Origin: a phage
DNA length: 64,000 nucleotides
Reading direction: 5' to 3' (one strand)
Sequence record: PZ452578.1
Shown: piece after piece, positions 1 through 64,000 of the stretch
How positions within the stretch are numbered: the stretch's first letter is position 1
Layout: each line of letters begins with the position of its first letter
Translations under genes and position numbers: made by a program
Notes under the pieces: generated by a model
Database searches by the model: none
What the model was told of the DNA's origin: nothing
Seen by the model: the letters and a program-made list of their open reading frames with translations, nothing else

Positions 1-269
1 ATATCTTTAGAATAATGACGAGCACCTGGAATAATAAGAGTTCGTCCATCTTTTAATTTAAAACGGTTGGCTGCACAAACAATTCGTCGTTGATACTTTT
101 GGTTTTCATCCCAATACGCAGTCTGCCAACAGATTTCAGGAACTTCTTTCAGAATATCTTCTTCTGTGCATTTATAACCATGCGCTTTAAATTTTTCAAC
201 AAGACTTTCTGGAGTTTCACGAGATAAAGGAACATTCAGCATTTTTAAACGATTGATAAATGGGTTCAT
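1..269 (-). CDS. hypothetical protein, N-terminal ~89 codons (CDS runs off the window start)
   Basis: Own translation of minus strand from ATG at 269 ([22 protein letters not shown]...), no stop to position 1; ATGA overlap with stop of upstream ORF. Confidence 0.5.
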
Positions 270-595
270 TTAAACCATCCTTTAATACGCTGCCACAAAG
301 TTTTCTGCTGAGCTTTGTTAACACCAATTGAACGAATAACTGGTTGAGATTCCTGGAATTCTTTATAATCAGCAAGGTAAATTTCGTAAGCTGCATCTGT
401 AAATGAACTTATCGCTGCCATAAAATTATTGCGAATACCTACTGGAGCATCTTTACTTTCACGAATAATCATGTATTTACCAGTCTTAATCTTTACAATA
501 GTTCCAAGATAAGCTCCATGATACCAGATGTCCCAACCCTCTTGAGTAGGTTCTGCACAACGACGAAGTTCATTGATAATTTCTAACTTGTTCAT
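266..595 (-). CDS. hypothetical protein (109 aa)
   Basis: ORF track; minus-strand operon context downstream of motA. Confidence 0.6.
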
Positions 596-605
596 TATTT
601 ATTCC

Positions 606-1241
606 TCACAGTTCAGATGCTACAGTGATTACTGCTTCAATGTTTTCTGCCGAGCGTTTAATGTCAAGATACACATTACCGTTTTTAGCGATTTTACATG
701 ACATTCCGATGTCAGTAAATTTCTGAATATGATGTTCCATCATTTTGTATCCAAAAATTCGCATATTTCCATTGTTGTTAATTTCAAAATTACGAATTCC
801 GTGAGTACGTTTTTCTAAAATAGCGAGATAGTTACTACGATAAGTTTCAACCTTTTTAAGAACAAATCCATTTTCATCTAAAAGTTTTAACATGAAGTCT
901 TTATCTTCTTCCATATCAGAAGTAATCTCACGAGCTTTACGAGTTGCTCGTTTTTTCAGTAGTTCCGGAGCATTTTCCTGTGCGTATAAAGTTGCTGCGT
1001 TTGAAATAATATCCTGAGCTTCACCAGTAATGATTAATCCATCACCAGATTTCTCCACCAGGCCTTTTTTAATCAATACCCCAATATTACTATTAACTAC
1101 TGCGTTACCTAAATCTGGATGCACCTCACGAACTTCTGCAGCTGTAATGAAATCTTTCTTAGCAATGGTAATTAAAATCGCAGCAGTTTTTTCATTCAGA
1201 ACATCGTTAGAAGCTTTGATGATGTAAGTTACTTTAGACAT
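606..1241 (-). CDS. motA: MotA, activator of middle transcription
   Basis: ORF track 211 aa; N-terminus MSKVTYIIKASNDVLNEK and length match T4 MotA as recalled. Confidence 0.9.
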   Translation of the reverse strand: MSKVTYIIKASNDVLNEKTAAILITIAKKDFITAAEVREVHPDLGNAVVNSNIGVLIKKGLVEKSGDGLIITGEAQDIISNAATLYAQENAPELLKKRATRKAREITSDMEEDKDFMLKLLDENGFVLKKVETYRSNYLAILEKRTHGIRNFEINNNGNMRIFGYKMMEHHIQKFTDIGMSCKIAKNGNVYLDIKRSAENIEAVITVASEL

Positions 1242-1282
1242 TTTCTAATCTCCGTAATTCTGTATCAGCAGTTGATAGTTGT

Positions 1283-1325
1283 ATAGTACCACAGTATGCT
1301 TTGGTTGTAAACCGTTTTGTGAAAA
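1283..1325 (-). promoter_or_regulatory. T4-type early promoter (GTTTAC -35, 17-bp spacer, TGgTACTAT -10, A/T-rich UP region) with conserved leader, upstream of motA
   Basis: Plus strand shows atagta at 1283-1288 and gtaaac at 1307-1312 (reverse complement of -10/-35); member of repeated promoter-leader family. Confidence 0.7.
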
Positions 1326-1335
1326 AAAATTTTTG

Positions 1336-1366
1336 AAATAAAAAAGGGAGAGCCTCGGCTCTCCCT
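1336..1366 (-). terminator. Intrinsic terminator (GC-rich hairpin GGGAGAGC-loop-GCTCTCCC followed by U-run on minus-strand RNA)
   Basis: Inverted repeat 1346-1365 with A-run 1336-1345 on plus strand. Confidence 0.7.
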
Positions 1367-1370
1367 AAAA

Positions 1371-1520
1371 TTACTGCATGACTGTGATAACTGTCATGAT
1401 AACACGTTGAATTCCGAACGCAAGAAGACCTCCTGCTACGGCTGGAACAACGCCTAAACCCGCTAGTAAAATGCTACCAGATACTAATGCAGCGCTTGTA
1501 ATACCTATGAATGGACTCAT
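1371..1520 (-). CDS. small hydrophobic protein (49 aa)
   Basis: Own translation MSPFIGITSAALVSGSILLAGLGVVPAVAGG...; start overlaps gp52 stop (ATGA); below ORF-track size cutoff. Confidence 0.45.
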   Translation of the reverse strand: MSPFIGITSAALVSGSILLAGLGVVPAVAGGLLAFGIQRVIMTVITVMQ

Positions 1521-2845
1521 TTGATTTCCTCTAAATCTTTGGTGTATTCTGTAACTACATCAGTAGTTTTCCAATATTCGTTTTCTTCTTTTTTGGCTTT
1601 AGCTTCTTCAGCAAGTTTCTTCGCTTCATCGGAAGTCATATGAAAAATATTCATTCCAACTAGTTTATCAACATAAGAAGAATACATATCGATTTTCGAA
1701 AGTTCTTCGGTCAGTTCTTTACGAGTTTTACCCTGTACAACGATTTCACCTGAAATTACTTTCTTAATGAAATGTGCCTTGGCAAAGGCTAAACGAAAAG
1801 CTGATTCAGTTTCTTTAATTTTGTTATCAATTCGTTTTTGGACATAAGTTTTACGAACTTCAACAAAGTCTTTAATTAAATCAACTACGTTATCGTAAAC
1901 TTGTAGTTTTCCTTTCTCATTAATAACCGTAATATTCTGAGAACGACGTTCAATCAATCCGAAGTCTTTCATAATTTTTGCATGGCGTTCTTCTTCGTTA
2001 TCGCTCAAAGAGTATTCTTTGCGGAATTTAACTTTGAAGCCAAAACCATGCTCACCACAAGCATCATCCCATGTAATGAAGCCTTTATCTTCAAGCGGGT
2101 CTAAGATTTTACTCACATAAGTTTCACGATCATACTTATACGGAATCTCAGTGATATGCATTTGAGTTCGTGAAGTAAACTTATATGTTCCACGAATTTC
2201 ATATTGACCGTCAATCTCAACGACTTCACCACGAAATTCTGGGAATTCTACCTTTGGTTTAGTTACTTTCTTTCCTTGAAGAGCTTGTAATACAGCTTTC
2301 TTGACAGAAGAAACACTATGAGGAAGAATGTAAGTTGCATAACCAGTTGCAATACCGGAAACGCCATTAAGAAGAACAGTAGGAATAATAGGCAAATAGA
2401 AAGCAGGCGGAATATGTTCTTTATCTTGATGTACCGGAGCATATTCAGTATCTTTATATACGTTATAGAAATTTTTACTTACACGAGCAAAAATATAACG
2501 ACTTGCCGCTGCCTTTTGGACAGTACGAGAACCAAAGTTTCCTTGACCGTCTAACAAAGGAAAGTTATTATTCCAAGTATTAGCCATCAAAGCCCCCGCA
2601 TCTTGTGCAGAGTTTTCACCATGATGATATCCAAGGTCCGCTACACCGCCTGCGATAGAAGCGAGTTTGTGAAACTTATCTTTATTTCCTCGTGCCAAAT
2701 CAAGAGCTCGAGCAATAACAAATCGTTGAACTGGCTTAAATCCGTCAATCATATTTGGGATAGCACGATTTTCAACCGTGTACATAGCATAAGCCAGTGC
2801 TTCATTATCAATGATACTTTTTAAATCGCGATTATTCAGTTGCAT
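1517..2845 (-). CDS. 52: DNA topoisomerase II medium subunit gp52 (GyrA-like)
   Basis: ORF track 442 aa; matches T4 gp52 length and N-terminus as recalled. Confidence 0.9.
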   Translation of the reverse strand: MQLNNRDLKSIIDNEALAYAMYTVENRAIPNMIDGFKPVQRFVIARALDLARGNKDKFHKLASIAGGVADLGYHHGENSAQDAGALMANTWNNNFPLLDGQGNFGSRTVQKAAASRYIFARVSKNFYNVYKDTEYAPVHQDKEHIPPAFYLPIIPTVLLNGVSGIATGYATYILPHSVSSVKKAVLQALQGKKVTKPKVEFPEFRGEVVEIDGQYEIRGTYKFTSRTQMHITEIPYKYDRETYVSKILDPLEDKGFITWDDACGEHGFGFKVKFRKEYSLSDNEEERHAKIMKDFGLIERRSQNITVINEKGKLQVYDNVVDLIKDFVEVRKTYVQKRIDNKIKETESAFRLAFAKAHFIKKVISGEIVVQGKTRKELTEELSKIDMYSSYVDKLVGMNIFHMTSDEAKKLAEEAKAKKEENEYWKTTDVVTEYTKDLEEIK

Positions 2846-2982
2846 AAATTTACCATACTAGTGAATGTAGTGCCATAATAACATCAGAAATGAAAAGCAC
2901 GACTTGAATTAATCCGAACATTACTCCATAATATAGTGCTACCAATAAAGTAGCAAGGGCTAATGAATAGCCCAAGATTTTC

Positions 2983-3141
2983 TTAATCATTAGTAGATAA
3001 CAACACAAATGTTAAATATGCACACATACCCTGGGCTAAAGCTTGTGAAAACACACTGCTAGCATCGATACAGATAGTTAAAACACATGCTACTATCCAA
3101 CAAATAAATGAAATAACTCCTAATAATTTTGCGATATTCAT
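2983..3141 (-). CDS. small membrane protein (52 aa; internal ATG with GGAG RBS)
   Basis: ORF track 62 aa ORF; GGAG 8 nt upstream of internal ATG at 3141; hydrophobic. Confidence 0.5.
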   Translation of the reverse strand: MNIAKLLGVISFICWIVACVLTICIDASSVFSQALAQGMCAYLTFVLLSTND

Positions 3142-3151
3142 AATATTCTCC

Positions 3152-3307
3152 TCAACTATTTTTAGAACCAATGTACGCGAATAATGATAAAATCGCTAAT
3201 ACGCCCTGAGCTGATGCTTGCAAAAATACTGAAGTTTCTCCAGTTATTACTGTTCCGATGCATAAAAAGAACCAACAGAAAAAGGCTATACCGTGAACAA
3301 ATTTCAT
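3152..3307 (-). CDS. small membrane protein (51 aa), paralog of the 2983..3141 product
   Basis: Own translation MKFVHGIAFFCWFFLCIGTVITGETSVFLQASAQG...; AGGA RBS; similar to neighbour. Confidence 0.45.
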   Translation of the reverse strand: MKFVHGIAFFCWFFLCIGTVITGETSVFLQASAQGVLAILSLFAYIGSKNS

Positions 3308-3319
3308 ATTTTCCTCACT

Positions 3320-3335
3320 GGCGTCCGAAGACGCC
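3320..3335 (-). other. Stable RNA hairpin with UUCG tetraloop directly upstream of an RBS (no U-tract)
   Basis: Inverted repeat ggcgtc-cgaa-gacgcc on plus strand. Confidence 0.5.
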
Positions 3336-3394
3336 TTTGGTTTTAAGATTGTTACGATAGAACTGCATCACATGTTCGTTATGGAAATTACTCA

Positions 3395-3853
3395 TTAATA
3401 TGCCTGCAAAACAAATTTAAAGTTATCAGCCAACATACGGTTCATTTCTTCAAGTGTTTGATACTCAGAATGATGATTACGAGTAAACGCCAAAGCTAAC
3501 TGACCTTTTCCAAATCCCGTCGTCAGAGGTTTCATCTTAGAAGCAGGCAGATAAAATACTGTGTATGGAACATTGTTATTTGCAATAGTACGTGCAAGCT
3601 GAGACCGACGTTGACGAATATGACTTAGAACTGCACTGAATCCTTGCTTAGAACGCTGATTACCTACATAAAATCGTGCTGACACACATGGATTACTAAA
3701 TGGACGACCATCTAATTTACTTACTAAAAAGTAAAATCCAGGTTTAGATAAAATATCTTTATGCGGAGTTCCCAAAAACCACTCACCACCCTTGATTGTA
3801 CCAATAACAGTAGCGCCTGCGTTGTTCAGATCAGTAACAGTCATGTATTTCAT
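3395..3853 (-). CDS. ndd: Ndd nucleoid disruption protein
   Basis: ORF track ORF; internal start [18 protein letters not shown] gives ~152 aa matching T4 Ndd as recalled. Confidence 0.8.
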
Positions 3854-3911
3854 ATTAATTTCCTCTAAATTATTTTCTACTCCATGGCCGCATGAATACG
3901 CGGCCATTAAA

Positions 3912-4127
3912 TTAATCGTCGCAGTCGACGCTCAATTCCCAAAACTCTTCTACAGTATAAGTTTCAGTATCATTTTCAATACAGAAACGTTCATTACTGT
4001 TATTTGCTAAAGTAGCATTAACTGTCGGTTTCTCGCTAGTGCTCTTAAGAGGTGAAATACGAATTAACTGATCACCGTTATCTAAACAGAAAATTTCACC
4101 AACTTTTACATCTTTAAAACTTTTCAT
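3912..4127 (-). CDS. hypothetical protein (71 aa)
   Basis: ORF track. Confidence 0.55.
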
Positions 4128-4242
4128 AATTCACCTCAAGGAGTATAAAATCCGAATGCAGTTGTTGACCATCCCATCCAATATGGAAAATTTGCACCAA
4201 TGTAAAACATAAGAATATAAAACCAACCGCTCAGCAAATTCA

Positions 4243-4461
4243 TCATTTTACACCGTTCCAAATTGTTTCAACCACAGATTTTAAACCATTTTGATGAATA
4301 TCCATTCCGACTACCGCCATCAAATAAATTCCAACTACAACTGAACCTAAGGCAAAAATCAGCATGAAAATGAATAAAGCCGGAAAAATATTATCGAAAA
4401 ACCATTCAATAAATGTAAAAGCACTGCGTTTACGCTTCATATTTTCCTCACATAAATCCAA
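4243..4461 (-). CDS. hypothetical membrane protein (72 aa)
   Basis: ORF track; hydrophobic core. Confidence 0.55.
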   Translation of the reverse strand: MDLCEENMKRKRSAFTFIEWFFDNIFPALFIFMLIFALGSVVVGIYLMAVVGMDIHQNGLKSVVETIWNGVK

Positions 4462-4561
4462 AGTAAACGTTTAATACATCAATCATTAAAACGATTGGGA
4501 ATATACTCAAAACTACTAGTATTATAACTACATTCCATATAGCTTTAACAATCTTTTTCAT
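4448..4561 (-). CDS. small membrane protein (37 aa)
   Basis: Internal ATG at 4561 preceded by GGAGG; track ORF N-terminal extension is read-through of the promoter/leader. Confidence 0.5.
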   Translation of the reverse strand: MKKIVKAIWNVVIILVVLSIFPIVLMIDVLNVYFGFM

Positions 4562-4589
4562 TTTCTGTTCCTCCGTAGTTGATAGTTGT

Positions 4590-4635
4590 ATAGTACCACA
4601 GAGGAACAGTCTTGTAAACAACTTTTTAAAAATAT
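4590..4635 (-). promoter_or_regulatory. T4-type early promoter with conserved leader (near-identical twin at 58298..58335)
   Basis: Plus atagta 4590-4595, gtaaac 4614-4619; 17-bp spacer; TGg extended -10. Confidence 0.7.
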
Positions 4636-4835
4636 TCGTAATAAATGTGAATACCAACTACTACCGCTGAAACCTGTGCAACCCACCACGCACAAGCAAT
4701 AAGTACAGAATTCAAAATTTTCATAATAACCTCATCACAAAAGTAAATGTTAAACAAATTAATGGAATACTAATTAACCAAACAAAACACCACCATAATG
4801 AACTCATAGTTCAATCTCAACGATTTTCATTTTAC

Positions 4836-5042
4836 TCAATAATCCGCTAAAAGATCGACGATTGTATCACGAAGACACTTATTCGCAATACGTTTAAGAG
4901 CAATTTCAGTTTCTGGAGCATTTTGAATAATCATTGAATTCAATTCAGCCTCAGCAAACTGAAGTTCTTTAACTAATTCAGCTTTATATTTTCCTTGCCC
5001 TTTCTTAGCTTTTGCTCGTTTTAATTCAGCTGTAGTAAACAT
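4836..5042 (-). CDS. hypothetical protein (68 aa)
   Basis: Internal ATG at 5042 with GGAG RBS; upstream part of track ORF is promoter/leader read-through. Confidence 0.6.
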   Translation of the reverse strand: MFTTAELKRAKAKKGQGKYKAELVKELQFAEAELNSMIIQNAPETEIALKRIANKCLRDTIVDLLADY

Positions 5043-5076
5043 TTTATTCTCCAAATCCGTATCAGTTGATAATTGT

Positions 5077-5125
5077 ATATTACCACAGTCCTTGTGGTAT
5101 GTAAACCGTTTTGTGAAAAAATTTT
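5077..5125 (-). promoter_or_regulatory. T4-type early promoter with conserved leader
   Basis: Plus atatta 5077-5082, gtaaac 5101-5106; dyad ccaca-N5-tgtgg in spacer. Confidence 0.7.
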
Positions 5126-5683
5126 TTAAATGGAAAGATACCATCCATTGTAGTTGCTTTTTCTTACAACCTTACGAAGGTCTTCTCTATCACCGATGAA
5201 TTTCGGAGTGTACTGGATGACACCTGGATGAATTTCTTTAGTGTTGAATATAATTATACAGTCAGCGACTTGATGATTTAGAATGGGCCCTAGATTTATT
5301 CCAGAACCATATGGATATTCTCCGCTGCATCCGGTTGTTACCGAAATCCATCGTGAGTCAGTTTGATGTGTTTTGACTTCTACACGAAGCCCACAGTATT
5401 TTGGATGCGCCAATACATCCCATGCATATGTGTACGGATCATCGACATCTTCTTGACCTTTATTAACATACCCGCTTAACCAATCTGCTACAAAAAACTC
5501 TGCGTACACAGCGATACGACATCTTTCGATAACTTCTGCCTTATCCTGGTTCGGGTTTTGTTTTAAAGAGTATCTTGCTGTATCAGCAATTTTGACTTTC
5601 ATTTCACTAGTCAAGTCACTGTTCGATAGGGTAAATGTCGGAATCTGAAATAGTCTCTGTAGCCCCGGATTCGTTTTCTGCAT
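5126..5683 (-). CDS. denB: DenB endonuclease IV
   Basis: ORF track 185 aa; position between ndd and rIIB and length match T4 denB. Confidence 0.8.
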   Translation of the reverse strand: MQKTNPGLQRLFQIPTFTLSNSDLTSEMKVKIADTARYSLKQNPNQDKAEVIERCRIAVYAEFFVADWLSGYVNKGQEDVDDPYTYAWDVLAHPKYCGLRVEVKTHQTDSRWISVTTGCSGEYPYGSGINLGPILNHQVADCIIIFNTKEIHPGVIQYTPKFIGDREDLRKVVRKSNYNGWYLSI

Positions 5684-5739
5684 TTAAACTTTCCTTTATG
5701 TCGGAATCACTGATATTCATATAAATCATAATTTCTCTT

Positions 5740-5765
5740 AAAACAAAAGGGCCGAAGCCCTTATT
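5740..5765 (-). terminator. Intrinsic terminator, CUUCGG hairpin followed by U-rich tract
   Basis: aagggc-cgaa-gccctt inverted repeat 5747-5762. Confidence 0.6.
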
Positions 5766-5960
5766 TTATTTGAATTGCGCAATTCTTTTCTCTAGACATT
5801 CAGCATAAGATTTCATTGAGATGAACTGTGAAAGCAGCAGTTCTTGCTCAACTGCACTAACTGTTAGAAACTTTGCGCTTTCTAAAAATTTACTCAGTGC
5901 ATTAATTTTGAGCATTAATTGATCGTATTCTTCTTTTACTCGTGCTTGATAACCTAACAT
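5766..5960 (-). CDS. hypothetical protein (64 aa)
   Basis: ORF track; RBS AAGGAAA. Confidence 0.6.
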   Translation of the reverse strand: MLGYQARVKEEYDQLMLKINALSKFLESAKFLTVSAVEQELLLSQFISMKSYAECLEKRIAQFK

Positions 5961-5974
5961 AATTTTCCTTAGTT

Positions 5975-5990
5975 AAGGGCCGAAGCCCTT
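5975..5990 (-). other. CUUCGG RNA hairpin at rIIB 3' end
   Basis: aagggccgaagccctt inverted repeat. Confidence 0.5.
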
Positions 5991-6927
5991 ATTTAAATTG
6001 TTCAGTAACGTCTTCAACTACTTCGTATTGGCAGGTACGCATTTTAGCATCGTTGTAATCAATCGGAATTGATACTACATCACGCGGATGTACTTTAACT
6101 TTTACAACTCGGCTAGTTGAACTGCCAAAGTGACGAATATAAGATTTAGAACACACGTGCAGACCACGAGAACAAGTTTGTGTATCATCGTCATTCACAC
6201 GAGTACGTGGCATTTTAACTACTTTACCAGGACTGTTATCAAAGGTATTTGAGTGGCAGTCAAAGTAATTGCTGCGAACTACTTTCCAAGCATAGAAGTA
6301 ACCATCTTCTGTAATTTCAATATCATTTGCTACCAAGAAATCAAAGAGTCGAGATACCGCTTTTTGGCTTGGGTTTTCCAACAGATTTTCCAAGAACGGA
6401 AAATAAAATTCAAAGTTTTCACCTTTTTCCATCGAGTCAAGAATACGATCAACCAAACCAGACCGCAATTCAATATTTTGATAGAACAAGCTTCCACCTT
6501 CAATTCGAACATCGCCGGAAATATATTTTTCAACAGCGCGACGAACATTAATTTTTTGTGCCGCTTCTTCCAACTTATCTGCTACGAGCAGATTAAGAAT
6601 TTCCTGGAAGTTTGAATGAGTATTAGGAGTTGCGTTATAAGTTACGCCATCAACAGTAATTGAAATGAATTTTTTAGATGCATTCCAAATAATGTCAGAT
6701 TTAGCAACTGGAGCAATAACTGCATCGCTATTAACTTTAACTGTAATATCACCGCTAATAGTAACTTTAGGGTGTTTAGCTTCTTCAGCATTTTTCAAAA
6801 CACGACGGATTGTGTCAACCGATACACCTTGCCAATCAGCCAATTCCTGTTGGGTGTAATTACCACTTGAATACAGTTTAACAATTTCAGCTTGTTCGTT
6901 TTTGGTCAGGCATTTAATATTGTACAT
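5989..6927 (-). CDS. rIIB: rIIB protein
   Basis: ORF track 312 aa; matches T4 rIIB length and N-terminus MYNIKCLTKNEQAEIVK. Confidence 0.9.
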   Translation of the reverse strand: MYNIKCLTKNEQAEIVKLYSSGNYTQQELADWQGVSVDTIRRVLKNAEEAKHPKVTISGDITVKVNSDAVIAPVAKSDIIWNASKKFISITVDGVTYNATPNTHSNFQEILNLLVADKLEEAAQKINVRRAVEKYISGDVRIEGGSLFYQNIELRSGLVDRILDSMEKGENFEFYFPFLENLLENPSQKAVSRLFDFLVANDIEITEDGYFYAWKVVRSNYFDCHSNTFDNSPGKVVKMPRTRVNDDDTQTCSRGLHVCSKSYIRHFGSSTSRVVKVKVHPRDVVSIPIDYNDAKMRTCQYEVVEDVTEQFK

Positions 6928-6938
6928 AATTTTCCTTA

Positions 6939-9116
6939 TTAGGCCGCAAGGGCCTTCATAGTTTTAGCGATTTGGGAAACTTCATCATCACTTAAAGAGT
7001 TGCGATAACTGATGAAGTCGGAAACAATACGGAATTTCTTGGTAAACTCAGCAACCATTTTATCACTGTTTTTTGAAGCATTATTTGATAATACATCAAA
7101 AAGATTAGTTACTGTCCAGATGTCATGACCGATGGTATCTTTTCCACCATTAAAATATACACCCTGTAATGAACTAACCATATTAGCGAGTCGTGTATAT
7201 TCTTCAGAAACTTCATCTACACTGAAGTACTTCATCATAAAATCTAACTCAGGATACTTGATAATTTTATCAATATATCGTTTAGCTGAACTTGAATAAC
7301 CTACATACTTATCATAATCTACATCATCAAAAGCATCTACATATAAATCACGCAGAGTTTCAAAAATACATTGGCACTGACCAAGTTCTTTTACCTTTTT
7401 CTGTAAAAGCGGACGAATAACATAAAATTCATTAATGCCAATAAGATTAGCCATACGAATCAAAATATTCATAGATGGATGACAAAGAGATGTAGTACCA
7501 TCCATAGAGAAAATATCAGAACGATGCATATACGCTACATAACCAGTAATTTCATCTGCTTCTGATGTGAGCGTAAATAATTCCTCTTTTTCCCAGCGCC
7601 CGTCTTTAATTTCAAACTTAAATGCTGTAGCAGCTTTAGGACGAGGAGCTTTACTTTTAACTACCTTTGGAATATAGCTTTTAACTAAAGCTTCGATTTC
7701 TGACAAATAATGAATGTTAACTTCATCACTTTCAAACATTGCCATAATATCAGGAAGCAAATCAATCTGCGATTCTACTTCCGGATTAATAAACAGAAGA
7801 CGCTCATTGTGATGAATATTCAAAGTGTTATTAAATTCACTATCATCTAACGCGTGTGCTAATCCACGGACAATATTAACACGATTTTTAATATTATCAA
7901 TAACGATATTAATTTTTGTTGTATTAATACCAAACAGACGATAACTTGATGCAACGGCTGAAGTTTCATGACTTTGCTTAATGCGTTTCAGTCGAGGGTC
8001 AAGATTTACTTCATACACCACGCCTGCATTACATAACTTACTGTCAGGTTCAAACATGCTCTGCATCTTTTTATATGACAGATTTTTAGTCGTGAATTTG
8101 ACTGAATTACTAATCATATAATCTCGAGCAGAATACCCCATCTTCATCAATTCACGATATGTGTGACGGGGAGATGTAGATTCTTTAAATCGTTTTACAT
8201 CTTCATTAAATGCTTTCTCACTAAGCTCTTTAACTCGTTCAATAATATTTTTACGAGTACGATCATCCAATGAAAGAGCTTCACGTGATGGAGCAATATC
8301 AAGTGAACCCATTGGAAACTTAATGTAATTCACTTCATTGCGAATGCTTAGCCAGTTACGGTCTCTAATAACACCATCGATAGGATAAACAATACCGCCA
8401 TAGATAGCATATAATCCACCACGATCAGGCCAGTATCTTTCTGGATTTACACCATAATAATCATCAAAATCAGGAAAATAATCAATTTCGCGGTCAAGAC
8501 CATTAATGATAGCCAAATCTTTGAACGGTCGCATGATATAAGAAACTTCATAAGCAAAGTTTCTAAAGTCTTTTTCTTCAACTGGAACTACGATTTCAAT
8601 ACCAGTTTTATCATCTGGACCCATTTCTTTTACGAATGTAGGTTTAATCTGTGGACCATCACCATCCATATAAGCTACATAACCACGAATTTCACCTTTA
8701 TGATACGAAGTAATACTAAACGTATCAGTATAACTAAACGGAGATTTAGAACCTAAACCAAATCCGCCAATGAAATCGTTAGATTCAGCCTTAGATGAAC
8801 TGAAGTATGAATTATACAAACCAGGAGAATTATCATCACCCTGAATATCAAAATCACTCATACCCGGACCAAAATCTCGGCAAACAAATCGTGGATCTAA
8901 ACGTCCAGGAACTTGAATGATAAATTTTTCAGGATTTCCATTGAGAGCATGGGCATCAATCATGTTGGTAATCAATTCACGGACTACTGCGCGAATTTTG
9001 TTTGTATACAAATCAGATGACAGAATTTTAAATACTTTAGGAGATGCTGTGATGCTAAATGCTTTTGATTTAGAACCATTACCAAGAATTGTTTCTTTTT
9101 CAGTGGTGATAATCAT
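6939..9116 (-). CDS. rIIA: rIIA protein
   Basis: ORF track 725 aa; N-terminus [20 protein letters not shown] and length match T4 rIIA. Confidence 0.95.
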
Positions 9117-9126
9117 AATTTCCTCA

Positions 9127-9330
9127 TTAATTCATATTACGCTTAATAACTTCAGCAACTTCTAGTAGTTCATCTTTAGTTGCGGTGTCGGATTGAATTT
9201 TATCTCTAATATCTTTAAAGCGGTTTTTAAATTCTTCGGCTTCTCCCATATCGAAAAAGCGTTGAATGATTCTATATTCTCGATAAACTGCTTTATCAAA
9301 AAGTTCTAAATTTACTCTATATGATTTCAT
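9127..9330 (-). CDS. rIIA.1-position hypothetical protein (67 aa)
   Basis: ORF track; downstream of early promoter. Confidence 0.7.
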
Positions 9331-9355
9331 TTCAATATCCTCATTTGCCCAATTA

Positions 9356-9390
9356 ATTATACCACATCCTTGTGGTAAAGTAAACTACTG
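9356..9390 (-). promoter_or_regulatory. T4-type early promoter (GTTTAC / TGgTATAAT) upstream of rIIA.1-rIIA
   Basis: Plus attata 9356-9361, gtaaac 9380-9385; dyad ccaca-tcct-tgtgg in spacer. Confidence 0.7.
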
Positions 9391-11202
9391 GCTCATCCAT
9401 TCTTTACGAAGGTCAGCATTATCTCCCATGAGCATTTCAAAAAGCTCTTTCCAGTTCTCAGGAAGTTTAACAACATCATATACTGGATTTTGAATCATCT
9501 CACGATATTCAGATTTTTCCAAAGAGCCAAGTCCCTTAATATAACGGATACTATGTTTAGGTAGAGCATCTTTAGCACTCTCATATTCAGCGACTGTATA
9601 AAACCATTCTTGTTTTTTACCGACCTGAGCGATGATTACAGGAGTTTTGACAAAGCGAATTCGTCCTTGCTCAAACAATTCTGGCCAATTACTAAAAAAT
9701 CCGAGCAGAGAAGGATAAATGCTTCCTAAACCATCATGGTCAGCATCAGTCATAATAGCAATATTATGATAATTCAAGTTTTCAGCTTTTTCACCTAGAA
9801 CTAAACCCGTGATTGCGCAAATATCAAACAGTTCTTTGTTTTTAAGCATATCAGCATATGACATACCCCAACTGTTGAGAACTTTACCACGCAATGGATA
9901 ACCACCATGAAGTTCTTTATCACGAACATCAATAAGATATCCGATAGCAGAATCACCCTCAGTCAAGAAAAGAGTAGTGTCAGCATCTTTACCACAAAGA
10001 TTCGCTTTAATATGTTTATGAACCTTAGCTTTAGAAGCCTTTTTAGCTGCTTTAGTTTCTGCTGCTTTTTCTGCTGCCAATTTACGAGCTAATGCTGCTT
10101 CAATAATTGGCATCAAAATTGCTTCATTATTTAGAATAGCGCGTGAAATCTTTTTAGCATCAAGTTGAATATGACTACGGATTTCACCAAATGGAGAAGT
10201 CAAACGCTCTTTAGTTTGAGAATCAAATCGCATGTTTTTCATATCACGAACAAACATAACGATAGTCAAACATTCTTTGACACGTGCTTTAGTTACATCA
10301 ATTTTGAACTTACGTTTGATTTGTGGAATAAGGTCTTCACAAATATCATCCATAACACAGTCAATGTGATGGCCACCATTCTTAGTGTGAATGTTATTCA
10401 CATAAGTTAATTGACGAAATCCATCCGGTGAACGACCAACCGCAATAGAACAATTTTCTTGTTCTTGAACAATAGCATGTTCATCATACTGTCGTGCATA
10501 TTTCTTAAAATTGCCCTGAACCTTTTTACCATTAAAGGTAAATTGAATATCAGGATAAACAACAGCAAGTGTCTGGAGACGATCCAGTGTAATGTCAAGA
10601 TAAACTTGGGACAGCTCATTAGTTTCAAATGACATAAAATCAGGAATGAAAGTAACACGAGTTCCTTTCCATTTTCCAGGAATATCTTCCCATGATTTAT
10701 TTTCCATGCCATTTGAACAACGAACTACAATATTATTTTGACCATCACCAGTTTCACCGACAAACATCACAGAAAAAATGTTTGTCAAACTAGAACCAAC
10801 ACCATTCATACCACCGGTGACGCGTTCTTTATCATCACCGAAGTTACCACCTGCTTTTGGAATAGTCCACGCAGCAACAGGACCAGGAATTTCTTCACCT
10901 GTAGGTGTTTTAACCATCGCCTGTGGAATACCGCGACCGTTATCTTCAACTGTTACCTGATTATTTTTAATAGTAACATTAATTTTATTTGCGAATTTAA
11001 ACTTAGTACGAATACCTTCATCTACTGAGTTATCAATAATTTCATCAATAAGCTTAACAAGACCAGGTACATACTGAACACTTTCCCATTTACCAAACAG
11101 AAAGCGCTCATGCATTTCATTAGCAGAAGAGCCAATATACATGCCGCTACGCTTTTTGATATGTTCAATATCGCTCAGAATTTTAATTTCATTCTTAATC
11201 AT
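9385..11202 (-). CDS. 39: DNA topoisomerase II large subunit gp39 (GyrB-like), uninterrupted 39/60 fusion form
   Basis: ORF track; ATG at 11202 gives 605 aa; GHKL ATPase N-terminus MIKNEIKILSDIEHIKKRSGMYIGSS. Confidence 0.95.
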   Translation of the reverse strand: MIKNEIKILSDIEHIKKRSGMYIGSSANEMHERFLFGKWESVQYVPGLVKLIDEIIDNSVDEGIRTKFKFANKINVTIKNNQVTVEDNGRGIPQAMVKTPTGEEIPGPVAAWTIPKAGGNFGDDKERVTGGMNGVGSSLTNIFSVMFVGETGDGQNNIVVRCSNGMENKSWEDIPGKWKGTRVTFIPDFMSFETNELSQVYLDITLDRLQTLAVVYPDIQFTFNGKKVQGNFKKYARQYDEHAIVQEQENCSIAVGRSPDGFRQLTYVNNIHTKNGGHHIDCVMDDICEDLIPQIKRKFKIDVTKARVKECLTIVMFVRDMKNMRFDSQTKERLTSPFGEIRSHIQLDAKKISRAILNNEAILMPIIEAALARKLAAEKAAETKAAKKASKAKVHKHIKANLCGKDADTTLFLTEGDSAIGYLIDVRDKELHGGYPLRGKVLNSWGMSYADMLKNKELFDICAITGLVLGEKAENLNYHNIAIMTDADHDGLGSIYPSLLGFFSNWPELFEQGRIRFVKTPVIIAQVGKKQEWFYTVAEYESAKDALPKHSIRYIKGLGSLEKSEYREMIQNPVYDVVKLPENWKELFEMLMGDNADLRKEWMSQ

Positions 11203-11229
11203 CACTTATCCTCGTTTGGTTTCGGGAAT

Positions 11230-11255
11230 ATTATACTCCGGTAATCATAAAGCTA
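11230..11255 (-). promoter_or_regulatory. Candidate MotA-dependent middle promoter (aGCTTTA box, 12-bp gap, TATAAT) upstream of gene 39
   Basis: Reverse complement reads TAGCTTTATgattaccggagTATAAT. Confidence 0.45.
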
Positions 11256-11273
11256 AAGGCCCGAAGGCCTTTT
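11256..11273 (-). other. CUUCGG RNA hairpin (possible terminator/processing site)
   Basis: aaaggcc-cgaa-ggccttt inverted repeat. Confidence 0.5.
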
Positions 11274-11541
11274 ATTTAAAACGAATAGTTGAATCCTTAA
11301 AGAACAGCCCAGAACATACTGTTCCTTCTACTTTCTGCCCGGTAGGTCCAATAGCACGAAATCCAGTATGCTGGAAATCATTTTCAGAGCAACCGAACCA
11401 ATTATATCCAGTGATTTCAATATTAGTAAAACCACTTGAAGACAAAACTTTAGTTGCATTATCAGCATCAGTACATCCTACTAAAGACACTGCTAATACT
11501 AATGCTGCGATAGAACGATTAATATATTTCATAATTTTCAC
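11272..11541 (-). CDS. putative lipoprotein (89 aa; signal peptide with LVGC lipobox)
   Basis: ORF track; N-terminal hydrophobic segment then Cys. Confidence 0.65.
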   Translation of the reverse strand: MKIMKYINRSIAALVLAVSLVGCTDADNATKVLSSSGFTNIEITGYNWFGCSENDFQHTGFRAIGPTGQKVEGTVCSGLFFKDSTIRFK

Positions 11542-11909
11542 TTAAATTTAATGGCTTGAAGAAGACTAATAACTCTCAAGCGACTTCTTTCATCTTTAAC
11601 TGTAAAGGAAAGAGGGTCACCAGATTTCATAGTGATAGTACATGCAAAATCAAAATCTTCTGTGACTTCTTCGAAGAAGTCAAATTCTTCATCATAAATT
11701 AGAACACTACTTTGCAGACTGTGAAGAGTTTTTCCAGCATTTCCAGATGCTGTACCAATCATTGTAACATTATGACCTTTCATATCTTCAACGATAAATT
11801 CACTAGTCAATATTACAGCATTAATAGAACTATTCCTATTACTAGCAGAAAGTAGAAATTTCTGTTCTTCACCTTCGCGAATACGATATTTCTTACCCAT
11901 TTTAAACAT
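11538..11909 (-). CDS. hypothetical protein (123 aa)
   Basis: ORF track; start overlaps upstream stop. Confidence 0.6.
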   Translation of the reverse strand: MFKMGKKYRIREGEEQKFLLSASNRNSSINAVILTSEFIVEDMKGHNVTMIGTASGNAGKTLHSLQSSVLIYDEEFDFFEEVTEDFDFACTITMKSGDPLSFTVKDERSRLRVISLLQAIKFK

Positions 11910-11911
11910 AA

Positions 11912-12088
11912 TTATCCCTTAAGTAAGTCGTAAAATCCGCCATTCACATGCTTAGGAGCAGAAGCCCGACGAGTAGACAAACGATGACATTTAGGGCAAA
12001 CATCATTTTCTCGTTCAGAAATCTTTTTAATTTTTTCATATTCATGCCCGCAATCTTCAGATTGGCATTTATAATCATACATTGGCAT
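11912..12088 (-). CDS. FmdB-like zinc-ribbon protein (58 aa, two CxxC pairs)
   Basis: Own translation MPMYDYKCQSEDCGHEYEKIKKISERENDVCPKCHRL...; below ORF-track cutoff. Confidence 0.5.
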   Translation of the reverse strand: MPMYDYKCQSEDCGHEYEKIKKISERENDVCPKCHRLSTRRASAPKHVNGGFYDLLKG

Positions 12089-12090
12089 AA

Positions 12091-12510
12091 TTATTCCTTA
12101 AAATGTGCTTTCAACATCTGATACAAGGACCATGCCTGTTCATTATTTTCAATAGTAACTTTCATTACCGGGAATTCTGTGAAATCTTCTATTTGTTCTT
12201 GCTCTTCCTGCTCTTGTTCTTTAGCATCCTGATATGGATTTTCAACTTCATCAAAGAACCCAGCTTCGTTAGTAGAAAGCCAGATAAAGTTTTCGTCAAG
12301 GATATCACCATGTGTTGCATATCCAACTGTGCCAGTAGATGTCACAATTTTAGTAGGACGACCAAGATAGTCAACATCTAAAATTTTAAAAGGATGCATA
12401 CCTAAACGGCGTGCATAGATTCCGTTATCAGTATGGTCTTTAATAAAATTTTCTTGAGCCTGTTTATTTTTAAATTGATACCATTTATTAACTTCAAATT
12501 TAATAGCCAT
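12091..12510 (-). CDS. hypothetical protein (139 aa)
   Basis: ORF track. Confidence 0.65.
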
Positions 12511-12725
12511 TAATAAATTTCCTTCCAGTAAGTTGTGCCATCTTCAGTAATTTCACGAAATACACCGTAAATTGGTTGTTTATCACCAACCTTTTCATAC
12601 ACATAAACCGAAGTCAAGTGAGTAAACTTGATGGTGTGTTCCTTTTGAACTACTACCAAATCTGGATCGAATAATACATCTTCAAATTCGTCATTAGTGC
12701 AGTTCTGAACAATTTTACGTTTCAT
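12510..12725 (-). CDS. hypothetical protein (71 aa)
   Basis: ORF track. Confidence 0.6.
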
Positions 12726-12738
12726 TACAATTTCCTCA

Positions 12739-13008
12739 TTAATTGAACAGTGGAGCGATACGTTTCAGAAGAGTAGCAGCACCTTTAGCGAATTTTACAT
12801 CATGAAAAACAGTTTCTTCTTCTGTAACAACTCGAACTTTAATATTTTCGCAATCCCAATTTTTGCGAACAATCTTCAAAAGCTGCAGTAAATCTTTACA
12901 TTCAGCAATATCGATAACACATCCACGAGAATCTTCCATTATCGCACGATAACCGTAAGCTATACCATAATCGTTGAAAGATTGCTCGATGATGATTAAG
13001 TTTTCCAT
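12739..13008 (-). CDS. hypothetical protein (89 aa)
   Basis: ATG at 13008 preceded by GGAG; track start is a TTG inside the leader. Confidence 0.6.
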   Translation of the reverse strand: MENLIIIEQSFNDYGIAYGYRAIMEDSRGCVIDIAECKDLLQLLKIVRKNWDCENIKVRVVTEEETVFHDVKFAKGAATLLKRIAPLFN

Positions 13009-13051
13009 TTTATTCTCCAAGTTGTTTTCTATATCAGTAGTTGATATTGAT

Positions 13052-13100
13052 ATAGTACCATAATCAACTACTGATGTATATAGTTTTATGAAAAAATTTT
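13052..13100 (-). promoter_or_regulatory. Degenerate copy of the early promoter-leader cassette (good -10 TGgTACTAT, poor -35)
   Basis: Leader caatatcaactactgata and -10 conserved; -35 region diverged. Confidence 0.4.
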
Positions 13101-13105
13101 AAACT

Positions 13106-13594
13106 TTATGCATAGAGAGCATTGCTATAGTGTTTAATCCAACTTTCAGGAATGACTTTGTATGTTCCTAAAAATACCACGTTGTACAACTTAACGCCAT
13201 CTTCTACCCATTGATCGGTAATGTATCCACACATAGCGCGAGTATAAACAGCCTTTCCATCATCTTTGATAAATTTAAATTCACAAGGAGCAATGAACTT
13301 AATAGCTTGACCGAGTTTCCACTTAAAGTCTACACCTACATGCGAAGTATCAATCGTTTCAATTCCTTTAGCGGGAACAGCTTTCAAAAACGCAGATTCA
13401 AGAAATTTCGCACGAACATAGCCAAACTGAGGTTTAGACTTTCCATCTTTAGGAATGATACGCACTTTTACTTCAGAATCTTCATCTTTAACACCATGTT
13501 TAAGCTGAATGCTTACAATTTCGACCAATTTTCCTGCTGCTTTAGAACGGGATTTATCAGATACACGAGCAATTTCACCAATATTAATAATCAT
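13106..13594 (-). CDS. MotB-position protein (162 aa)
   Basis: ORF track; length matches T4 MotB; C-terminus similar to next gene. Confidence 0.55.
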   Translation of the reverse strand: MIINIGEIARVSDKSRSKAAGKLVEIVSIQLKHGVKDEDSEVKVRIIPKDGKSKPQFGYVRAKFLESAFLKAVPAKGIETIDTSHVGVDFKWKLGQAIKFIAPCEFKFIKDDGKAVYTRAMCGYITDQWVEDGVKLYNVVFLGTYKVIPESWIKHYSNALYA

Positions 13595-13638
13595 AGTTAT
13601 CTCTCACTTGTTAAAAAGATTTTATACTCCACAGGACC

Positions 13639-13675
13639 ATTATACTCTGGCCCCAAGAGTTTGTAAACTATTAAT
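13639..13675 (-). promoter_or_regulatory. T4-type early promoter (GTTTAC / TATAAT)
   Basis: Plus attata 13639-13644, gtaaac 13663-13668. Confidence 0.6.
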
Positions 13676-14210
13676 TCAAAATAGCTACCACTGCACTACG
13701 AGGTACTACACTAAAATCGCCTGCATGAACAACATTCAGAAGTTCAACGCCATCTTCAATCCATTGGTCTGTTACCCAACCACAGACCGAAATAAATGGA
13801 GTCTTGATAGCTACCGCATGAGTTAGAAGGTCAGTAGGATCAACTTCTTTGAAGAGGATAAGCTCTGCTTCAAAAACTATAGTTTTAATTACTTCATCAT
13901 TATCTAAACGTTGTACTCGAATCACGTAAGCTTTATTCTTATCATACCAGTTACTTTTTGAAAAGCTTTTAACCACAAACTCGCCTTCACCAAAAGCATT
14001 AGTCAATGCTTTATAACCCAAATTTAGTTCAGTAGTTTTAATTTCAGTTTCAACCAGTTTGTAGGTTTTGCCGATTTCAATAGCGGTAGTCATAGTAGGT
14101 TCCTTAATTTCCAGTGGTTTAACAGGGCATACATAAGTGCTTACAACATCAAAATCAATCAGTTTAGCTACCGGATTTGGTATGTATTCAGGATTATAAT
14201 TAAATTTCAT
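13671..14210 (-). CDS. hypothetical protein (179 aa), paralog of the 13106..13594 product
   Basis: ORF track; shared C-terminal motif TDQW[IV]EDGV.L.NVV. Confidence 0.6.
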   Translation of the reverse strand: MKFNYNPEYIPNPVAKLIDFDVVSTYVCPVKPLEIKEPTMTTAIEIGKTYKLVETEIKTTELNLGYKALTNAFGEGEFVVKSFSKSNWYDKNKAYVIRVQRLDNDEVIKTIVFEAELILFKEVDPTDLLTHAVAIKTPFISVCGWVTDQWIEDGVELLNVVHAGDFSVVPRSAVVAILN

Positions 14211-14212
14211 AA

Positions 14213-14713
14213 TTATCTCATTTCAATAAAATCTACGAGTTCAGCATGCGATTTGCGGAACATTACTTGATGCCCACCAATGATAACTTCATCTTCAGGA
14301 ACTTCGTATACAGCGAGATAAAATCCTTTAGAAGATAATTCTTCCCGCTCTTCTCGTGTGAACCATCTCATCATATCATATTCGCTAGCGAAACCAAAAT
14401 GATAAAGAGCTATAAACCATCCTGGAATATGATATTCTACTCCAACATAATCTTTCTTGAACTTAGTATTAATTACTATATTAGCGTTTTTAACTAATAG
14501 TTTATCTTCGTGTGGTAAAGGAATTCTTTTATTATTATCGCTATGATGCATAAAATTAGGTCTGTCATAACCTACGTGTAATAGCCACTCTTCGCTCCAT
14601 GAATCTATTATACTTCTATACGGCGTTATTTGAACACAAAGATTTCGACGTATTGTTATAGCATCTTCATAATTAAGAATACTAAACGATGATTCAACAC
14701 GATAAATTTTCAT
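14213..14713 (-). CDS. hypothetical protein (166 aa)
   Basis: ORF track. Confidence 0.6.
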   Translation of the reverse strand: MKIYRVESSFSILNYEDAITIRRNLCVQITPYRSIIDSWSEEWLLHVGYDRPNFMHHSDNNKRIPLPHEDKLLVKNANIVINTKFKKDYVGVEYHIPGWFIALYHFGFASEYDMMRWFTREEREELSSKGFYLAVYEVPEDEVIIGGHQVMFRKSHAELVDFIEMR

Positions 14714-14742
14714 TTTTATTATCCTCAGTAGCTATGGTGTTA

Positions 14743-14780
14743 TAATACCATAACTAACCGAGGAAGTAAACAACTTTTTA
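14743..14780 (-). promoter_or_regulatory. T4-type early promoter (GTTTAC / TGgTATTAT)
   Basis: Plus ataata 14743-14748, gtaaac 14767-14772. Confidence 0.65.
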
Positions 14781-15461
14781 TCGTTTTGTTGGAAGAGATA
14801 GAGGATCGCATTCTTCCTCTGATGGAGCGTCTTCTAGACCCATAGCATAGCGCAAAGCATACTTCATCATCAGGATGTCTTTTGCACAGTCATGAATGGA
14901 ATCATGCGCAACAAATCCATCTAAAGTTCCCTTTGGAAGTGGGCAAGTGGTCATATCACGAACAAGGAGAAGTGCTTCAATTCTAGTACGAATATCACGC
15001 TGATTCCAGAATTTACATGGTTCTAACTTAAACGTATCAAGCTCATTCTCAGAAACACCATTAAGGCGTTGAATATCACGAATGAGATCGACTAAAATTG
15101 GAAAATCAAACGACATTCCACGGCACCAGCCTTGAGATTTCCAAGGATCGATATTATGTGCATTGATGTAATCATTAAATTTTGCAATACCGTCAATAGT
15201 GCTTACATCTTCATCTGATGGTGCAATATTTTTTCTAGCTTCAGGTGATTGATTTTTCCACCATTCAATAGTGCTTTTAGTAAAAAGACGATGTCCTTTT
15301 TGGCTTTTTAAATCAAATTTGATTTTAATGCCACGTGAAACTAATTCATCAAATGTTTCAACAACTTCTGGGTTAGGGTCAAAGGCAATAACAGCCAAAT
15401 CAATAACCGCTGCTTTTTCACCGCTTCCCATTGTTTCAAAATCTATAATAAAATCAAACAT
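14778..15461 (-). CDS. dexA: DexA exonuclease A
   Basis: ORF track 227 aa matches T4 DexA length; position upstream of dda. Confidence 0.85.
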   Translation of the reverse strand: MFDFIIDFETMGSGEKAAVIDLAVIAFDPNPEVVETFDELVSRGIKIKFDLKSQKGHRLFTKSTIEWWKNQSPEARKNIAPSDEDVSTIDGIAKFNDYINAHNIDPWKSQGWCRGMSFDFPILVDLIRDIQRLNGVSENELDTFKLEPCKFWNQRDIRTRIEALLLVRDMTTCPLPKGTLDGFVAHDSIHDCAKDILMMKYALRYAMGLEDAPSEEECDPLSLPTKR

Positions 15462-15718
15462 TAAATTTTCCTTGCTAAATCGCGAATTTGACCTACAGTA
15501 TAGTCTTGAATATAAACTTTATTAATAGGTTCATCAATAAATTTTGCCATAGATTCAATATCTTTTTGCATCTCTTCAAGACTGTATACTATCTTTAAAG
15601 CTTTTTCGCGAATAGTAATATTTTCAGGACCCTGATTTTCTTCAATGACAGCTTTAACATTTGTCATAAGAGATTTAAATTGGTACCAACTTAATTCAAT
15701 CATTAATAATCGCCTCAT
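15461..15718 (-). CDS. hypothetical protein (85 aa)
   Basis: ORF track; paralog of next ORF. Confidence 0.6.
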   Translation of the reverse strand: MRRLLMIELSWYQFKSLMTNVKAVIEENQGPENITIREKALKIVYSLEEMQKDIESMAKFIDEPINKVYIQDYTVGQIRDLARKI

Positions 15719-15956
15719 AAAGATAGCTAATTTCGCCTAAAACATAATCATTAATTGTAACAGTTTTCACTTCACCGCAAAAGAATTCTAACGCAATTAA
15801 ATCTCGTTCAATTTCTTCTAATTGAAGCATCAACTTACTAGATTCAATTTTTACAGTTTCACGATTTTTACCATGAGCAATTTCATAAATTTCGCTAACT
15901 TTATCCTGAAGAAGATAAAACTGATCTTTAGTTATTTCCACGAATAGCTTCCTCAA
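15696..15956 (-). CDS. hypothetical protein (86 aa)
   Basis: ORF track; shares N-terminal MR[RK]L and DY[TV][VL]G motifs with the 15461 ORF. Confidence 0.6.
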   Translation of the reverse strand: MRKLFVEITKDQFYLLQDKVSEIYEIAHGKNRETVKIESSKLMLQLEEIERDLIALEFFCGEVKTVTINDYVLGEISYLYEAIIND

Positions 15957-16188
15957 ATTTAATTAGTAATTTACAGACACTTTCATCTAGTGTAATTACC
16001 GTATCTGTATTACTGTGATATGATTGTTTTTCAATTCGTTTAATTGCTAATATAGTATCACTTATAAGATAAAGCTTATGAAGGAGCTCAGCTCCTGTTA
16101 CCATAACATTAAGATTATCTTGCTTATTAGTATGCTTCCTTATACCATCTATTAGACGATTTAAATATTTTGAATTGATGTTAATCAT
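15928..16188 (-). CDS. hypothetical protein (86 aa)
   Basis: ORF track. Confidence 0.6.
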   Translation of the reverse strand: MININSKYLNRLIDGIRKHTNKQDNLNVMVTGAELLHKLYLISDTILAIKRIEKQSYHSNTDTVITLDESVCKLLIKFEEAIRGNN

Positions 16189-16194
16189 ATAGCC

Positions 16195-17514
16195 TCACAC
16201 ATAAAACACATCATAACGACCACGGGTAACACCAACATAAAGAAGTTGTTGGGCCAATTCAGCATCTGCATAATGAATACAAGGCGTATAAATGAAAGCA
16301 CGGTCTACAGACATACCCTGAGCTTTATGGAATGTTGATGCAGGAAGTGCTTTCACTTTACTAAACTGTGATTTAGCATCCCAAAAATCACTCCATGGAG
16401 CTTTTCCGCCTTTGTTCCAATTTTTATAAGTTTCTGCCGTTTTACCTAAAAATAGGTTAAACTTATATAGCTCTTCATCAGATGAAATTATTTTAATCTT
16501 TTCACGATAATATTCATCATCGCCATAAGTTTCTACTGTTAAATCCCAATGACGAATTAGATATTCTCCAGGAACACCACGAGCTTTAACAAACGTTGAT
16601 GTATACTCTGCTTCTATAATACGAACTAATTGTCCGTTATTAAAAATAATTTCTGACACAGGCTTTCCATCAATTTTATATGTTTTAATTAATGGTTCCT
16701 GCATTACAATAATTTCACCGACAATAAAATCTTTATCAGTTTCAAAAATCTTTTTACGAATAATGCTATTTAACTTGTCAACAGATTTATTCGTAAATGC
16801 CATTACGCGATTTTCAAACAAATCATCTAGAGATTTGACGATTGAAAAATAATTTACCATAAAATCGCGTAAAGCGGTATCACCAGTAAATCCACGTACT
16901 CCATGCCCGTCAACAACTTTATCATAAATCCACTTACCGTTACGAACGTCAGTAGCTACATCAATAATAGGAGCATTACTACGTTTAACTTCAGTGAGTT
17001 CACACTGATAAAAATCTTTATGTGTAAAGAATGGACTGATATAAGCAGTGTTTTCTCCTGGGTCAACAGGTCTAATTTGCTTATTATCACCTATTCCAAT
17101 TATAGTACACCACGGCGGGATAGTTGAAAGCAGAATTTTAAATAGCTTTCTATCATACATTGACACTTCGTCGCAGATTAATACCCTACATTTAGCTAAA
17201 TCTGGTACTTCCTTCTGCTCAAAGAGGACATTTTCTTCATATGTTACTGGGTTAATTTTAAGAATACTATGAATAGTACTCGCTTCTTTCCCCGACAGTT
17301 TTGAAAGAATCTTTTTAGCTGCATGTGTAGGAGCTGCTAAAATAATACCAGTTTCACCCGTAGATATTAAAGCTTCAATGATGAATTTAGTAAGAGTAGT
17401 CTTACCGGTACCAGCAGGTCCATTAATAGTTACATGATGTTTCTTTTCTTTAATAGCCTTCATAACAATGTTAAAGGCATTTTTCTGGCCTTCGGTCAAA
17501 TCATCAAATGTCAT
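16195..17514 (-). CDS. dda: Dda DNA helicase (SF1)
   Basis: ORF track 439 aa; Walker A GPAGTGKT; matches T4 Dda length. Confidence 0.9.
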   Translation of the reverse strand: MTFDDLTEGQKNAFNIVMKAIKEKKHHVTINGPAGTGKTTLTKFIIEALISTGETGIILAAPTHAAKKILSKLSGKEASTIHSILKINPVTYEENVLFEQKEVPDLAKCRVLICDEVSMYDRKLFKILLSTIPPWCTIIGIGDNKQIRPVDPGENTAYISPFFTHKDFYQCELTEVKRSNAPIIDVATDVRNGKWIYDKVVDGHGVRGFTGDTALRDFMVNYFSIVKSLDDLFENRVMAFTNKSVDKLNSIIRKKIFETDKDFIVGEIIVMQEPLIKTYKIDGKPVSEIIFNNGQLVRIIEAEYTSTFVKARGVPGEYLIRHWDLTVETYGDDEYYREKIKIISSDEELYKFNLFLGKTAETYKNWNKGGKAPWSDFWDAKSQFSKVKALPASTFHKAQGMSVDRAFIYTPCIHYADAELAQQLLYVGVTRGRYDVFYV

Positions 17515-17822
17515 CGTAAATTCCCTGCAATTGGTATACTAACAATACGCCCAGTATCTAAAATTCGCTGATATAATCTTTGTGTGTCTACGTCAGGCTT
17601 AACATGTTTAACTTCTATTTTATTAAACCAAAATTTACGTGGAGTCTCAACTAATCTTGGAATTCCCTTACCTAAAGCTAGTCGATACTGCTCTTTAAGA
17701 GTAGTAAATACTTTATCAGCAATATTCCATTCAAAAAATACAGCAGGACGATGTTCATCAAGTGGAACTGGCGCTGTAAATCCGTCTTTGTCTCGGTAAA
17801 CTATCGCATATACATAAACCAT
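17511..17822 (-). CDS. hypothetical protein (103 aa), dda.1 position
   Basis: ORF track. Confidence 0.65.
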   Translation of the reverse strand: MVYVYAIVYRDKDGFTAPVPLDEHRPAVFFEWNIADKVFTTLKEQYRLALGKGIPRLVETPRKFWFNKIEVKHVKPDVDTQRLYQRILDTGRIVSIPIAGNLR

Positions 17823-17823
17823 A

Positions 17824-18570
17824 TTATCCTCGGATAAGTTTAAAAATTGAACAATTCAGCGGATATCCTCTTTTCAGTTTAAGTTTATCAATAAAAGACA
17901 AGTTTTGATACCGCTCTACACCTTGAATAATTTTATCACACATATCATATTGCATTTCTGCTTCTGACAACTTTTTCACAGTTTTCCAATCCGAGCCTTT
18001 AAGAAGAACGTTCAATTTAACAACTTCAGCGCCTTCTGCTATACGAGAACCATCAATACGAGCTTTAAGTGCTATAATTCTTAGCTTAATGTCAGAGGTC
18101 TGTTTTGATTTAGAAAGCTGAGAAATGTGTTCAATTCGGTTTTCACGTTTTTTCTGTATAGCTTTAATTTGATTATAAGTCTTTTTGATTTTAGCCCATT
18201 TCTTTTCATCTAAATTTAGTTTATGAACTTTTTTCGCAGATGAACGACCAATTCGCAAAGCAAACAAATCACGTTTTTCAATTAACTCCTCTAAAGTATA
18301 ATCAGAACGAAATGTATTATACTTTTTCTTTACTGCAATAACATTCCCTTTAATGTATCCAACGTTATTATCAAAACGTTCTAATGATAATTTCTCTCCT
18401 TCAATACGATTATCAAAAGGTTCTCCCGAGTAAGCACAAACTTTCTGATCTAAAATGTTCTTAATGTAATTGAAGTCTAAGTTAAAATCTTTAGAACGTC
18501 TTTTTGCAGATGCCTGAGTATGCTCTAAACGACGTTTAATTTTACGAATTTGGTTATTAGACAGCTTCAT
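17824..18570 (-). CDS. srd: Srd-position protein (248 aa), putative sigma-70-related decoy
   Basis: ORF track; assignment by position between dda and modA and size only. Confidence 0.55.
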   Translation of the reverse strand: MKLSNNQIRKIKRRLEHTQASAKRRSKDFNLDFNYIKNILDQKVCAYSGEPFDNRIEGEKLSLERFDNNVGYIKGNVIAVKKKYNTFRSDYTLEELIEKRDLFALRIGRSSAKKVHKLNLDEKKWAKIKKTYNQIKAIQKKRENRIEHISQLSKSKQTSDIKLRIIALKARIDGSRIAEGAEVVKLNVLLKGSDWKTVKKLSEAEMQYDMCDKIIQGVERYQNLSFIDKLKLKRGYPLNCSIFKLIRG

Positions 18571-18606
18571 ATTTTTCTCACATCTTACGGACGGTTAACT
18601 ACTTAT

Positions 18607-18645
18607 ACTATAACATTTTTACTTTAACTTGTAAACAACTTTATG
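18607..18645 (-). promoter_or_regulatory. T4-type early promoter (GTTTAC / TGtTATAGT)
   Basis: Plus actata 18607-18612, gtaaac 18631-18636. Confidence 0.6.
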
Positions 18646-18651
18646 TAAAAA

Positions 18652-18676
18652 TGCTTTAAAAATTTCATGGTATAAT
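18652..18676 (+). promoter_or_regulatory. Plus-strand MotA-box (TGCTTTA) + 12 bp + extended -10 (TGgTATAAT), antisense to modA
   Basis: Plus strand aaTGCTTTAaaaatttcaTGgTATAATg; no plus-strand ORF downstream. Confidence 0.3.
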
Positions 18677-18693
18677 GAATCTAAGTCCTTCCA

Positions 18694-19296
18694 TTATAGA
18701 TTAAATCCTTCAAAATCAAGAGTATAGATAGTGTATGTTGAATACTTTTTGTACTCATATCTATCTGCAATTCTAAATACACTTCCAGCTGGTATCATTA
18801 CTTCTTGTTCATCTGAAACTAATTCCATATTACGATAACGATGGCTATCCGGAAACTTAAAGTTTGGATTGTATTCTTTACAGCGTAGAGCTTTTATAGC
18901 ATACTCCTGGAAATTGAATACCATAGGAGCTTTGAATTCAAAAATAACTTGTGTGTTATACTCTAAACCGGAAGCAAAATGTAGAGCTATATTTTTATCA
19001 TATGAAGCTGATACTACTTTATCAAATGTAATAATATCAATTCCTTGATTTAATATTTGTTTAGTCTCAACTGGAACACCTCTCCAAAGAGGTTTATCGT
19101 TTGGAACCAAACGAGATTTGATTATTTCATTTAACCAAGTATGGTCATCTGGTTTGTTGGTAATACAATGAATTAAAAGTTCAATTTCAGATAAATTAAA
19201 CCCTTCAGAAAGTAATTCTTCACGAATAGAAGCACGCACCGATGCATCCATTGATTTTATTTTAAAATCTTTTAGTTGCATTACTGAGTATTTCAT
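18694..19296 (-). CDS. modA: ModA ADP-ribosyltransferase
   Basis: ORF track 200 aa; matches T4 ModA length and position. Confidence 0.8.
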   Translation of the reverse strand: MKYSVMQLKDFKIKSMDASVRASIREELLSEGFNLSEIELLIHCITNKPDDHTWLNEIIKSRLVPNDKPLWRGVPVETKQILNQGIDIITFDKVVSASYDKNIALHFASGLEYNTQVIFEFKAPMVFNFQEYAIKALRCKEYNPNFKFPDSHRYRNMELVSDEQEVMIPAGSVFRIADRYEYKKYSTYTIYTLDFEGFNL

Positions 19297-19916
19297 TCAA
19301 CTACCTCAATATCATAAACTTTAAATGTTCCAAATGAATCGTGTAATTTTTCTTTTGAAATAGAAGTTATTTTATACTTTCCAATTGGAATCATCCATTC
19401 TTGTTCATGCACAATCATCATTAAGTTATCAGTACGCTCTGAATCTAATCCATCAGTATCTTCATACGTGTACTTAAACTCAGTATTAGGAGAAGAAAGT
19501 ATAATATCGCTGATATGGTCAGAGTAATTAAAAGCTTTATCAGTTTTTAAACGAAATATTGTTTCAGTGAAATATTCAGCATAAGAAAAAGAACACGCTG
19601 TATGCAAACTAGTAGTAAATGAATCTACCCTGTTCGTTGAAAACACTTCTCCAACCTGTAAATCTTTAATAAGTTCTTTTGTCGATTTTGATATACCACG
19701 ATATAACTGATATGGCGATTTAGTTAAATGCTTTTTAATGATTTCATTTAAATGCTTATGAAGAGCTTCATTCTTTTTAGCTTCCATACATTGCCAAAGA
19801 ACAGACTGTTCAAAGTCAGTAAATTTTTCACAGACCTTTTTATACATATCATATTGAAAATCAACGCTTTCAGCTTTTATAGATAACTGTTCAACATCTG
19901 CAGGATTAATAATCAT
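19293..19916 (-). CDS. modB: ModB ADP-ribosyltransferase
   Basis: ORF track 207 aa; matches T4 ModB length; overlaps modA start. Confidence 0.8.
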   Translation of the reverse strand: MIINPADVEQLSIKAESVDFQYDMYKKVCEKFTDFEQSVLWQCMEAKKNEALHKHLNEIIKKHLTKSPYQLYRGISKSTKELIKDLQVGEVFSTNRVDSFTTSLHTACSFSYAEYFTETIFRLKTDKAFNYSDHISDIILSSPNTEFKYTYEDTDGLDSERTDNLMMIVHEQEWMIPIGKYKITSISKEKLHDSFGTFKVYDIEVVE

Positions 19917-19942
19917 GATAGCCTCCGTATACTTCAGAAGCT

Positions 19943-19980
19943 ATCATATCATCGTTAGAAAGGAAAGTAAACAACTTTTT
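19943..19980 (-). promoter_or_regulatory. T4-type early promoter (GTTTAC / TGaTATGAT) for modB-modA
   Basis: Plus atcata 19943-19948, gtaaac 19967-19972. Confidence 0.65.
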
Positions 19981-19983
19981 GAA

Positions 19984-20166
19984 TTATTTTGCCCAGGGAG
20001 CCCAAGGCGGAGGGTCAAGATGGTATGAAGCTAGTTCTTCTAGAAGAGCATCTGGGGCTTCAATTCCATAATTCTGTAATACTATACGGTACTCTTTCTT
20101 ATAATCACTAGAATCATTCTGGATATTCGTAGAATGATTATCTTCTAACATCTCAAATAAATCCAT
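19984..20166 (-). CDS. hypothetical protein (60 aa)
   Basis: ORF track. Confidence 0.5.
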   Translation of the reverse strand: MDLFEMLEDNHSTNIQNDSSDYKKEYRIVLQNYGIEAPDALLEELASYHLDPPPWAPWAK

Positions 20167-20174
20167 ATTAATTC

Positions 20175-20645
20175 CTAGCGATAAAAACCAAAGTGACGAT
20201 TAGCTTCAACAATCTTTCTTTCTTCTTCAGACATTCTCCAGCGTAGTCCAACATCAAAATGAGCCCAGACCATCCTAACAAATGCATTTATATCTTTAAT
20301 ATCTTCAATAATGAATGTTTTACTTTTAGAAGGTTGACTCGCTAATTTAACTTTATCGTCTTCAAATAGGTCAAAAAGACCATATTCATGAGCTCTTTTA
20401 TAGCCTTTAATAGTTAAAGCTTCAGAAGAAGAAAATGGTGAATCTGTATTCTGCAAAATATCTTCAGTATGCTTTATAATTAGAATAATATTTTCTGGAT
20501 ATTTTCTTTCTTTTATATCTTTAATTAAAATATCAGGATTTTCTGCTAAAGGAATAATTAACGAGCAATTTTTATCAAGTGTATTTACTGATTTACCTTC
20601 TTTAGACATAAATCCTATTGAATACAGTTTTGCTACTTCAATCAT
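20175..20645 (-). CDS. hypothetical protein (156 aa)
   Basis: ORF track. Confidence 0.6.
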
Positions 20646-20802
20646 GTGATTTCCTCTTGCCTACTAATGGACCATCAGGAATTTTGTTTTCCTGAATGTA
20701 TTTCTCATTTTCTTCCATCATTTTACTACCGATTTTAAGAAGCAAATCTAAGGCTTCATTTGCTTTAGCTTTAGCCTCTTCTAACGTCATGTTCTTGTTC
20801 AT
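20638..20802 (-). CDS. hypothetical protein (54 aa)
   Basis: Own translation [32 protein letters not shown]...; ATGA coupling at both ends. Confidence 0.4.
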
Positions 20803-21002
20803 GATTTATCCCCATAGATGTCTCTCATCAATTTGAGCGCTGAGCGTTCTAATTTCTTTTCTTTCTCAGCACTAATCATTGATTTCATCCATTCTTCCGA
20901 TTCGTTCTGCATTTCTTTATTTGCTTGTTCAACCCAACCATCATCAATGTACATTGAGTTTGGTCTATTGAACCATTCAAGAATCTTCTTGAGAGCTTTC
21001 AT
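20799..21002 (-). CDS. hypothetical protein (67 aa)
   Basis: ORF track. Confidence 0.5.
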
Positions 21003-21474
21003 TTATTTTACCTAAAACAATAGTAGGAGCATCGTCAAATTCATGAATTTTTAGCAATTTTGGATTTAAATTATTCCATACATAATAAATAAAGTATGAT
21101 AAAGCATCTTCACTCGCAATTATAAATTTATTTCCTTCATTTATTTTCCAATCATATACTGAATCATACGAATAAAAAGATAAAGGATTACCATTATATT
21201 GTTCTGCGCTAACATTAATGTATTCGGATTTAGTAAATGCTTCAATTGCTCTAAACGGACTATTTGGCACAGTTTCAATAATTCCGATCTTTTTAAGTTT
21301 TATTTTAACATCTTCTGGAACTGGCATTGAAACGAAATTTTCTACGAGATACATAGGGTTACAATAACCCTTATCAATCACTACGGCTACAGTAATTGGA
21401 ACATCTTTAGCAAACGACATGCTATTACTGCTAATATACATTTCAAACAAAATTGCTTCCATAATTTTCCTCAA
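20977..21474 (-). CDS. hypothetical protein (165 aa)
   Basis: ORF track. Confidence 0.55.
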
Positions 21475-21803
21475 TCACAAGATGTAGATGAACAGCTAGA
21501 ATCACAAGAACTTCCGCATGAATCACCTGCCCATACATGAACAGGGACATTTGTATCATATGAAGAATTAGAACTTTTAACTTCGTTAGAAGATGTAGGT
21601 GTTGACCAGCGCCAGGGATTTTTATAATATTCCTGGGCTTCTTCATAAGTCATAGTAACTGCTTCTACTGTTCCATCTCCCATATAAACATACTCAACTA
21701 CAGTTAAAGGAAGGTAGTCATTTGAAATAGGAACTACACCTTCTCCAGGAGTCGTAGAGAAAAAATCTGTAAAGAAACTTTTAAACCAATTAAAGATAAA
21801 CAT
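21471..21803 (-). CDS. hypothetical protein (110 aa) with Cys/Ser-rich C-terminal tail
   Basis: ORF track; C-terminus [18 protein letters not shown]. Confidence 0.55.
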
Positions 21804-22009
21804 TACAAAAAGCCTCTCTTAAATTCGACTTGCTTCTCGCCATAATCATATCGAATCTCTGCATTAAATTCGACAGAACCATCTGCGTACATCATAAATG
21901 AATGCACAACAACTTCTGTAGACCATGGCTGTAGTTCATATTTCTTCATTACATGTCGTGAAATGATAATATCTAAATCTTCATTTGGTTTAATCCAGCG
22001 ATTTAACAT
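21803..22009 (-). CDS. hypothetical protein (68 aa)
   Basis: ORF track. Confidence 0.55.
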   Translation of the reverse strand: MLNRWIKPNEDLDIIISRHVMKKYELQPWSTEVVVHSFMMYADGSVEFNAEIRYDYGEKQVEFKRGFL

Positions 22010-22035
22010 AGTGCTCTCCTCTATAAGATAATTCT

Positions 22036-22070
22036 ATTATACCATACTCATTTTGGAAAGTAAACCATTT
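22036..22070 (-). promoter_or_regulatory. T4-type early promoter (GTTTAC / TGgTATAAT) immediately after the soc terminator
   Basis: Plus attata 22036-22041, gtaaac 22060-22065. Confidence 0.65.
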
Positions 22071-22071
22071 A

Positions 22072-22102
22072 AATGAAAAAAGGACTCCCGAAGGAGTCCT
22101 TG
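22072..22102 (-). terminator. Intrinsic terminator after soc (CUUCGG hairpin + U-run)
   Basis: aaggactcc-cgaa-ggagtcctt 22080-22101 with A-run 22075-22080 on plus. Confidence 0.7.
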
Positions 22103-22105
22103 AAT

Positions 22106-22351
22106 TTATTCACCAGTTACTTTCCACAAATCTTCATTTGCAGCAATCCATTCAGTACGTTGATTTTCTTCATATACTGTAGAATATGCTGCTTTTTCTG
22201 AAGGGAATGTCTGATAATGAGCACCAGAAATTTTGTGAACGTCAGAATAAAGAGGGAAAGCTACAGAAATTTCCTTTCCTTCAATTTTCTTATTTCCATC
22301 TAATTTCTGCTCAAATGTTTTGATATTAACATAACCGCGAGTACTAGCCAT
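22106..22351 (-). CDS. soc: Soc small outer capsid protein
   Basis: ORF track 81 aa; MASTRGYVNIKTFEQKLDGNKKIEGKEISVAFP matches T4 Soc. Confidence 0.9.
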   Translation of the reverse strand: MASTRGYVNIKTFEQKLDGNKKIEGKEISVAFPLYSDVHKISGAHYQTFPSEKAAYSTVYEENQRTEWIAANEDLWKVTGE

Positions 22352-22367
22352 GTAATTCTCCTTTTAT

Positions 22368-22577
22368 TTAAATTACATGATTATTTATAATAAATTCTCG
22401 CGGAACGTTAAAATACCCAATTTTAGTTAATATAACAATATCGCCGTTAATAATTACCGGAGAATAATCGGCTGGAGCATTAAATTTCCAATGGGCTCTA
22501 ATATTATATCCATCAGAACCAAATGCTCGACTAGCCGGTCTCCCGGCTTTTTGCCATGCATAAAAATCAAATTTCAT
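22368..22577 (-). CDS. hypothetical protein (69 aa)
   Basis: ORF track. Confidence 0.5.
   Translation of the reverse strand: MKFDFYAWQKAGRPASRAFGSDGYNIRAHWKFNAPADYSPVIINGDIVILTKIGYFNVPREFIINNHVI
22382..22389 (-). promoter_or_regulatory. T4 late promoter TATAAATA about 30 nt upstream of soc
   Basis: Reverse complement of 22382-22389 is TATAAATA; soc is a late gene. Confidence 0.55.
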
Positions 22578-22777
22578 TTTGAATGCTCTATAATTAATTT
22601 TAAGGCTTCTTCACGCACCAACTTGTCTAATGGTATATGCCCAGTTTTAATTGTGTAAGCTTTGTGGAGCTGATTAGATAAGAGCTCGTATGTGAGCTCT
22701 TTGTCATAATCTTTAAATAGCTGGTCAATACGTTTCTTGCGGGCTTTCTTAAGCTGGCGTTTATTTAAACGAGCCAT
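22574..22777 (-). CDS. hypothetical protein (67 aa)
   Basis: ORF track. Confidence 0.55.
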   Translation of the reverse strand: MARLNKRQLKKARKKRIDQLFKDYDKELTYELLSNQLHKAYTIKTGHIPLDKLVREEALKLIIEHSK

Positions 22778-23295
22778 TAATATCCTCTGTCTTGACGAGC
22801 GAAGTTTTCAGCATTTTTCAGATAATAAAGTTTAAATATTTCTTCAGCTGACATTCCAAGAGCAATGAATTTATTCATGAAAAAGTGAAATTGATCAATC
22901 AGTTCAAATTTAATTTCAAGTTGATCTTCAGGAGATAAATCTTGAATTTTCTTGGATTGCATTTCAGAATAACGTTTCTTCCAAGGTTTCCATACAGCAG
23001 AAGCTTCTTTTTCACCATTACTCATACCACCAAGAGAAGTATATAGCTCGCGAGTTTCGTCTGCGATATAATCGTCTTGGTTTCGCAACCAAGCAAGAAC
23101 TTCTCCTGCAGTTTCAAGTGAATCGGGATGACGATTTGTTTCTGGTTTATCATTAGCCAAACGAATCTGTAAATGCCGCTGCATGTCAAGCATAACCTGC
23201 AGTGGGTCAATATTGTGCATAATATTCTCAGCATATGCACGATTTGCTTTATCAACACCTTCGATCAAATGAGCGCATTCATTAAAGTAAGCCAT
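22777..23295 (-). CDS. 56: gp56 dCTPase/dUTPase
   Basis: ORF track ORF; internal start MAYFNECAHLIEGVD gives ~172 aa; C-terminus KLYYLKNAENFARQDRGY recalled from T4 gp56. Confidence 0.8.
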   Translation of the reverse strand: MAYFNECAHLIEGVDKANRAYAENIMHNIDPLQVMLDMQRHLQIRLANDKPETNRHPDSLETAGEVLAWLRNQDDYIADETRELYTSLGGMSNGEKEASAVWKPWKKRYSEMQSKKIQDLSPEDQLEIKFELIDQFHFFMNKFIALGMSAEEIFKLYYLKNAENFARQDRGY

Positions 23296-23366
23296 TATTT
23301 TTCCTTTCAATTCGTGGGTTAGTAGATTAATTATACAATAAATATATAAAGCAATAAGGAGGACAT

Positions 23367-23567
23367 ATGGTACAAAAATTAATGGCACTTGTTAATGCCA
23401 TCAAAGGTAATAAAAAACGTATAGCTTTTACTATTTCTGCTATGGTAGGAATTTTACTCTGGAACTTTATTTTATCACCTGTTGCAATTGCACATGGTAT
23501 TAATATTCCAGTAGTTACTCTTGATACATTTGTAGATTTAGCATTTGCTTTAGTTGGGTTAATTTAA
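23367..23567 (+). CDS. small membrane protein (66 aa), plus strand
   Basis: ORF track; AAGGAGG 4 nt upstream of ATG; two hydrophobic segments. Confidence 0.5.
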   Translation: MVQKLMALVNAIKGNKKRIAFTISAMVGILLWNFILSPVAIAHGINIPVVTLDTFVDLAFALVGLI

Positions 23568-24592
23568 ATCTTAGCATATTTAGATAGCCGCATTTTAGCC
23601 ATCAACCCCTGTGCAATATTATTTTTCATATATTCCATAATTTGTTCAGGGGTTGCACCTTCCTTTCTAATCATATCATTAACATCTTTTGATTTCCAGG
23701 GAGATTTATCCCAAAACATAACCCTTTCTCCTGCATCAACTAATTTAGTCATTCGTTTGATAGTGTCAGGGTGACGAGGTTCATTATCTAAAACCCACAC
23801 TCGTCTATCTTTAAATGGAACAACTTCTAAGTCTAATTGACCACCCGTAATAGCTATACCATTTTCAATAAAAAGTGAATCTATAGGTCCTTCTAGAACA
23901 TATACATCACCATCTTTAACCCGTTCGACACCATAGATTTTTGTTGCTTCAGGATAAGCTTTGATAGTGATATATTTTTGGGGAGCATCTTTCTTTAATG
24001 CACGTCCTTGAAAAGACTCGGCTTTTCCATTAGCATTATAAATTGGAATAACAAGACGAGGCTCAGGTATTTCCTTTTTATATGTTCCCGGTGCTATGCT
24101 ATTAACCAATTTAGGCCATTCGGTTGTAAACCAAAGATATTTCCATTTATCCTTTGGAATACAACGAGCTTTTACATATTTTATAATTGGATGGTCTTCC
24201 GCCAGTTTATCTAATCGAACACATGACGGAAGAGATTTAATTATTTTCTTCTCAGGTTGTTTAGGAAGTTCTTTAGGTTTTTCTACTGGACGACTTTTAC
24301 CTTTTTCTTTTCTTATTTCAAAGATATACTCACGATATAAATCAGGTTCAAACTCCTTTAAATATATTCCGATTGGTGCATGATAGTTACAGTTATAACA
24401 ATGAATATTTCCTTCATTATTATCACCATAATACCATCCACGAGCTTTATTCTGGTCGGTTTTTGAATCTCCACAAACAGGGCATCTAAACCGCAATTTA
24501 AAAGTTGAACTATTATTTACTTGTGTGAATTTAGGTAAATGAGCTAATGCACGATACGCAAACTCATTATCAATCCAAGGTATTGATGACAT
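23564..24592 (-). CDS. 61: gp61 DNA primase
   Basis: ORF track 342 aa; zinc-ribbon CPVCGDSKTD...CYNC; matches T4 gp61 length. Confidence 0.9.
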   Translation of the reverse strand: MSSIPWIDNEFAYRALAHLPKFTQVNNSSTFKLRFRCPVCGDSKTDQNKARGWYYGDNNEGNIHCYNCNYHAPIGIYLKEFEPDLYREYIFEIRKEKGKSRPVEKPKELPKQPEKKIIKSLPSCVRLDKLAEDHPIIKYVKARCIPKDKWKYLWFTTEWPKLVNSIAPGTYKKEIPEPRLVIPIYNANGKAESFQGRALKKDAPQKYITIKAYPEATKIYGVERVKDGDVYVLEGPIDSLFIENGIAITGGQLDLEVVPFKDRRVWVLDNEPRHPDTIKRMTKLVDAGERVMFWDKSPWKSKDVNDMIRKEGATPEQIMEYMKNNIAQGLMAKMRLSKYAKI

Positions 24593-24594
24593 TT

Positions 24595-24759
24595 TTAATC
24601 TTCTTTTTCTTTAGATTCCTCTTTTTTCTTTTTAGGAATCTGTTCAGGACCTTTATTTACTACAGCGCCTGACGTTGTTCCAGTAGAGATATTTTCAGGA
24701 TTACCACCTGAATCTCCAGCGACCATATCTTCTTTAATAAATTCTTTATATGTTTTCAT
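24595..24759 (-). CDS. hypothetical protein (54 aa, Lys/Glu-rich)
   Basis: Own translation MKTYKEFIKEDMVAGDSGGNPENISTGTTSG...; start lies at end of repeat copy A. Confidence 0.4.
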   Translation of the reverse strand: MKTYKEFIKEDMVAGDSGGNPENISTGTTSGAVVNKGPEQIPKKKKEESKEKED

Positions 24760-24805
24760 ATTAACCTCTATTCATAAAAGCATTAAAAATTTGGTCATCA
24801 ATAGA
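24757..24805. repeat. Direct repeat copy A (~49 bp) spanning a gene 3' end, RBS and next start codon
   Basis: catattaacctctattcataaaagcattaaaaatttggtcatcaataga; 2 differences from copy B. Confidence 0.8.
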
Positions 24806-25117
24806 TGGAATAGCAACCTTTTCGGCATCATTTAGCAAATCATTAATTTCATCGGATAGCATAACACATGTACCTTTATTTCCTGTAATTGTTACTGCGC
24901 AATTACGAACGTTTTCTTTATTAAATTTTAGGTTAATATTTTCGTAATGAAAATCCTTTAATGCTGAATATATTTTTAAAATAAAATTGTCTTTTACTAC
25001 AATAAACCCAACCTCACTATTAAAACGCGGTTCATGGAAACTGTAATAAACCTTTTCATCTATAAAATCGTATGAAATTTTTTCCATTTTTAAATATGAA
25101 AATTCAGAACTATACAT
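24761..25117 (-). CDS. hypothetical protein (118 aa)
   Basis: ORF track; similar to C-terminal half of next ORF. Confidence 0.6.
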   Translation of the reverse strand: MYSSEFSYLKMEKISYDFIDEKVYYSFHEPRFNSEVGFIVVKDNFILKIYSALKDFHYENINLKFNKENVRNCAVTITGNKGTCVMLSDEINDLLNDAEKVAIPSIDDQIFNAFMNRG

Positions 25118-25162
25118 ATTAACCTTTATTCATAAAAGCATTAAAATTTGGTCATCAATAGA
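25115..25162. repeat. Direct repeat copy B (~48 bp)
   Basis: catattaacctttattcataaaagcattaaaatttggtcatcaataga. Confidence 0.8.
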
Positions 25163-25744
25163 AACATTTACTTTAGACTGTTTTTCTGATGGTAATTCAT
25201 ATCCACATATTACAATTTTGTGATCAATATCAAAATACACAGAAGCAATATGATTAATGATATTTTCAGTGAAGTCTAAATCAACATCAATATCTTTTTG
25301 ACCAAAGCCCAAAGGATAAATAATGCGAGTAATTCGATTATCTTTAACAAAGATTCCACCGACATACTCTGTACTGCGTTTAAAGTCTACACGCCGACGA
25401 AATGAAAAATATTCAGGCTCTTTATGAGCTCGGCTCATAGGACACAACGAGTAACTAGAATAAGAGATGTCAAATCCTACGCCTTCGATATGAGCCAAAG
25501 TGTCATGATTAAACCAATTATAATCGTACGCCAAATCCATTAGATTATAATATGTAAAAGGCACCGGATTAACATCATTAGTCACAAGCATGTAATTAGC
25601 AACTGCTATAATTTCATTGTTTTTAACGAATACAAACCGTGATTGATGCGAATGACCTGGACCCGCGTTTTCACGATTAATGATATAACACTGGGCACCT
25701 TTATATTTGTATGTATCTTTGCACTTGTGCATTTGATAGAGCAT
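25130..25744 (-). CDS. hypothetical protein (204 aa)
   Basis: ORF track. Confidence 0.6.
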   Translation of the reverse strand: MLYQMHKCKDTYKYKGAQCYIINRENAGPGHSHQSRFVFVKNNEIIAVANYMLVTNDVNPVPFTYYNLMDLAYDYNWFNHDTLAHIEGVGFDISYSSYSLCPMSRAHKEPEYFSFRRRVDFKRSTEYVGGIFVKDNRITRIIYPLGFGQKDIDVDLDFTENIINHIASVYFDIDHKIVICGYELPSEKQSKVNVSIDDQILMLL

Positions 25745-26037
25745 TATTCACCTACCACTTCAGCGATGATATTTTTGTTATTAAAGTTTTTATCGCAATA
25801 CAGAACATAATTATACTGCATTACACCACCAGACTTAAGCTGTTTTTGCACTTCAGCTTTCATTTCAGGACGATCGCGCTCAACGATATTCATAATATCT
25901 GCTTCAATTTGAGTTTCAACCTCAGTCTGATCCGCAGTCATAGACCATTCGCACAAATCTTTATCATAACCTGCCACAGCAGGCTGAGCAGCACAAGAAG
26001 CTAAAGCAAAAATTGTGGCAAAGATAAATTTTTTCAT
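25744..26037 (-). CDS. sp: Spackle periplasmic protein
   Basis: ORF track 97 aa with signal peptide; matches T4 Sp size and position. Confidence 0.8.
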   Translation of the reverse strand: MKKFIFATIFALASCAAQPAVAGYDKDLCEWSMTADQTEVETQIEADIMNIVERDRPEMKAEVQKQLKSGGVMQYNYVLYCDKNFNNKNIIAEVVGE

Positions 26038-26097
26038 GATAATCTCCTCAGTAGTTTATGTTTATATAGTATCTCAATTTCCAACAAAAGTAAACAG

Positions 26098-26397
26098 TTA
26101 TTTTAAAACTTCTGCGTAATCACATGTTACAAACTGTTTCTCTAGCTTGACGATTTTACGAAAGTATCTTTTGCATTGGCGAATCTGCCGCTTCGTAGGG
26201 CGAACAGCAAACTTAATAAATTCCACTCGACCAAATGGAGGGCTTTCTTCTGCTGGAATATCTAACACCAATTCCCACGTATCTGCAATAAGTGCTTTGA
26301 ATTGCGTATTTTTCCTGACGTTATACGGAGTAGGTTTAAATAAAACAATATGCATATTATCCTCGGCAATCCACTTCACATACTTTCTTGTCATCAA
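26098..26397 (-). CDS. hypothetical protein (99 aa) at the 61.4 position
   Basis: ORF track; basic protein between sp and dmd. Confidence 0.6.
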   Translation of the reverse strand: MMTRKYVKWIAEDNMHIVLFKPTPYNVRKNTQFKALIADTWELVLDIPAEESPPFGRVEFIKFAVRPTKRQIRQCKRYFRKIVKLEKQFVTCDYAEVLK

Positions 26398-26539
26398 TGA
26401 AAGCTTTAACTAATGCTTTATTAACTTCAGCATACTGAGTAGTAGCCCATTGAACGTCATCTTTCATCATTGTGGTTTCTTTAGTAAACATGCTTTCATT
26501 CTTAAACCACCCCATAAAAACTACCTTTACCAATTCCAT
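26357..26539 (-). CDS. dmd: Dmd antitoxin (discriminator of mRNA degradation)
   Basis: ORF track 60 aa; position directly upstream of gene 41; sequence MELVKVVFMGWFK as recalled. Confidence 0.75.
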   Translation of the reverse strand: MELVKVVFMGWFKNESMFTKETTMMKDDVQWATTQYAEVNKALVKAFIDDKKVCEVDCRG

Positions 26540-26568
26540 AACAATCTCCTCATTTAACCAACAAGACT

Positions 26569-26605
26569 ACTATACCATAGTCTCGTCAGCTTGTAAACTA
26601 AAATT
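26569..26605 (-). promoter_or_regulatory. T4-type early promoter (GTTTAC / TGgTATAGT) overlapping gene 41 3' end
   Basis: Plus actata 26569-26574, gtaaac 26593-26598. Confidence 0.6.
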
Positions 26606-28025
26606 TTAATTCATTCGCCAAAGCATCTAACTGAGCTCGAGTGGATTCATTTCTTTGATAGCGATTCTGTTCAGCCTGAATCTGCTGTGAACCTGCTACT
26701 TCACTCACTTCAGTTGGAGTAGAATCTTGTTCAATTTCTACCCATTTCTGATTTCCCTTTTGAACACCCATCAAAAACTTATTCCATTTGTTCTTATCGC
26801 CATATCGTGATTTGATTTGCTTAATGAGTTGTTGTTCAGCAGCTGCTAGCTCCTCGGTTTCAATGACCGCAAGCATAAAATCAGCTGTTGCTGGAAGACC
26901 GGCAGATTCTGCGATATCACTCATGTTAACATCAGAAGAATCCCAAGCTTGTTTACCAACCTGTGCTGCAGTCCAAAGAACAGTTTCGGTTTCAACAGCC
27001 AGAGCACGCAATTCCTCTGCAATAGCTTTAACAGTTGTGTAACTATTTTCTGAATAAACTCTAATGCGGCAAGATTTACAAATACCTAGATAATCGACAA
27101 TAATGATTGTTGGAACAAAATTCTTCTTGAGCTTCAATTCGTTTAAAAGTGATCGAAATGTATTAGCATCTGCTCCACCAGTAGGATACTGTTTAACGAT
27201 TAAACGACCAAGAGTAGATTTCTCACGCCATTTTTCCATTTTTCCTTTATACTCAGCGTAAGAAATATGCCCATCATCAATGTCATCAAGAGAAACATCG
27301 AGCATATTAGCGTCAATACGTTTAGCACAGACTTCTTCTGCCATTTCCATGGAGATATAAAGAACGTTATGTCCGAGCTGTAAATAATCTGCTGCTAATG
27401 AACAAAGTCCTAATGATTTACCAACGTTAACGCCAGCCATTAAAACGTTCAGTGTTCCAGTCTCAGCTCCGCCTTTAGTAATTTTGTTTAGAATTCTGAG
27501 TTTAAATGGAACCTTACGAGCTTTATTCATATAAGATAGCCAACGTGCTTCATAGTCATCCATCCAATCATGGCCAACGTAGCTATCAAATGAAATTGAT
27601 AATGCTTGGCGCATGATGTCAGGAATAGCACCTACATCTGGCATTTTCTTATTTCGTTTTTCTGGAGGAAGCTCAGCATTAGTTTGAATTTCGATTATTT
27701 TAGACGTAGCATTAAACATCGCCCTTTGCTGAACATATTTTTCTGTTTCTTTTACTAACCAGCTGTGGTCTTCTGGAGAATCAGCCAGTTTTGAAATAAG
27801 TGTTTTTACACCAGAATATTCTGTTTCAGTAAATGAACTATTTTCTAATGCAACATTTAACGCATTAATAGATGGAACGCTATGATACTCATTGACATGA
27901 GATTTAATTAATTTGAATGTATTTTTAGCTGGACCACTTTCAAAATATTCTGAATCCATATATGGCCAAACTTTTGAAAAATAAGCTTGATCAAATATGA
28001 GATGAGAAAGAATAATTTCTACCAC
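26598..28025 (-). CDS. 41: gp41 replicative DNA helicase (DnaB-like)
   Basis: ORF track 475 aa; Walker A GVNVGKS; matches T4 gp41 length. Confidence 0.95.
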   Translation of the reverse strand: MVEIILSHLIFDQAYFSKVWPYMDSEYFESGPAKNTFKLIKSHVNEYHSVPSINALNVALENSSFTETEYSGVKTLISKLADSPEDHSWLVKETEKYVQQRAMFNATSKIIEIQTNAELPPEKRNKKMPDVGAIPDIMRQALSISFDSYVGHDWMDDYEARWLSYMNKARKVPFKLRILNKITKGGAETGTLNVLMAGVNVGKSLGLCSLAADYLQLGHNVLYISMEMAEEVCAKRIDANMLDVSLDDIDDGHISYAEYKGKMEKWREKSTLGRLIVKQYPTGGADANTFRSLLNELKLKKNFVPTIIIVDYLGICKSCRIRVYSENSYTTVKAIAEELRALAVETETVLWTAAQVGKQAWDSSDVNMSDIAESAGLPATADFMLAVIETEELAAAEQQLIKQIKSRYGDKNKWNKFLMGVQKGNQKWVEIEQDSTPTEVSEVAGSQQIQAEQNRYQRNESTRAQLDALANELKF

Positions 28026-28034
28026 ACTTACTCC

Positions 28035-28379
28035 TTAAAAGAATTTAAATTTTTTCTTTGACCTTTTATTAAATGCATCTTGTAGTTGCATTGTAATACA
28101 TTTTTCTACATGAGGAGCTAACTCAGCTTTTCTTTCTTGGTCAAGAACAGCAAAGTCCATTACAACCTTTCCATCAACCCAATCTAATTTTGTCACATAC
28201 ACTATATGTGTAGAACCATCTTCTAGTTTAATGATAATCTCCTGGATAACATTTTCCATAGCGGATTTAATTATCTTAAGAGATTCATTAAAAAGACGTT
28301 CTTTTCTTTCTTCTTCCCCCTCCGAAGAGGGGGATTCATCGATAATTTCTAGGTCTAAATCTAAATCATCTTTATTCAT
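28035..28379 (-). CDS. 40: gp40-position protein (~114 aa from internal ATG)
   Basis: ORF track; position between 41 and uvsX. Confidence 0.6.
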   Translation of the reverse strand: MNKDDLDLDLEIIDESPSSEGEEERKERLFNESLKIIKSAMENVIQEIIIKLEDGSTHIVYVTKLDWVDGKVVMDFAVLDQERKAELAPHVEKCITMQLQDAFNKRSKKKFKFF

Positions 28380-29553
28380 TAAATTCTTCCATATCACTTA
28401 ACTGTTCTAGGTCAGTTTCTAAATCAGCAGCTGATTTACTTTTACTTTCTGGAGATTTAAATTTTTCAACCTTTGAGTTAATTAATTCATCGACTTCAGC
28501 TTCAACAATTTCATTACTATCAATAGCACCTAACTGATAAGCACGTTTAATAGCATCTCGGAATGGTTGATGCTTAAATAAAGGACCCCAGAATGTAGTG
28601 CAGTTGGTATCTTTTGCACGCCAAGATTTTTCTTCGCGAATCATCTCGCCGGTTTCTTCATCAAGAAATTCACGAGCATACCAGCCATTTTTAGGTTTTA
28701 CAACAAATCCTAATTCTAGAGCCATATCTAACAATCCAGAATAAGGATCGATACCACCGTCAAATTTAACATCAATAAAGAATTTACTTTTTTCTTTAAC
28801 GGTACGAGATTTTTCTACATTTAGAACAAATTGATACCCCTGAAGATCAGAACCATCTTTAATCTGGCGTTTACCGATAATGAATACAGTATCAGCCGAA
28901 TACATTACGCCTGTACCACCTGTCATCACGGTTTTACTAAACATTTCAATTGTTTCAATTGTATGGTTAACCGCAACACATGGAATATTTTTAATGCTAA
29001 AATAAGGAGTAACAATACGGAATAATGACTTCAGTGATTTAGCACGAGTCATATCTGCCACAGATTTTTCATTCAAGGCATCTTCCGTTTCTTTCTTAGA
29101 AGCCATATTACCGATTGAGTCGATGAATACAATAACCTTTTCACCACGCTCAATAGCTTCAAGCTGGTTCACCATATCAATTTTCAGCTGTTCAACTGAC
29201 TGGATTGGCGTATGAATTACACGTTCCGGGTCAACTCCCATGGATCGCAAATAAGCTGGAGTAATACCAAATTCGCTATCATAGAATAGACAAACCGCGT
29301 CAGGATATTTGTTTAAATATGCCGCAACCATAGTCAAAGACATATTTGATTTAAAGTGTTTAGAAGGCCCTGCGAAAATAGTTAAACCAGACTGCATGCC
29401 GCCATCAATCGCACCAGAAATAGCAATATTAAGCATTGGGATTTTTGTACGGATTACATCCTTTTCATTAAAGAATTTAGATGTAGTCAGTTCAGCAGTC
29501 ATTTTAGAAGTGGAAGCTTTAATCAAACGGGATTTTAAATCTGCAATAGACAT
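28372..29553 (-). CDS. uvsX: UvsX recombinase (RecA-like)
   Basis: ORF track 393 aa; matches T4 UvsX sequence as recalled. Confidence 0.95.
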   Translation of the reverse strand: MSIADLKSRLIKASTSKMTAELTTSKFFNEKDVIRTKIPMLNIAISGAIDGGMQSGLTIFAGPSKHFKSNMSLTMVAAYLNKYPDAVCLFYDSEFGITPAYLRSMGVDPERVIHTPIQSVEQLKIDMVNQLEAIERGEKVIVFIDSIGNMASKKETEDALNEKSVADMTRAKSLKSLFRIVTPYFSIKNIPCVAVNHTIETIEMFSKTVMTGGTGVMYSADTVFIIGKRQIKDGSDLQGYQFVLNVEKSRTVKEKSKFFIDVKFDGGIDPYSGLLDMALELGFVVKPKNGWYAREFLDEETGEMIREEKSWRAKDTNCTTFWGPLFKHQPFRDAIKRAYQLGAIDSNEIVEAEVDELINSKVEKFKSPESKSKSAADLETDLEQLSDMEEFNE

Positions 29554-29630
29554 TCATTTTTTCCATAGGCATCATTATATTTTCCTCACTGGTTAAAGAT
29601 AGAGTAATTATAACACAATAAATTTAGGCA

Positions 29631-30472
29631 TTAATCAACTGCTATCGGATGAATAGCATTAAACTTATGAAATGCTTCTGATTTTTCTTTGCGCGAAACA
29701 CACATGCGAAGAACCTTTAATGGCTCGTCTTCTTCACCCAACGATTTTCGTTTTTCAATATTAGAAGTTTTCCAACGAGCTTGCTCTGGAAACTCTCTAT
29801 TGATTTGCTCAAGCGCTCTATTATGTTTAGAATTACTACGAATTGAACTGCACCCGCCAGGAGCTTGTGCTTTTCCAGATACAACCAGATATTTGAACAA
29901 GGCCAAATGCGGATAACCTTGATTAATTAAATTGAGAAATGCATACATATCTTCGCACAAATCAATTTTTCCATACCCAATTTGTTCTGTCGTAAGTTTT
30001 CCAAGGTCATACCATGTATTCGTGAATCCATATGAATTTTCACGATAATTACCCCAAGATGAAGTAATTTTAAAAATTGGTAGACGAGCATGACCGTGAT
30101 AATACCCACAATCCATGGCATCCTCAACATATTGAATCAATTCATAGAACTGTTCACGAGTCAATTGATTGACTTTATCTACGCAACGACGATCATCTCT
30201 TTTTCGCATTGAACTCATACGAATAGTAGTATCATCGTCAATCATCCAGATTCGTTGACCTGCATACATATCAGTAATTGCTTTACGAGTACCGGCAATT
30301 CCGTTTACATCATCAGGAATAGTTACAATTTTAGCTCTAGACCCATAGGCATCATAATAAGCTTTTTCTTCGTGTTCACGCACTACAATATGGGTTCATA
30401 ATCAGTCGGAAACATATCAAGGGCAGAAACTGCCCCAACACGCTGATAACTTGGAATTACGAATTGAATCAT
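29631..30472 (-). CDS. GT-A-type glycosyltransferase at the beta-gt locus (not T4 beta-gt); split by an apparent 1-nt frameshift near 30383-30395
   Basis: 29-codon ORF 30383..30472 (MIQFVIPSYQRVGAV..., ATGA-coupled to gene 42 stop) continues in another frame as the 250-aa track ORF; DXD motif WMIDDDT. Confidence 0.6.
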
Positions 30473-31209
30473 TTCCACTCACCTTTATAGTCTTTTTTCA
30501 CAATATGAGTTTCGCCCGTATTCCACCAATGATCAACCAAGTAAAAATGACGAGAATATACATGAAGACTTCCAACATTCCATATAATAGAACCTGCTTT
30601 ATACTGACGAGTTGAATCGCCTGCATTCAAATCAGATACTAATTTATCTAATACGTATTTTTGCCATGCATAATCATTACGGAATCCGAAGACCACGTCA
30701 TTTGAGCGCATGCTTACTACTGCATTGACTTTCTTGTCACGAATCAGATACTGTACGGTATTCGTACACATGAAATCTGACATACCGTCTTTATTATAGT
30801 CAAACTGCATAGATGGACGAGTATAAATCATGATACCACGTCGAGAATCAGGATTTTGACCAAGTTCAGCTAAACACATATCATACTGGGCATAGTTATC
30901 TTCTGACCAGATAGCCCAACCATAATTCGAGTTAATTTCACCTTTAGAAGATGCTACTTGTTGCCAAATCTTCGGTGTTTCACCCGGAATATCTTTAACG
31001 AACAAGCTCTTAGATTTATACCATTCAAGTTCACGCTGAATGTATTCATCATTAAGAGCGCCAAAAATAAACGGTTCATCTGCTACAAATGATGCGCCAA
31101 TAATTTCAATAGTTTTAACACCAGTTTTATCAACTACGAAATCTTTTTCCTTTAATGCAGTTCCCAAATAAAAACGGATTTCTTCAACTGTCATAGAGTC
31201 ATTAATCAT
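30469..31209 (-). CDS. 42: gp42 dCMP hydroxymethylase
   Basis: ORF track 246 aa; near-identical to recalled T4 gp42. Confidence 0.95.
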   Translation of the reverse strand: MINDSMTVEEIRFYLGTALKEKDFVVDKTGVKTIEIIGASFVADEPFIFGALNDEYIQRELEWYKSKSLFVKDIPGETPKIWQQVASSKGEINSNYGWAIWSEDNYAQYDMCLAELGQNPDSRRGIMIYTRPSMQFDYNKDGMSDFMCTNTVQYLIRDKKVNAVVSMRSNDVVFGFRNDYAWQKYVLDKLVSDLNAGDSTRQYKAGSIIWNVGSLHVYSRHFYLVDHWWNTGETHIVKKDYKGEWK

Positions 31210-31362
31210 TTAAACCTCAATTGATGCATTCATATTTAAATTGTAACAGTAATAAACCCCACCCTATGATAAGAGTTGGAATCATAGCAGGAACTGTTAC
31301 GCTATAGTATATACTTATTATAACCATCAAGATTAAAAGCAACACTGCTATAATTTTGCTTT

Positions 31363-31614
31363 TCATTCTTTCTCTCTGATGATAATTACCTGATTTGGCT
31401 GTACAGACTTTTTAGTTTCACCTGCAATTGACCAAATAAATGTAATAAACCAACCAATAATTGACCAGTTAAACAGTAAAGACGTGAAAAAGATTCCTAC
31501 TGTCGATTTTGACCCACGCATCAAGGCGATAAACCATGGAAGCATGTATATAATAATAGCCAACACGCCTGAAACTAAAACCATAAAAATTGAACCTGCT
31601 ACTAAAGTTTCCAT
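31363..31614 (-). CDS. imm: Imm superinfection immunity membrane protein
   Basis: ORF track 83 aa; hydrophobic; matches T4 Imm size and position. Confidence 0.8.
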   Translation of the reverse strand: METLVAGSIFMVLVSGVLAIIIYMLPWFIALMRGSKSTVGIFFTSLLFNWSIIGWFITFIWSIAGETKKSVQPNQVIIIREKE

Positions 31615-31621
31615 GTTTTCC

Positions 31622-32002
31622 TCACTTAGTCAAATTTTTTACACATGAATTATAAGAATTCACTACATACTCCATCGGAGCATTTTTACCAGTACGCCAT
31701 TGGTAATTATTAGCCCAATTAGCCCAAATTTCGGCGCAGTAGTTTTCAATTTTTTCTTCGCGTGTAATTACATCAGAATTACGATATGCTTGAGCAGATT
31801 CATCTGGACGAATAGCCTCGTCAAAATTCGCCTGCATTTGTTCTACTGTCTGTTTTGGAGCTTCTTTATAACACTTGACATTAGGATTATAAAACTTGCT
31901 TGAACAGTTTACAATTTTTCCTACATCAGACTGATTTACTACCGGTCCTTGAGCTACACAACCAGTAAGACCTAATGCAATAACTAAAATAGCGATTTTC
32001 AT
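31622..32002 (-). CDS. putative lipoprotein (126 aa; LTGC lipobox)
   Basis: ATG at 32002 with GGAG RBS; track start is a TTG in the leader. Confidence 0.65.
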   Translation of the reverse strand: MKIAILVIALGLTGCVAQGPVVNQSDVGKIVNCSSKFYNPNVKCYKEAPKQTVEQMQANFDEAIRPDESAQAYRNSDVITREEKIENYCAEIWANWANNYQWRTGKNAPMEYVVNSYNSCVKNLTK

Positions 32003-32036
32003 TTCATTCTCCAAATCCGTATTAGTTGATAGTTGT

Positions 32037-32085
32037 ATAGTACCATGGAAGAACAGTCTTGTAAACAGTTTTGTGAAAAATTTTT
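32037..32085 (-). promoter_or_regulatory. T4-type early promoter with conserved leader
   Basis: Plus atagta 32037-32042, gtaaac 32061-32066. Confidence 0.7.
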
Positions 32086-32144
32086 AGGGAATCCAAAGGG
32101 TCCAGAATCATCTGTTTTTCATAAGTATAGATTTATATTACTTG

Positions 32145-32171
32145 TATGAAAAAGGGACCCGGAGGTCCCTA
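32145..32171 (-). terminator. Intrinsic terminator after gene 43
   Basis: agggacc-cgga-ggtccct hairpin with U-run on minus-strand RNA. Confidence 0.7.
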
Positions 32172-32182
32172 GATTTATTCTA

Positions 32183-34879
32183 TCAGCCAAACAGGAAGTC
32201 TAACGAAGCTTTTTCTTCATAGTCCATACCAGCCGATTCACACATGCCTGCAAGCGGTTTAACAAACGATTTTTGGAACAAAGTTGAGTAGTCAATCCAA
32301 GACAGTACGTCAGAACGAATTTCTTTTGGAAGTTCTGTGCCCGACGGCCAAGCAATGCACTTGTCACCAAATGGATTTCCTTCACGCAATGGAAGAACCA
32401 TTACTTTATTTCCATCCAAAATTGGAGCTACACCCAGACCACTAACAGCTCGACGATAAGTTAGCACACCGCGAATATGGAACGGACATTTAAATCCTGG
32501 CCAACCTTTATCATCATATTTCGCTATATCGTTCGCAGTTTTTACTTCAGCAATAACTTTATAGTCAAGTTGACGATATTCTTTCTCAAAGTTCTTATAA
32601 TATTCTTGAACAGACTCTTCGCCTTCTTGAAGAATACGACGGATACTTTCTTCAAGAGCTTCTTGGACCGCTTTAGGCGTTGAACTCTGCTGAGTTTCCA
32701 TACCCATGATTTTTAGATGCGGTTCAGCAAATCGCTTATCTTCCATATCATAAACGTTCAGAGCATAACGTTTTTTCGCTTTCCAAAATCCACCAACACC
32801 CTTTGAACCAAGCGGAGGGCAAGAAATAGCTTCACGGTCCATATGCATCAGATGCTCGCGGTTATTCATATAATCACATAACTCACGATATGCAACATCA
32901 ATCATAGGTTCCATCTTTTTCTTACCGAACTGATTCATGAATTCAACTAAATCGTTCTGCTCTTTGAATCGGTCAAGACCAACTTTTTCAATAACTTTAT
33001 CTACACAAACATATACCGAATCAGTATCACCTGCTGCGATGAAATCTTCGCCATTAGTTCCGCATACTTTATTCAGATATTCATTAATTTTACGAGCAAT
33101 CCACTGAATACCAACTTGGCCGAAAATTGTGATAGCAGTAGCATTTCGCAAATCATAGTAACGAAAATGAATATTACCAAGAGCACCGTAAAGACTGTTA
33201 ATAAGAATTTTACGGTTCAGCTGATTTGTGTTAGCAAGTGTAGCTGCTTTTTCACATTCTTCAATCAAACTATTGAGAACAGATTCGGTGTAATTCGATA
33301 GTTCATTTAAGAAATCATCACTGAACTTAACATATCGTTCAACTTCAGGTTTAGTTGAACAAGACCCTGCGCCTTTCATAATAATCTTTTTAATAGCTTC
33401 GGCATTCATTTCTTCAGCGAACATTTTCTTTTTCCAATCTTTACGCTGGAAAAATACTTTAGCGATTTCCTTTGGAATGATACCTTCTTGATGCTTATCA
33501 TACATCCATCCATTCGGAGAACAAGAATATTCATCACTCGGTTTAGGAGCTGTTCCTGCGATATATTCATGAATTGGATGAACTTTAAATTGTCCACGAA
33601 TAGTCTCAGGACTAATGTTAACCTGGCGAATAATACTCGGATACAGAGACGTCAAGTCAAAACTCATAATGTATCGACGAGCAATTGGCTTAGGTTCAAA
33701 TACAAATGCACCCGGAAAACTCTGTTTAACATGCGAACCTTGTTGAGGAATAACCTTATGTTCACCTTTCAATGAGTTAAAAATAATAGCATCCCAAGTT
33801 TTAATAGGACTCATTACACCAGAAAAAGGCATTTTAGCGTAATAAGACATACTTAAAACTAGATCGATAAACCCGCGAATTTTATCAATTGCTTGAACTG
33901 ATTCTACGTCAATGATGTTATAACTAATGTATCGTTGATGATTAGTCTCACGAAGTTTATTAATAGGACCATCATACGGTAATTTACCTTTTTTGGTTTC
34001 ATGCTGAGCAACTGATTCCAAAGAGAATGACGGCAAATTAGTAAATGCGAATTTCTTATACAAATCTAAATAATCAAGAATAGATACGCCATCAATAGAA
34101 TAAATTTCTTTGCTACCGTACATATTTTGAATTAGTTTAGATTTTACTCGACCAATTGGAGAGAAGCGTTTCATACTACGTTCACCGAGAACCATTTTAA
34201 CGCGATTCATGATATACGGAACGTCAAATCCCTCAATATTCCAACCAGTAAAAATAGCAGGTCGTTTCTGTTCCCAAAGATTGATATATTCCATGAGCAT
34301 ATCACGCTCATTATCGAATGGCATATAAATTACTCGGTCAAGAATTTCTTGAGGAACTTCATCACCACCTTCACAGTCAAGCTTAGCAGCTAACTTTGCA
34401 TCCCATTTTGATACTGAACCGTACATTGAATTCAAAAGGTCGAAAACATAAAAACGATCATCAATTGAATCGTAATGAGTGATAGCATCAATTTCATATT
34501 CAGCTTTCATTGGGTCAGGAAATTTATCACCAGTAACCTCAATGTCACAGTTAGCTACACGAACAAATTTTCGGTCATAAACAATTTCTGAACCGTATGT
34601 ATCACTGATATAAGCGAGTTTAAAATCGTTCATACCGAGAGCTTCGAGACCGATGTCTTCCATTCGTTTCATCCAATCTCGAGCATCTTTCATTGATGGA
34701 AATTTTTGAGGAGCGCAGTTTTTACCATAAATGTCTTTGTACTTTGACTCTTCCTTACAATGCCTAAACATAGTTGGAAGATATTCTACTTCACGAGTAC
34801 GTTCCTTTCCGTTTTCATCAATATAACGTTCAACAATGTTATTTCCGACTGTTTCAATAGAGATATAAAATTCTTTCAT
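32183..34879 (-). CDS. 43: gp43 DNA polymerase (family B)
   Basis: ORF track 898 aa; matches T4 gp43 length and N-terminus MKEFYISIETVGNNI. Confidence 0.95.
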   Translation of the reverse strand: MKEFYISIETVGNNIVERYIDENGKERTREVEYLPTMFRHCKEESKYKDIYGKNCAPQKFPSMKDARDWMKRMEDIGLEALGMNDFKLAYISDTYGSEIVYDRKFVRVANCDIEVTGDKFPDPMKAEYEIDAITHYDSIDDRFYVFDLLNSMYGSVSKWDAKLAAKLDCEGGDEVPQEILDRVIYMPFDNERDMLMEYINLWEQKRPAIFTGWNIEGFDVPYIMNRVKMVLGERSMKRFSPIGRVKSKLIQNMYGSKEIYSIDGVSILDYLDLYKKFAFTNLPSFSLESVAQHETKKGKLPYDGPINKLRETNHQRYISYNIIDVESVQAIDKIRGFIDLVLSMSYYAKMPFSGVMSPIKTWDAIIFNSLKGEHKVIPQQGSHVKQSFPGAFVFEPKPIARRYIMSFDLTSLYPSIIRQVNISPETIRGQFKVHPIHEYIAGTAPKPSDEYSCSPNGWMYDKHQEGIIPKEIAKVFFQRKDWKKKMFAEEMNAEAIKKIIMKGAGSCSTKPEVERYVKFSDDFLNELSNYTESVLNSLIEECEKAATLANTNQLNRKILINSLYGALGNIHFRYYDLRNATAITIFGQVGIQWIARKINEYLNKVCGTNGEDFIAAGDTDSVYVCVDKVIEKVGLDRFKEQNDLVEFMNQFGKKKMEPMIDVAYRELCDYMNNREHLMHMDREAISCPPLGSKGVGGFWKAKKRYALNVYDMEDKRFAEPHLKIMGMETQQSSTPKAVQEALEESIRRILQEGEESVQEYYKNFEKEYRQLDYKVIAEVKTANDIAKYDDKGWPGFKCPFHIRGVLTYRRAVSGLGVAPILDGNKVMVLPLREGNPFGDKCIAWPSGTELPKEIRSDVLSWIDYSTLFQKSFVKPLAGMCESAGMDYEEKASLDFLFG

Positions 34880-34892
34880 AGATATTCCTTAG

Positions 34893-34914
34893 TTTATAGC
34901 CCGAGTTATTAGGC
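34893..34914 (-). promoter_or_regulatory. gp43 translational operator hairpin (5-bp stem, loop AAUAACUC) upstream of the gene 43 RBS
   Basis: Minus-strand RNA reads GAGCCUAAUAACUCGGGCUAUAAACUAAGGAAUAUCUAUG. Confidence 0.7.
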
Positions 34915-34938
34915 TCTTGATATATTATACTCCAAATA

Positions 34939-34955
34939 AGGGGCCGAAGCCCCTT
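34939..34955 (-). other. CUUCGG RNA hairpin
   Basis: aaggggc-cgaa-gcccctt inverted repeat. Confidence 0.5.
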
Positions 34956-34957
34956 GC

Positions 34958-35179
34958 TTAAATTAGTACTATTTGCCGGGTGAAAATTGTCAATCCATCT
35001 GCATTAATTGACTTAACGACTGCAGTAAAATGTTTTTGTTCTGGGTGAACTAATTTTTGAAATTCTACCTGAAATTTTAATTGGAGGTTTTCTGGTAAAT
35101 CAAAAAGTGTTTCTGTTGCAGAAAGATTATATTTTTCTTTAAGAGACGCCATGTATTCTTGCGGAGTTATAGCAGTCAT
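34958..35179 (-). CDS. hypothetical protein (73 aa)
   Basis: ATG directly after regA stop; track ORF extends into regA. Confidence 0.5.
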   Translation of the reverse strand: MTAITPQEYMASLKEKYNLSATETLFDLPENLQLKFQVEFQKLVHPEQKHFTAVVKSINADGLTIFTRQIVLI

Positions 35180-35180
35180 A

Positions 35181-35549
35181 TTAATTACCAATCGTATATT
35201 TAGGAACGAGTTTCCATTCATGTTTTTGTTTAAAAGAAATAACTCGGAAGTTATTAGTTAAATCTTTCATAAAAGTTCTTTGACCAGGAACGATTTCAAT
35301 CAGTCCCCAATCTTCTAACAGCCATGCAATCGAATCACGACGAACTTCATCTTCTTCTGTCATTTCAACTTGACGGCCATCCATACGAAGCATTTCTTTA
35401 AAATGAACGATATAGTATAGTCCTTTTTTCTGAAGAATATGACAGGACTGATACAGAACTTTATCTTTATTATTAGCAATTCCCATACGAGTCAAAGTTT
35501 CTTTTACTTTCAGAAAATCTTCAGGTTTTTTAAGAGTAATTTCAATCAT
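35181..35549 (-). CDS. regA: RegA translational repressor
   Basis: ORF track 122 aa; matches T4 RegA. Confidence 0.9.
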   Translation of the reverse strand: MIEITLKKPEDFLKVKETLTRMGIANNKDKVLYQSCHILQKKGLYYIVHFKEMLRMDGRQVEMTEEDEVRRDSIAWLLEDWGLIEIVPGQRTFMKDLTNNFRVISFKQKHEWKLVPKYTIGN

Positions 35550-35550
35550 T

Positions 35551-36114
35551 TTACCATTCCAATGCTAGTTTTTTGAGTTGTTTCTGTTCTTTTACGTTCT
35601 TAGTCACTTCTTTCAAAAAATCATCCGTGACTAAACCTTTTAGTTCTTTTAATACTAAAGGAAGTTTTCCATTTTTAGTAAGAATTGATTTATAGTTAAT
35701 TGCATCATTTGTGTTAACTTGATACCGCTTAGCAAGTAACTTAATAATCAATACTTCGGTGGAATCTTCAACCAGTTTTGCCCATTTACCATATCTTTTA
35801 CCACGAGGAACTGCAGCCATTAGATAATTAAAATGAGCTTCATCACTTAAACCTGATCCAATTAAATTCATAGCATATACAGCTGGCATGCACTCTGGAA
35901 ATTGTGATAATGCATTTTCAACCATGAATTTTGAATAATCTTTTTGAGCAATAGAGCATTTAGTTTTATTATTAATAGCTCCAATTATTTCAAAAAACTC
36001 ATTTTCAGCTTTTTCTTTAAAAGAATCAGCAGCGGATTGGACAGCTGTCCAATCTTTTGAATACCAAGCAACTTGATGCTCGTTTAATTGAATATCATCT
36101 TCAAATAAGCTCAT
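35551..36114 (-). CDS. 62: gp62 clamp-loader subunit
   Basis: Internal [17 protein letters not shown] gives 187 aa as in T4. Confidence 0.9.
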
Positions 36115-36115
36115 A

Positions 36116-37075
36116 TCACTTCCACTGCATTTCACATGCTAACTGAATGAAAAGATAAGCTAGATGCAATTCAGTATTAGCTGCAATACCATGATACTGA
36201 TTATTTTCGCCGACAATTTCGTACATACGAATAATACTCTGTGGAGTTACACGTGAATAAATTTCTTCGGCAAGTTTACCCACGAACCACGAATAATCGG
36301 CTGCATATTTTGGTGCTAAAGCTCTGAGTTGTTTAACATCTTTATTTTTGAGAGACTCAAGAACATCATCAATAGCACCACGATCGTTAGTAACCAGTGA
36401 TAAAATACCAGCATCCAAAACACCTTTAGATGAATAACTATCGAGCTCGCCAATAGTTTTACGAAAATCAGGAAAATTCTTTTTAACCAAAGCTGCTACA
36501 ACTTTCATATCAGCTATAGCAATTCCTTCATGCTTACAGATTTCAGTCAACCGACGAATCATCTGCTTCATCATTTCAATTTTATCTTCATCGGTCGGTT
36601 GACCGAATGTAATAACTCGGCAGCGTGACTGAAGCGGTTTAATAATACCATCAATATTGTTAGCAGTAATAATAATACTACAGTTTGAACTATAAGCTTC
36701 CATAAAGGAACGAAGATGTCGCTGAGACTCTGCTAGCCCTGAACGGTCAAATTCATCAATAACGATTACTTTTTGACGACCATCAAATGAAGCTGCACTG
36801 GCAAAATTAGTCAAAGGACCACGAACGAAATCAATTTTACAATCTGATCCATTCACAAACATCATATCAGCATTTACATCATGACACAATGCTTTTGCTA
36901 CAGTTGTTTTACCTGTTCCTGGAGAAGGAGAATGAAGAATAATATGTGGAATCTTACCTTTACTTGTAATAGATTTAAAGGTTTCTTTATCAAAGGCGGG
37001 AAGAATACATTCATCGATAGTAGATGGACGATATTTCTGTTCAAGAATGTGTTCTTTTTCATTTACGGTAATCAT
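36116..37075 (-). CDS. 44: gp44 clamp-loader ATPase (AAA+)
   Basis: Internal [20 protein letters not shown] gives 319 aa as in T4; Walker A GTGKTT. Confidence 0.9.
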
Positions 37076-37107
37076 AATTTCCTCATTCAAGTTTTAGTGT
37101 AAATTAT

Positions 37108-37126
37108 AAAGGGCCGAAGCCCTTTA
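37108..37126 (-). other. CUUCGG RNA hairpin between genes 45 and 44
   Basis: aaagggc-cgaa-gcccttt inverted repeat. Confidence 0.5.
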
Positions 37127-37813
37127 TTAAAAATCGTGGGTAGAATCAGCTTCAAGAGCTACTACATAATTCGCATGTTCACCTTCAAATTTAGCAGCGC
37201 CTTGTTTACCTTTTGCCCAGAGCAGAAGTTTATAATTTCCTGGTTGCATTTTCATATTTGCCATATTGATAATGAAATTAAATGTATTTTCACCATCATA
37301 ATCACCAAGAGTCAAAGAATATTTAACACGGGTCAGAGCAGAATCTTCTACTTTATTAAAACCGTTAATTACGATTTTACCTTCTTTTACCGTGATAGCA
37401 ATTGTATCAATTTGCAGACCACGAGATACACGCAACAGTTGTTGAAGGTCTTCAGCTTTAATTTCAGTAACAACAGATGCTACCGGGAATGGAATTGGTT
37501 TATTAGGAGCAACTACTGTACTCGGATCGGCTGCTGGCCAAAAAATTGTTGAGCGGGCATCAGCAATTTTAATATTTCCATCTTCTGACTGGGAAATTTC
37601 TGCATCATCATTAACTAGAGACAGAATACCGAGAAAACCGTTCAAATCGTAAATTGCTACATCAAAATCAATAACGTCAGAAATATTTGCTTCCGCATAA
37701 GTTGTACCATTAACTGCGCGAGTCATAATAAATTGACCGGATTTAAGCATAATACCAGAGTTAATAGTAGCGAAATTTTTAAGCAGAGCAGTAGTATCTT
37801 TAGACAGTTTCAT
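37127..37813 (-). CDS. 45: gp45 sliding clamp
   Basis: ORF track 228 aa; matches T4 gp45. Confidence 0.95.
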   Translation of the reverse strand: MKLSKDTTALLKNFATINSGIMLKSGQFIMTRAVNGTTYAEANISDVIDFDVAIYDLNGFLGILSLVNDDAEISQSEDGNIKIADARSTIFWPAADPSTVVAPNKPIPFPVASVVTEIKAEDLQQLLRVSRGLQIDTIAITVKEGKIVINGFNKVEDSALTRVKYSLTLGDYDGENTFNFIINMANMKMQPGNYKLLLWAKGKQGAAKFEGEHANYVVALEADSTHDF

Positions 37814-37868
37814 GTAATTTCCTTCAATTCAAATGAGATTTAATTTTATAACTAATTTAATAAAGCAA

Positions 37869-38258
37869 TTAACGATTAAAATCAGCCGCAATTGTTTCGG
37901 CAACAATTTGAGCAGCAACAATCAGACGTTCATCTGCATTGCCGCAATATTCATCTTCAAGGCGTTCACCACATGAAGTCATAATAAATTTAGCACCAGC
38001 GTTTAGGGATTCTGTAGTATGTTTGCGCATTAGTTCAATCCATTTATTACTTACTTCACGATCGATAGCTTCATAATACGCATGACGAGCAGGTGCAGAT
38101 TTAATTTTGTTCTGAATAACTTCCATTGCGTTATCAGAAAGAGACAAAACCCATGCTCGACGAATTTTATTTTGGTTTTGTGGATTTGATTCAGAACGCA
38201 CGTGTTTTGGCTGAATATCTTTTACGTCAACAGTATAATTCACAGTAATTTTAGTCAT
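37869..38258 (-). CDS. rpbA: RpbA RNA polymerase-binding protein
   Basis: ORF track 129 aa; size and position as in T4. Confidence 0.75.
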
Positions 38259-38267
38259 AATACACCT

Positions 38268-38459
38268 TTAGTCATAATAATCAGTAACAGTCCAAGCTTC
38301 ATTTCTATTGGACATTATTTTTGTATATTCTGCTTTAAATGCATTCCTAAGCATAGATTCAGTAACTATATGCTCTTCATTAGAAAAATTATTTCTCAGA
38401 ATATATCGTTTTATTTCAGGAATAGTTAATAGATGCTGTCCAGTTGAATATTCTGCCAC
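38268..38459 (-). CDS. hypothetical protein (63 aa), 45.2 position
   Basis: ORF track. Confidence 0.55.
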   Translation of the reverse strand: MAEYSTGQHLLTIPEIKRYILRNNFSNEEHIVTESMLRNAFKAEYTKIMSNRNEAWTVTDYYD

Positions 38460-38510
38460 AGTTCCTCCGTATAAATATGTTTATCACTCGCTGTATCAAA
38501 AGGATATGTT

Positions 38511-39227
38511 ATGAATTATAAACTAATTTATGAAAAGTTAATCTCTAATGCTAAATCTCGAAAACTTGATTGCTATACTGAATCTCATCACATTATACCG
38601 CGCTGTTTAAATGGAAGTGATGATGCTTCAAACTTAGTAGATTTAACACCAGAAGAGCACTATGTAGCTCATCAACTTTTAGTAAAAATTTATCCTTCTG
38701 AACCAAAATTAGTCTATGCTGCTAACATGATGACAGTTTCTACGAAATACGCTAAACGCAACAATAAAACTTTCGGTTGGATTCGTCGTAAACTCTGGGA
38801 AATAGAAAAGAACAAAGAATTCTCCCAGGAGACACGAAAGAAAATGTCTGATGCAGTAGCTAATAAAGCAAGACTAACTTGTCCTCATTGCGGTAAGTCT
38901 GGATTAAGCGGGAATATGAATCGTTGGCATTTTGATAACTGCCCAAATCACCCTAATCCTAAAGTTAGACCACCAATGTCTAAAGAACACAGAAATAATA
39001 TCTCAAACGGGCTTAAAGCAATCGTTCTTGAAGAAACATCCTGCGAATTCTGCGGAATGATAGGCAAGAAATGCGTTATCGCAGCGCATAGAAATTTCTG
39101 CAAGAAAAATCCAAATGGACGCAAGAAAACTGAAAAGACTGGTACTTGCGTCCATTGCGGTAAAGTTACCACTTTCGGAAATTTATCAAGGTGGCATAAT
39201 GATAACTGTAAATATAAACCTAGCTAA
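38511..39227 (+). CDS. HNH homing endonuclease (mob-like) with Cys-rich C-terminal DNA-binding repeats
   Basis: ORF track 238 aa on plus strand; HNH motif ESHHIIPRCLNGSDDASNLVDLTPEEHYVAH; absent from this position in T4. Confidence 0.8.
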   Translation: MNYKLIYEKLISNAKSRKLDCYTESHHIIPRCLNGSDDASNLVDLTPEEHYVAHQLLVKIYPSEPKLVYAANMMTVSTKYAKRNNKTFGWIRRKLWEIEKNKEFSQETRKKMSDAVANKARLTCPHCGKSGLSGNMNRWHFDNCPNHPNPKVRPPMSKEHRNNISNGLKAIVLEETSCEFCGMIGKKCVIAAHRNFCKKNPNGRKKTEKTGTCVHCGKVTTFGNLSRWHNDNCKYKPS

Positions 39228-40908
39228 TCTTAGCTAAACTAAATCTACCAACTTTTTCCATCTGAATATGCTGACCATATTCTTGTGGGTCATGGTCTTT
39301 ATGCGAAATTATGAAGAAGTTGGTATCCTTCAAACCATCTAAAATTTTAGCTACATTTTTAATGCCTTCAGCATCAAATGCACCATCATACACTTCATCA
39401 AGAAATAAACAACTTATTTTAACACCTGAAACTTTTTCAGCAATATCACGCCAAGTAAATAAAAGAGCAATATCAATTCGTGCTTTTTCACCTTGACTGA
39501 ATGAAGCATAACTAAAATCTTCACGACCACGGGATTTAATTGTCTCATTAAATTCTTCATCTAATGTAAACACATAATCCGCTTCCATTATTTTAAGATA
39601 ATGGTTAATCTGCTTATTAAATAATGGAATGTACTTTTTAATAATAGCACCTTTAATACCAGAATCTTTGAGCATATCAGTCAAAATTCCTCGGTGGTAT
39701 TTTTCCATTACTAAATTAGTTTTTGTCTTAACAATTTTATCAAGTTCTTCTTGAAGCAGTGCTATTTCATCAGCATGGTCAATAAACTCAGAAGATGCTT
39801 TTTCTATAGCCGCTTTAACTTTTTTAGCTTTATCTACCGTCGTGATTAGAGATTGCTTTTTATTGCGAATATCATTTGCCAACGACTGTTGGGTTTTAAT
39901 ATTATCTCGGTATTCATCAACAAGAACTTTTAAATTATCACGGTGTGTTGAAAGCTGTTCAAATGAATGCGTACATTCAGAAACTTTATCTTTAATTTTA
40001 GAAACAACTTTATCACCGGAACTTAATTGTGACAAACAGGTTGGACATAATCCACCTTCGTGATACATATTAATGACTTTATTATACGAGTCAATTTTTG
40101 ATTTAATTAAAAATGCTTCTTGACCGATTTTATTAAATGCATCAGTCGGGTCTTCATCTAAAACAATATTAACTAATCTTTCATTAGCTTCTTCTATTTC
40201 TGATTTTAGCGTTCTAGCTTCTTTTGCCAAATCATCATACATATTTTGTAGACGAGTAAGGTTGTCACCCGTTAATTTTTTCTGGCGTTCAACGTTATCA
40301 TTATATATTTTAATTTGTTGGATAATACTATCTTTTTTAACATCAAGCACTTGGTTTTGTGAATTTAATTCACGTATTAGTGCTTTATTAAGCTTATCCA
40401 TTTCAGCTAATGTTCCTACCTCAAGCAGGTCTTCCACAAGCTTTCTTCGTGCAGGGGTCGACAAACCCATGAAAGGGATATACCCTGCTGTACCAAGGAC
40501 AACAATCTGCTTGAAACTGGCATATGACATTCCGATAAGCTGTTCAAATTCTGCTTGGAAATCTTTACTGCTGGCAGATTCATTAAGACGTGTACCGTTA
40601 ACGGTGATTTCGAAAACGTTTGGTTTTTGTCCTCTTTTGATATAGTACTTTTTCTCATCATATTCCATCCACAGTTCAACTAAAAGTTCTTTCTTATTTG
40701 TGCTGTTTATTAATTGACCTTTCTTTACATCACGAAATGGCTTGCCAAAAAGCCCAAATGTGATGGCTTCTAGCATAGTAGACTTACCACCGCCATTTCG
40801 TCCAGTAATAAGAGTTTTTTGAACCTTATCTAATTGAATGTCAATAGGATTTCCACCTACTGACATTATATTTTGATACCTAACTCGGTTTAGTTTAAAA
40901 TTCTTCAC
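39220..40908 (-). CDS. 46: gp46 recombination nuclease subunit (Rad50/SbcC-like)
   Basis: ORF track 562 aa; Walker A GRNGGGKST. Confidence 0.9.
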   Translation of the reverse strand: MKNFKLNRVRYQNIMSVGGNPIDIQLDKVQKTLITGRNGGGKSTMLEAITFGLFGKPFRDVKKGQLINSTNKKELLVELWMEYDEKKYYIKRGQKPNVFEITVNGTRLNESASSKDFQAEFEQLIGMSYASFKQIVVLGTAGYIPFMGLSTPARRKLVEDLLEVGTLAEMDKLNKALIRELNSQNQVLDVKKDSIIQQIKIYNDNVERQKKLTGDNLTRLQNMYDDLAKEARTLKSEIEEANERLVNIVLDEDPTDAFNKIGQEAFLIKSKIDSYNKVINMYHEGGLCPTCLSQLSSGDKVVSKIKDKVSECTHSFEQLSTHRDNLKVLVDEYRDNIKTQQSLANDIRNKKQSLITTVDKAKKVKAAIEKASSEFIDHADEIALLQEELDKIVKTKTNLVMEKYHRGILTDMLKDSGIKGAIIKKYIPLFNKQINHYLKIMEADYVFTLDEEFNETIKSRGREDFSYASFSQGEKARIDIALLFTWRDIAEKVSGVKISCLFLDEVYDGAFDAEGIKNVAKILDGLKDTNFFIISHKDHDPQEYGQHIQMEKVGRFSLAKIS

Positions 40909-41168
40909 AAAAGATTCCTTTTAATGTATCTTTTAGACCATTCTATCATATCATCATAATCTAAAAAGTATTCATCAAATTCAGCCATGCAAACAACACC
41001 TTGTGCTGTTTTTGATGTGATATAAATTATTCCAACATATCTAGAATCTTCTTCGGTGTAATCAATATTTGCTATGAATTCATCGTTAATGTCAAATGTC
41101 GAAAACTTCACAGTATGCATCCTTAATACAAGATACAGCCATATCTTGTAATGATTTAGGTGTGTCAT
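40905..41168 (-). CDS. hypothetical protein (87 aa or shorter from internal ATG)
   Basis: ORF track. Confidence 0.5.
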   Translation of the reverse strand: MTHLNHYKIWLYLVLRMHTVKFSTFDINDEFIANIDYTEEDSRYVGIIYITSKTAQGVVCMAEFDEYFLDYDDMIEWSKRYIKRNLL

Positions 41169-41355
41169 TATCTAAAATGTTGAAGTTAAAAGATACGGCC
41201 CAATCAGTGCAGACCGTAACCTTTTTAATACAATTATCTTCAACCTCTAGTGGTTCAAACCAATATTCAATAATTTCTTTATGCCCAATATCATCTTTTA
41301 CTTCACATTCAAAATGCTGACTCATCATAACATTTTTAAATTCATCAAAAGTCAT
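41092..41355 (-). CDS. hypothetical protein (87 aa)
   Basis: ORF track. Confidence 0.55.
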   Translation of the reverse strand: MTFDEFKNVMMSQHFECEVKDDIGHKEIIEYWFEPLEVEDNCIKKVTVCTDWAVSFNFNILDNDTPKSLQDMAVSCIKDAYCEVFDI

Positions 41356-42371
41356 TGTGTTGCCTCTACATATAACTGATTTGCATATTGAATAAGTGCT
41401 TCGCGATCAGAATCAGTGATGTCTGGAATTGCATTAATGTATTCTTCCATCAATGTCTGAAGAGATTGAACTTCAACTTCTTCACTGTCATCTGACTCGA
41501 CAGAGTTATCAATCTTTGACACAACTCGTAATGAATGCACAACTTTTTCTAGTTCAGATTCGAACTTCGTTAGATTTTTGTCTACTTCAGTTACTATAAC
41601 ACGTACTGATAGATTTGTAAAATCTTTATAGTCAATTTTTCCTTTAAATGGATAATGAATTCTACGATGCCAGGTAGTATTGTTTGGAATAAATTCCATT
41701 CGTTCTGTTTCTGTATCAAACATCCAGAACCCGCGAGGGTCATTCTCGTCACCTGCTGTTAGTGTCCATGGTGTCCCAATATATCTGACGTTTGCAGCCT
41801 CAGAAATAGTATGGAAGTGACCAGACCACACTTCTTTATAAGTCTTAAGGAAATCAGGTTCAAGACCGTGAGATTTCATTCCTTTATAAAAATAAAATCC
41901 ATTCAGTTCCCAGTGACCAACACAAAAAGAAGCAGATGAAGTTTTGATGTGTTCAAGAATTTCACCAGTATTTTCTTCACACATCCAAGGAATTAAATCA
42001 ATCAAACATCCGTCAAAATCTACTGTAGTAGGCTTATCATATACTTTAACATTAGGATATTTAGCCAAAAGCTCAGTAGAAGCATTTGGATGCATTACAT
42101 TTTTATAGTGGAGATCGTGATTTCCTACAATAGTATGTAATGTGATTCCAGCGTCGTCAAGCATTTGAACTATTTCACGGGCAAACTCCATAGTTTTATG
42201 CGTGATCGCTTTTCGTACATCAAAAATATCACCATATTGAATCCATACAGTAATTCCATTTTTCTTAGAATATTCTATCGCTTGCTTAATTCCATCAATT
42301 TGAATACCGCGAATCCACTCATCATCGGCTTTAACGCCTAAATGCCAATCACCCAAGTTTAGTATTTTCAT
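41352..42371 (-). CDS. 47: gp47 recombination nuclease subunit (Mre11/SbcD-like)
   Basis: ORF track 339 aa; phosphoesterase motifs GDWHLG, GNHD. Confidence 0.9.
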   Translation of the reverse strand: MKILNLGDWHLGVKADDEWIRGIQIDGIKQAIEYSKKNGITVWIQYGDIFDVRKAITHKTMEFAREIVQMLDDAGITLHTIVGNHDLHYKNVMHPNASTELLAKYPNVKVYDKPTTVDFDGCLIDLIPWMCEENTGEILEHIKTSSASFCVGHWELNGFYFYKGMKSHGLEPDFLKTYKEVWSGHFHTISEAANVRYIGTPWTLTAGDENDPRGFWMFDTETERMEFIPNNTTWHRRIHYPFKGKIDYKDFTNLSVRVIVTEVDKNLTKFESELEKVVHSLRVVSKIDNSVESDDSEEVEVQSLQTLMEEYINAIPDITDSDREALIQYANQLYVEATQ

Positions 42372-42972
42372 GGTGTCTTTTCCATCCTAATTTAGCTGCT
42401 TTTGAAACTAGTTCTTTAATTTTTCCTTTTGTCCATTCAGGACCAGGAGGTTCATGACATAACATTTGCTTAACTCCGTTATTATACCATTTTTTACCTT
42501 TATTATGTGATGAAGCTTTAAATTTATTTGACCTTCCTTTTACATAACCTTCTGGAATATACGGTAAAAAGGCAGATTTTCCTGTTAATGGGTCATGTGA
42601 ATGTATGTTTCCTTTACAATTATGAGAACCATATAATGGATGATTTTGTCCTTTAATATCTCTTCCAAATGAACCTTTTGGAGCAGCATATGACATATTA
42701 AAGAATAATGGATTTTTAACCGCATCATGCAAACGTTGATAATATAGCTCGCATTTAATAGCTTCTTCGCGCGTATCAAATTCATCTAAAATGCATGAAT
42801 CAAATAAATGTGGGTTATCTGAAAGTTCTTCATTATAAATTTTCTTATACTTTTTAGATAAAACTGATCCATGATATCCGGCTAAATGCCTATCTAAAGA
42901 TGTAGATCCAATATAAAAAGGAGGAAGTTTATCTCCACTATATATTGTTAAATAAGTTATATATTTTTTCAT
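42349..42972 (-). CDS. GIY-YIG homing endonuclease (seg-like)
   Basis: ORF track 207 aa; N-terminal YITYLTIYSGD...FYIGSTS motif; 3' end overlaps gene 47 start. Confidence 0.7.
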   Translation of the reverse strand: MKKYITYLTIYSGDKLPPFYIGSTSLDRHLAGYHGSVLSKKYKKIYNEELSDNPHLFDSCILDEFDTREEAIKCELYYQRLHDAVKNPLFFNMSYAAPKGSFGRDIKGQNHPLYGSHNCKGNIHSHDPLTGKSAFLPYIPEGYVKGRSNKFKASSHNKGKKWYNNGVKQMLCHEPPGPEWTKGKIKELVSKAAKLGWKRHHENTKLG

Positions 42973-43109
42973 ATATCAAGAACCGTCATTGAAATGCAAA
43001 ATAAAATTATTGAAATAAATCCATCTGGAGTGCTAAAGAACCCAATCCAACATGCTCTAGTGAATAGATAAAATGCAAGAAAAAGTATCACATATCCAAG
43101 AAATATCAT
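42969..43109 (-). CDS. possible small hydrophobic peptide (46 aa)
   Basis: Own translation MIFLGYVILFLAFYLFTRACWIGFF...; GGAG RBS; stop overlaps endonuclease start. Confidence 0.3.
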   Translation of the reverse strand: MIFLGYVILFLAFYLFTRACWIGFFSTPDGFISIILFCISMTVLDI

Positions 43110-43133
43110 TATATCAAACTCCGTATAAAGCTA
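43108..43133 (-). promoter_or_regulatory. Candidate MotA-dependent middle promoter (aGCTTTA, 12 bp, TATAAT) directly after a CUUCGG hairpin
   Basis: Reverse complement reads AGCTTTATacggagtttgaTATAAT. Confidence 0.45.
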
Positions 43134-43150
43134 AAGGGCCGAAGCCCTTT
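43133..43150 (-). other. CUUCGG RNA hairpin at alpha-gt 3' end
   Basis: aaagggc-cgaa-gcccttt inverted repeat. Confidence 0.5.
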
Positions 43151-44351
43151 ATTTTGTAATAATGTCAAACTGTTCTTTAAAGCAGAAGCTTGAATCTTGA
43201 TGCTGATACAAAAATTCATAAGCTTTTTCGCGTTCACGGTCATAAAGAGTTCGGTTAGATGACAGTTCTTTAATACGTTCAAATGTTGATTCCATGTCAT
43301 TTTCATCAAACCAAATGATACCGCTATCATGCGAAGTCAAAGGAGTATTATCAACACGGAATTTTAAATTTTCGCCCGTAGATTTCCAAAATACCGGAAT
43401 TGTTCCACATGCACCAAGCTCGAGATGAGTATATTCTAAAGAACGTTGTAGATATTTTTTGTCCAACTTACTCAGCTGATAACCAAAACCGGATTTACTC
43501 ATACGTTCAAGCATTTCGCTATTTACATAACGGTCAAGAATTTGCGTTGGCAAATTAGGAGCAATTTTAATTTGGTCTACTTGATGAAGACGATAATACT
43601 CGTATGGAATTCCTTTTTCTTTAATAGGAATGAACGCTGGAGAACGTTCCAGACCTTCCATAATAGTACTTAGTCCTGCAGGTTTAAGATATTTTTCATG
43701 AAAATCAAACATCTGATAAAAACCTTTCCATGTAGTCGTACGACCAATCCAACGGTTGATATTCATGTTAATTTCAGAAACATCTTTCCAGTAGGTTGAC
43801 CGAACCTTCGCAATATCCATAGGAGGCTGAAAGTTATATACGGTCGGTGCTTCTTCAATATCATCAAACAGAGAAACTGTTTCAGGATACCATTCTTTCA
43901 TCAGAACTTTATTAAAATCGCCATTATCAGAATGACTAAAAATAACATCAGCTCGACGAACAGTTTCTTCTAATCCCAAATTTCGACGCAAAGAAAGAGA
44001 AGAATGGTCATGTTGATAAACTACAACACGAACAGAAGGTTTAATATTATCAATAATTTTTTTATAGTTATTAATGGTGTCTTCTTCTACTGAAGTAGCA
44101 GGAACTGAATTGATAATTAGAATATCACAATCATTTACCAGCTTAAGTGTTTTATCGTATTCTTTTGCCAATAAAACTGGAATTGAAAATGACTTATAAT
44201 CATGCGCGCAATTACGAGTAAATGATTTATCTTTAGCATAAACCAAAATTACTTCATGACCATTTTTAATAAACCAATCACGTTGCTCGAGTGAGAATTT
44301 TGTTACACCACAACCTTCAAGACCTCGAGCCATAAAAATACATACTTTCAT
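43149..44351 (-). CDS. a-gt: alpha-glucosyltransferase (HMC-DNA)
   Basis: ORF track 400 aa; N-terminus MKVCIFMARGLEGCGVTKFSLEQ matches T4 a-gt. Confidence 0.9.
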   Translation of the reverse strand: MKVCIFMARGLEGCGVTKFSLEQRDWFIKNGHEVILVYAKDKSFTRNCAHDYKSFSIPVLLAKEYDKTLKLVNDCDILIINSVPATSVEEDTINNYKKIIDNIKPSVRVVVYQHDHSSLSLRRNLGLEETVRRADVIFSHSDNGDFNKVLMKEWYPETVSLFDDIEEAPTVYNFQPPMDIAKVRSTYWKDVSEINMNINRWIGRTTTWKGFYQMFDFHEKYLKPAGLSTIMEGLERSPAFIPIKEKGIPYEYYRLHQVDQIKIAPNLPTQILDRYVNSEMLERMSKSGFGYQLSKLDKKYLQRSLEYTHLELGACGTIPVFWKSTGENLKFRVDNTPLTSHDSGIIWFDENDMESTFERIKELSSNRTLYDREREKAYEFLYQHQDSSFCFKEQFDIITK

Positions 44352-44401
44352 TTAATATCCTCATTGTTTTGGTTTATTTTACCAAAAATTTATAAAGCAA
44401 T

Positions 44402-44419
44402 ATAGGAGCCGAAGCTCCT
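44402..44419 (-). other. CUUCGG RNA hairpin
   Basis: taggagc-cgaa-gctccta inverted repeat. Confidence 0.45.
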
Positions 44420-44591
44420 ATCCGCATAATACACCGTATAGAGGCTCATTAGAGCTTCTAAATTTTATACGCTTATATGTTATAGTTCCTTCTGCTTTAG
44501 CTTTATCATGAGACTCTTTAAAGCGTCTCATCATTTCTACTTTAGAGGAACGAATTTTATTATCTACTTCAAAAGTCTGGATGTTCATCTT

Positions 44592-44798
44592 TCATAGTTG
44601 CCACCATTTTTTGACTTGATAAGAATCAACCCACACTTTCATATTAGGGTCTGCTCTTACAATAGGAGGATTAACTTCTTTAATTGAACTATCATGGTAT
44701 TCTTTTTCAGAAATTTTCACACAAAGATGACCATTCAAAGATTCAGTAAATCCTGCATTAATTTTAAGACGCTTGAATTTTACGTGTGTAAGCATCAA
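44592..44798 (-). CDS. hypothetical protein (68 aa)
   Basis: ORF track. Confidence 0.5.
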   Translation of the reverse strand: MMLTHVKFKRLKINAGFTESLNGHLCVKISEKEYHDSSIKEVNPPIVRADPNMKVWVDSYQVKKWWQL

Positions 44799-45081
44799 TC
44801 ATATCCTCAATCTGCGATCTAGTAGTCTTCCAAAGAATACTGATGAGTTCATCGTTATATGGCTGTTTTAGAATATCCCGACTTTTCTTGATAGCATATT
44901 CGTATTGAGCAAAATTATTATTTTCAGCTGCGATCTGAGCGTGCTTATAAAGACGATTCAGTTCGCGTTTGTTTTTAGACAATAACTTATTTGCTTTTCT
45001 TTCTGCTTCAAGACGGTTCTTTTCTTCAATAGAAGAAATAAGCTTTTCCACTTCATCATTAATTTCGGGTTTATCAGTCAT
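44764..45081 (-). CDS. hypothetical protein (105 aa)
   Basis: ORF track. Confidence 0.6.
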   Translation of the reverse strand: MTDKPEINDEVEKLISSIEEKNRLEAERKANKLLSKNKRELNRLYKHAQIAAENNNFAQYEYAIKKSRDILKQPYNDELISILWKTTRSQIEDMIDAYTRKIQAS

Positions 45082-45082
45082 A

Positions 45083-45301
45083 TTATTTCTCTAATATAAA
45101 ATAAAAATCATCATCTGTTAAATGATACCGATAGTTTAATTCTACACCATTAGATTTAAAAGCGGTATCATACGGATTTTCTGGATCAATATCAATGTCA
45201 AGAGCTAAAACTTCCCTGAGATACATTTTAAGTAAATAGGGAATAGCTTCAACTTCAGGTATTTCTTCCAAGAATCCGGAGAGGTTAATCGTTAGCCTCA
45301 T
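45083..45301 (-). CDS. hypothetical protein (72 aa)
   Basis: ORF track. Confidence 0.55.
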
Positions 45302-45842
45302 ATAAAAAATCCAAACTAGGAGAATCGTCTACAACACTTTTCTTTTCAGCCCCCGGTGTTCTATAGGTTGATTCTTCGTAATGCGTCATTTTATCGTAGA
45401 TGTCTTGAATAAAAGTTTCATCTACTAACGCAACCATATCGTCGTCACGACTGTCATAGACATTGTGAACGAAGTAACTATATTTCTTTGCAACTTCCTT
45501 ACGTTCTTTTTTAATACGTTGGACGAATGCATTAAAACAAGCTTGAGTTATATATGCATGTGGGTTTTTATATTTCGTTTCATCAAAATTGTGAAGTCCC
45601 TTAATAGAAGCTTCTATACCATCTGCAATCATTTCTTGTTTCCAGGACTGGGTGTATCCTGAAAAGTTGAAACGTTTAGATAAGCCTTCTGCAATAAGCA
45701 TAATGGCTAATCCGATAGTATCATTCTGACGAACTACTTTATTTGGGTCTTTATTATTTGCTAATTCTGTTTTCCAATCAATAATAGCTTGTAAAAGCTC
45801 TTTATTGTTTACGTAATTATATTTAGGCTTAGTTTCTGACAT
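45285..45842 (-). CDS. 55: gp55 late-transcription sigma factor
   Basis: ATG at 45842 gives 185 aa starting [18 protein letters not shown] as in T4. Confidence 0.9.
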
Positions 45843-45920
45843 TTTCACCTCTTAGCTCAATTCATAGATCTATTATATCATAATATTTGAAGATCTATCT
45901 TAAAGCATAGAGGATATCAG

Positions 45921-46190
45921 TTATCTAAGTAAGCAGTATGCTTGGAACACTTTCTCCATCATCTTTTTAAATTCATGAATATCTATGTAATGATCATTAA
46001 TATCAGCGCGATATAAAAAGTCTAAAAACTTTTTATGGGTATTAGAATATTTACTTCCAGTTAATTCAGAAACATGGCTTTCCCAATATCCAACACCAGT
46101 TTTATTTGGGAAAAATGAAATTTTCATGTATTGGTCAACATAGAAAATACCAAAATTTTCAATAGCAATAGAAATATTAATTAATTTCAT
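45921..46190 (-). CDS. hypothetical protein (89 aa)
   Basis: ORF track. Confidence 0.55.
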   Translation of the reverse strand: MKLINISIAIENFGIFYVDQYMKISFFPNKTGVGYWESHVSELTGSKYSNTHKKFLDFLYRADINDHYIDIHEFKKMMEKVFQAYCLLR

Positions 46191-46402
46191 ACATTCATCA
46201 ACTTAGCCGCTTCAAGAGCTGCATCTAGTGAATCAAATTGGTCAACATATTCAATCAATTCGCCATAATTGGCATATAACCACCATTGGCTAAATTCATA
46301 CTCAAGGATGAATCCATTTCCTTCAATTTGAGTTAAACCATTGCCGTTTGTATTTACTTCATATCCGGCAAGACGCAAATCGTTAATAAGAGCTTCGTTC
46401 AT
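46187..46402 (-). CDS. hypothetical protein (71 aa)
   Basis: ORF track. Confidence 0.55.
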   Translation of the reverse strand: MNEALINDLRLAGYEVNTNGNGLTQIEGNGFILEYEFSQWWLYANYGELIEYVDQFDSLDAALEAAKLMNV

Positions 46403-46404
46403 AA

Positions 46405-46731
46405 TTATACCTTAGTAATTTTCAGGTCTGCAAATTTTTTCTTGCGTTGATTTTTCATGCGACGAATAGTTTTATCGGAAATTTCATGCTTTTGATAAGC
46501 TTTAGATTCTACACCAAAAGCTTTAACATCAAATTCTGACAAGATATATTGAACCAACAATTCACGGACAGTATTGCGTCCAATTTTCTGATCATTCTGT
46601 TTCATCGTCTGATGAAGCTCTTTTTCCCATTTATCCAAAATTTGAGGAGTTACAATATCGCCTTTTTCTAGCAAAGAAACTACTTTATCATATGCGTAAG
46701 AATTGATGGCGTTTTTAATTTGAATAGTCAT
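46405..46731 (-). CDS. hypothetical protein (108 aa)
   Basis: ORF track. Confidence 0.6.
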   Translation of the reverse strand: MTIQIKNAINSYAYDKVVSLLEKGDIVTPQILDKWEKELHQTMKQNDQKIGRNTVRELLVQYILSEFDVKAFGVESKAYQKHEISDKTIRRMKNQRKKKFADLKITKV

Positions 46732-46761
46732 ACATTATCCTCAATTGCGTTAAAATTTTAT

Positions 46762-46786
46762 TATCCAAAAAGGGCCGAAGCCCTTA
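46762..46786 (-). terminator. Intrinsic terminator (CUUCGG hairpin + UUUUU)
   Basis: aaagggc-cgaa-gccctt with A-run 46767-46771 on plus. Confidence 0.65.
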
Positions 46787-46984
46787 GCTAAACTTTTTGG
46801 CACCCTTCCAGCCTTCGTACATCATTGCGGCTGATATTAATATTGCTCCTGAGCAACTTGAATATTTGTGATTCCAAAACCAGTTTAGAAAAACTTCGTC
46901 ATCAATACCTTGGGCTATCATATTTTCAAAGAACTGACGACGAGCTTCGGCAATTCGCTGCGATAATTTAGATTCAGGATTCAT
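46784..46984 (-). CDS. hypothetical protein (66 aa)
   Basis: ORF track. Confidence 0.55.
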   Translation of the reverse strand: MNPESKLSQRIAEARRQFFENMIAQGIDDEVFLNWFWNHKYSSCSGAILISAAMMYEGWKGAKKFS

Positions 46985-47123
46985 TTAAATTTTCCAGTTA
47001 CCGTTTTCATCAATAAATTTAATCCAGTCATTTACTGACCACTTAGTTGTATCGCCTTTTGGAGTAACATTTAAAGTATATAGCCCTTGCTTAAAAAGCA
47101 TTCGTTTGATATTCATATTTTCC

Positions 47124-47417
47124 TCAGCTGTAACGATAGCACTCGTTTGATTTACGCTTAGCAACTAGTTGAGAAGTATTATAATCAAAATCATCGTCAA
47201 TGTAAACAGATTTTTTCAACTTTCTTACTTCACCACGCAGTTGACGATTCAATTCATTCTTAACCTCTGAATCAACACCTCGCATACGTCGCCATTTATC
47301 TGAACGAAAAATGTTTTCAACCATATCTTTATGACTTACACCATCAGGAGCTTTACGCTTTCCGAAATAGTCATAATCACACACTTTTAAGTCTTTACGA
47401 CGATACGTTTTACCCAT
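47124..47417 (-). CDS. basic (Arg/Lys-rich) hypothetical protein (~97 aa)
   Basis: Internal ATG MGKTYRRKDLK overlapping upstream stop; track ORF longer. Confidence 0.55.
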   Translation of the reverse strand: MGKTYRRKDLKVCDYDYFGKRKAPDGVSHKDMVENIFRSDKWRRMRGVDSEVKNELNRQLRGEVRKLKKSVYIDDDFDYNTSQLVAKRKSNECYRYS

Positions 47418-47592
47418 GGAGTTTAATTTCCTTAGCAACTGAACTAAATACAGCACGGTCACAAATCATGTGTTTATGTAACTTAAGTATAAGATAATAA
47501 ACATCATAACCATTTACGTAAGTAACGCGAACAGCATTACCATTAATAAAATAATACTGTCCCTTTTTAATTTCTTTATCAATCATAACCAT
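47410..47592 (-). CDS. hypothetical protein (60 aa)
   Basis: ORF track; downstream of early promoter. Confidence 0.5.
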   Translation of the reverse strand: MVMIDKEIKKGQYYFINGNAVRVTYVNGYDVYYLILKLHKHMICDRAVFSSVAKEIKLHG

Positions 47593-47622
47593 ATCAATTC
47601 CTCAAAGGCAATTCATGTGTTA

Positions 47623-47665
47623 ATAATACCACAGTTTGAGCTCGTTGTAAACAACTTTGTGAAAA
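47623..47665 (-). promoter_or_regulatory. T4-type early promoter (GTTTAC / TGgTATTAT)
   Basis: Plus ataata 47623-47628, gtaaac 47647-47652. Confidence 0.6.
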
Positions 47666-47721
47666 TTATTTTAAGGAATGATAAGAAGTGAACGATAGCT
47701 TAGAATGGTAATATACAGAAT

Positions 47722-47748
47722 GTGAGAAAGAAAGGCCCAGAGGGCCCG
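47722..47748 (-). terminator. Intrinsic terminator after nrdH
   Basis: ggccc-aga-gggcc hairpin followed by U-rich tract on minus-strand RNA. Confidence 0.6.
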
Positions 47749-47750
47749 TC

Positions 47751-48059
47751 TTAGTCTTCTATGATATCTCTATCATATCCAAGTGAAATGAGAGTTTCTT
47801 TGAAGTGTTTAATGTTCTTTTGTCTAGAATCATTAATGAAAATGACTGGATAACGAATGTTAAGAGATGTGAATCCAGCGCGTTTAGCAAGAGATACAAT
47901 CAGCGGACGATCATACTCAATCTTACCGTTATTTGTAAGAACTTTATAGAAAGTAAAAGGAGCATTGAGCTCCTTTAGAAGTTTTGTAACTGATTGACAT
48001 CCAGGACAACGACCAACTTCATCTGGAATTCCATAGACTTCAATCTTATTTTGTTTCAC
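47751..48059 (-). CDS. nrdH: NrdH glutaredoxin-like protein
   Basis: ORF track 102 aa; CPGC redox motif. Confidence 0.8.
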   Translation of the reverse strand: MKQNKIEVYGIPDEVGRCPGCQSVTKLLKELNAPFTFYKVLTNNGKIEYDRPLIVSLAKRAGFTSLNIRYPVIFINDSRQKNIKHFKETLISLGYDRDIIED

Positions 48060-48061
48060 AA

Positions 48062-48274
48062 CTATTCCTTACTGAGAGCAGCATTCAGCTTGTTAGTAAT
48101 TTTATCCAGACGCTCATTGAACTCGCTAGAAGATAGTCCTTTTTCTGGAGAAATCAAACTAATCACGAAAAATATAGCAATAAAAGGAATAAGGAAAATA
48201 GCTCCAACTGCCATAAACAGAAAGAATGTTACAGTTGTAAGAAAATCAGCCAAACCTTTACGAAATTTATACAT
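48062..48274 (-). CDS. hypothetical membrane protein (70 aa)
   Basis: ORF track; hydrophobic. Confidence 0.55.
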   Translation of the reverse strand: MYKFRKGLADFLTTVTFFLFMAVGAIFLIPFIAIFFVISLISPEKGLSSSEFNERLDKITNKLNAALSKE

Positions 48275-48389
48275 ATTTTACCCTTAATTGATTAACCAAG
48301 CATTGATAAGCACTAAACTATACTGTGAATAAAATTCTGGACCAAAATGAAAAATCATATCATTTATAGTATCCATAATGTAATTCAAT

Positions 48390-48860
48390 TTAATCATGTT
48401 TCCACACCCCATCGGTATTTGACCAAAGTCGCTGATTATCTGATCCTCGCCACAGCTTTTTGGTCGGAAGATTTTTCTCATACTTCCCATCAATAATAAC
48501 ATCAACATATTTAAGCATTTCTAGTTGTTTAATATCTTCAAACTTGTACCCTGTCCACAACCAAATGCTTTTATTTGGATAAAGATTTTTTACTGTTTGA
48601 ACAATGCAATGAACAACATCTCGGTTATCAGGATAAAGAGGGTCACCTCCGGTTATAGTTAATCCTTCTATATAATCATTATTCAAACATTCAATTAATT
48701 GTTCTAGTGTTTCACCGGTGAATGGAATACCATTTCTAGCATTCCATGTTGATTTATTATAACACCCTTCGCATTTATGCAAACAACCTGTAACGAAAAG
48801 AACGACCCTGCAACCAGGGCCATTCACAAAATCGCAAGGATAAAATCTATCATAATTCAT
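48390..48860 (-). CDS. nrdG: NrdG anaerobic ribonucleotide reductase activase (radical SAM)
   Basis: ORF track 156 aa; Cys cluster CDFVNGPGCR...CEGC. Confidence 0.9.
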   Translation of the reverse strand: MNYDRFYPCDFVNGPGCRVVLFVTGCLHKCEGCYNKSTWNARNGIPFTGETLEQLIECLNNDYIEGLTITGGDPLYPDNRDVVHCIVQTVKNLYPNKSIWLWTGYKFEDIKQLEMLKYVDVIIDGKYEKNLPTKKLWRGSDNQRLWSNTDGVWKHD

Positions 48861-50674
48861 TGGTGTTTAACCCTATGCATGATTTCTTTATTTTTGCCAA
48901 GATTAAATCCGCGCTCGTTCGGATTTCCCAAATAGCCGCATGTTCTTCTTATGGTGTTCATCTTTTTAGGATCAGTTTCTCCACAAATAGAACAAACAAA
49001 TCCGTTTTCAGTAGGAGTCATTTCATGGGTACTTCCGCATGTAAAACATTTATCTACTGGCATATTAACACCAAAATAATCTAAATGTTGTGCAGCATAA
49101 TCCCATACGGCCTCAAGGCCTTTTAAGTTATTTTTCATATCAGGAAGTTCAACATAAGAAATGTGACCACCTGTCGCAATGAAATGATATGGCGCTTCAC
49201 GAGAAATCTTTTCAAACGGAGTAATATTTTCTTCTACTGAAACATGGAAACTGTTAGTGTACCAACCTTTATCGGTAACATCTTTTACGCTTCCATATTT
49301 TTCTGTATCGAGTTTACAGAAGCGATAACAAAGGTTTTCAGCAGGAGTCGAATATAAACTAAAAGCAAATCCAGTTCTTTCAGTCCACTGTTTAAGATGA
49401 GCATTCATTTTAGTTAAAATTTCCTGTCCAATATCACGACCGACAAGAATATTCAATTCATGAATACCAATGTATCCTAGGGACACTGAACTTCTACCGT
49501 TTTTAAATAACTCAATTATGTCGTCATCAGGTTTAAGACGAACCCCGAATGCACCTTCTTGGTAAAGAATAGGAGCAACAGTAGCTTTAACTCCTTTTAA
49601 GGAACTAATTCTACACATCAAAGCTTCAAAACACAAATCCATACGTTCATTGAATAATTCAACAAATTTCTGTTCGTTAAATTGTGTTCCAATATAAGAA
49701 TCTAATGCAATGCGAGGAAGATTCAGTGTTACAACACCAAGATTATTACGTCCATCAAGAATTTCATTACCAGTCGAATCTTTCCATACGCTCAAGAAAC
49801 TACGGCATCCCATCGGAGAAACAGGAATAGATGAACCAGTGATAGCTTTATTGTTCTTAGCTGAAATAATATCAGGATACATCCTTTTGCTTGCACACTC
49901 TAAAGCAAGCTGCTTAATATCATAGTTCGGATCGTCTTTATAAAGATTAACACCTTCTTCAACAAACATAACAAGCTTAGGGAAAATAGGAGTTATCCCA
50001 TCACGACCAAGACCTTTAATACGATTTTTCAGAATTGCTTTCTGAATCATTCGTTCAGTCCAGTCAGTTCCCGTACCAAATGTAATTGTTACAAAAGGCG
50101 TTTGTCCGTTTGAACTAAAGAGAGTATTTACTTCATATTCATAAGCTTGAAATGCATCGTATACGTCTTTTTCTGTTTTAGATTGAGCATAATTCAACGC
50201 ATCGGCGATTTGCCATTTTTCTGCATCCTCAATATGTTTTGCATAGGTGCGTTTAACATAAGGAGAAAGTACTTTATCTACATTCGCAAAAGTCGTTCCG
50301 CCGTATTGGTGAGAAGCAACTTGCGCAGTAATTTGTGCCATAATTGCAGTAGCAACTCCAATTGATTTAGGAGTTTCAATCTGTGCATTACCTAGCTTAA
50401 ATCCGTTTTCAAGCATTCCTTTTAAATCTACTAAACAACAATTAGTAAATGGAAGAGCAGGGGAATAATCAATATCATGGAAATGAATAATTCCGCTTTC
50501 ATGCGCTTTCATAATAAAAGACGGGACCATATTTTTGGCAATGTGTTTAGACACAATACCAGCCATAAGGTCCCGTTGAGTTGGAAAAACACGAGAATCT
50601 TTATTAGCATTCTCGTTTAAAAGGTCTTTATTAGTTTTATGAATCAATCCTTCAATTTCTTTTTCAATTGTCAT
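48857..50674 (-). CDS. nrdD: NrdD anaerobic ribonucleoside-triphosphate reductase, intronless
   Basis: ORF track 605 aa continuous; C-terminal glycyl-radical region and CxxC zinc site. Confidence 0.95.
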   Translation of the reverse strand: MTIEKEIEGLIHKTNKDLLNENANKDSRVFPTQRDLMAGIVSKHIAKNMVPSFIMKAHESGIIHFHDIDYSPALPFTNCCLVDLKGMLENGFKLGNAQIETPKSIGVATAIMAQITAQVASHQYGGTTFANVDKVLSPYVKRTYAKHIEDAEKWQIADALNYAQSKTEKDVYDAFQAYEYEVNTLFSSNGQTPFVTITFGTGTDWTERMIQKAILKNRIKGLGRDGITPIFPKLVMFVEEGVNLYKDDPNYDIKQLALECASKRMYPDIISAKNNKAITGSSIPVSPMGCRSFLSVWKDSTGNEILDGRNNLGVVTLNLPRIALDSYIGTQFNEQKFVELFNERMDLCFEALMCRISSLKGVKATVAPILYQEGAFGVRLKPDDDIIELFKNGRSSVSLGYIGIHELNILVGRDIGQEILTKMNAHLKQWTERTGFAFSLYSTPAENLCYRFCKLDTEKYGSVKDVTDKGWYTNSFHVSVEENITPFEKISREAPYHFIATGGHISYVELPDMKNNLKGLEAVWDYAAQHLDYFGVNMPVDKCFTCGSTHEMTPTENGFVCSICGETDPKKMNTIRRTCGYLGNPNERGFNLGKNKEIMHRVKHQ

Positions 50675-51144
50675 TTTAAACTCTTTCTAAGCTGCTTCTT
50701 AAATGAAGCTATTAACTGTGTTTTGGTGTCAGATTCATTATATTCAAATCCTCTTTGAAGCATCTCGGCCATCATTTCCTCTTTTCCTAAACGAGAAAAT
50801 TCCTTTGATTTATCTCCAACAAAGTTAGGGTGAATATTATTTTGGGTGTAATCGGATTTTAAATAAGTAAGTAAATTTTCTAACCATTCAAGATAATCAA
50901 CCCCTTGTCCCTTTAAGCCAGAACGATTAAATTTGTGCTTCATTTGACCTTCTGCGGCATTGCAGAGATTACAAAGCAATCCACGCACCTTTCCTGCTTT
51001 TGGTCCATTTAATTCATGGTCATGGTCGAGGTGATTAGCTTGAACATCAGGATTTAGTTCTCGTTGGCAAATTAAGCATTTACCGTTTTGTGCATTATAA
51101 AATTTCTGTTTTTCTTCTTTGTATAATTTGCCAGTCAATAACAT
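50671..51144 (-). CDS. 49: gp49 endonuclease VII (Holliday junction resolvase)
   Basis: ORF track 157 aa; HLDHDHELNGPKAGKVRGLLC motif as in T4 endo VII. Confidence 0.85.
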   Translation of the reverse strand: MLLTGKLYKEEKQKFYNAQNGKCLICQRELNPDVQANHLDHDHELNGPKAGKVRGLLCNLCNAAEGQMKHKFNRSGLKGQGVDYLEWLENLLTYLKSDYTQNNIHPNFVGDKSKEFSRLGKEEMMAEMLQRGFEYNESDTKTQLIASFKKQLRKSLK

Positions 51145-51185
51145 AATAAACCCTTACCTTAAATAGATAAGGGTATTTATTATTT

Positions 51186-51671
51186 TCAAGTATTATAAAA
51201 CATTTGATGCAATCGCTTATATTGCTGAATCATTCGATCAGAAAAAGAAATTTGAGTTTCAAGCCATTCAATGTACTCTGCGGCAGCTTGCATCAGGTTA
51301 CCTTCATAGCCATCGTTATTTTCTTGTGCAGCTAATTTAGCTAATGCGTATGAAATACGTTCACCTTGAAAATCGGCTTTAGGCTTCTGAACAACTTGAT
51401 TAGTTCGCTCTACAACTTCTTCAATTTCGCCATTTTCTACTGATTCAGTATTCCACAAGCACCAATACGTAATTGGCTTATCGTAGATGTTAATAATCTT
51501 TCCATCAGAAAGTTCAATTTCAATAATTCCAGTATCAGGTTCTATATCATCTTCACATTCTTTTGCAAGTTCACGAACTTTAAAGACAGTACCTGCACTA
51601 AGTTCCGGCCAGTAATTACACAACCCTGTATCAGCACGATTAATTCTAAACCACTTATCTACTGTAATCAT
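51186..51671 (-). CDS. Pin-position protein (~161 aa from internal ATG)
   Basis: ORF track; assignment by position and size only. Confidence 0.45.
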   Translation of the reverse strand: MITVDKWFRINRADTGLCNYWPELSAGTVFKVRELAKECEDDIEPDTGIIEIELSDGKIINIYDKPITYWCLWNTESVENGEIEEVVERTNQVVQKPKADFQGERISYALAKLAAQENNDGYEGNLMQAAAEYIEWLETQISFSDRMIQQYKRLHQMFYNT

Positions 51672-51794
51672 GTCCCATCTCCATATCAATTAAGTCATTT
51701 ATCGTTGGTTCATTATATACTGTTTCTTCATCAGTATAAACCGGTTCTTCCGGCTCTGGCTCTACAGTTTCCCATCTAGCCGCCCACCAGGGTT

Positions 51795-52115
51795 TTATAG
51801 CGTAATCCATTCTCGTACTGTCTGAGTTACTACACGTTCTCGAGGTTCGACTAGTTCAACAGTCGGAACTGCATAATACCAGTCAGAATGATAAGAACCT
51901 GAACGGCATTCATTTACGGAAACATGTACATTATGTTTTGGACTAAAATAAACACACTGACGATATTGGCATTTACCATCTTGCACCCAGTCTTCTATTT
52001 CGATAGGTTTAAGATAGTCAGAAAAATCGAAATCATAGTTTTCCGAAAATGCATCATGGTCTTCGATGATTTCACTCAGAACTGCATCAACATCTAATTT
52101 ATTTTCAGTATTCAT
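51795..52115 (-). CDS. hypothetical protein (106 aa)
   Basis: ORF track. Confidence 0.55.
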   Translation of the reverse strand: MNTENKLDVDAVLSEIIEDHDAFSENYDFDFSDYLKPIEIEDWVQDGKCQYRQCVYFSPKHNVHVSVNECRSGSYHSDWYYAVPTVELVEPRERVVTQTVREWITL

Positions 52116-52125
52116 TTTTCACCAA

Positions 52126-52335
52126 TTAATTTCGCAATTTATCAAGTTCTTCATAATCAATCCAGGATTCTAATCCTGATGGCAAATCAGATTCAATTTC
52201 CCAAAGAAGTTCTTCAATTTTATGAAGACGATCTAATTCTTCAGCTGGAATAGTAACCATTGATGGAGTTCTTGATACACTAATATCGTAAATCATATTT
52301 ACCCCAGTTTGACCATACAATCGCCGTATTTCCAC
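52126..52335 (-). CDS. hypothetical protein (69 aa)
   Basis: ORF track. Confidence 0.5.
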   Translation of the reverse strand: MEIRRLYGQTGVNMIYDISVSRTPSMVTIPAEELDRLHKIEELLWEIESDLPSGLESWIDYEELDKLRN

Positions 52336-52514
52336 TTAGAAATAGACTTTTCGCCATTAGAATAATAAACTTCAAGTTTAGCACGGTTATTTTTAATTTG
52401 AATAACCTTTGCTGTCATCAAAGTTCCATACCCATAATAAACTGCAACTTCATCACCTACATATACCGCGCTTCCGCGGTAGTCATGGATATAATCAGTT
52501 CCTTCAAGCATCAT
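52299..52514 (-). CDS. hypothetical protein (71 aa)
   Basis: ORF track. Confidence 0.5.
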   Translation of the reverse strand: MMLEGTDYIHDYRGSAVYVGDEVAVYYGYGTLMTAKVIQIKNNRAKLEVYYSNGEKSISKWKYGDCMVKLG

Positions 52515-52774
52515 TTAAAGTATTCCCGCAATTGGTCAAATCCACCAATATGACTTCCATCAGGAGCAAATACCTGAGGCATTGTCAAGCCGATTTGAGT
52601 ATCACGACCTAGTTTAGTCAGAAGCTCAGCGATTTTCTCATCATCAAAAACACCTTTTTCCGGCATAATGTTGATAAATTCAAACGGCTGTTTCTTCACG
52701 GTCAAAAGACGTTTTGCATTATCACAATACACGCATTTATGAATGTTGCTATCATAACCATATACTTTAAACAT
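52511..52774 (-). CDS. nrdC: NrdC thioredoxin/glutaredoxin
   Basis: ORF track 87 aa; CVYC active site; matches T4 NrdC. Confidence 0.85.
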   Translation of the reverse strand: MFKVYGYDSNIHKCVYCDNAKRLLTVKKQPFEFINIMPEKGVFDDEKIAELLTKLGRDTQIGLTMPQVFAPDGSHIGGFDQLREYFK

Positions 52775-52775
52775 A

Positions 52776-53033
52776 TTATTCCTTAATTCCTAGTACTTGT
52801 TTAAAAGTCTCGTCGTAATCAAGACTTTGGCCCGTTTGTTCTTTATATTTGTATATAATATCACTTACTTCTGATAGCATATTTTTATATGAACGAGTTA
52901 AAGCTGATTTAAGCACGCTGTATCTATCAGGAAATTTACCATGTTCATTATAATACGCTATTGCTAATTCACGGACTGCCTTTTCAGCAGTCTCCATATA
53001 TTCTTTACGCTTGGTCATTTTCTTCTCGGTCAA
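52776..53033 (-). CDS. hypothetical protein (85 aa)
   Basis: ORF track. Confidence 0.55.
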
Positions 53034-53319
53034 ATCGGTGTTTACAATGGCGACATTTATAACGAAGATTATTAGTCTGCCAATGGACTAATTGCACCTG
53101 TTCAGTTCCACACTCAGGGCAATTAGGAACGTTTTTAGAAGCCCTTTCGCGACGTTCAACCATGACCATTACAGAATCCCAATTAATAGGGCTGCTATAA
53201 TCATCACAACCATAAATCTTTCCACGCATTTCCAGATCGTCTTCTTCACCAGCCATAATAATTTTAATTAGACTAGAATTACTTGAAGCTGCAATATCTT
53301 CTAATAAACGCTTTTTCAT
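53005..53319 (-). CDS. zinc-ribbon protein (104 aa; CPECG...CRHC)
   Basis: ORF track; C4 motif. Confidence 0.55.
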
Positions 53320-54245
53320 TTCAGTACCTCAATAGCATTACGTAAACCATTTGCTTTTGCATTAAGAGCTTTTAACAATTTGGTGTGTTCTGCAATTTGG
53401 GCTTCAACTTCAATCAAACGAGCATTGAGATATTCGCGTTCTTCGCTCAAGTTATCAACCTTTTCTACTTTAGGCTCTTTTACAACTGTCTTATATGTAT
53501 TAGGGTTCTTCAGTTTAATTAGAATGCGTGAACTGTATAACATTGAACCATTATCTTCGGTTTCGTCATACATTTCTACTACGTCCATAATTTCTAACAT
53601 CACGCGAAGTTTATAAGACAACGAACGAATAGTTTTGTTGTGCTTATTAATTTCTTTAGCTGTCATGGTGCCGAGATTACGTGAGTAATAATAAGGAACC
53701 TGGATATTAATTAATACTGATGAACCACCTGGCTTGTGTGTTACTTCATCAGCAATAACCCAGTCCTTAACGTGAACTGTATTTGTACGGTCATCGCCCG
53801 CGGTAAATAGTTTGCGAGCATGCTTAAAAAGCATATTCACTTGGTCATTGAATTGACAAGCAAATTTATCAGCAAATTTGGTTTCAGGAATGGTAGAAAA
53901 CCAATTAGCCAAATGAGTCTTTTTAACATCATTAACAATAGTAAATTCAACCAAATCGGTTATAGATGTCTCAGATTTAATGAAGCTCGGCTTCATAAAG
54001 TTTTTAATGTTCTCATGAGCTACAGTAGAAGATAACATACGAGAACGTTTAAACCATTCAAGCAAATTGCCTAACGAATGAGAATAAGCGTTTTGAGTAT
54101 CTTTACAGATATGATTTTCCTGGCCAACATATTGAAGGAAATCACGAAGAATATTATTGATTACTGCTCTGTGTCCTATCTGATAATTACGATGTTTAGT
54201 AATAAGACTATCAAAATAATCAATATAATGTTTACGAGTTTTCAT
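53316..54245 (-). CDS. paralog family member 1 (309 aa) with C-terminal coiled coil
   Basis: ORF track; shared motifs with the next three ORFs. Confidence 0.65.
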   Translation of the reverse strand: MKTRKHYIDYFDSLITKHRNYQIGHRAVINNILRDFLQYVGQENHICKDTQNAYSHSLGNLLEWFKRSRMLSSTVAHENIKNFMKPSFIKSETSITDLVEFTIVNDVKKTHLANWFSTIPETKFADKFACQFNDQVNMLFKHARKLFTAGDDRTNTVHVKDWVIADEVTHKPGGSSVLINIQVPYYYSRNLGTMTAKEINKHNKTIRSLSYKLRVMLEIMDVVEMYDETEDNGSMLYSSRILIKLKNPNTYKTVVKEPKVEKVDNLSEEREYLNARLIEVEAQIAEHTKLLKALNAKANGLRNAIEVLK

Positions 54246-54299
54246 GTTCTTCTCACTTGGTTAATGATTTATGCTCCGAGCCATCCTTGGCTTTAAATT

Positions 54300-55301
54300 T
54301 TACTTAATTAACTGTAAAGCTTGTTCTAGACGATCAAGACGATTAACAGATTCTTCCCAAATCCTTTTAGCCTGCTCATATTCTTTGTGCGCTTTATTAG
54401 AAATTTCTAGAACTTCTTTATAAGCTTTTTCTAGTGCAATAACTTCTGGACGAATTTCTATCGGTTCAGGTGAATCGTCAAGACATTCCATTAGTTCCTC
54501 AAGGGTAGTTTCTTCTTTAGGAGTATTCACAATTTCATCACATTTTTGTTGATAAATTTCTTTATCAGTAGGTGAGTACGCGCACTTTACTTCACGAAGA
54601 CTAATTACAATTTTATATCCTTCCCAGCCGCATATATTCTTAAAAGGATATGTATGAATATTTTCTACTGTTTCCATACAAAGTAATGCGGTCTCTAATT
54701 GACGAGTTATAGTGCTAGCAATTGAGAAAAATTTATTAATATTCTTTTGGTTAGTTTCTGGTGTAAAAAATCTGTAATTAATAAAAATAGCTACTTTGTT
54801 TTTATCAAGCTCATATTCTTCTGCTATAATCATATCATCAGCTAAGGGATGAATTTGACGATAATCGCCATAACATAATTTAGAAGCTGATTTTAGAATT
54901 TGCTTCGTAAAACTCCTAAATTCACTAACCCAACGACGAGTAAAAATATTCTCAGGGTCTTCTTTAGTATTAAGATGATAAGTATTAACATCACCGAACC
55001 AATTGTATCCTACTACATCTTTGGTTCGTTTAATTTCTTTCCCAAATTTACCAAGAATATCTTGATTAACTAAATATGAAAGAAGACGAGACCCTTTAAA
55101 GGTTTCCTTAATATCATCTTTATCTGCACGACTAGAAATTTTATGAACTTCATGAATAAATTTGCTGGAAGAAACAATACTTGCATCAGTATTATTGAGC
55201 CATTGATTGATAATGGAAATAACGCTATTCTGACTAGACATAGGTTTAACTTTATCATCAATAACGCTATTGAATGATTTGATATATTCGTTACGAGTCA
55301 T
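54300..55301 (-). CDS. paralog family member 2 (333 aa)
   Basis: ATG at 55301 with GAGGAG RBS; track start lies inside the upstream promoter. Confidence 0.65.
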   Translation of the reverse strand: MTRNEYIKSFNSVIDDKVKPMSSQNSVISIINQWLNNTDASIVSSSKFIHEVHKISSRADKDDIKETFKGSRLLSYLVNQDILGKFGKEIKRTKDVVGYNWFGDVNTYHLNTKEDPENIFTRRWVSEFRSFTKQILKSASKLCYGDYRQIHPLADDMIIAEEYELDKNKVAIFINYRFFTPETNQKNINKFFSIASTITRQLETALLCMETVENIHTYPFKNICGWEGYKIVISLREVKCAYSPTDKEIYQQKCDEIVNTPKEETTLEELMECLDDSPEPIEIRPEVIALEKAYKEVLEISNKAHKEYEQAKRIWEESVNRLDRLEQALQLIK

Positions 55302-55329
55302 ATTAATCTCCTCAGTAGAAAGTAAGAAC

Positions 55330-55365
55330 ATTATACCACATCCTTGTGGCGAAGTAAACTAGTTT
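55330..55365 (-). promoter_or_regulatory. T4-type early promoter (GTTTAC / TGgTATAAT), near-identical to the one at 9356..9390
   Basis: Plus attataccacatccttgtggcgaagtaaact. Confidence 0.65.
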
Positions 55366-56378
55366 AGTGCATTTAGTGCATTGTTCAGTTTAGAACGTTG
55401 CTTCGTGAGATTTTTGACTTTTTCTTGAGCTTTTTCTAGCATCTTTTCAGCTTCTAGCACTTCATTAGTTGCTTTGACGAGTTCATCATCTACTGCCTTG
55501 ATAGACTTCTCAATCGCATCCGCGTGCCATTTTTCAACAGGTTTAAGACTCGGATTTTCAACAGGAAGAAAATTCACTTTATTGAATTTCCATGCATCTT
55601 TATTACCTGAACTATACATCCAAAATTTAGGATCGTTTGATGAGTAATTAGATAAATTTAAGTTATCTTGCACTTCTTGCTTTTTCTCTTGCGGGACTTC
55701 GTCCTTTCTCAAAAAATCGTATTTAAATGAAACGATCATATCAAGTTCATATGTTGTTGTATGTTCCCAATTTCGCTCAAAACGAGGTAAAATCTTAGAA
55801 TGAACTGCAGCAACAACATCCATATACTTAAATGCTTCTGTCAACTGCGATTTAAGGCATTCGCAAATTGAAAGAGAATTTTTTGTATTAGGTTTAAAGC
55901 TAATTCGTGCAGTTCTATTATTTTCTTTTAATGGTCTTACTTCCATCTGAAGAGTATAACCATCAAATTTCAAGTTCTTTAAGTTAATGTCAGAACCTTT
56001 TAATCGACTAGCCGTCGACAAAATTTGCTTTAATTGTTTACGGAATAGAGCAATAAATCTCCATTCAATACGATAATGATTTGGATTGAAAAATCCAGAT
56101 GATAAATCGACCTTACTCTGACCAACACCTTGAACAAATAGAGGATTTTTATAATCAATAGTTTTACAGAAATCGGTGAGCTGCTCACGAGCAGTCATTT
56201 GTGTAATATACCCCGCTTTACTAAAATGACGTAATAATTCACTGCTATTTAGATATTTAAAGTGAATAGCACGATTAACTTTATCAGGGTCTAAATTATT
56301 TTCACACAAAAATGTCATAACATTACGAGTATCGCTGCCAGTACGAACCATATCTTCAATTTGAGAACGAGTTTTCAT
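55359..56378 (-). CDS. paralog family member 3 (339 aa)
   Basis: ORF track. Confidence 0.65.
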   Translation of the reverse strand: MKTRSQIEDMVRTGSDTRNVMTFLCENNLDPDKVNRAIHFKYLNSSELLRHFSKAGYITQMTAREQLTDFCKTIDYKNPLFVQGVGQSKVDLSSGFFNPNHYRIEWRFIALFRKQLKQILSTASRLKGSDINLKNLKFDGYTLQMEVRPLKENNRTARISFKPNTKNSLSICECLKSQLTEAFKYMDVVAAVHSKILPRFERNWEHTTTYELDMIVSFKYDFLRKDEVPQEKKQEVQDNLNLSNYSSNDPKFWMYSSGNKDAWKFNKVNFLPVENPSLKPVEKWHADAIEKSIKAVDDELVKATNEVLEAEKMLEKAQEKVKNLTKQRSKLNNALNALN

Positions 56379-56386
56379 GGTGTTCC

Positions 56387-57301
56387 TTAAGATTTAAGTA
56401 AATCAACAATTTTAATTAACTTTTCACGCTCAGATTTAGCTTTACTACTCAGTCCAGATAGTCTGAAAATTTCATCATCATATTGTTGAATAGAAATATT
56501 CAGCTCTTCAATCTGTTTATTAAAATAATCAATTTGTTCAGAATGTTTTTCGTTACTACGAAATGGTACAGGTTTTGTAGGCAATTTAGTTGAATTGGAT
56601 TCATCCGGGCGATAAATTAAAATACAACTTGAACCAATCGGACATTTAGCACCAGATGAATATTCTAACGTTCCAGCTTCTTTTAAAACTTCAAAAGCTA
56701 AACAGAGATGATGCCCCATATTGACATAATCTGTAGAGTGAGCTCTGACATAATAATCATCTCCACGAGTACTAAATTTAAAGCATTTAAGGTCTTCTGT
56801 ATTATTAGTTTTAAAAATCATTTGTTTATCTAGACCTTTAGCTAATCGAGCGCCTAATGCTAATAATCGTCGTTGATTTTCCCACAAATCCGCAATCATT
56901 TGGTCAAATGATAATTTTGGCATTAGTCGACCATAAAGGTCATATCCTTTATTATAATTACGAAGGATTTCACTCGCGTTAATACGAGACAACGCTCCAA
57001 TTTTATTAAGGGCTTTCATAATACGATTAGATAAACTCATTCCAGACCCGTTTGTTCGCCGTAAATGTTTTTCTAATCCAAATCCAATATCAACTTTAAA
57101 TTTATCTAAAATTTCAGCATGAACATCTCTGTCAATAACATTCAAATCCAAAGTTGGGTTAAATCTATGAAAAAATTTATCTGGCTCTCCACGACGAAGT
57201 ACAGTCCATTCATTCATCATTTTTTTATTAACTAAAGATTTAATTACTGCATTGACATTATTAATTGCTACTGACATATTTTCCTCACTCAATTTTACCA
57301 A
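56387..57301 (-). CDS. paralog family member 4 (304 aa)
   Basis: ORF track. Confidence 0.65.
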   Translation of the reverse strand: MVKLSEENMSVAINNVNAVIKSLVNKKMMNEWTVLRRGEPDKFFHRFNPTLDLNVIDRDVHAEILDKFKVDIGFGLEKHLRRTNGSGMSLSNRIMKALNKIGALSRINASEILRNYNKGYDLYGRLMPKLSFDQMIADLWENQRRLLALGARLAKGLDKQMIFKTNNTEDLKCFKFSTRGDDYYVRAHSTDYVNMGHHLCLAFEVLKEAGTLEYSSGAKCPIGSSCILIYRPDESNSTKLPTKPVPFRSNEKHSEQIDYFNKQIEELNISIQQYDDEIFRLSGLSSKAKSEREKLIKIVDLLKS

Positions 57302-57686
57302 TTACGCGGAATAAGATTGAACAGACTATATAAGTACCACATATAGATTGAACTAATGCCATTCCAAAGAACCAAACAATATTATCAAACAGTGTCTGTT
57401 TTACGTCGAAAGGACGTAAACTTACAATAATATTATCACCTTTTTCTATTGAAGAATACATCTCTGGGGAAATATATTCACTAAATCTATAACCGTCTTT
57501 GAGTTCATATACGGCAATAAACGATAAACTAGACCCCTTTCCTTGTGTTCCTGTAATAGTATTAACTACAGTAACATCATAATCTTTATAATGCATATAA
57601 TCATTAATTGCGTAATAACCATATGCAACTACTACACATAAACAGCATATCAATAAATTCAATCTTTTAATTATCAACTGTTTCAT
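57285..57686 (-). CDS. membrane protein (133 aa)
   Basis: ORF track; N- and C-terminal hydrophobic segments. Confidence 0.6.
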   Translation of the reverse strand: MKQLIIKRLNLLICCLCVVVAYGYYAINDYMHYKDYDVTVVNTITGTQGKGSSLSFIAVYELKDGYRFSEYISPEMYSSIEKGDNIIVSLRPFDVKQTLFDNIVWFFGMALVQSICGTYIVCSILFRVIGKIE

Positions 57687-57715
57687 AATAATCTCAATTA
57701 AAAGGGCTTAGAACC

Positions 57716-57738
57716 ATTATACCATCCTTGGTATAAAG
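57716..57738 (-). promoter_or_regulatory. Candidate MotA-dependent middle promoter (cGCTTTA, 12 bp, TATAAT)
   Basis: Reverse complement reads CGCTTTAtaccaaggatggTATAAT. Confidence 0.4.
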
Positions 57739-57741
57739 CGG

Positions 57742-58269
57742 TTATGCGAGTACCGTCTTTAACCGTTCTTCAAACTTCCGAAGAGTATTCTGGCGTTCAG
57801 CTCTTTGCTTTTTGTAAGTTTCAATACGCTCTGAAATGAGAGTGTATCGTTCATTTACTGATTCTTTCATAAAATCAGGAATTTCACGAGAAGCTTTAAT
57901 CTCGTCAAATTTATCAATAACAGCTTGCTCTTCAGCAATTAAGTTATCATACATCAAAATATCTTTCTTGATGAACTCAATATCTTCTTGAGTTACACGA
58001 GATAACTTAGATGCTTTATCCTTTTTGTACTGTTCGTTAGTATCACGAGACCAGTGTAATGCACGATTTTTATTCGTATTTTTGTAAATTTCTACAATAC
58101 CAATCTCATCAATAATAACGATCCAATTCCAACGGGATTTGTAAATCTGCCCTCCATCAACCGTAATTTCACCTCCGATTGAGATGTCATTAAAGAACTT
58201 GCTTTGTGCTTCTGATTTAAATTTACCATCGTTGTAATTTACCAGGTTGAAAATATCTTTAGCGTTCAT
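57742..58269 (-). CDS. hypothetical protein (175 aa)
   Basis: ATG at 58269 with GGAGG RBS; track extension is promoter read-through. Confidence 0.65.
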   Translation of the reverse strand: MNAKDIFNLVNYNDGKFKSEAQSKFFNDISIGGEITVDGGQIYKSRWNWIVIIDEIGIVEIYKNTNKNRALHWSRDTNEQYKKDKASKLSRVTQEDIEFIKKDILMYDNLIAEEQAVIDKFDEIKASREIPDFMKESVNERYTLISERIETYKKQRAERQNTLRKFEERLKTVLA

Positions 58270-58297
58270 TTTGTGTTCCTCCGTAGTTGATAGTTGT

Positions 58298-58335
58298 ATA
58301 GTACCACAGAGGAACGGTCTTGTAAACAACTAAAA
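58298..58335 (-). promoter_or_regulatory. T4-type early promoter with conserved leader (twin of 4590..4635)
   Basis: Plus atagta 58298-58303, gtaaac 58322-58327. Confidence 0.7.
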
Positions 58336-58644
58336 GAAACTTCTTTCACAATTTTTTCCACTGAACCAAGCGCTCACTGCTTTCTTAGTCTCAGGAGCAG
58401 TGTTATCCATAAACCATTCAAAGGCAGCCTTTTTATGATTCTGGAGGGCTTCTCGGGCTTTAATCTGCTCACGGTCTATTAACACTAACATATGAGCCTT
58501 TCTTGTCACCATGGGCTTCTTATGATTTTTTGAATACTCCCAATCATTTGTCCATCGCATCGTTGTTGCGAATTGAAGTACAGCTTCTTTAATTTTAGTT
58601 TCGTAAATTTCACGAGCCTTTGAGTATAACATCATTACCTCCAT
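58330..58644 (-). CDS. hypothetical protein (104 aa)
   Basis: ORF track. Confidence 0.6.
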   Translation of the reverse strand: MEVMMLYSKAREIYETKIKEAVLQFATTMRWTNDWEYSKNHKKPMVTRKAHMLVLIDREQIKAREALQNHKKAAFEWFMDNTAPETKKAVSAWFSGKNCERSFF

Positions 58645-58714
58645 TTACCAGTTTAATTCTAGTCATCTTTTTAATGGCAGTCCATATAATCTATTTCTGA
58701 ACTGCCTTTTTGTC

Positions 58715-59434
58715 TTACGATTCTTCTAAATGTCTTTTCTGAAAAGTTGATACCATACTACGATAAGGTTCATTTGGATACCCGTGTTTTATAGCTTCCT
58801 TTGTAAATTTTCTCCATCCGTATTTAGTTTCTTTCCAAAGCTCGAATAATTCATCTTCATACTGCCATATAGTTAAATGAGAACGCTTTGCAGCTTTAAT
58901 TCCATTAATGTGCTTTTCTTTTACTGTAGGATTGCTTAGTGTCTTTTTAATAATATTACTAACTTTTCTAACAAAAGCTGGGTCCTTATATCGTTGTGAA
59001 GTTTTTATTGAAGTGTTTAATTTAGCTTCCGGCGTGGATGTGACCTCTTTCATCTTTTTCTTCATATGCTCTATATGATTAGGATTTTTCCATAAATTTA
59101 TAGAATGCTTTTTACATTTTATCCTAGTTTCATCTGCAACCTTTCCTCCTTCACCCCCATATGACAGGTTAACGCAGTTTTTTCCATATTTCAATTTACC
59201 TGCCATGATATATAATATTTCGGCTTGTACCATTTTATCATAATTATCAAAAACTTCTAAAACCGTTTTTGATAATATATGGTCATTTGACACTTTTACA
59301 CGTTCTATATAATTTCCACTACCAACATACGAATCATTGATGTTATTAGTTATATGTCGACCATAATAGTATTTCTTAATACCTGTCTTTAAATTTAATA
59401 TTTCAGTTTTATAGATAGTAAAATATTTTTTCAT
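58715..59434 (-). CDS. putative GIY-YIG-family homing endonuclease (239 aa)
   Basis: ORF track; N-terminal TIYK...KYYYG pattern and Lys-rich C-terminal repeats; weaker match than the 42349 gene. Confidence 0.5.
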   Translation of the reverse strand: MKKYFTIYKTEILNLKTGIKKYYYGRHITNNINDSYVGSGNYIERVKVSNDHILSKTVLEVFDNYDKMVQAEILYIMAGKLKYGKNCVNLSYGGEGGKVADETRIKCKKHSINLWKNPNHIEHMKKKMKEVTSTPEAKLNTSIKTSQRYKDPAFVRKVSNIIKKTLSNPTVKEKHINGIKAAKRSHLTIWQYEDELFELWKETKYGWRKFTKEAIKHGYPNEPYRSMVSTFQKRHLEES

Positions 59435-60399
59435 TTTAATAATACCGTTTCAGCGATTTCTTCCCAACCGTTTTTGTCGGTCATAATAAAGTCAGCAAGA
59501 TAAAGAGCAGTACGCAGTGAAACATTACGTAAACGATTAACATTGACTTTCATCCATGATAATGCTTTATAAGTTTCTTCATCAGAAAGACCGCGTTTTT
59601 GCATCATGTCAGTTGAAAGAATAACATCTTCAACCCTGACCATAATTTCTTCATTAGTGTGAACACCCAAATCTAAATAAACTGAGCGGGACACTAATGC
59701 TTGTAAATGTGGAGCAAGTTTAGTACCACGGTCTAATTCACGGTCAATGTCAACGTTTGTGATAAAAACAATTGTTCCTTTAAATTCAAACTCACGGTCA
59801 ATGCCTTTTTCTTCTAAGTAAGAAGATGCAGTGCTCCAGCAGACTTTACGGGTCTCTCCAGTGTCCAGAGCAGCTTTCAGAAGATTAAGAATGTCCATAT
59901 CAGAGAAAACATCCACATCATCAATCAAAAGGACAGAATTCTCTTCACGATTATTCCAAAGCTGTTCATAAAGACCGATACCAGAGATTTTACCATTAAT
60001 GCTTTTATACTCAATGTATCCAATATCATTTGCTTTATTTAAAGCTTTATCTAAAGAATACGTTTTACCAATGCCTGCCGCACCAGAGATAATTAATGAA
60101 CGAATGTTTCCGTTAATAATACCATTCGTCATCATTCCCATAACATTAAATCTTTTATTAATGCGGGTTTTCATATCTTCATATGATTCTTTAACTTCTT
60201 CAACTTTTACACCATCATATGAAATGTCTGATTTGTAAACCCAAACACCGCGACGCTTACCGTCAATTTCAACAAAAACTTTACCATCTCCTTGTGCATC
60301 TACCGGAGCATTATCAGGGAACCACTCACCTAAGAGTTCAAAAGTTCCAGAGATTTCTTTACCGAAGTAGATACCCTTATTGATAGTTACAGTTTTCAT
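59431..60399 (-). CDS. P-loop NTPase (AAA+-like), 323 aa
   Basis: ATG at 60399 with GGAG RBS; Walker A GAAGIGKT, Walker B VLLIDDVD. Confidence 0.7.
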   Translation of the reverse strand: MKTVTINKGIYFGKEISGTFELLGEWFPDNAPVDAQGDGKVFVEIDGKRRGVWVYKSDISYDGVKVEEVKESYEDMKTRINKRFNVMGMMTNGIINGNIRSLIISGAAGIGKTYSLDKALNKANDIGYIEYKSINGKISGIGLYEQLWNNREENSVLLIDDVDVFSDMDILNLLKAALDTGETRKVCWSTASSYLEEKGIDREFEFKGTIVFITNVDIDRELDRGTKLAPHLQALVSRSVYLDLGVHTNEEIMVRVEDVILSTDMMQKRGLSDEETYKALSWMKVNVNRLRNVSLRTALYLADFIMTDKNGWEEIAETVLLK

Positions 60400-60436
60400 T
60401 TTATTCTCCAAATCTGTATCAGTAGTTGATAGTTGT

Positions 60437-60480
60437 ATAGTACCATAAAGCTTTATGCTTGTAAACAGTTTTGTGAAAAA
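60437..60480 (-). promoter_or_regulatory. T4-type early promoter with conserved leader
   Basis: Plus atagta 60437-60442, gtaaac 60461-60466. Confidence 0.7.
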
Positions 60481-60484
60481 ATTT

Positions 60485-60514
60485 TGAAATAAAAAGGGAG
60501 CCCGAAGGCTCCCT
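60485..60514 (-). terminator. Intrinsic terminator (GGGAGCC-UUCG-GGCUCCC + U-run)
   Basis: Inverted repeat 60496-60513 with A-run 60491-60495 on plus. Confidence 0.7.
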
Positions 60515-60515
60515 A

Positions 60516-61529
60516 TCATTTATAATAACTTCGGTGGTTTTCAAGATAGACCTTCTCAAGGAAGTCATCCCAGAAACTCATGTCTACTTTTTGCTGCATA
60601 CCGTTCTTAGAAGCTTCAGTAGATGCTGCTTCTACTTGATCGACCACATCTTCCAAAAACTCTTGAACCGTTTTAAATGGATGTTTACCCAACTTCACGT
60701 CGAGAATAAATGGAGCATCTTGGAGTGGATAAACCAAGTCACCAGTTTTGTAAATTTCCAACAGTTGGAGTCCACCACGGCAAGCATGACTCAGAGCTTT
60801 CCAGTCAATACCTTCATTGGCTTCGGCCTTACGAGCACGTTCACCATATTCAGCATCTAATTTGTTCAGTGACTGCTTAAGCTCAATAAGAGAAAGCGTT
60901 GTCTGATATTTACGACCCAACACTGTATAAAACGTTTGTGGGCCGGTTTTCTCATGATTATGGAACACCCATTCACAGAATTCATTCTTTGGAAGACGAT
61001 GCTTAATATCTTCAACTTTAGTACGACGCTGCTTAATAGAACCATCTTCTTGGTAATCAACCCATTGCTCAGGGATTTGATTAACTACTTTCAATACATC
61101 ACGTAATGCAGCCAAACGAGAACCTTTGACACCGTATTTAGAAGCTTGCTTGCGGACATATCCTAAATATGATTTCATATTAGTCGTATAAAAACGAGAA
61201 CGGTTGTCTTGAATAAACTTCCACACATCAGGTAAATCAGATTTAACCACTAGTTCAGGTGGAGTATGAAGCATATCTAATGCTACAGTTTCACCATCTG
61301 CTGCTAATTTAAAGAAATATTTAAGACTGTATAGTTCATGGTCAATATCATCTTTAGTGTTTTTAGATGATGTGTTGTTAGTGTTTTTACTCATGTGCTC
61401 TTTAACATTTCCAATAAGAATATCACGAGCAGGAGGAACAAAGATTTCTTTAAAATCTACATCAGATTCTGGAGTAGAAGTTCCATAAAGATGACTACCA
61501 AAATAGCTTTTCATTACTGTTTTCATCAT
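60516..61529 (-). CDS. Pol-beta-superfamily nucleotidyltransferase (337 aa)
   Basis: ORF track; N-terminal motif YFGSHLYGTSTPESDVDF (GS-x9-DxD). Confidence 0.7.
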   Translation of the reverse strand: MMKTVMKSYFGSHLYGTSTPESDVDFKEIFVPPARDILIGNVKEHMSKNTNNTSSKNTKDDIDHELYSLKYFFKLAADGETVALDMLHTPPELVVKSDLPDVWKFIQDNRSRFYTTNMKSYLGYVRKQASKYGVKGSRLAALRDVLKVVNQIPEQWVDYQEDGSIKQRRTKVEDIKHRLPKNEFCEWVFHNHEKTGPQTFYTVLGRKYQTTLSLIELKQSLNKLDAEYGERARKAEANEGIDWKALSHACRGGLQLLEIYKTGDLVYPLQDAPFILDVKLGKHPFKTVQEFLEDVVDQVEAASTEASKNGMQQKVDMSFWDDFLEKVYLENHRSYYK

Positions 61530-61987
61530 TCAGCCTTATATTCAATAACAGGACATACTTTAGCTTTACGAGCTTTTAAAAATTCAACGATAACCGATTT
61601 CTTGGGTTGAATAGGAGGTAAACCTTTATACGCCCTATCAATATTTTCTACGTGTAAAGCATAATCCTTTTTCCATTTATAATCTTTATATTTTTCACGC
61701 AAATGTGCAGGAATAACAAATGAACCGATAATAAGTAAAACAACCAAAAGCGCAAGTATAAATGCTGATGGAAGCAAAGTCCATAAACTACCAAAAATAA
61801 TCCAACGCTGTAGGCTTTCTGCACAAATAATTGTTAGCCCTACGAGTATAGCACATCCAAAAATAGAAACGAAAAATGTAGGAATGGCAATAGACCAAAA
61901 ATATGCGCATAGTGTCTTAGGTCGTTGCCATTCATCGTTAAACAATTTGAATAATTTATAGTGCCAAGAGTTTTCATTAATAATCAT
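61526..61987 (-). CDS. membrane protein (153 aa)
   Basis: ORF track; two or three hydrophobic helices. Confidence 0.6.
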   Translation of the reverse strand: MIINENSWHYKLFKLFNDEWQRPKTLCAYFWSIAIPTFFVSIFGCAILVGLTIICAESLQRWIIFGSLWTLLPSAFILALLVVLLIIGSFVIPAHLREKYKDYKWKKDYALHVENIDRAYKGLPPIQPKKSVIVEFLKARKAKVCPVIEYKAE

Positions 61988-61989
61988 AA

Positions 61990-62511
61990 TTATCCTTTCA
62001 TTGAAAGCGTAACGGTTGTTAAATACTTAATCATAGCTTCAGCTTCTGATTTTGACAATGAAATTTCTCCATTGTTTTGACGAATAGAAATAAAATCCGG
62101 ATGACGGTCACCGCCAGCTTTTAAAACACACATATAAGTATCAACTTCGCCTTCAATATTTGAAATGATTGAAGCAGTTCCACATGAATGCGGTTTTTGA
62201 TAAATCAATACAGCTTTTCTTCCGCCATTTGACTGCTCATAGGCTTTTAATACATCAAACAAATCACTTCTTTTATCAATAGCTAAAATGTTATTTTCAT
62301 CTTCAATGTTAAATCCTTCGGATACTTCATAAAGTGTCACCCATAAATCGCCAATATCAATAACAGCGTTCACTTTTCCATGACTTTCAAGAGCATGACA
62401 AATTTTCTTGATTTCGTCATAACTCATTTTAATAATATCATCTCCTTGAATAAGAAAGATGTCATTTTTAAATTCAACACGAATTAAACCACTTCCACTT
62501 GAAATAAACAT
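61990..62511 (-). CDS. hypothetical protein (173 aa)
   Basis: ORF track; C-terminus similar to next ORF. Confidence 0.6.
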   Translation of the reverse strand: MFISSGSGLIRVEFKNDIFLIQGDDIIKMSYDEIKKICHALESHGKVNAVIDIGDLWVTLYEVSEGFNIEDENNILAIDKRSDLFDVLKAYEQSNGGRKAVLIYQKPHSCGTASIISNIEGEVDTYMCVLKAGGDRHPDFISIRQNNGEISLSKSEAEAMIKYLTTVTLSMKG

Positions 62512-62517
62512 ATTTCC

Positions 62518-63075
62518 TCACTTTGAAATCATAGTTGGAATGACAGAATCAAGATAAGTCTTTAGTGCAATAGCTTCGTCTTTGGTAAATGTGACAATAT
62601 GTGATCGAAAATCGTCGATTTGGCGAATAGTTAAGACATCTCCCTCTTCATAACATTTTGATACATTTAAAAGAGTTTCATCATTCTGATTGCAAGCGTT
62701 AGTAATAATAGCATTGCAATTTTTGAGCCATTTTAAACTATGTTTTCTTTCATTAGAATAATAAAAATATTTAATCTTAGCTATAAAACTATCCCAATGG
62801 ATAACTGATAAACACATTGACTCACTTTTAATATTAAATCCTGGGCATGAAGAATAAAAATGAATTTTGTGCTCATCATTGATGCTTACTATTTTATCAG
62901 TATAAGGATATTCAATTTGGGTTAAATGAATGATTTCACTAGGCGTAAAATATAGCATATCGTCTTCTTGCGTCAAACGATACATGTTATTTACTTTTTC
63001 TATAGCCAATTCACCAAAAAGCGGACTAACTTCTAATACTAATCGTTTCATATTGATTCTCTTCGACTCACTCAC
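62518..63075 (-). CDS. hypothetical protein (185 aa), paralog of the 61990 ORF
   Basis: ORF track; shared C-terminal motif [ST]K.EA.A.[IL]K.YL..V. Confidence 0.6.
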   Translation of the reverse strand: MSESKRINMKRLVLEVSPLFGELAIEKVNNMYRLTQEDDMLYFTPSEIIHLTQIEYPYTDKIVSINDEHKIHFYSSCPGFNIKSESMCLSVIHWDSFIAKIKYFYYSNERKHSLKWLKNCNAIITNACNQNDETLLNVSKCYEEGDVLTIRQIDDFRSHIVTFTKDEAIALKTYLDSVIPTMISK

Positions 63076-63210
63076 AATTACATACTCCTTTGAATAATAT
63101 CAATAATGTTGTTCACCAGATTATAAGTAAACATTGGGTAATTATATTGAATCATTACATACACAACAAACAAAACTTTCATTCTCTTCTCCTTGACAGT
63201 TGACAAGATT

Positions 63211-63245
63211 ACTATACCATAACCTTGCCAACTTGTAAACCGTTA
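63211..63245 (-). promoter_or_regulatory. T4-type early promoter (GTTTAC / TGgTATAGT)
   Basis: Plus actata 63211-63216, gtaaac 63235-63240. Confidence 0.6.
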
Positions 63246-63416
63246 AATGTTGTTTTCAATAAAATTTTGAAGCTTTGTGTGAGCATCAACCATGATTTTC
63301 ATTTCTTCTTTGGCGAAAGCTGTACCTCTTTCCCGAGCAGAATACTCATAGTCAGAAACTGCATTAGCATATTCTTCAATTAGCTTCATTAAAAACATCT
63401 GCTTTTCAGTTTTCAT
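63243..63416 (-). CDS. hypothetical protein (57 aa)
   Basis: Own translation MKTEKQMFLMKLIEEYANAVSDYEYSARERG...; AGGTGG RBS. Confidence 0.4.
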   Translation of the reverse strand: MKTEKQMFLMKLIEEYANAVSDYEYSARERGTAFAKEEMKIMVDAHTKLQNFIENNI

Positions 63417-63600
63417 TATTCCACCTAATCATTTCAAGATATTGAACTAACTTAGCTTTAGATTTATCCAAATCCCTTTTAGCTGATTCTATACCATCGT
63501 ATGAATATCCTTCACAATGCTCAACTGCTAATTGGTATGAATCTATTTCAATATCATGCGCTAATTTAATGATTTTTTCAAACTGTTCGCGTGTTAGCAT
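63406..63600 (-). CDS. hypothetical protein (64 aa)
   Basis: ORF track. Confidence 0.5.
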   Translation of the reverse strand: MLTREQFEKIIKLAHDIEIDSYQLAVEHCEGYSYDGIESAKRDLDKSKAKLVQYLEMIRWNNEN

Positions 63601-63602
63601 AA

Positions 63603-63842
63603 TTAAACTCTCGTATTATGATCGATAATTTCATCAAGAAACATATCTAACGCTTCTAAAGCATTATCAACTTTAGCTTCAAGTTCATCAATGCCTTTAT
63701 TTGCAATGCCTGACGAAAACCAAGCAAAGTCACTAAGTTCCTCGTCTGCTTTACGAATTAAAGCTACCAATTCCTTAATTTTATCCGCTTGTTCGATACT
63801 AATCATTATTCCACCACATATGAAAGAGAGAATATTGCACAC
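63603..63842 (-). CDS. hypothetical protein (79 aa)
   Basis: ORF track. Confidence 0.55.
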
Positions 63843-63994
63843 GCCATGTGAGTTGCAACTTCATCACACATATTATAACGTTTCTTAAGAAGTTCTACAA
63901 GTTCTTCACTAGTAACTTCATCCATGTTGACGAAAAAATCACCATTAATGATGACGTAGATATTTCCTTCTTGATTAAGTGCTTCAATTTTCAT
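63806..63994 (-). CDS. hypothetical protein (62 aa)
   Basis: ORF track; close to window end. Confidence 0.45.
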
Positions 63995-64000
63995 GATGTT

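Follow-up and report, generated by a model that had tools for sequence, protein, structure and literature searches.

The spacer between srd and modA in T4-like phages holds a site that, judging from its sequence and its conservation, is very probably a functional promoter facing the genes of the Mod ADP-ribosyltransferases (ADPRTs). The narrower reading, that this is a middle promoter dependent on MotA and AsiA whose product would be a non-coding transcript running antisense into modA, is given a probability of about 0.65. Middle transcription in T4 is a textbook system, and the catalogue of 58 promoters assembled for it is considered largely complete. Within T4 1–50 kb, however, the sequence closest to the consensus lies on the “wrong” strand and outside that catalogue, yet its position and orientation are kept across about a dozen genera. 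The site is thus an uncatalogued middle promoter, and its orientation and conservation take it beyond a routine promoter call.

The DNA analyzed, a stretch of 64,000 nucleotides from sequence record PZ452578.1 that is called the window throughout, is a segment of a Tequatrovirus genome with about 99% identity to T4 around the site. Here, the match to the middle promoter consensus, the distribution of the site among related phages, and its arrangement relative to neighboring genes and promoters are considered together with the functions that these features may allow.

The site and its neighborhood

Middle promoters combine a MotA box, (a/t)(a/t)(a/t)TGCTTtA, with a sigma70 −10 hexamer placed 12 ± 1 bp away, and about half of those in T4 also carry the TGn extension of the −10 element (PMC2988021). 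Read directly from the window, plus-strand positions 18650–18677 are aaTGCTTTAaaaatttcaTGgTATAATg, and the MotA box, 12-bp spacing, and extended −10 described in the first-pass annotation are present exactly as quoted there. The sequence aaaaaTGCTTTA agrees with the consensus (a/t)(a/t)(a/t)TGCTT(t/c)A near −30, and TGgTATAAT at 18668–18676 forms an extended −10 element without a −35. No sigma70 −35 hexamer is found 16–18 bp upstream of TATAAT, where the sequences are AAATGC, AAAATG, and AAAAAT, and a sigma70 promoter scan reported no plus-strand promoter at the site. Directly 3′ of TATAAT on the same strand the sequence continues as gaatctAAgtcc, with a start predicted at A18683, about 7 nt past the −10.

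The srd-modA spacer that contains the promoter is 123 bp long. Both flanking genes are on the minus strand, as is every surrounding gene for tens of kb, in agreement with what had been said of the neighborhood on first reading; the claim that no plus-strand open reading frame follows also holds, since no credible one lies downstream. The description “antisense to modA” is correct for direction, in that the promoter points into modA, but the promoter itself lies in the spacer and outside the gene. The further proposal of a real promoter giving RNA antisense to modA and modB is strongly backed by position and cross-genus conservation, with the transcript as its predicted product. Coordinates are collected in Table 1.

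Table 1. Positions in the window of the candidate antisense promoter, its predicted transcript, and neighboring features
Feature	Position	Strand	Description
motA	606–1241	−	211 aa; activator that recognizes the MotA box; Pfam MotA_activ E = 4.7e-61, MotCF E = 9.2e-67
dda	16195–17514	−	dda.1 also minus strand
srd	17824–18570	−	248 aa; other side of the spacer
srd early promoter (sigma70-type)	18607–18635	−	TTTACA 18635–18630, 17 bp, TG + TATAGT 18612–18607
MotA box	18647–18658	+	aaaaaTGCTTTA; core TGCTTTA 18652–18658; center about −30 from predicted start
Promoter spacer	18659–18670	+	12 nt; 3′-terminal TGg 18668–18670 is the extended −10 (TGn)
sigma70 −10 hexamer	18671–18676	+	TATAAT; 12 bp after the MotA box, within 12 ± 1 bp
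Post-(−10) region	18677–18684	+	gaatct, conserved pattern; predicted start A18683 or A18684
Predicted non-coding transcript	18683–19916	+	Antisense to modA, probably modB; predicted
modA	18694–19296	−	200 aa; RNA polymerase alpha ADP-ribosyltransferase; first gene the antisense RNA would cross
modB	19293–19916	−	207 aa; ADP-ribosyltransferase; upstream of modA, same operon

Strength of the match and likeness to gene-driving promoters

Matches of this quality are rarely expected by chance. Dinucleotide shuffles predict 0.05 matches to TGCTTYA-N11-13-TATAAT in the window, where three are present, and put the chance expectation at about 0.03 per strand per 64 kb; the antisense site is the sole plus-strand match. 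A weight matrix made up of two blocks and a spacing term was derived from 30 experimentally identified T4 middle promoters, namely those in Table 1 of PMC2988021 with start sites within T4 1–50 kb, with sequences taken from the T4 record. By this measure the antisense site scores 22.1 bits, compared with 5.5–20.2 for the 30 known promoters scored leave-one-out, and is the best position on either strand both of the window and of T4 1–50 kb. The plus-strand runners-up reach 13.7 bits in the window and 14.8 in T4 1–50 kb; on the minus strand, about 20 matches exceed the median of the known promoters.

The similarity to promoters that drive genes extends past the −10 hexamer. A continuation of the form TATAATG[G/A][A/T]TCT is common to sense-oriented, gene-driving middle promoters, with several examples per genome in relatives. 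T4 PnrdD, TGCTTCA-N13-TATAATgaatctg-A, whose mapped start lies 8 nt past the −10, has the same arrangement as the antisense site. In a scan of IMG/VR for TGCTTT-N12-15-TATAATGGTTCT, several such promoters per genome were found in VR26-like and Acinetobacter phages, many of the matches directly preceding start codons, so that the extended motif is a general feature of middle promoters and not exclusive to the antisense site. That gene-driving promoters share it argues against a sense-strand RNA element that only mimics a promoter. Elsewhere in the window, a minus-strand site at 57716–57740, which can be written as CGCTTTA-N12-TATAATggttctaagccc or CGCTTTA-N12-TGgTATAATggttctaagccc, scores 20.3 bits and has the same post-(−10) sequence; it lies 40 nt upstream of a 133-aa open reading frame (57285–57686).

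Conservation of the promoter

T4 itself carries the same site, differing by one spacer substitution and a 1-bp deletion upstream. A 61-nt core is present in 502 phage (Tequatrovirus) records, 498 of them with at least 95% identity. Among ten Tequatrovirus sequences, changes in the promoter are confined to spacer positions 18662 and 18667, and TATAAT is invariant in these as in all of the genus-level representatives.

Beyond the genus, overall similarity is soon lost while the promoter elements are retained. BLAST similarity to RB69-like and VR26-like phages ends about 28 nt upstream of srd, but the corresponding spacers carry, on the same strand, TGCTTTA-N13-TGtTATAATggttct in RB69 and CGCTTTT-N12-TATAATggttct in VR26. 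The comparison took in Tequatro-, Mosig-, Gapriver-, Dhaka-, Marfa-, Winkler-, Gelderland-, Jiaoda-, Kanagawa-, and Karamvirus, together with an unclassified IMG/VR contig and the Acinetobacter phage Minot (Hadassahvirus). The two blocks, at 12–14 bp spacing, are also found in Dhakavirus MX01, Marfavirus Marfa, Winklervirus X20, Gelderlandvirus STML-198, Jiaodavirus LilPanda, Kanagawavirus Entb_45, and Karamvirus PS49, as well as in the contig and in Minot. Across these roughly 12 genera GCTTT, the 12–14-bp spacing, and TATAATG are kept, while the spacer sequence and the flanks cannot be aligned. On the sequences compared, two boxes at fixed spacing around a free spacer sequence are the signature of a promoter.

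GCTTT and TATAATG are each found in all 12 representatives, an invariance that is partly a matter of ascertainment because the search patterns demanded GCTT and TAnnnT; a G at −13/−14 and the post-(−10) pattern G(G/A)(A/T)T(C/T)N-A/G are mostly retained. The strict pattern was found in 25 of 31 loci scanned for it, and each of these 25 has a single occurrence per 3–5 kb, counting both strands, at a constant syntenic place. An IMG/VR search for related loci added few relatives.

The distribution of the elements also bears on the activator. TGn is present in only 5 of the 12 representatives against 12 of 12 for the MotA box, from which MotA dependence is taken to be the conserved property. Homologues of MotA, which is encoded in the window (Table 1), occur in 1144 phage records, including Marfa and Klebsiella, Mosigvirus, and Acinetobacter phages. 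Krischvirus ECD7 has no copy of the motif in its modB-srd spacer, and its congener RB49 has neither MotA nor middle promoters (Nolan et al. 2006). No match to asiA was found within the 64-kb window with an approximate query sequence; T4, the bearer of the same site, encodes both MotA and AsiA (PMC2988021).

Other features of srd and its 5′ region were also noted. Immediately before the ribosome-binding site of srd, positions 18582–18594 read CCGTCCGTAAGAT on the minus strand. The motif CGTCCGTAAGA found there, in the 5′ UTR, is common to T4, RB69, VR26, and MX01; in LilPanda it lies inside the antisense-promoter spacer, and some Tequatrovirus isolates have a 7-nt deletion within it. In phage ZCEC15 (locus 1–560), srd is annotated as two pieces, 1–286 and 414–560, which suggests that the gene is disrupted or mis-called there.

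Previous predictions at the locus

The antisense site, whose predicted start falls at about T4 11,897, is missing from the 58 experimentally identified T4 middle promoters tabulated in PMC2988021, where the nearest entry, Pdda.1, starts at 11,138 on the opposite strand. The T4 GenBank record holds no promoter features. In phage fPS-65, the annotation gives only the equivalent minus-strand “predicted early promoter.” For RB69, Nolan et al. 2006 (Virol J 3:30) list in Additional file 4 a promoter “Pm:12081” at 12081–12122 on the plus strand, predicted with an HMM score of 7.9; the early promoter Pe:12088, predicted in Additional file 3 of the same paper, stands back to back with it. With its box at 12090 and −10 at 12110–12115, Pm:12081 is the exact positional orthologue of the site described here. 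It appeared as a low-score HMM prediction with a 1-bp insertion, and without discussion, a link to modA, or comparison across genera. The literature covered, outside which the key primary papers of 2003–2007 fall, yielded no mention of antisense transcription at modA or of an antisense middle promoter. According to a preprint on differential RNA sequencing (dRNA-seq) of T4 (bioRxiv 10.1101/2024.04.04.588121), 22 of 150 phage transcription starts are antisense, and the modA-side site may be among these 22.

Geometry of the locus

The promoter keeps a constant relation to the ADPRT gene. In the ten representatives that encode Mod proteins, the predicted start lies 6–40 nt past the stop codon of the last Mod-family ADPRT gene and faces that gene, with distances of 11 nt in the window (A18683 to the modA stop codon), 11 in VR26, 27 in RB69, 22 in Marfa, and 6 in Entb_45. 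In Marfa, dmd is inserted between the ADPRT gene and srd, and the promoter adjoins the ADPRT gene, away from srd.

The relation to the early promoter on the opposite strand takes more than one form. In the window, the srd early promoter and the antisense promoter are back to back, with 16 bp between the −35 element of the one and the MotA box of the other and predicted starts 83 bp apart; back-to-back starts 67–84 bp apart are found in Tequatro-, Mosig-, Gapriver-, Dhaka-, and Kanagawavirus. In X20, STML-198, and PS49 (Winkler-, Gelderland-, and Karamvirus), the two promoters are instead face to face, with predicted starts that coincide within 1 nt, and in LilPanda face-to-face starts are 31 nt apart. 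The promoters of X20, STML-198, and PS49 would be mutually exclusive because their predicted starts share the same base pair; the opposite-strand −10 hexamers of these convergent promoters are about 13 bp apart. The possibility that the boxes are an UP element of the srd promoter that happens to mimic a MotA box was rejected, since they track the ADPRT gene past dmd in Marfa and lie downstream of the srd promoter in three genera.

At the other end of the operon, the modB early promoter, TTTACT-17-TATGAT, is located at 19971–19943 on the minus strand. A hairpin with a 14-bp stem, TATGATAGCTTCTGAAGTATACGGAGGCTATCATG (19914–19948, minus strand), starts at the −10 of this promoter. Its pairing takes in both the ribosome-binding site (GGAGG) and the start codon of modB, and the mRNA would thus hide its own site of translation initiation within a 5′-terminal structure.

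The predicted transcript

With every gene for tens of kb encoded by the opposite strand, the simplest product of the promoter would be a non-coding RNA, antisense to modA and probably to modB as well. Its complementarity to the mod mRNA follows from geometry, given a start 11 nt beyond the modA stop codon. A hidden small gene was rejected as an explanation, no conserved open reading frame with a ribosome-binding site being found downstream of the promoter.

Little in the downstream sequence points to an RNA with defined ends. Rfam returned no family matches, only sub-threshold noise, and the loci compared share no intrinsic terminator in the antisense direction. In this phage, weak hairpin and T-tract sites occur at 19078–19093 and 19097–19114, about +410 to +430. 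The first strong hairpin that a long plus-strand transcript would encounter is at 22080–22101, where the T-tract is poor in the plus direction; this hairpin, which reads AAGGACTCC-TTCG-GGAGTCCTT on the minus strand, has a GC-rich stem of 9 perfectly paired bp, is followed by a T-run on that strand only, and is likely a strong terminator of early transcripts. A cis-antisense RNA unit defined by its own terminator or by conserved structure was accordingly not found at the mod locus.

A clean unit, of about 130 nt followed by a strong terminator, is seen solely in the Acinetobacter phage, where it precedes the upstream gene, one that does not encode a Mod ADPRT. In Acinetobacter T4-like phages, a cassette of a MotA-type promoter and the leader ACCGGTTCACCGCTCTAA(T/A)TTATATCT... 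stands before different genes in at least four copies per genome; those in one genome are at L060 3548, L064 2832(−), L065 4763(−), and L073 2303, with others in L049, L053, and L033. Near srd, the cassette is followed only by a GC-rich hairpin and strong terminator, making a stand-alone unit of about 130–170 nt. Orthology of the Acinetobacter site is uncertain because the promoter and leader form a multi-copy cassette that also precedes genes, and the combination of this cassette with a non-ADPRT upstream gene weakens a strictly “anti-ADPRT” reading.

A possible off-switch and the alternatives

How transcription toward modA might serve the phage can be considered from what is known of the target. 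ModA has been described as highly toxic to Escherichia coli, and the mechanism by which early genes are shut off was stated in a 2010 review to be unknown (PMC2988021). In the mechanism proposed here, the early proteins AsiA and MotA would remodel sigma70 about 1–3 min after infection, and RNA polymerase would then bind TGCTTTA and TATAAT and initiate at about A18683; in this phage, TGn may permit some firing independent of MotA. The product would be a non-coding RNA complementary to the modB-modA mRNA at its 3′ end and probably over much of the operon, while the polymerase making it would meet early modB-modA transcription head-on. Convergent transcription and sense/antisense pairing would thereby lower expression of the toxic ADPRTs at the early-to-middle transition, and polymerase on the antisense promoter would compete with the interleaved srd early promoter. 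Such promoter competition is likely because the footprint overlaps an early promoter, that of srd or dmd, in both architectures.

That the antisense promoter curtails mod expression is a tentative proposal suggested by its position. The broader form, in which antisense RNA, head-on collision, and early-promoter occlusion together end ModA and ModB production as an off-switch conserved across the Tevenvirinae, is possible to the same degree and considerably more doubtful than the existence of the promoter. An active promoter would be a concrete case of programmed antisense transcription in T4 and could explain how the phage, on passing from early to middle transcription, turns off ModA and ModB synthesis and perhaps the srd early promoter. 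If true, the off-switch would give T4-type phages their first described case of a regulatory antisense RNA that is both conserved and controlled by an activator, and would tie modification of the polymerase by feedback to the enzymes that carry it out. The intergenic location of the site makes a clean knockout possible.

The main rival holds that selection acts on the DNA rather than on the RNA, with binding at the promoter occluding or colliding with the srd early promoter (that of dmd in Marfa) and blocking read-through from mod, so that the site would be an early-to-middle promoter switch or insulator and the transcript a by-product. This is unlikely as the full explanation, although it is compatible with a role of the antisense RNA. 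It draws on the mutually exclusive open complexes expected in Winkler-, Gelderland-, and Karamvirus, on the 31-nt separation in LilPanda, on the T4-type arrangement, in which starts are 67–84 bp apart and the MotA box occupies −52 to −58 of the srd promoter, the position of an UP element, and on the comparisons with Rfam and of terminators, in which no conserved RNA 3′ end or structure was found. Distance to the sense promoter is variable, however, at 0, 31, about 80, 124, or 271 bp, and what is conserved is nearness to the ADPRT stop codon and orientation into the ADPRT gene; in Marfa, a whole gene stands between the antisense promoter and the srd promoter.

A silent or near-neutral look-alike, for example what is left of a mobile promoter cassette that plays no part in infection, is improbable. 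Its absence from the curated 58 T4 middle promoters despite systematic searches would fit such a relic, as would the multi-copy promoter cassettes of Acinetobacter phages, and T4 does have consensus-like middle promoters that are silent in vivo (PMC2988021). Those silent promoters have GATT boxes, though, and the box here is the canonical GCTT; moreover, that about 12 genera with unalignable spacers should all retain the two boxes, the distance between them, and the placement and direction of the site is hard to account for without selection, and the chance expectation of about 0.03 per strand per 64 kb is low. It is very improbable that the conserved blocks instead serve the sense strand, as a signal for 3′-end formation or processing of the mod mRNA or as an element of the srd 5′ UTR that merely resembles a promoter. 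In Winkler-, Gelderland-, Karam-, and Jiaodavirus, the DNA encoding the srd 5′ UTR does include the blocks, no intrinsic terminator is found on the minus strand between modA and srd, and a discrete modB-modA transcript served as control RNA in a published assay. Nevertheless, their position upstream of the srd promoter in T4 and downstream of it in others is inconsistent with a single RNA role, neither an Rfam match nor conserved pairing was found, and two boxes at fixed spacing around a free spacer, which give the top score with a matrix trained on sense promoters and recur as the same extended motif ahead of ordinary genes elsewhere in these genomes, are what a promoter presents. Equally improbable is a role in priming replication, in which a middle promoter and an A+T-rich unwinding element would make an R-loop origin. 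Both oriF and oriG consist of a MotA-dependent promoter with an unwinding element downstream, and the first 100 nt downstream of the present site are 72% A+T, at the 89th percentile of 100-nt windows. This enrichment is modest in a genome of 66% A+T, with no evident unwinding element, and T4 origins are mapped elsewhere in published maps and in the T4 record, with none reported at about 11.9 kb. A primer for oriA was likewise rejected; oriA is annotated at T4 16,763 by gene 56, about 4.9 kb off and on the minus strand.

Comparison with known systems

A promoter read antisense into modA remains the preferred explanation, and its closest counterparts are the T4 middle promoters that depend on MotA and AsiA through sigma appropriation. 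PuvsX, PnrdD (P49.1), and PmobB have the same box, spacing, and TATAAT, no −35, and an optional TGn. Unlike the listed T4 middle promoters, the antisense site runs counter to every gene for tens of kb, has no open reading frame after it, and stands outside the list of 58, its promoter activity being predicted. In T4 oriF (uvsY) and oriG (gene 34), a MotA-dependent promoter also points into an A+T-rich stretch without an immediate gene, as here, but no origin is mapped at the modA site, where the nearest annotated one is oriA.

Another relevant paradigm comes from type I toxin-antitoxin systems. In txpA/RatA and bsrG/SR4 of Bacillus subtilis, a cis-antisense RNA overlaps the 3′ end of the toxin mRNA. 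The modA-side RNA differs from these in having no conserved discrete small RNA, terminator, or structure, and its target is an enzyme of the lytic program rather than an addiction module, with the effect on the mRNA being predicted. The modA-side promoter would, moreover, be controlled by the developmental activator MotA instead of being constitutive. The arrangement is nonetheless the same in outline, with a convergent promoter just past the stop codon of a toxic gene and an RNA that would pair with the 3′ end of its mRNA.

Follow-up and report, generated by a model that had tools for sequence, protein, structure and literature searches.

The open reading frame examined here lies on the minus strand of the window, the 64,000-nt stretch of phage DNA (sequence record PZ452578.1) that was analysed as a whole, and in the ORF listing of the window it starts with ATG and encodes 110 amino acids followed by a stop codon (Table 1). 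Its extent and length had been given correctly in the first-pass annotation, to which the strand is now added. In a profile HMM search, the product matches Pfam DUF7206 (PF23836) with 92.7 bits (E 2.7e-26, cut-off 25.6), and the match is full-length, with residues 3–110 aligned on profile positions 1–107 of 107; it also matches phrog_2031 (E 1.1e-35), which bears the function label ‘unknown’ in PHROGs. The window protein is identical (100%) to Mrh.1 of phage T6, and the surrounding region shares 97.9% nucleotide identity with the T6 mrh.1 region over 20900–22400, a stretch that is matched by 505 phage records. T4 Mrh.1 (UniProt P20706) is ∼89% identical over residues 1–92 in a search in which the low-complexity tail was masked, and it differs mainly by three extra linker residues; the window protein is the same protein as these two, at the same place in the soc-mrh-modA/B early region and with no difference in kind. 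The Tequatrovirus genes have lengths of 330, 333, 339 and 342 nt and the frame is kept in all of them, which together with the DUF7206 score establishes that the ORF is truly coding. Its identity as the early gene mrh.1 (DUF7206), carried by a T6-like Tequatrovirus, is essentially certain. In both T6 and T4, the gene is annotated as mrh.1, ‘hypothetical protein’; mrh.1 and DUF7206 are already catalogued, and the locus presents no new kind of element. The earlier remark that such a product is unusual for T4 early proteins is misleading, mrh.1 being a standard, long-annotated early gene of the T-even phages.

The gene is part of an early operon, mrh.2-mrh.1-mrh-srh, which is flanked by soc and modA/modB on the minus strand, the gene order beyond mrh being srh, modA.4 to modA.2 and modB. 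Upstream of mrh.2 lies a predicted early-type promoter with 10 of 12 consensus matches and an extended −10 element. The stop codon of mrh.2 overlaps the start codon of mrh.1 in the sequence TAATG, and the Shine–Dalgarno sequence of mrh (GAGG) overlaps the stop codon of mrh.1. The T4 mrh.1 transcript is classed as early, and the protein is given the class ‘NA’ in a time-resolved proteome that did contain the products of mrh.2, mrh and srh (PMC9697503 supplement). As the only tryptic sites in Mrh.1 are K8, K61 and R65, which yield peptides of 45–53 residues, this non-detection is expected and says little. In T4, mrh.1 is among the genes of the delta-12 region (map units 16,280 to 3,778; PMC6070864), which is dispensable under laboratory conditions. 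A genome-wide CRISPRi-ART knock-down screen reports frd.2 as the sole T4 gene of unknown function that is important for fitness (PMC11879866), a statement from which we deduce, the text of that paper not naming mrh.1, that mrh.1 did not score.

Table 1. Features of the mrh.1 locus and segments of the Mrh.1 protein, with positions in the window
Feature	Position	Strand	Basis or remark
soc	22106-22351	-	precedes terminator in local gene order
Intrinsic terminator after soc; marks start of mrh.2-mrh.1 unit	22080..22101	-	
Sigma-70 early-type promoter upstream of mrh.2/mrh.1, predicted	22036..22064	-	TTTACT-17-TG-n-TATAAT
mrh.2, 68 aa, translationally coupled upstream gene	21803..22009	-	TAATG overlap at 21803
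mrh.1 coding sequence	21471..21803	-	Pfam DUF7206, phrog_2031, 100% identity to T6 Mrh.1
Mrh.1 residues 1-15, N-terminal aromatic amphipathic helix	21759..21803	-	AF2 helix 3/4-14/15
Mrh.1 residues 19-26, PGEGVVPI motif	21726..21749	-	alignments; family form PG[EQ]G[MV][VI]P[IV]
Mrh.1 residues 34-52, beta-hairpin	21648..21704	-	AF2 strands 34-40, 46-52
Mrh.1 residues 53-90, short helix then hypervariable disordered linker	21534..21647	-	Ser/Thr/Asn-rich, with in-frame indels
Mrh.1 residues 91-110, tail (x-G-D-S, then S-C-D units)	21474..21533	-	
mrh, downstream gene	20977..21462	-	ATG at 21462

Distribution and architecture of the Mrh.1 family

A direct sequence search returned only close relatives and one protein of 60% identity. 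When 1.84 billion representatives were searched exhaustively with HMMER, 21 matches were obtained, of which the full-length ones are family members; a profile search of a 5.8-billion-protein collection followed, and the profile searches yielded ∼150 relatives of Mrh.1, all carrying PF23836. The other matches among the 21 are truncated or frameshifted copies and one chimera (P0005, P0006 and P0008–P0010), together with two weak matches to repeat proteins (P0013 and P0023), which are spurious. All relatives with names belong to T4-like phages (Tevenvirinae) of Enterobacterales, with hosts in Escherichia, Shigella, Salmonella, Klebsiella, Enterobacter, Citrobacter, Serratia, Erwinia, Cronobacter, Kosakonia and Yersinia, and the proteins range from 96 to 194 amino acids. 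Frameshifted copies of mrh.1 occur occasionally.

Synteny was examined at the loci of T6, T4, Bp7, CC31, Merlin, Marfa, CHI14, VR7, APCEc01, DK-13, Vettismorki and one metagenomic contig, and at each of them mrh.1 occupies a same-strand early position between soc and mrh/modA-modB. The order soc, terminator, usually an mrh.2-like gene, mrh.1, mrh/srh and modA/B is kept in eight genera (Tequatrovirus, Dhakavirus, Gaprivervirus, Mosigvirus, Karamvirus, Moonvirus, Winklervirus and Marfavirus), and mrh.1 is retained at the Winklervirus and Karamvirus loci without a recognisable srh.

Family members share an architecture composed of an amphipathic helix, a PGEG(V/M)VPI motif, a beta-hairpin, a hypervariable linker and a tail of Ser, Asp, Gly, Tyr and Cys. 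The N-terminal helix follows the family consensus M-[IF]-x-W-[LI]-K-x-L-F, with a hydrophobic moment of 0.48–0.78 across members, and in the window protein residues 1–15 are aromatic-rich and predicted to be helical. In some members, the PGEGVVPI-type motif is followed by an acidic insert. The hairpin block, [RK]E[YW][VI]Y[MV]GDGMMEEV, has invariant residues at E37, Y40, G42, G44 and E47 and a nearly invariant D43, and AF2 models it as a beta-hairpin that leads into a short helix. The linker is rich in Ser, Thr, Asn and Arg and in indels across the family, and often leads through a short hydrophobic stretch and [WY]-x-G-[DS]-S into the tail. The fraction of sequences with the commonest residue is highest in the hairpin (0.82), followed by the tail (0.67), the PGEGVVPI motif (0.60), the N-terminal helix (0.45) and the linker (0.31), which makes the tail the second most conserved part of Mrh.1 after the GDG hairpin.

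The mean pLDDT of the AF2 model increases from 48.8 with 4 sequences to 60.1 with 68 sequences. In the latter, only the hairpin and the short helix reach pLDDT 77–85, and the tail stays below 50; as modelled, Mrh.1 is a modular and mostly disordered protein. A Foldseek search against the PDB gave no match at E < 1 (best E-value 1.6), and its top matches, which include fragments of ribonucleotide reductase (RNR), have a probability of 0.3 or less, are meaningless and were left unused. A PDB profile search returned only a chance match to a capsid protein (E 0.38), NCBIfam gave no match and Pfam gave only the DUF, so that no sequence or fold relative outside the Mrh.1 family was found in Pfam, NCBIfam, annotated PHROGs or the PDB. 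No report of a function and no discussion of the tail signature were found in the searchable literature on mrh.1/DUF7206.

Composition and conservation of the Cys-Asp tail

The last 18 residues of the window protein comprise 8 Ser, 4 Cys, 3 Asp, 2 Gly and 1 Thr, with the cysteines at residues 96, 100, 104 and 109. The first-pass annotation had described a Ser-rich tail with the spacing C-x3-C-x3-C-x4-C after a hydrophobic N-terminus, and both parts of this description are accurate, 9 of the 15 N-terminal residues being hydrophobic. From the 1.6% Cys content of the window ORFs, the probability of at least 4 Cys in a given 18-mer is 1.7e-4, a value that is not overwhelming, and the case for a meaningful tail must therefore rest on conservation. 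Within the window, no other plausible ORF has a comparable tail (the others flagged are short out-of-frame frames), and a search of the rest of it for paralogues found none of either the tail or the N-terminal motif.

Across the family, the conserved unit is two S-C-D units, the last of which forms the C-terminus. The terminal CD is present in 117 of 120 family proteins, two others ending in CN and one being a truncated fragment, and a Mosigvirus member ends in CE. Exactly two Cys per whole protein are found in 109 of the 120 members; of 256 family Cys, 249 lie within the last 25 residues, and 221 of these 249 stand in an S-C-D context. In the window protein, the conserved pair is represented by C100 and C109, with C109 invariant and C100 and D110 nearly invariant; the spacer between the last two Cys is Gly/Ser-rich and 4–10 residues long, with modes at 6 and 8. 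C96 and C104 are confined to Tequatrovirus, the T4/T6 genus, the relatives having Gly, Ser or Tyr at these positions. The four-Cys arrangement is thus a lineage-specific elaboration of a two-Cys motif. The first-pass annotation had asked for a homologue search, holding that a tail not conserved in homologues would speak against it: the tail itself is conserved (0.67 as compared with 0.31 for the linker) and that objection fails, but the four-Cys spacing is not shared by the family. Upstream in the tail, one or two S-Y-D-S-G units are usually present, so that Tyr takes the same S-x-D-S context as Cys and the tail as a whole is made up of S-[Y/C]-D-S units. Pooled over the family, the tail consists of 43% S, 17% D, 16% G, 10% C and 8% Y, with Glu, Lys, Arg, Gln, Leu and Met absent; elsewhere in Mrh.1 proteins, Glu makes up 7.9%.

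The pattern of substitution indicates that it is the protein sequence of the tail that is maintained. Among 14 Tequatrovirus genes, the last ∼17 residues (G93–D110) are invariant with synonymous changes at five codons, and W91–D110 contains a single replacement (A/T at residue 92), whereas the linker just upstream has accumulated replacements and in-frame indels of 3–9 nt. Between genera, S-C-D is kept while its codons vary (TGT/TGC, GAT/GAC and TCN/AGY switches for Ser). An origin of the terminal CD in a downstream Shine–Dalgarno sequence or overlapping gene was considered and rejected: the downstream gene and ribosome-binding site differ between genera, the next gene even extending over the tail-coding end of mrh.1 in Merlin, Marfa and Vettismorki, and the CD persists, so that a constraint on the nucleic acid cannot explain it. 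These data also bear on the proposal that the tail is low-complexity filler or an acidic spacer in which Cys has no specific role. Such a proposal would be in keeping with the Ser/Asp-rich disordered composition, the dispensability of mrh.1 and its frameshifted copies; nevertheless, we consider it scarcely credible, as the linker varies freely and the tail does not, only 7 of the 256 Cys fall outside the last 25 residues, and the S-C-D context and terminal CD persist across genera despite codon turnover.

The first-pass annotation had also raised the possibility of a modified peptide tail. Here, the N-terminal part would act as leader or recognition region and the Cys/Ser-rich tail as substrate of a modifying enzyme that may carry out RiPP-like heterocyclisation, thioether formation or another covalent modification. 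Mrh.1 resembles RiPP precursors superficially in its conserved N-terminal region, variable spacer and Cys/Ser/Asp-rich end, and a modification could escape notice in a tail that is poorly reachable by tryptic proteomics. However, the neighbours of mrh.1 at all loci are small ORFs (mrh.2, mrh, srh and modA.2-4), soc and ADP-ribosyltransferases, and neither a cyclodehydratase, radical-SAM or lanthionine synthetase gene nor that of any other maturase is present at any locus examined. As no conserved neighbourhood holds a modifying enzyme, assignment to the RiPP precursors fails. In addition, at 96–194 amino acids the proteins are much longer than such precursors and have no cleavage motif, no precursor family is matched in Pfam, NCBIfam or PHROG, and mrh.1 belongs to the early genes of a lytic phage, whose cycle is short. 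A modified peptide is accordingly very improbable, and the gene neighbourhoods lend the earlier suggestion no support.

Possible functions of the tail

A functional model of Mrh.1 has to explain an exposed, flexible C-terminus with two thiols, each placed between a Ser hydroxyl and an Asp carboxylate, the last thiol lying beside the free terminal carboxylate, and a freely evolving tether that connects this end to a tiny hairpin domain and a helix. The most economical of the readings, which we put forward tentatively with a probability of about 0.35, is that the tail is a flexible thiolate/carboxylate metal-chelating arm that is possibly held at the membrane. The two Cys thiolates, the adjoining Asp carboxylates and the free terminal carboxylate would chelate a metal ion (Zn or Fe), either inside one chain or across the two chains of a dimer, and Tyr phenolates may provide extra ligands in some lineages. 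The N-terminal helix may hold the arm near the inner membrane, where a host target would be acted upon at an early stage of infection, and the T4/T6 genus would have reinforced the arm by two added Cys in place of Tyr or Gly. Consistent with chelation are the thiol and dicarboxylate at the free C-terminus, the exchange of Tyr and Cys in S-x-D-S between lineages, and the flexibility that is suggested by the low pLDDT of the tail (<50) and by the variable Gly/Ser-rich spacer; a hold at the membrane would be in keeping with the amphipathic helix, whose WLKxLF core is like that of the MinD membrane-targeting sequence, although this is a resemblance in sequence only. A constant sum of four ligands, counting Tyr and Cys in the tail, was also considered and rejected, the sum ranging from 2 to 5 by inspection.

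The first-pass annotation had raised metal binding as a possibility from the Cys pattern, and the idea is still a reasonable one, but the four-Cys spacing is not conserved: with two Cys in 109 of 120 members and a spacer of 4–10 residues, a fixed intrachain Cys4 site is disfavoured. Cys4 zinc fingers or ribbons and metallothioneins both fail as models for the same reason, only two Cys being conserved at variable spacing with no CxxC or CxC; T4/T6 Mrh.1 does resemble metallothionein-like stretches in having 4 Cys per 14 residues amid Ser, Gly and Asp, but Cys accounts for only 10% of the pooled family tail. The tail contains no His, and its two conserved Cys have no fixed spacing, unlike those of classical Zn or Fe-S motifs; both points count against chelation. 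Against it also stand the lack of any match between Mrh.1 and a metal-binding family in Pfam, PDB profile, NCBIfam and Foldseek searches, and the modest affinity that would be expected of a disordered Cys2/Asp site in a cytoplasm in which free Zn is tightly buffered.

The same spacer of 4–10 residues would suit the closure of a disulfide loop better than a rigid metal site, which favours a second reading in which the Cys pair forms a reversible dithiol/disulfide on a flexible acidic C-terminus. In such a role, Mrh.1 may sense redox state, or may engage thiol oxidoreductases of the host or the phage as a pseudo-substrate, decoy or adaptor. The closest likeness in design that could be verified is to the R1 tails of class Ia RNR. 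Escherichia coli NrdA ends in DDGCESGACKI-COOH, a peptide that has been crystallised bound to glutaredoxin (PDB 1qfn), and T4 NrdA ends in ADDCAACKL-COOH; in common with these, the Mrh.1 tail is disordered, acidic and made of small residues, with a Cys pair in the last ∼10 residues at the extreme C-terminus. The likeness is nevertheless one of composition, without homology. The R1 tail serves its own catalytic domain and is reduced by thioredoxin/glutaredoxin, whereas Mrh.1 consists of a helix, a hairpin and a disordered linker and has no such domain to serve; the R1 spacing is C-x2/x4-C as opposed to C-x4-10-C; and R1 tails end in Lys and a hydrophobic residue (K-I/K-L), not in Asp. The strict S-C-D context and the interchange of Tyr and Cys are left unexplained, and the neighbourhood of mrh.1 holds no gene for an oxidant or a partner. 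A redox function ranks second to chelation, and on balance we regard it as unlikely.

The position of the motif, always at the free C-terminus, is typical of C-terminal recognition motifs and suggests a third reading, in which a pocket of some host protein would recognise S-C-D-COOH, the motif serving for docking or as a plug of the active site; its thiol may, for example, cap the catalytic zinc of FtsH or another membrane metalloprotease in the manner of a ‘cysteine switch’. Phage lambda CIII inhibits FtsH through an amphipathic helix. In Mrh.1, the amphipathic N-terminal helix and several short conserved motifs in a modular disordered protein would fit such a role, and membrane association is plausible from sequence resemblance. 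The aromatic-L-K-x-L-F core of Mrh.1 (WLKNLF or WFKSFF) resembles FLKRLF in the membrane-targeting sequence of E. coli MinD, KGFLKRLFGG (PMC5471200), although it is N-terminal in Mrh.1 and C-terminal in MinD. This resemblance and the hydrophobic moment of 0.48–0.78 make a peripheral membrane tether plausible, with the qualification that lipid-binding and protein-binding helices of this pattern cannot be separated by sequence alone. Docking is attractive since late transcription is influenced by the operon partners mrh and srh when cells are heat-shocked or carry rpoH mutations (PMC6070864), and in one variant the helix may give membrane proximity and the effect may feed into sigma-32 control together with mrh and srh. 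Then again, mrh.1 owes its name to its position alone, the gene persists in Winklervirus and Karamvirus with no recognisable srh, and a purely C-terminal motif leaves the SYDSG units and the second, internal S-C-D unaccounted for. We place docking third, as less probable than a redox function.

In a broader and more speculative version of these ideas, which we hold to be a long shot, DUF7206/Mrh.1 would represent a new class of membrane-tethered, disordered early effectors whose obligatory S-C-D-COOH, a dithiol/carboxylate end, captures or transfers metal, or plugs the metal centre or thiol of a host enzyme. An example of the target would be a membrane zinc protease that controls sigma-32, with Mrh.1 acting alongside mrh and srh.

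Implications for T4-like phages

Even in T4, which has been studied better than any other lytic phage, dozens of early genes, mrh.1 included, have no assigned function. What is added here is a family signature in which two S-C-D units and an obligatory Cys-Asp at the C-terminus are combined with the GDG hairpin and the amphipathic N-terminus, and which is kept across at least eight genera of T4-like phages of Enterobacterales. Should Cys-to-Ser mutants have no phenotype, mrh.1 would be one more dispensable accessory gene. If, on the other hand, the tail binds metal, cycles between redox states or docks into a host enzyme, it would constitute a new takeover tactic, and its function might also shed light on the mrh/srh heat-shock module, which is poorly understood. 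Were Mrh.1 to represent a class of membrane-tethered effectors, T4-like phages would be capable of a thiol-based rewiring of the metal or stress homeostasis of their hosts.

Junctions of mrh.1 with its downstream gene

In T4 and T6 the mrh.1 and downstream genes do not overlap, and the mrh.1 stop codon is overlapped by the Shine-Dalgarno sequence of mrh (GAGG, window 21469-21472), whereas the gene annotated downstream begins 45-55 nt within the tail-coding end of mrh.1 in Merlin, Marfa and Vettismorki (table). ORF calling places mrh at 20977-21474, with a TTG start at 21474 that would produce an overlap with the mrh.1 stop; initiation at the annotated ATG (21462), which has GAGG upstream, is more likely.

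Small ORFs around the locus

Mrh.2 (21803-22009) is retained upstream of mrh.1 in the genera infecting E. coli, at 55-85% identity. A second family of small ORFs, mutually related and sharing the start motif W-[IRM]-K-P, is present in CC31, Merlin and Marfa; these ORFs are possibly distant relatives of Mrh.2. Neither Mrh.2 nor an ORF of this second type is found upstream of mrh.1 in the Winklervirus locus. In the interval from soc to primase gene 61 (22368-23567), the window resembles T6 in having soc.1/soc.2-type small ORFs, gene 56 and a dam.1-like ORF (table), and segF and dam, both present in this interval in T4, are absent.

Features at and around mrh.1 (L, coordinates in relatives' loci; others, window)
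Feature	Position	Phage or strand
mrh.1 tail end/downstream gene overlap	L011:2880-2932	Merlin
mrh.1 tail end/downstream gene overlap	L012:2841-2896	Marfa
mrh.1 tail end/downstream gene overlap	L018:1760-1803	Vettismorki
W-[IRM]-K-P small ORF	L010:2220-2498	CC31
W-[IRM]-K-P small ORF	L011:2265-2504	Merlin
W-[IRM]-K-P small ORF	L012:2095-2334	Marfa
soc.1/soc.2-type small ORF	22368-22577	minus
soc.1/soc.2-type small ORF	22574-22777	minus
gene 56	within soc-primase gene 61 interval	
dam.1-like ORF	23367-23567	plus

Frameshifted, truncated, chimeric and mosaic copies of mrh.1

Some assemblies hold frameshifted or truncated mrh.1 (proteins P0005 and P0006; L008:2095-2368), and one frameshifted copy continues in the alternative frame corresponding to window ORF 21443-21646. 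Such copies could reflect sequencing errors or the occasional pseudogenisation of a dispensable gene. P0008, a 150-aa protein predicted from a 647-nt ENA contig, joins an unrelated N-terminal sequence of 111 residues to Mrh.1 residues 1 to ~30; an artefact of assembly, or contamination of an unrelated data set with T4, is the probable explanation. The Mrh.1 of Escherichia phage 235Ecol030PP (P0003; 164 aa, cluster of 17) is a mosaic, in which a T4-type N-terminus and a tail with four Cys flank a replacement linker of ~50 residues (QPEKAGNVG...LPLNSKKLKEHL...AVSSW) of Dhakavirus/Gaprivervirus type. This arrangement suggests intergenus recombination within mrh.1.

Follow-up and report, generated by a model that had tools for sequence, protein, structure and literature searches.

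The annotated gene order of T4 (NC_000866) runs soc, segF, 56, dam, 61, with the DNA adenine methylase gene dam between 56 and 61. A sequence-only reading of a T4-like phage sequence (record PZ452578.1; the whole 64,000-nucleotide stretch analysed is called the window here) had given this order correctly and reported that neither segF nor dam stands at its site. It described the gap between 56 and 61 as occupied by a small opposite-strand ORF and interpreted the arrangement as a loss of dam that would alter the modification state of the phage DNA. The locus therefore raises the question of whether dam has been lost and the small ORF has taken its place, and of what the ORF is. The reading that we favor, at a probability of roughly 85%, is that the window derives from a Tequatrovirus with the T6-type soc-to-61 allele, in which the segF and dam cassette insertions are absent and the ORF is a resident conserved gene rather than a dam substitute.

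The window phage is T4-like and belongs to the genus Tequatrovirus. Between positions 22700 and 24700 it shares 97.6-98.5% DNA identity with RB18, RB14, phiD1, Shfl2, and others (among the matches listed, of 539), and over 25 kb around the locus several genomes show 95-97% identity, no listed match being closer. The window is a mosaic, ~95-98% identical to several of the T6-type phages (T6, RB14, RB32, RB18, Shfl2, and UFV13) and an exact match to none of them. Its gene order is soc, soc.1, soc.2, 56, the small ORF, and 61, after which come 61.1, 61.2, sp, 61.4, dmd, and 41. T6 (AP018814) has the identical order, including the plus-strand orientation of the ORF, at 95-100% protein identity, and the 56-ORF junction is common to T6, RB14, RB32, RB18, Shfl2, and UFV13, with no difference of substance. 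The locus thus represents a known and frequently sequenced allele class (T6, RB14, RB32, and others) in which the ORF is already annotated as a conserved hypothetical gene; the RB14 annotation, for example, reads 56, RB32ORF030w, 61.

At one end of the locus lies soc (22106-22351, minus strand), encoding the 81-aa small outer capsid protein (Pfam Soc PF16855, E = 2.3e-55; 100% identity to T6 Soc). At the other end lies gene 61 (23564-24592, minus strand), encoding the 342-aa DNA primase, which is 99% identical to the gp61 of T4, T2, and T6. The gap between 56 and 61, put at about 270 bp in the sequence-only reading, measures 268 bp (23296-23563); the span of 23296-23567 given in that reading extends to where the plus-strand ORF ends. 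The 66-aa ORF described there is present on the plus strand at 23367-23567, as is its strong AAGGAGG ribosome binding site (23356-23362, plus strand), which is separated from the ATG by 4 nt. Gene 61 and the ORF are convergent, and their stop codons share a TTAA, which gives a 4-nt overlap.

We considered the soc/56 site first. In the window it is filled by soc.1 (22368-22577, minus strand; 69 aa; DUF7422, E = 6e-46; phrog_5773), which is 98.6% identical to its T6 and 95.7% identical to its T2 counterpart, and by soc.2 (22574-22777, minus strand; 67 aa; phrog_5782, E = 2e-37), which is 95.5% identical to the T6 homologue. Homology searches and family scans revealed no SegF homologue between soc and 56, in agreement with the earlier observation. 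The sole SegF-like match in the window is a GIY-YIG gene at 58835-59416 (minus strand; 26.5% identity over 200 aa, E = 1e-7), another seg-type endonuclease that is distant from SegF. Published accounts describe segF as a free-standing homing endonuclease gene inserted at soc/56, with gene 56 as its target (PMC2988022), and state that T2 is without segF and has soc.1 and soc.2 in its place (PMC5931544, citing Belle et al. 2002).

Gene 56 itself (22777-23295, minus strand; dCTPase/dUTPase, 172 aa; phrog_173, E = 2.4e-44) encodes a protein with 98-99% identity to the gp56 of T2, T6, and RB14 (98.8% to T2) and only 69% identity to that of T4, as determined by comparing the window gene with positions 3771-4286 of the T4 locus (L001). 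There are thus two gp56 alleles, ~69-72% identical, one of the T4 type and one shared by T2, T6, and the window, although the adjoining gp61 is ~99% identical. This split fits SegF-driven marker exclusion around gene 56, and possession of the T2/T6 allele by the window is in keeping with the presence of soc.1 and soc.2 in place of segF, as in T2. The T2/T6-type allele also occurs in Tequatrovirus contigs from IMG/VR that are without segF (L011, L013, and L015). At the same site, a Gaprivervirus-like IMG/VR contig (L016, 1742-2404, minus strand) carries a segF homologue with 65% identity to T4 SegF that is missing from L017 and L020, both closely related to it; segF has therefore spread across genera at this position.

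With regard to dam, a tblastn search with T4 Dam against the whole 64-kb window, a check that had been proposed from the sequence alone, gave no homologue (best E = 0.76). The reported absence of dam between 56 and 61 is therefore borne out and extends to any Dam-like sequence in the window. For the genome as a whole we had to rely on relatives, the phage's own sequence being covered over 64 kb. The complete genome of HEMP5, which is collinear with the window, has the same junction, and is contiguous across 56, the ORF, and 61, contains no Dam match better than E = 0.84. The 271-bp gap sequence matches 508 phage records, 335 of which span all of it and so have the dam-less junction of the window, and in the other 173 the junction is unlike that of the window; about two thirds of Tequatrovirus records thus share the dam-less junction. 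A T4-type Dam at ≥90% identity is found in 182 phage records, a number that roughly matches the 173 non-window junctions. Taken with the absence of Dam from HEMP5, this correspondence indicates that dam is very probably absent from the entire genome of the window phage. The variable presence of dam-like and restriction-enzyme-like genes among Tequatrovirus phages has been noted before (PMC13390438).

It could be argued that dam has instead been relocated to the ~100 kb of genome outside the window, since the sequence examined is 64 kb of the genome and other T4-like genera have dam genes, 45-61% identical, at other map positions. The HEMP5 genome and the correspondence between Dam records and junction types both speak against this idea. 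So does the position of dam in the dam-bearing loci checked, where it sits between 56 and the small ORF (T4, T2, and the IMG/VR loci L014 and L015) or, in OES_C-3, is placed beside the small ORF by the record coordinates. We regard relocation as extremely unlikely.

The absence of dam would mean, as a logical consequence, that no phage-made 6mA is present at GATC. Most of these phages are normally in this condition, and the consequence is real but ordinary; all that the dam-less reading predicts is missing phage-made 6mA at GATC sites, which are themselves rare. The window contains 66 GATC sites compared to 225 ± 13 expected, a ~3.4-fold under-representation, although the phage itself apparently encodes no Dam.

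Whether this absence represents a loss is a separate matter, and here the sequence-only reading probably had the direction of change wrong. Mosigvirus, Gaprivervirus, and Kanagawavirus phages also carry 56, the ORF, and 61 with no dam at that site. Because these three genera share the dam-less order, we infer that it is the majority arrangement here and probably also the more ancient one. Judged from the comparison of loci, dam, together with the gene T2_31 in T2, is an inserted accessory cassette. T2 (MH751506), with the order soc, soc.1, soc.2, 56, dam, T2_31, ORF, 61, shares soc.1, soc.2, the gp56 allele, and the small ORF with the window and differs by its full dam and T2_31 cassette. T4 has the same flanking genes and differs more widely, with segF for soc.1 and soc.2, the divergent gp56, and an insertion that separates the small ORF from the gene-56 promoter and consists of dam and only the last ~20-23 codons of T2_31 (L001, 5140-5202, minus strand).

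That remnant shows that deletions do happen here, and the T4 cassette is bordered by short AT-rich repeats (ATTAATT), so one could propose that the dam-less state is a true loss, dam having recently been deleted from an ancestor of the T2/T4 kind. However, neither dam nor T2_31 has left a remnant at the window's junction, the layout of the promoter region there is unlike the product of a simple deletion between the T4 repeats, and the dam-less order recurs in the three other genera. A recent deletion is therefore unlikely, and we favor the view that the cassette was gained by the T2 and T4 types.

In T2-type phages, dam is separated from the small ORF by T2_31, a 181-aa gene (T2 MH751506; L002, 1876-2421, minus strand). 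It gave weak, sub-threshold matches to the DpnII restriction endonuclease family of Pfam (E = 0.0096) and to REase_II of PADLOC (E = 1e-4), and it contains a D…EIK motif. Together, dam and T2_31 resemble a phage-borne GATC restriction-modification pair, which may be degenerate. A restriction-enzyme-like gene beside dam has been described in some isolates (PMC13390438).

The proposal that the small ORF occupies the place of dam did not hold, since both T4 and T2 have this ORF as well, located between dam and 61. Because these phages have dam and the ORF together, replacement of dam by the ORF can be ruled out. The T4 copy is intact (NC_000866, 17738-17938, plus strand, next to gene 61) and identical at 64 of 66 residues, with the same ATAAATA box and Shine-Dalgarno (SD) sequence described below, and it is unannotated in the T4 RefSeq record. 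The T2 copy, likewise next to gene 61, is annotated as "similar to RB69ORF029w; RB32030w". Elsewhere the ORF appears as dam.1 (T4T, HM137666), RB32ORF030w, "similar to RB69ORF029w", or phrog_2024. The last is a family of unknown function in PHROGs that the window protein matches over its full length (residues 2-66 on profile positions 1-65 of 65, E = 1.4e-31).

A tblastn search of the phage collection with the small ORF retrieved 503 records at ≥90% identity, several of which encode a 100% identical protein, and 194 records below 60%; the ORF is thus present in about 500 Tequatrovirus records and in about 190 from more distant phages. We sampled the latter group through RB69-like phages such as F2, Gaprivervirus TH15, and Kanagawavirus Q7622. 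In these sampled relatives the ORF is again flanked by 56 and 61 and encoded on the opposite strand, and dam is missing from the site, and the homologues of Mosigvirus, Gaprivervirus, and Kanagawavirus, 38-56% identical, are always found between 56 and 61. An alignment over the four genera contains ten invariant residues (W32, N33, F34, P38, G44, P48, V50, A61, G64, and L65). These fall within a family motif W-N-F-x3-P-x5-G-x3-P-x-V and a C-terminal A-x2-G-L, and the window protein has all of them. When 1.84 billion representative proteins were searched exhaustively by HMM, the family was found only in these phages and in three long repeat proteins, which we took for artefacts rather than homologues because they contained many short matched stretches. 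A word-indexed protein search returned near-identical proteins only, the small protein had no match in Pfam, NCBIfam, or PADLOC, and a search for the ORF found nothing in the searchable literature.

We then examined how the ORF might be expressed. The T4 late-promoter consensus TATAAATA has the heptamer ATAAATA as its core, and this heptamer occurs 16-22 nt upstream of the small-ORF ATG in all six of the otherwise divergent upstream contexts that we compared (dam-less Tequatrovirus, T4, T2, RB69-like, Gaprivervirus-like, and Kanagawavirus). An SD sequence of the GGAG/GGAGG type is also kept in all six. The window box, AATAAATA (23337-23344, plus strand), lies 22 nt before the ATG and matches seven of the eight consensus positions, with A for T at the first. 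Kanagawavirus has the full octamer TATAAATA and is the only one of the six contexts with T at the first position.

ATAAATA is rare in the window. Counting both strands, we found seven copies compared to 40.7 ± 6.3 expected, a depletion of about six-fold that suggests selection against stray late promoters. The sites are at 596, 21085, 22382, 23338, 25316, 38471, and 51174. Apart from the copy upstream of the small ORF, one is the soc late promoter (TATAAATA at 22382-22389, minus strand, ~30 nt upstream of soc), one precedes a plus-strand HNH gene, and one more precedes an ATG; the copies at 21085 and 25316 (both plus strand) are antisense within early genes and have no ORF behind them. The HNH gene is a 238-aa ORF (38470-39227, plus strand) with an HNH motif (…ESHHIIPRCLNGSDDASNLVDLTPEEHYVAH…) and Cys-rich repeats. 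It stands directly behind a perfect TATAAATA (38470-38477), abuts the start of an opposite-strand 562-aa ORF (39220-40908) that is probably gene 46, and is itself probably a mob-type free-standing homing endonuclease gene.

The conserved box, together with the depletion of the heptamer, suggests a putative late, gp55-dependent transcript with a leader of ~15 nt, and the small gene is thus probably late-expressed. Late in infection, gp55-directed RNA polymerase would start ~6 nt past the ATAAATA box, and the resulting transcript would be translated into the 66-aa protein and would also read antisense into gene 61. Scans for sigma-70 promoters and terminators gave results at chance level.

On the other strand, gene 56 is preceded by a predicted MotA-dependent middle promoter (23330-23354, minus strand). 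MotA promoters consist of (a/t)(a/t)(a/t)TGCTT(t/c)A located ~12 bp upstream of a TAnnnT -10 element. In the window, TTGCTTTA (23347-23354) is separated by an 11-nt spacer from the -10 sequence TATAAT (23330-23335), and the whole aligns with the T4/T2 promoter (TTGCTTAC, 12 nt, TATAAT). The collinear T4 gene-56 promoter is annotated as P(M)16.53 in the T4 record X01416; in T4 this is the oriA primer promoter. In the window allele, the late box AATAAATA lies inside the spacer of this opposite-strand promoter, an overlap that could partly explain the sequence of the window box. In T4 and T2 the late box adjoins dam or T2_31, so this caveat does not apply to them. With the predicted late promoter facing away from the middle promoter and nested within its spacer, the 71-bp intergenic region of the window may be regarded as a compact divergent promoter.

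Transcription continuing antisense into gene 61 would also be compatible with a quite different explanation, namely that the ORF is untranslated and its sequence is maintained for a role as RNA or DNA, for instance as a gene 61 antisense RNA or a terminator for the gene 61 transcript. A terminator-like hairpin followed by a T-run does lie inside the ORF on the minus strand (23404-23379). However, the number of such hairpins equals chance (one found, 0.7 expected), the hairpin was not seen by eye in the Mosigvirus sequence, and the 5' region of the mRNA has no unusual predicted structure (z = 0.19). Furthermore, the reading frame is open over 65-69 codons in four genera even though synonymous sites are saturated between genera (dS 1.2 to >2.5), with pairwise dN/dS values of 0.11-0.39, and the strong SD sequence is conserved. 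Since ~210 bp separate the ORF from gene 61 in Gaprivervirus, overlap of the two is not required. Because no other gene overlaps the ORF beyond the 4-nt stop overlap, protein coding is the only evident constraint. We therefore consider an untranslated element very unlikely and conclude from the substitution pattern that the small ORF is a real gene under purifying selection, far beyond what chance would give; the conservation check proposed from the sequence alone thus came out in favor of the ORF. The hairpin lies on the gene 61 strand within codons 5-13 of the small ORF and consists of an 11-bp stem followed by TTTTTGT. Some phage records annotate a "terminator" somewhere in the ORF/primase region.

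The sequence-only reading called the product a two-helix membrane protein, and this description stood only for the first helix. Residues 1-18 are amphipathic and basic, with a net charge of +5. Residues 19-41 form a good transmembrane helix that contains the invariant WNF...P, and the best 19-residue window (residues 19-37) has a summed Hessa free energy of +0.4 kcal/mol. A conserved turn (residues 42-48, AHGxxxP) follows. The C-terminal segment (residues 49-66) is hydrophobic, with a summed free energy of about +6.5 kcal/mol, but carries two conserved acidic residues (Asp) four positions apart, which make it marginal as a second span. An AlphaFold2 (AF2) model built from a shallow family alignment is a plain three-helix peptide (helices at 2-12, 16-42, and 52-65; pLDDT 71.5), and a Foldseek search against the viral models of BFVD returned orthologues only, with no neighbor outside the family. 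We predict an inner-membrane protein of N-in topology in which one transmembrane helix is firm; the positive-inside rule places the N-terminus in the cytoplasm. The basic N-terminus would be cytoplasmic, the helix at 19-41 would cross the membrane and end in the short AHGxxxP turn, and the acidic amphipathic C-terminal helix would lie on the periplasmic side of the inner membrane, at its surface or embedded in it. Because trypsin would yield tiny N-terminal peptides and one 48-residue hydrophobic peptide, the protein should be nearly invisible to shotgun proteomics.

A small, membrane-embedded, probably late-expressed protein with one or two hydrophobic helices could be a holin or a pinholin-like lysis protein, and the UniProt/UniRef entry for the orthologue of phage OE5505 (P0025 / A0A482MZV5) is indeed named "Holin". 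That name looks automatic, however, and several findings make a holin quite unlikely, slightly more so than a recent deletion of dam. There is no match to a Pfam or NCBIfam holin family, PHROGs assigns no function, the HMM search returned only the family itself and artefacts, and the remaining Foldseek "holin" matches have E >5. In class II holins, two transmembrane domains precede a C-terminal tail that is charged and hydrophilic. The small protein has only one firm transmembrane helix, its charged cluster is N-terminal, and it ends in a hydrophobic …ALVGLI, so its charge distribution is the reverse of that of holins. The gene lies between replication genes and not beside an endolysin gene, and a holin, T, is already present in T-even phages together with the antiholins RI and RIII.

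A broader comparison from general knowledge with class II holins, pinholins, and T4 Imm, Sp, and RI showed a likeness in size, hydrophobic helix, and probable late expression, with no sequence or profile similarity and with a location unrelated to lysis or exclusion genes. We rejected the name "putative head morphogenesis protein" given to the small ORF in the T6 record AP018814 (L021). The product names of that record are plainly wrong, gp56 being called "ferredoxin" and Soc "terminase small subunit", and the small ORF is started there at an internal ATG.

For the T-even phages, the missing dam and segF genes matter little, as their absence is the usual condition of most T4 relatives, T6 included. 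Of more consequence is the small gene, which is conserved in four T-even genera with a late-promoter box and a strong ribosome binding site and yet has no entry in the T4 RefSeq record; because that annotation omits it, T4 omics studies relying on RefSeq cannot see it. Our tentative suggestion, put forward as a guess, is that the 66-codon gene is an overlooked late T-even gene whose product would have an envelope function during late infection; it might affect the timing of lysis, lysis inhibition, or the integrity of the envelope. Superinfection exclusion, head assembly, and anti-defence would be further candidates for such a role; head assembly could then be of the membrane-bound kind, and anti-defence could be directed against a membrane-acting host defence.

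Follow-up and report, generated by a model that had tools for sequence, protein, structure and literature searches.

A duplicated gene-boundary module with a P61-type middle promoter as probable crossover site beside adfA in a T4-like phage

Phages of the T4 type are known to shuffle genome modules by means of PeSL (promoter-early stem-loop) cassettes (Arbiol et al. 2010, PMC2839356; Comeau et al. 2014, PMC4122927). Copies of these cassettes flank optional ORFs and recombine with each other, which leads to deletions, insertions and mini-circles, and for recombination of the T4 type a homology shorter than 50 bp is enough (PMC2839356). PeSL cassettes are intergenic and combine a sigma-70 early promoter, including its -35 box, with a GC-rich stem-loop terminator; middle promoters are not mentioned in the PeSL paper (PMC2839356). 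Recombination between short repeats has precedents in T4-type phages (PMC2839356; 10.1101/2022.04.14.488369), and amplifications and deletions at short homologies are on record for T4 (tifA locus, Srikant et al. 2022; Wu et al. 1991; Kumagai et al. 1993; as cited in 10.1101/2022.04.14.488369). The locus comprising dmd, tifA and adfA has been named the anti-TA island (10.1101/2022.04.14.488369). Its product AdfA binds and neutralizes the DarT1 toxin with a specificity set by residue 164, and T4 can lose adfA without any phenotype (PMC11257639). MotA-dependent middle promoters follow the consensus (a/t)(a/t)(a/t)TGCTTtA, 12+/-1 bp from TAtaaT, and for one of them, P61, the start site is given as 19122 in Table 1 (PMC2988021; Marshall, Sharma & Hinton 1999 as listed there).

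The window, i.e., the whole stretch of 64,000 nucleotides analyzed here (sequence record PZ452578.1), derives from a T4-like phage (Tequatrovirus). All genes in the region of the locus are encoded on the minus strand (Table 1). The 204-aa protein scores 437 bits against PF23813, above the gathering score, and covers model positions 1-204 of 211, the last seven positions being lost via a frameshift. At the position of residue 164, as numbered by alignment, the AdfA of the window has the permissive His (NIINHIAS vs NINRIAS in the Mosigvirus type). Upstream of tifA and dmd a candidate sigma-70-like early promoter was found at 26597-26569.

A preliminary description, made from the letters of the sequence only, had reported a direct repeat of 48-49 bp at the 3' ends of two adjacent genes, here identified as adfA and the 118-aa gene, and we can confirm that the repeat is real and did not arise by chance. 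The reported coordinates are exact: 47 of 48 positions are identical within the repeat, and identity drops to 27-28% in the 60 nt to either side, so that the edges are sharp. Repeated 20-mers were absent from shuffled versions of the window, and an 18-mer taken from the repeat was found twice with up to three mismatches, 0.21 occurrences being expected. As described, the copies differ by one C/T (24768 vs 25126) and by one base in an A-run (24785-24789 vs 25143-25146), and each spans the end codons of a minus-strand gene, the ribosome-binding site GAGG, the stop codon TAA and the next ATG. The different reading frames at the ends of the two genes, ascribed to the 1-nt indel, were recovered as well (...SIDDQIFNAFMNRG vs ...SIDDQILMLL).

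Table 1. Coordinates of the repeat copies, their predicted promoter parts, the surrounding genes and the PeSL-type repeats of the window.
Feature	Position	Strand	Description
gene 61 (DNA primase, gp61)	23564..24592	-	predicted to be served by P61
gene 61.1, 54 aa	24595..24759	-	ATG inside repeat copy 1
repeat copy 1 (49 nt)	24757..24805	-	last 14 codons and stop of the 118-aa gene, predicted promoter P61, ATG of 61.1; 49/49 vs T4 61.2/61.1 junction
copy 1 promoter parts	box 24785-24776; spacer ATGAATAGAGGT 24775-24764; -10 24763-24758; predicted +1 24751	-	
118-aa accessory gene	24761..25117	-	phrog_4122; single-domain, AdfA-C-terminal-like; bracketed by the repeat copies
repeat copy 2 (48 nt; start-to-start distance from copy 1 358 nt)	25115..25162	-	frameshifted adfA tail, putative second P61-type promoter, ATG of the 118-aa gene
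copy 2 promoter parts	box 25143-25134; spacer ATGAATAAAGGT 25133-25122; -10 25121-25116; predicted +1 ~25109	-	
adfA (T4 61.2, anti-DarT factor A), 204 aa	25130..25744	-	Pfam PF23813 E=9e-132; intact relatives 208-210 aa
sp (spackle)	25744..26037	-	left border of the variable slot
61.4/tifA	about 26098-26355	-	anti-toxin gene, same island as adfA
dmd	26357-26539	-	anti-toxin gene, same island as adfA
gp41	26598-28025	-	
PeSL-type repeats	1250-1333, 4557-4640, 5040-5127, 13038-13102, 32000-32087, 47609-47673, 58265-58348, 60397-60487		

In coding orientation the repeated module reads TCT ATT GAT GAC CAA ATT TTT AAT GCT TTT ATG AAT AGA GGT TAA T ATG. Its 48-49 bp contain the last 14 codons of the upstream gene, which encode the C-terminal helix conserved in proteins of the AdfA family (SIDDQIFNAFMNRG), a MotA box (TAATGCTTTT), a spacer of 12 nt which includes GAGG as Shine-Dalgarno sequence, the hexamer TAATAT and the next ATG. 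In both copies the box agrees with the consensus at 9 of 10 positions, the final A being replaced by T, and the predicted -10 element TAATAT, which satisfies TAnnnT, is formed by the TAA stop, a single T and the first two letters of the following ATG. Protein tail, MotA box, ribosome-binding site, -10 box, stop codon and start codon are thereby packed into 48 bp. In the T4 sequence AF158101, TAATAT lies at 19134-19129 on the minus strand, and the +1, 7 nt after the hexamer, falls exactly on position 19122. Box and -10 element are separated by 12 nt in both copies as well as in T4. Copy 1 is base-for-base equal to T4 P61 and occupies the same position relative to 61.1 and 61, with the same box, spacer and TAATAT; copy 2 deviates only by a G>A exchange in the spacer. 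In contrast to the single copy of T4, the window has two copies 358 bp apart, and the second one precedes the 118-aa gene instead of 61.1. Judged by this identity, copy 1 is the predicted orthologue of P61, the promoter for middle-mode transcription of the primase gene 61. As the P61 start lies within codon 3 of 61.1, P61 transcripts cannot express 61.1 and serve the primase gene instead. Copy 2 is a putative second P61-type promoter at the adfA/118 boundary, which with its intact elements presumably fires but may be silent; at the predicted +1 it has a T instead of an A.

The pattern TGCTTY-N(12-14)-TANNNT matched the window 26 times vs 8.3+/-2.8 expected matches, and none of 100 shuffled sequences reached 26. 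Of these middle-promoter-like sites 17 belong to the minus strand, on which every examined gene between 14 and 38 kb is encoded. A minus-strand sigma-70-type site was found at neither copy, the MotA box occupying the -35 position, and within 24300-26700 sigma-70 promoters and terminators were not enriched and terminator-like sites were absent. RNA folds at the junction, where translational coupling or an attenuator hairpin was sought, did not exceed those of shuffled sequences (z -0.22, +1.65, -0.28). The promoter elements account for the conservation of only ~28 of the 48 nt. The SIDDQIF codons, upstream of these elements, need another cause of conservation, which may be protein function or gene conversion/unequal crossover.

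Comparison with related phages revealed four layouts of the slot between sp and 61.1. The window, RB18, RB32, RB68, RB27 and Shfl2 carry both adfA and the 118-aa gene, T4 carries adfA only, T2 and RB14 carry the 118-aa gene only, and SYGD1 has neither gene. The preliminary description had proposed this interval for a comparison of copy numbers, and its gene content does differ between related phages. Junction-specific counts among 50,697 GenBank phage records gave 158 records with an adfA/118 junction, 141 with an sp/118 junction and up to 176 with an adfA/61.1 junction, and the spread listing contained about 27 records with neither gene. A count of 82 for the last group, obtained by a junction query, was inflated by the joining of nearby pieces and was discarded. 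T4 and the window differ by exactly one period of 358 bp, T4 having one module copy; the arms of the T4 alignment end at 25115 and restart at 24805, and their overlap is confined to the repeat, which places the breakpoint there. The segment absent from T2 corresponds exactly to the adfA ORF and SYGD1 is devoid of both genes; in each of these two phages sp abuts a related junction (GAATAATTAGAGGYTARTATG). Two N-terminal types of adfA exist, and as each of them is found alongside the 118-aa gene, the cassettes appear to have been reassorted. In Mosigvirus G2285 adfA shows 73% nucleotide identity to the window and the tail module 90% (2001-2049 of its locus); there the module precedes a different gene of 65 aa and has a -10 element TAAAAT and the box TAATGCATTT.

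From these observations we consider it probable (about 0.8) that the repeat is a duplicated gene-boundary module with a promoter and that recombination between its copies explains why the 118-aa gene is carried by some phages and absent from others. Judging from the breakpoints in the sequences, we infer that recombination at the module, and not another route, was the source of the layout polymorphism. Recombination of one copy with the other would delete the 118-aa gene and yield the T4 layout, and recombination with a co-infecting phage would insert or swap cassettes; the layout differences may reflect gain or loss of the 118-aa gene. Gene conversion would keep the copies alike while the gene bodies diverge almost beyond recognition. 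Because less than 50 bp of homology is sufficient for T4-type recombination, the module can act as a portable crossover site. The near-identity of the copies would accordingly reflect a functional module with P61 that is homogenized by recombination, and not the scar of a fresh duplication. The module would thus represent a recombination handle within an anti-TA island and offer a mechanism for the balanced presence and absence of adfA and the 118-aa gene in several hundred T-even phages.

The module resembles PeSL in that repeated regulatory cassettes surround a small optional ORF and in that genomes differ by the segment between the repeats, with the crossover inside the cassette. Unlike PeSL, it carries a MotA-type middle promoter, has no stem-loop and lies within coding sequence, overlapping stop and start codons. 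By analogy it is a functional counterpart of PeSL, from which it departs in three defining features while sharing the behavior. Recombination at repeated regulatory cassettes is already known from PeSL; here it would make use of a middle promoter embedded in coding sequence. With the events at the T4 tifA locus the module shares the locus, the recombination machinery and direct repeats as end points. Those events, however, involved microhomologies of 2-10 bp and were of laboratory origin, whereas here a functional module of 48 bp and a standing natural polymorphism are concerned.

Codon usage allows the two tails to be compared with the gene bodies. For identical degenerate amino acids in AdfA and the 118-aa protein, the same codon is used at 12 of 12 positions in the tail and at 8 of 21 positions in the bodies (Fisher P=3.6e-4), and under phage codon usage the chance that all tail codons match is 1.5e-4. 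The slot of Gaprivervirus VR20, Dhakavirus UGJNEcP4 and phage M719 contains a gene of 145 aa followed by a 118-like gene of 116-122 aa, both with tails of the form S(V/I)DDQIFNAFM(K/N)R(D/G) + stop + T + ATG. The two tails of VR20 differ at 3 of 49 nt and share the codons GTT, GAC, CAG, GCC, TTC, AAG and CGA, where Tequatrovirus has ATT, GAT, CAA, GCT, TTT, AAT and AGA. UGJNEcP4 likewise has lineage-specific synonymous codons common to both tails, and TGA as stop codon in both copies. The bodies of orthologous 118-like genes, by comparison, share only 42-43% identity between these genera. Diverged bodies together with tail codons shared within a lineage imply that the tails were homogenized or re-derived within lineages long after the split of the genes, and the shared lineage-specific synonymous changes indicate a probable concerted evolution of the two tails. 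Within the Gaprivervirus/Dhakavirus group orthologous tails show 2-4 and paralogous tails 3-9 differences, i.e., they are equally similar, from which it follows for this small sample that homogenization is episodic.

On the coding strand copy 2 has a run of four T where all comparators have five. The deletion of one nucleotide exchanges the last eight residues of AdfA, FNAFMNKG, for LMLL, and the stop codon now lies 12 nt upstream of the next ATG. The run (25143-25146) forms the 5' edge of the MotA box, whose 10-mer is unaltered, leaving the promoter intact. Every full-length match listed among the 158 two-copy genomes has the extra base, so that adfA retains a length of 208-210 aa, and the four-T run was absent from the IMG/VR scans. 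A deletion private to this genome is nevertheless ruled out by phage ECO4 (MF001360), which has the same SIDDQILMLL ending in the adfA/61.1 layout, and by the Logan assembly of SRR547742, which agrees with the window at every one of 2157 nt (100%), deletion included. The respective contig, SRR547742_132 (2583 bp), matches window positions 27244-25088 and ends 43 nt past the adfA stop, just beyond the repeat, as a 48-bp repeat is expected to break short-read assembly. We thus regard the deletion as most likely a genuine and separate mutation, both rare and recurrent, in a gene that is dispensable. Broken adfA genes also occur in natural isolates, since the gene is split into ORFs of 72 aa and 101 aa in CT01 (1412-1974 of its locus) and AdfA of fPS-65 is truncated to 157 aa (BFVD A0A449C4E3); both cases fit the reported dispensability. 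The single module of ECO4 (MF001360.1, 2055-2130 of its locus) joins the four-T run seen in copy 2 to the AGA that is found in copy 1. This combination is suggestive of the chimera expected from a crossover of copy 2 with copy 1, or else of an independent recurrence; the identity of 97.6% between ECO4 and the window over the region limits the chimera reading. Comparison of 42 genes with AV122, made in view of a possible low assembly quality, revealed frameshifts only in adfA and one glucosyltransferase gene. The latter (29634-30472, minus strand) has a 1-nt deletion at ~30393 outside any homopolymer (CAATATG-GGTTCAT vs CAATATGTGGTTCAT), which splits the gene for a 280-aa protein after about codon 27. 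At ~28353 the window has an in-frame insertion of 6 nt (GTCTAA) vs AV122 in an ATCTAA repeat near the gene 40/uvsX boundary.

The 118-aa protein constitutes a narrow family of its own (phrog_4122), in which a word-based search resolved five clusters, each at least 75% identical, and by tblastn the gene or a relative was found in 343 phage records. The preliminary description had regarded the 118-aa and 204-aa genes as homologous. The similarity it pointed to, VGFIVVKDNFILKI vs VGGIFVKDNRITRI, does exist and a distant paralogy is probable, but the statistical support is weak. The whole 118-aa protein, half the size of AdfA, reaches 34.4 bits against the Pfam AdfA model (cutoff 27) at model positions 113-211, and this score largely stems from the 14-residue tail: after removal of the last 14 residues there was no Pfam AdfA match, and a query made of just the tail, which was doubled because a minimum length is required, scored 34.6 bits. 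The Pfam label on 118-aa proteins is therefore an annotation trap that rests largely on a promoter-encoded tail. Full-length BLASTP of the 118-aa protein against AdfA gave 28% identity over 96 aa (E=0.003), while tail-less comparisons between the two families were not significant (E=0.9-5). A tail-less hhalign yielded P=0.003 with 10-15% probability and paired VGFIVVKDNFILKI with VGGIFVKDNRITRI. The 118-aa protein and the C-terminal half of AdfA have in common the C-terminal tail, a VKDN motif and an ENxxN motif at the specificity helix, and the distance from motif to tail is collinear (69 vs 67 residues). In AF2 models (pLDDT 58 and 72) both proteins show the order β-meander, helix, terminal helix, and reciprocal Foldseek searches led from the AdfA model to a 118-aa protein (E=1.5e-4) and from the 118-aa model to an AdfA homolog (E=0.023), although the models are poor. 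They are too weak for a structural proof of paralogy, and the reciprocity is supportive at most. Taken together, the 118-aa gene is quite probably an ancient and distant homolog of adfA. Orthologs of the 118-aa protein in Gaprivervirus and Dhakavirus are 42-49% identical; as the gene also occurs alone in T2-type phages, any duplication must be older than those genera. T2 has been described as naturally lacking an adfA homolog (PMC11257639). Its slot gene (1412-1768 of its locus; NC_054931.1) is a 118-aa gene with the AdfA tail and bears the RefSeq name '61.2'. Literature on the 118-aa gene or protein or on a duplicated P61 was not found.

Several other explanations of the repeat have to be weighed against a recombining promoter module. 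The preliminary description had seen in it a 'duplication junction still diverging', which would mean that the 3' part of adfA was recently duplicated in tandem and that the repeat is the junction, still similar. Adjacency and common orientation of the two genes, the weak similarity, collinear spacing and reciprocal Foldseek matches just described, and a period of 358 nt that equals the length of the 118-aa gene unit would all agree with such an event. Identity, however, falls from 98% to 27% at both edges of the repeat instead of decaying evenly across the unit, the gene bodies are without nucleotide similarity, and tail-less protein bodies are not significantly similar. Moreover, about 141 genomes have the 118-aa gene without adfA, orthologs exist in other genera, and a recent duplication cannot yield saturated bodies beside a tail with 12 of 12 identical codons, so that we regard this view as very unlikely. 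Purifying selection on the shared C-terminal helix alone, with neither promoter function nor recombination, is only slightly easier to reconcile with the data and likewise improbable. In its favor, three protein families with little else in common have kept the tail peptide across genera, both proteins end in a helix according to AF2, and synonymous changes do accumulate between genera (5-10 of 49 nt). It would not account for the codon identity within one genome (P about 1.5e-4), for the equal conservation of the non-coding part (stop, spacer T, ATG), for the coincidence with an experimentally mapped T4 promoter or for layout breakpoints that fall within the module.

An assembly artefact as origin of the repeat, or a sequencing error as origin of the homopolymer indel, is extremely unlikely. 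The indel does lie in a homopolymer, it is absent from the two-copy matches listed and from the IMG/VR scans, and the glucosyltransferase gene adds a second isolated frameshift in the window; but the two-copy layout is shared by 158 independent GenBank genomes, the independent Logan assembly shows the deletion too, as does ECO4 in a different layout, and the other frameshift does not lie in a homopolymer. Equally hard to credit is a programmed frameshift or phase-variable switch at the T-run that would provide AdfA with two C-termini, even though the same change from five to four T was seen in two lineages. Efficient transcriptional slippage requires a run longer than 4-5 T, the codon register CAA-ATT-TTT offers no canonical X_XXY_YYZ heptamer, a stimulatory RNA structure was not found at the junction (z = -0.2 to +1.7), and every full-length match listed has the extra base.

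The interpretation as a recombining promoter module can be extended to the slot as a whole, if only tentatively. The interval between sp and 61.1 might be a cassette array of single-domain AdfA-like anti-toxin proteins (AdfA, 118-aa, 145-aa) in which the promoter-bearing tail serves as an integron-like linker; we consider this possible but rather doubtful. If it were true, anti-defense specificities could be stacked, swapped or dropped without loss of the primase promoter, and the 118-aa protein would be an uncharacterized counter-defense factor that could explain part of the resistance to DarTG in phages such as T2, which are said to lack adfA. The protein is in any case nominated as a counter-defense candidate, and it is still present in phages that serve as 'adfA-less' controls, T2 among them. 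A motif in the N-terminal half of AdfA (FVFVKNNEIIAV) resembles one in the C-terminal half (GIFVKDNRITRI), and tail-less hhalign of the two halves gave P=5e-4. Going by this resemblance, AdfA looks like an internal tandem of a ~100-aa domain, of which the proteins of 118 aa and 145 aa would each represent a single copy.

The window also contains PeSL-type repeats of 65-67 nt that match T4 early-promoter cassettes (reverse complement of GTTTACAA...TATACAACTATCAACT; Table 1), and hairpin repeats of the form GGGCC-GAAG-GCCC are located at 5747, 5975, 37109, 43134 and 46770.

Follow-up and report, generated by a model that had tools for sequence, protein, structure and literature searches.

A Tequatrovirus locus with the features of the dmd-tifA early operon, encoding orthologues of inhibitors of two different toxins

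We analysed a 64,000-nucleotide stretch of phage DNA (PZ452578.1; hereafter the window), which comes from a T4-like phage (Tequatrovirus). A 1-kb piece spanning dmd and gene 61.4 matches 503 phage records at 90-99% identity, with T4 at 98.1%, and a 24-kb piece is approximately 96-97% identical to Escherichia and Shigella T4-like phages. The genes and features between uvsX and the primase gene 61 are listed below; the minus strand is the coding strand of all genes examined (23564-29553).

28372-29553, minus strand: uvsX
28035-28397, minus strand: gene 40
26598-28025, minus strand: gene 41 (helicase)
26569-26597, minus strand: predicted sigma-70 early-type promoter of dmd-tifA, TTTACA-17-TATAGT
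26546-26551, minus strand: dmd Shine-Dalgarno sequence GAGGAG, 6 nt before the ATG at 26539, read from the sequence
26357-26539, minus strand: dmd (old name 61.5), 60-aa ORF for an acidic protein, identified by Pfam, PHROG, T4/T2 identity and a PDB match
26098-26397, minus strand: maximal 99-aa ORF over tifA
26356-26397, minus strand: upstream extension of the 99-aa ORF (TTG 26397 or ATG 26394), running over the dmd 3' end in a different frame
26360-26364, minus strand: tifA Shine-Dalgarno sequence GAGGA, within the last two dmd codons and 4 nt before the tifA ATG
26098-26355, minus strand: tifA (old name 61.4), 85-aa basic protein, ToxN inhibitory factor A, identified by homology and charge
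25744-26037, minus strand: sp (spackle)
25130-25744, minus strand: AdfA/61.2 orthologue, 204 aa
24761-25117, minus strand: extra 118-aa ORF
24595-24759, minus strand: 61.1
23564-24592, minus strand: primase gene 61

Apart from the extra 118-aa gene, this order is that of the T4 reference record (41-dmd-61.4-sp-61.2-61.1-61).

The first gene after the helicase gene encodes Dmd. The 60-aa ORF is covered end to end by the Pfam Dmd family (PF17587; E=1.8e-45; 153.5 bits, cut-off 27; residues 1-60 aligned to profile positions 1-60) and matches PHROG 2102 (5.2e-39). Its product is identical to T2 Dmd at 60 of 60 positions and to T4 Dmd at 59 of 60, and its sequence matches PDB 5HY3 chain B (E=9.6e-37), from the solved LsoA-Dmd complex. 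Window and T4 Dmd share their length, their place after gene 41, their promoter and their ribosome-binding site; they differ only by I22T, a substitution common to T2 and part of the sampled Tequatrovirus operons. PMC8266594 and the references it cites describe RnlA/RnlB as a toxin-antitoxin system serving as phage defence, in which RnlA degrades late-gene mRNA when T4 dmd is mutated. They present LsoA as a plasmid homologue of RnlA and state that Dmd inhibits both toxins directly, lodged in the groove that separates the HEPN domain from the TBP2 (NRD) domain. By homology, the window dmd product would be a phage-encoded antitoxin against RnlA and LsoA, two endoribonuclease toxins of the HEPN type. 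Window Dmd, whose I22T form is exactly that of T2, may be expected to inhibit both.

The neighbouring gene occupies the 61.4 position and encodes the orthologue of T4 gp61.4, now called TifA. The last 85 residues of the 99-aa ORF are identical to the T4 protein at 84 of 85 positions (I83V), to the T2 protein at 84 of 85 and to the T6 protein at 83 of 85. They match Pfam DUF7279 (PF23945; E=1.8e-20, 73 bits against a cut-off of 24.5), and the protein is basic (pI 9.8), with ten K/R against one D/E in residues 52-73. The initial annotation had matched the 60-aa ORF to T4 Dmd and had described its neighbour as a basic 99-aa protein at the position of 61.4. Comparison with the two T4 proteins bears out both assignments as well as the basic character, but the real gene is 85 aa long, from ATG 26355. 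NCBIfam holds no model for Dmd, TifA, the 118-aa ORF or gp61.1. TifA orthologues are mostly annotated as 'hypothetical protein' and once, in phage BW-1, as 'DNA polymerase', while Pfam still lists the family as DUF7279 although its function was published in 2022-2023; database annotation thus lags behind the literature. A 100% identical TifA also occurs in a 'Pseudomonas phage' record (PV654520.1), where a T4-like coliphage gene suggests a problem with the host label.

Upstream of dmd, the minus strand reads AAATTT-TAG-TTTACA-(17 nt)-TATAGT. The -35 hexamer TTTACA (26597-26592) directly follows the TAG stop of gene 41 (26600-26598) and is itself followed, after a 17-nt spacer, by a TG-extended -10 hexamer TATAGT (26574-26569). 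The G of the stop codon completes GTTTAC, which we take to be the T4 early -35 consensus, and the last codons of gene 41 form an A/T-rich stretch upstream of it. This is the top promoter-like site in 25600-27000, with 10 of 12 matches plus the TG. Promoter-like matches in this A/T-rich region are not enriched (7 versus 4.3 +/- 1.8 in shuffles), so the scan by itself proves little. The hexamers are those of T4, with one substitution in the spacer, and the site is conserved in all ten sampled Tequatrovirus operons. Consensus match and conservation together point to an early promoter of the sigma-70 type, at the gene 41 stop where the initial annotation had put it. In the literature, too, dmd and 61.4 make up a two-gene locus with an early T4 promoter upstream of dmd, and a further promoter is mentioned downstream of tifA (PMC9391042). 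In the window, a weaker match, GTTTAC...TACTAT, stands immediately past the end of tifA. Site scanning and spacer folding found neither an intrinsic terminator nor significant structure between tifA and sp, and read-through from tifA into sp is therefore likely.

Within the operon, the dmd stop codon and the tifA start codon at 26355 are separated by a single nucleotide (TAA-T-ATG). The same 1-nt junction is found in T4 and in the RB69-like phage AV117, and together with the Shine-Dalgarno sequence inside dmd it is compatible with translational coupling. By tblastn, 801 records of the phage collection contain Dmd and 676 contain TifA. Scans for TifA relatives recovered five loci in IMG/VR and four in JGI metagenomes, too few for a population-level survey of alleles.

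The function of 61.4 was established experimentally in T4. When T4 was evolved on E. coli carrying toxIN, the phages acquired tandem amplifications of exactly the dmd-61.4 locus (Srikant, Guegler and Laub, eLife 2022, PMC9391042). With 61.4 alone expressed, T4 again formed plaques on toxIN cells and ToxN toxicity was relieved; overexpressed Dmd did not rescue T4 on these cells (PMC9391042). Deletion of the 61.4 start codon (DeltaATG) abolished the effect, while recoded genes and genes with ablated ToxN sites retained it (PMC9391042), which identifies the protein, not the RNA, as the active agent. The gene was renamed tifA for its inhibition of the type III toxin ToxN, and ToxN co-precipitates with TifA (PMC9391042). 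T4 tifA mutants lose approximately 100-fold in plaquing on chromosomal toxIN and nothing on a catalytically dead control; native single-copy tifA is insufficient against plasmid-borne toxIN (PMC9391042). The TifA proteins of T2, T6 and RB69, all encoded beside dmd, also inhibit ToxN, RB69's best (PMC9391042). A later study showed binding of TifA to RNA as well as to ToxN (Guegler et al., NAR 2023, PMC10853763). The initial annotation had tentatively given 61.4 a part in countering a toxin-antitoxin defence, and these two studies confirm it. Its wording of a 'candidate' counter-defence pair is too weak for a function demonstrated in T4.

The residues that matter in T4 TifA are retained in the window protein. 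RNA binding, ToxN interaction and rescue require the P53-T54 cap and K55, R56 and R59 (PMC10853763). All five, a Pro-Thr helix cap followed by a basic helix, are present in window TifA, and the PTKRQIR motif is conserved in the T4, RB69-like, JS98 and PM2 homologues. Position 41, in a variable loop, tunes the strength of inhibition, with F41S and F41H improving T4 TifA (PMC10853763); the window carries F41 (codon TTT), as does T4. Window TifA differs from the T4, T2 and T6 proteins only at positions 70, 82 and 83. It pairs E82 with V83, which places it one tail residue away from T4 and one from T2. These positions fall in a C-terminal tail that seems evolutionarily dispensable, since the 70-aa RB69-type TifA lacks it entirely. 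Some Tequatrovirus TifA proteins also diverge or end after about residue 76 with a different C-terminal tail (L010 1501-1728; Shfl2, RB5, BP32). RB69 TifA (Mosigvirus) belongs to the same DUF7279 family, lies beside dmd and has the PTKRQIRQ-KR-FRK helix, but it is only about 57% identical to the window protein and has H41 instead of F41, a residue that correlates with stronger inhibition.

[quoted passage not shown] Our single-sequence AlphaFold2 prediction reached a mean pLDDT of 44.4, too low for a comparison with that model, and only the helix at 55-72 attained moderate confidence. A PDB sequence search returned no match to TifA at E<=1, and the literature searched yielded no structural study of TifA dated 2024 or later. 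Because the RNA-binding residues and F41 are kept and the differences are confined to the seemingly dispensable tail, window TifA is expected to be functional and of T4-type strength. The phage would probably overcome chromosomal toxIN yet be restricted by plasmid-borne toxIN, as T4, T2 and T6 are, because its F41 is the weaker T4-type allele and not S41 or H41.

Could inhibition of E. coli ToxN be a weak side activity of a protein whose main role is general RNA binding or the inhibition of another RNase or defence system? Several published observations fit this idea. Plasmid-borne toxIN still restricts wild-type T4, T2 and T6, and T4-type TifA rescues ToxN toxicity only partly (PMC9391042); TifA needs no ToxN to bind RNA or even DNA, and none of six more distant homologues inhibited any ToxN/TenpN toxin tested (PMC10853763). 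The family's persistence in Pfam under a DUF name can be read in the same way. However, the plaquing defect of T4 tifA mutants is specific to active chromosomal toxIN, and ToxN is physically recovered with TifA. Moreover, ToxN escape mutants and TifA position-41 variants map to the predicted interface, and inhibition is confined to ToxN homologues close to ToxNEc, with at least 81% similarity (PMC10853763). We therefore consider a different main target unlikely and retain ToxN as the target of TifA.

A second possibility concerns the transcript itself. GAAAU is the cleavage motif of E. coli ToxN, and the only amino-acid differences between the window operon and T4, Dmd I22T (GAA-ATC to GAA-ACC) and TifA I83V (GAA-ATT to GAA-GTT), each coincide with the absence of one such motif (26473-26477 and 26106-26110, minus strand). 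The dmd-tifA coding mRNA thus contains no GAAAU in the window and two in T4. If this reflected a cis-acting escape layer on top of the TifA protein, the counter-defence transcript would itself resist ToxN. Two of the eight substitutions relative to T4 in 581 nt strike the ten motif bases, for a p of about 0.008 that is naive and post hoc. In the ten sampled Tequatrovirus operons, the tifA site reads GAA-GTT in eight and GAA-ATT, the motif, in T4 only, so the tifA motif appears to have been gained in T4. The dmd site reads GAAATC in five, GAAACC in four and GAGATC in one. A synonymous-codon shuffle of the window operon gave a null mean of 0.24 motifs against zero observed, with P(<=observed)=0.78. 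Selective purging of GAAAU from the operon was rejected, as neither the ten-operon sample nor the shuffle supports it, and we regard a ToxN-resistant transcript as very unlikely. GAAAT counts over the entire window are 246 for the minus strand and 118 for the plus strand. The coding strand is thus well supplied with potential ToxN sites, a skew that probably reflects codon and amino-acid composition (GAA-ATx, Glu-Ile).

The length of the tifA product deserves comment, as the frame is open from 26397 and initiation within dmd, at either TTG 26397 or the ATG at 26394, would add 13-14 residues to the N-terminus. Several observations make such a 99-aa product highly improbable. No Shine-Dalgarno sequence could be read before either codon, whereas GAGGA stands 4 nt before ATG 26355, and the PHROG 2375 profile (3.7e-38) begins to align at residue 15 of the 99-aa ORF. 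The T4, T2 and T6 records annotate tifA as 258 nt, the literature gives gp61.4 as 85 aa, and the published functional constructs have that length and lose function upon DeltaATG (PMC9391042). In AV117 the protein starts with M at the 1-nt junction, while in JS98 dmd and 61.4 lie 141 nt apart without an N-terminal extension, which indicates that the extension is not conserved. We judge ATG 26355 to be the true start and 99 aa to be a longest-ORF artefact, arising because the frame happens to stay open inside dmd. The maximal ORF of gene 40 probably overshoots its true start as well, at 120 aa from a GTG compared with 345 nt (114 aa) in the T4 annotation.

The initial annotation also called dmd and its neighbour a pair. 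The term stands for adjoining, co-transcribed genes, but not for cooperation, since in T4 TifA alone suffices against toxIN and Dmd has no effect on it. A two-component system, in which both proteins are needed against one target or one regulates the other, might be suspected from genes that almost abut, share a transcript and remain neighbours in Tequatrovirus, Mosigvirus (AV117) and Dhakavirus (JS98), and whose targets are both endoribonucleases of toxin-antitoxin systems. However, TifA neutralizes ToxN in uninfected cells without Dmd, and the adjacency is not obligatory. In RB49 (locus L003, 1495-1885), dmd lies in a different genomic neighbourhood and is followed by a hydrophobic 65-aa peptide in place of a DUF7279 gene. 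In Pectobacterium phage PM2 (locus L004, 1438-1683), the 41-61 interval holds a DUF7279 gene but no annotated dmd. These arrangements show that dmd and tifA are separable. We also considered the small gene after RB49 dmd as a cryptic TifA and rejected it, since its product lacks a DUF7279 match and resembles a hydrophobic peptide. Dmd is acidic, TifA is basic, and their protein families are unrelated. Cooperation is already contradicted for T4 and is scarcely credible here; according to the T4 literature, dmd and tifA form a pair only as an operon and not as a two-component system.

The locus might also work at the RNA level, by encoding a decoy that resembles toxI, like that of Pectobacterium phage PhiTE, or by letting the tifA mRNA compete for ToxN as a substrate. 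Either mode can be dismissed almost with certainty. T4 tifA mRNA does carry a GAAAU near its 3' end, but I83V removes this motif in the window, whose dmd-tifA coding sequence contains none. The lack of tandem repeats in 26098-26597 (Tandem Repeats Finder) and of an Rfam match (scan at a permissive threshold) excludes a toxI-like decoy, and the start-codon and recoding experiments refute an RNA mechanism for T4.

Directly downstream of tifA lie spackle and AdfA. The window AdfA is full-length and 97% identical to T4 gp61.2, the anti-DarT factor. Like Dmd and TifA, it is a small-protein inhibitor of a toxin-antitoxin defence encoded in the 41-61 interval, two genes downstream of tifA. It differs from them in that its protein family is unrelated, its target is the DNA ADP-ribosyltransferase DarT, and it lies outside the dmd-tifA transcription unit as the literature defines it. 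The 41-61 interval thus combines genes for three separate anti-toxin-antitoxin inhibitors (Dmd, TifA and AdfA) with a superinfection-exclusion gene. Between 61.1 and adfA, the window also carries a 118-aa gene that is absent from T4 and present in T2, where it is annotated as '61.2', and in approximately 300 Tequatrovirus records. It matches the Pfam AdfA family (1.8e-8) and is 28% identical over 96 aa to the window's own AdfA; these matches mark it as a distant paralogue of AdfA's C-terminal half. The short form seems to be the only one in T2, while the window has both.

Taken together, the region is very probably the dmd-tifA early operon of Tequatrovirus, encoding two inhibitors of different toxins, and we saw nothing in the sequence that speaks against this reading. 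The operon itself is documented here by gene order, near-identity to T4, a promoter-like site, two Shine-Dalgarno sequences and the 1-nt junction. The mechanism comes from published work on the T4, T2, T6 and RB69 orthologues, and by sequence both proteins should be functional in this phage. Host RNA polymerase would transcribe dmd and tifA right after infection from the early promoter at the gene 41 stop. Dmd would inhibit RnlA and LsoA, while TifA would bind ToxN and, via its basic C-terminal helix, RNA. ToxN would then be held in a large ribonucleoprotein assembly, chiefly on 16S rRNA, and phage transcripts would be spared. The two proteins would act independently on different toxins, with only the transcript in common.

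The locus, its promoter, its proteins and their mechanisms are already known from work published between 1989 and 2023; the window represents a close relative of T4 with ordinary alleles, and no new biology is claimed. In summary, the phage would carry the standard T-even kit of Dmd against RnlA/LsoA, TifA against ToxN and AdfA against DarT. Recognizing this anti-toxin kit may help to predict host range, for example in phage-therapy candidates, and the F41 allele of TifA would predict sensitivity to highly expressed toxIN.
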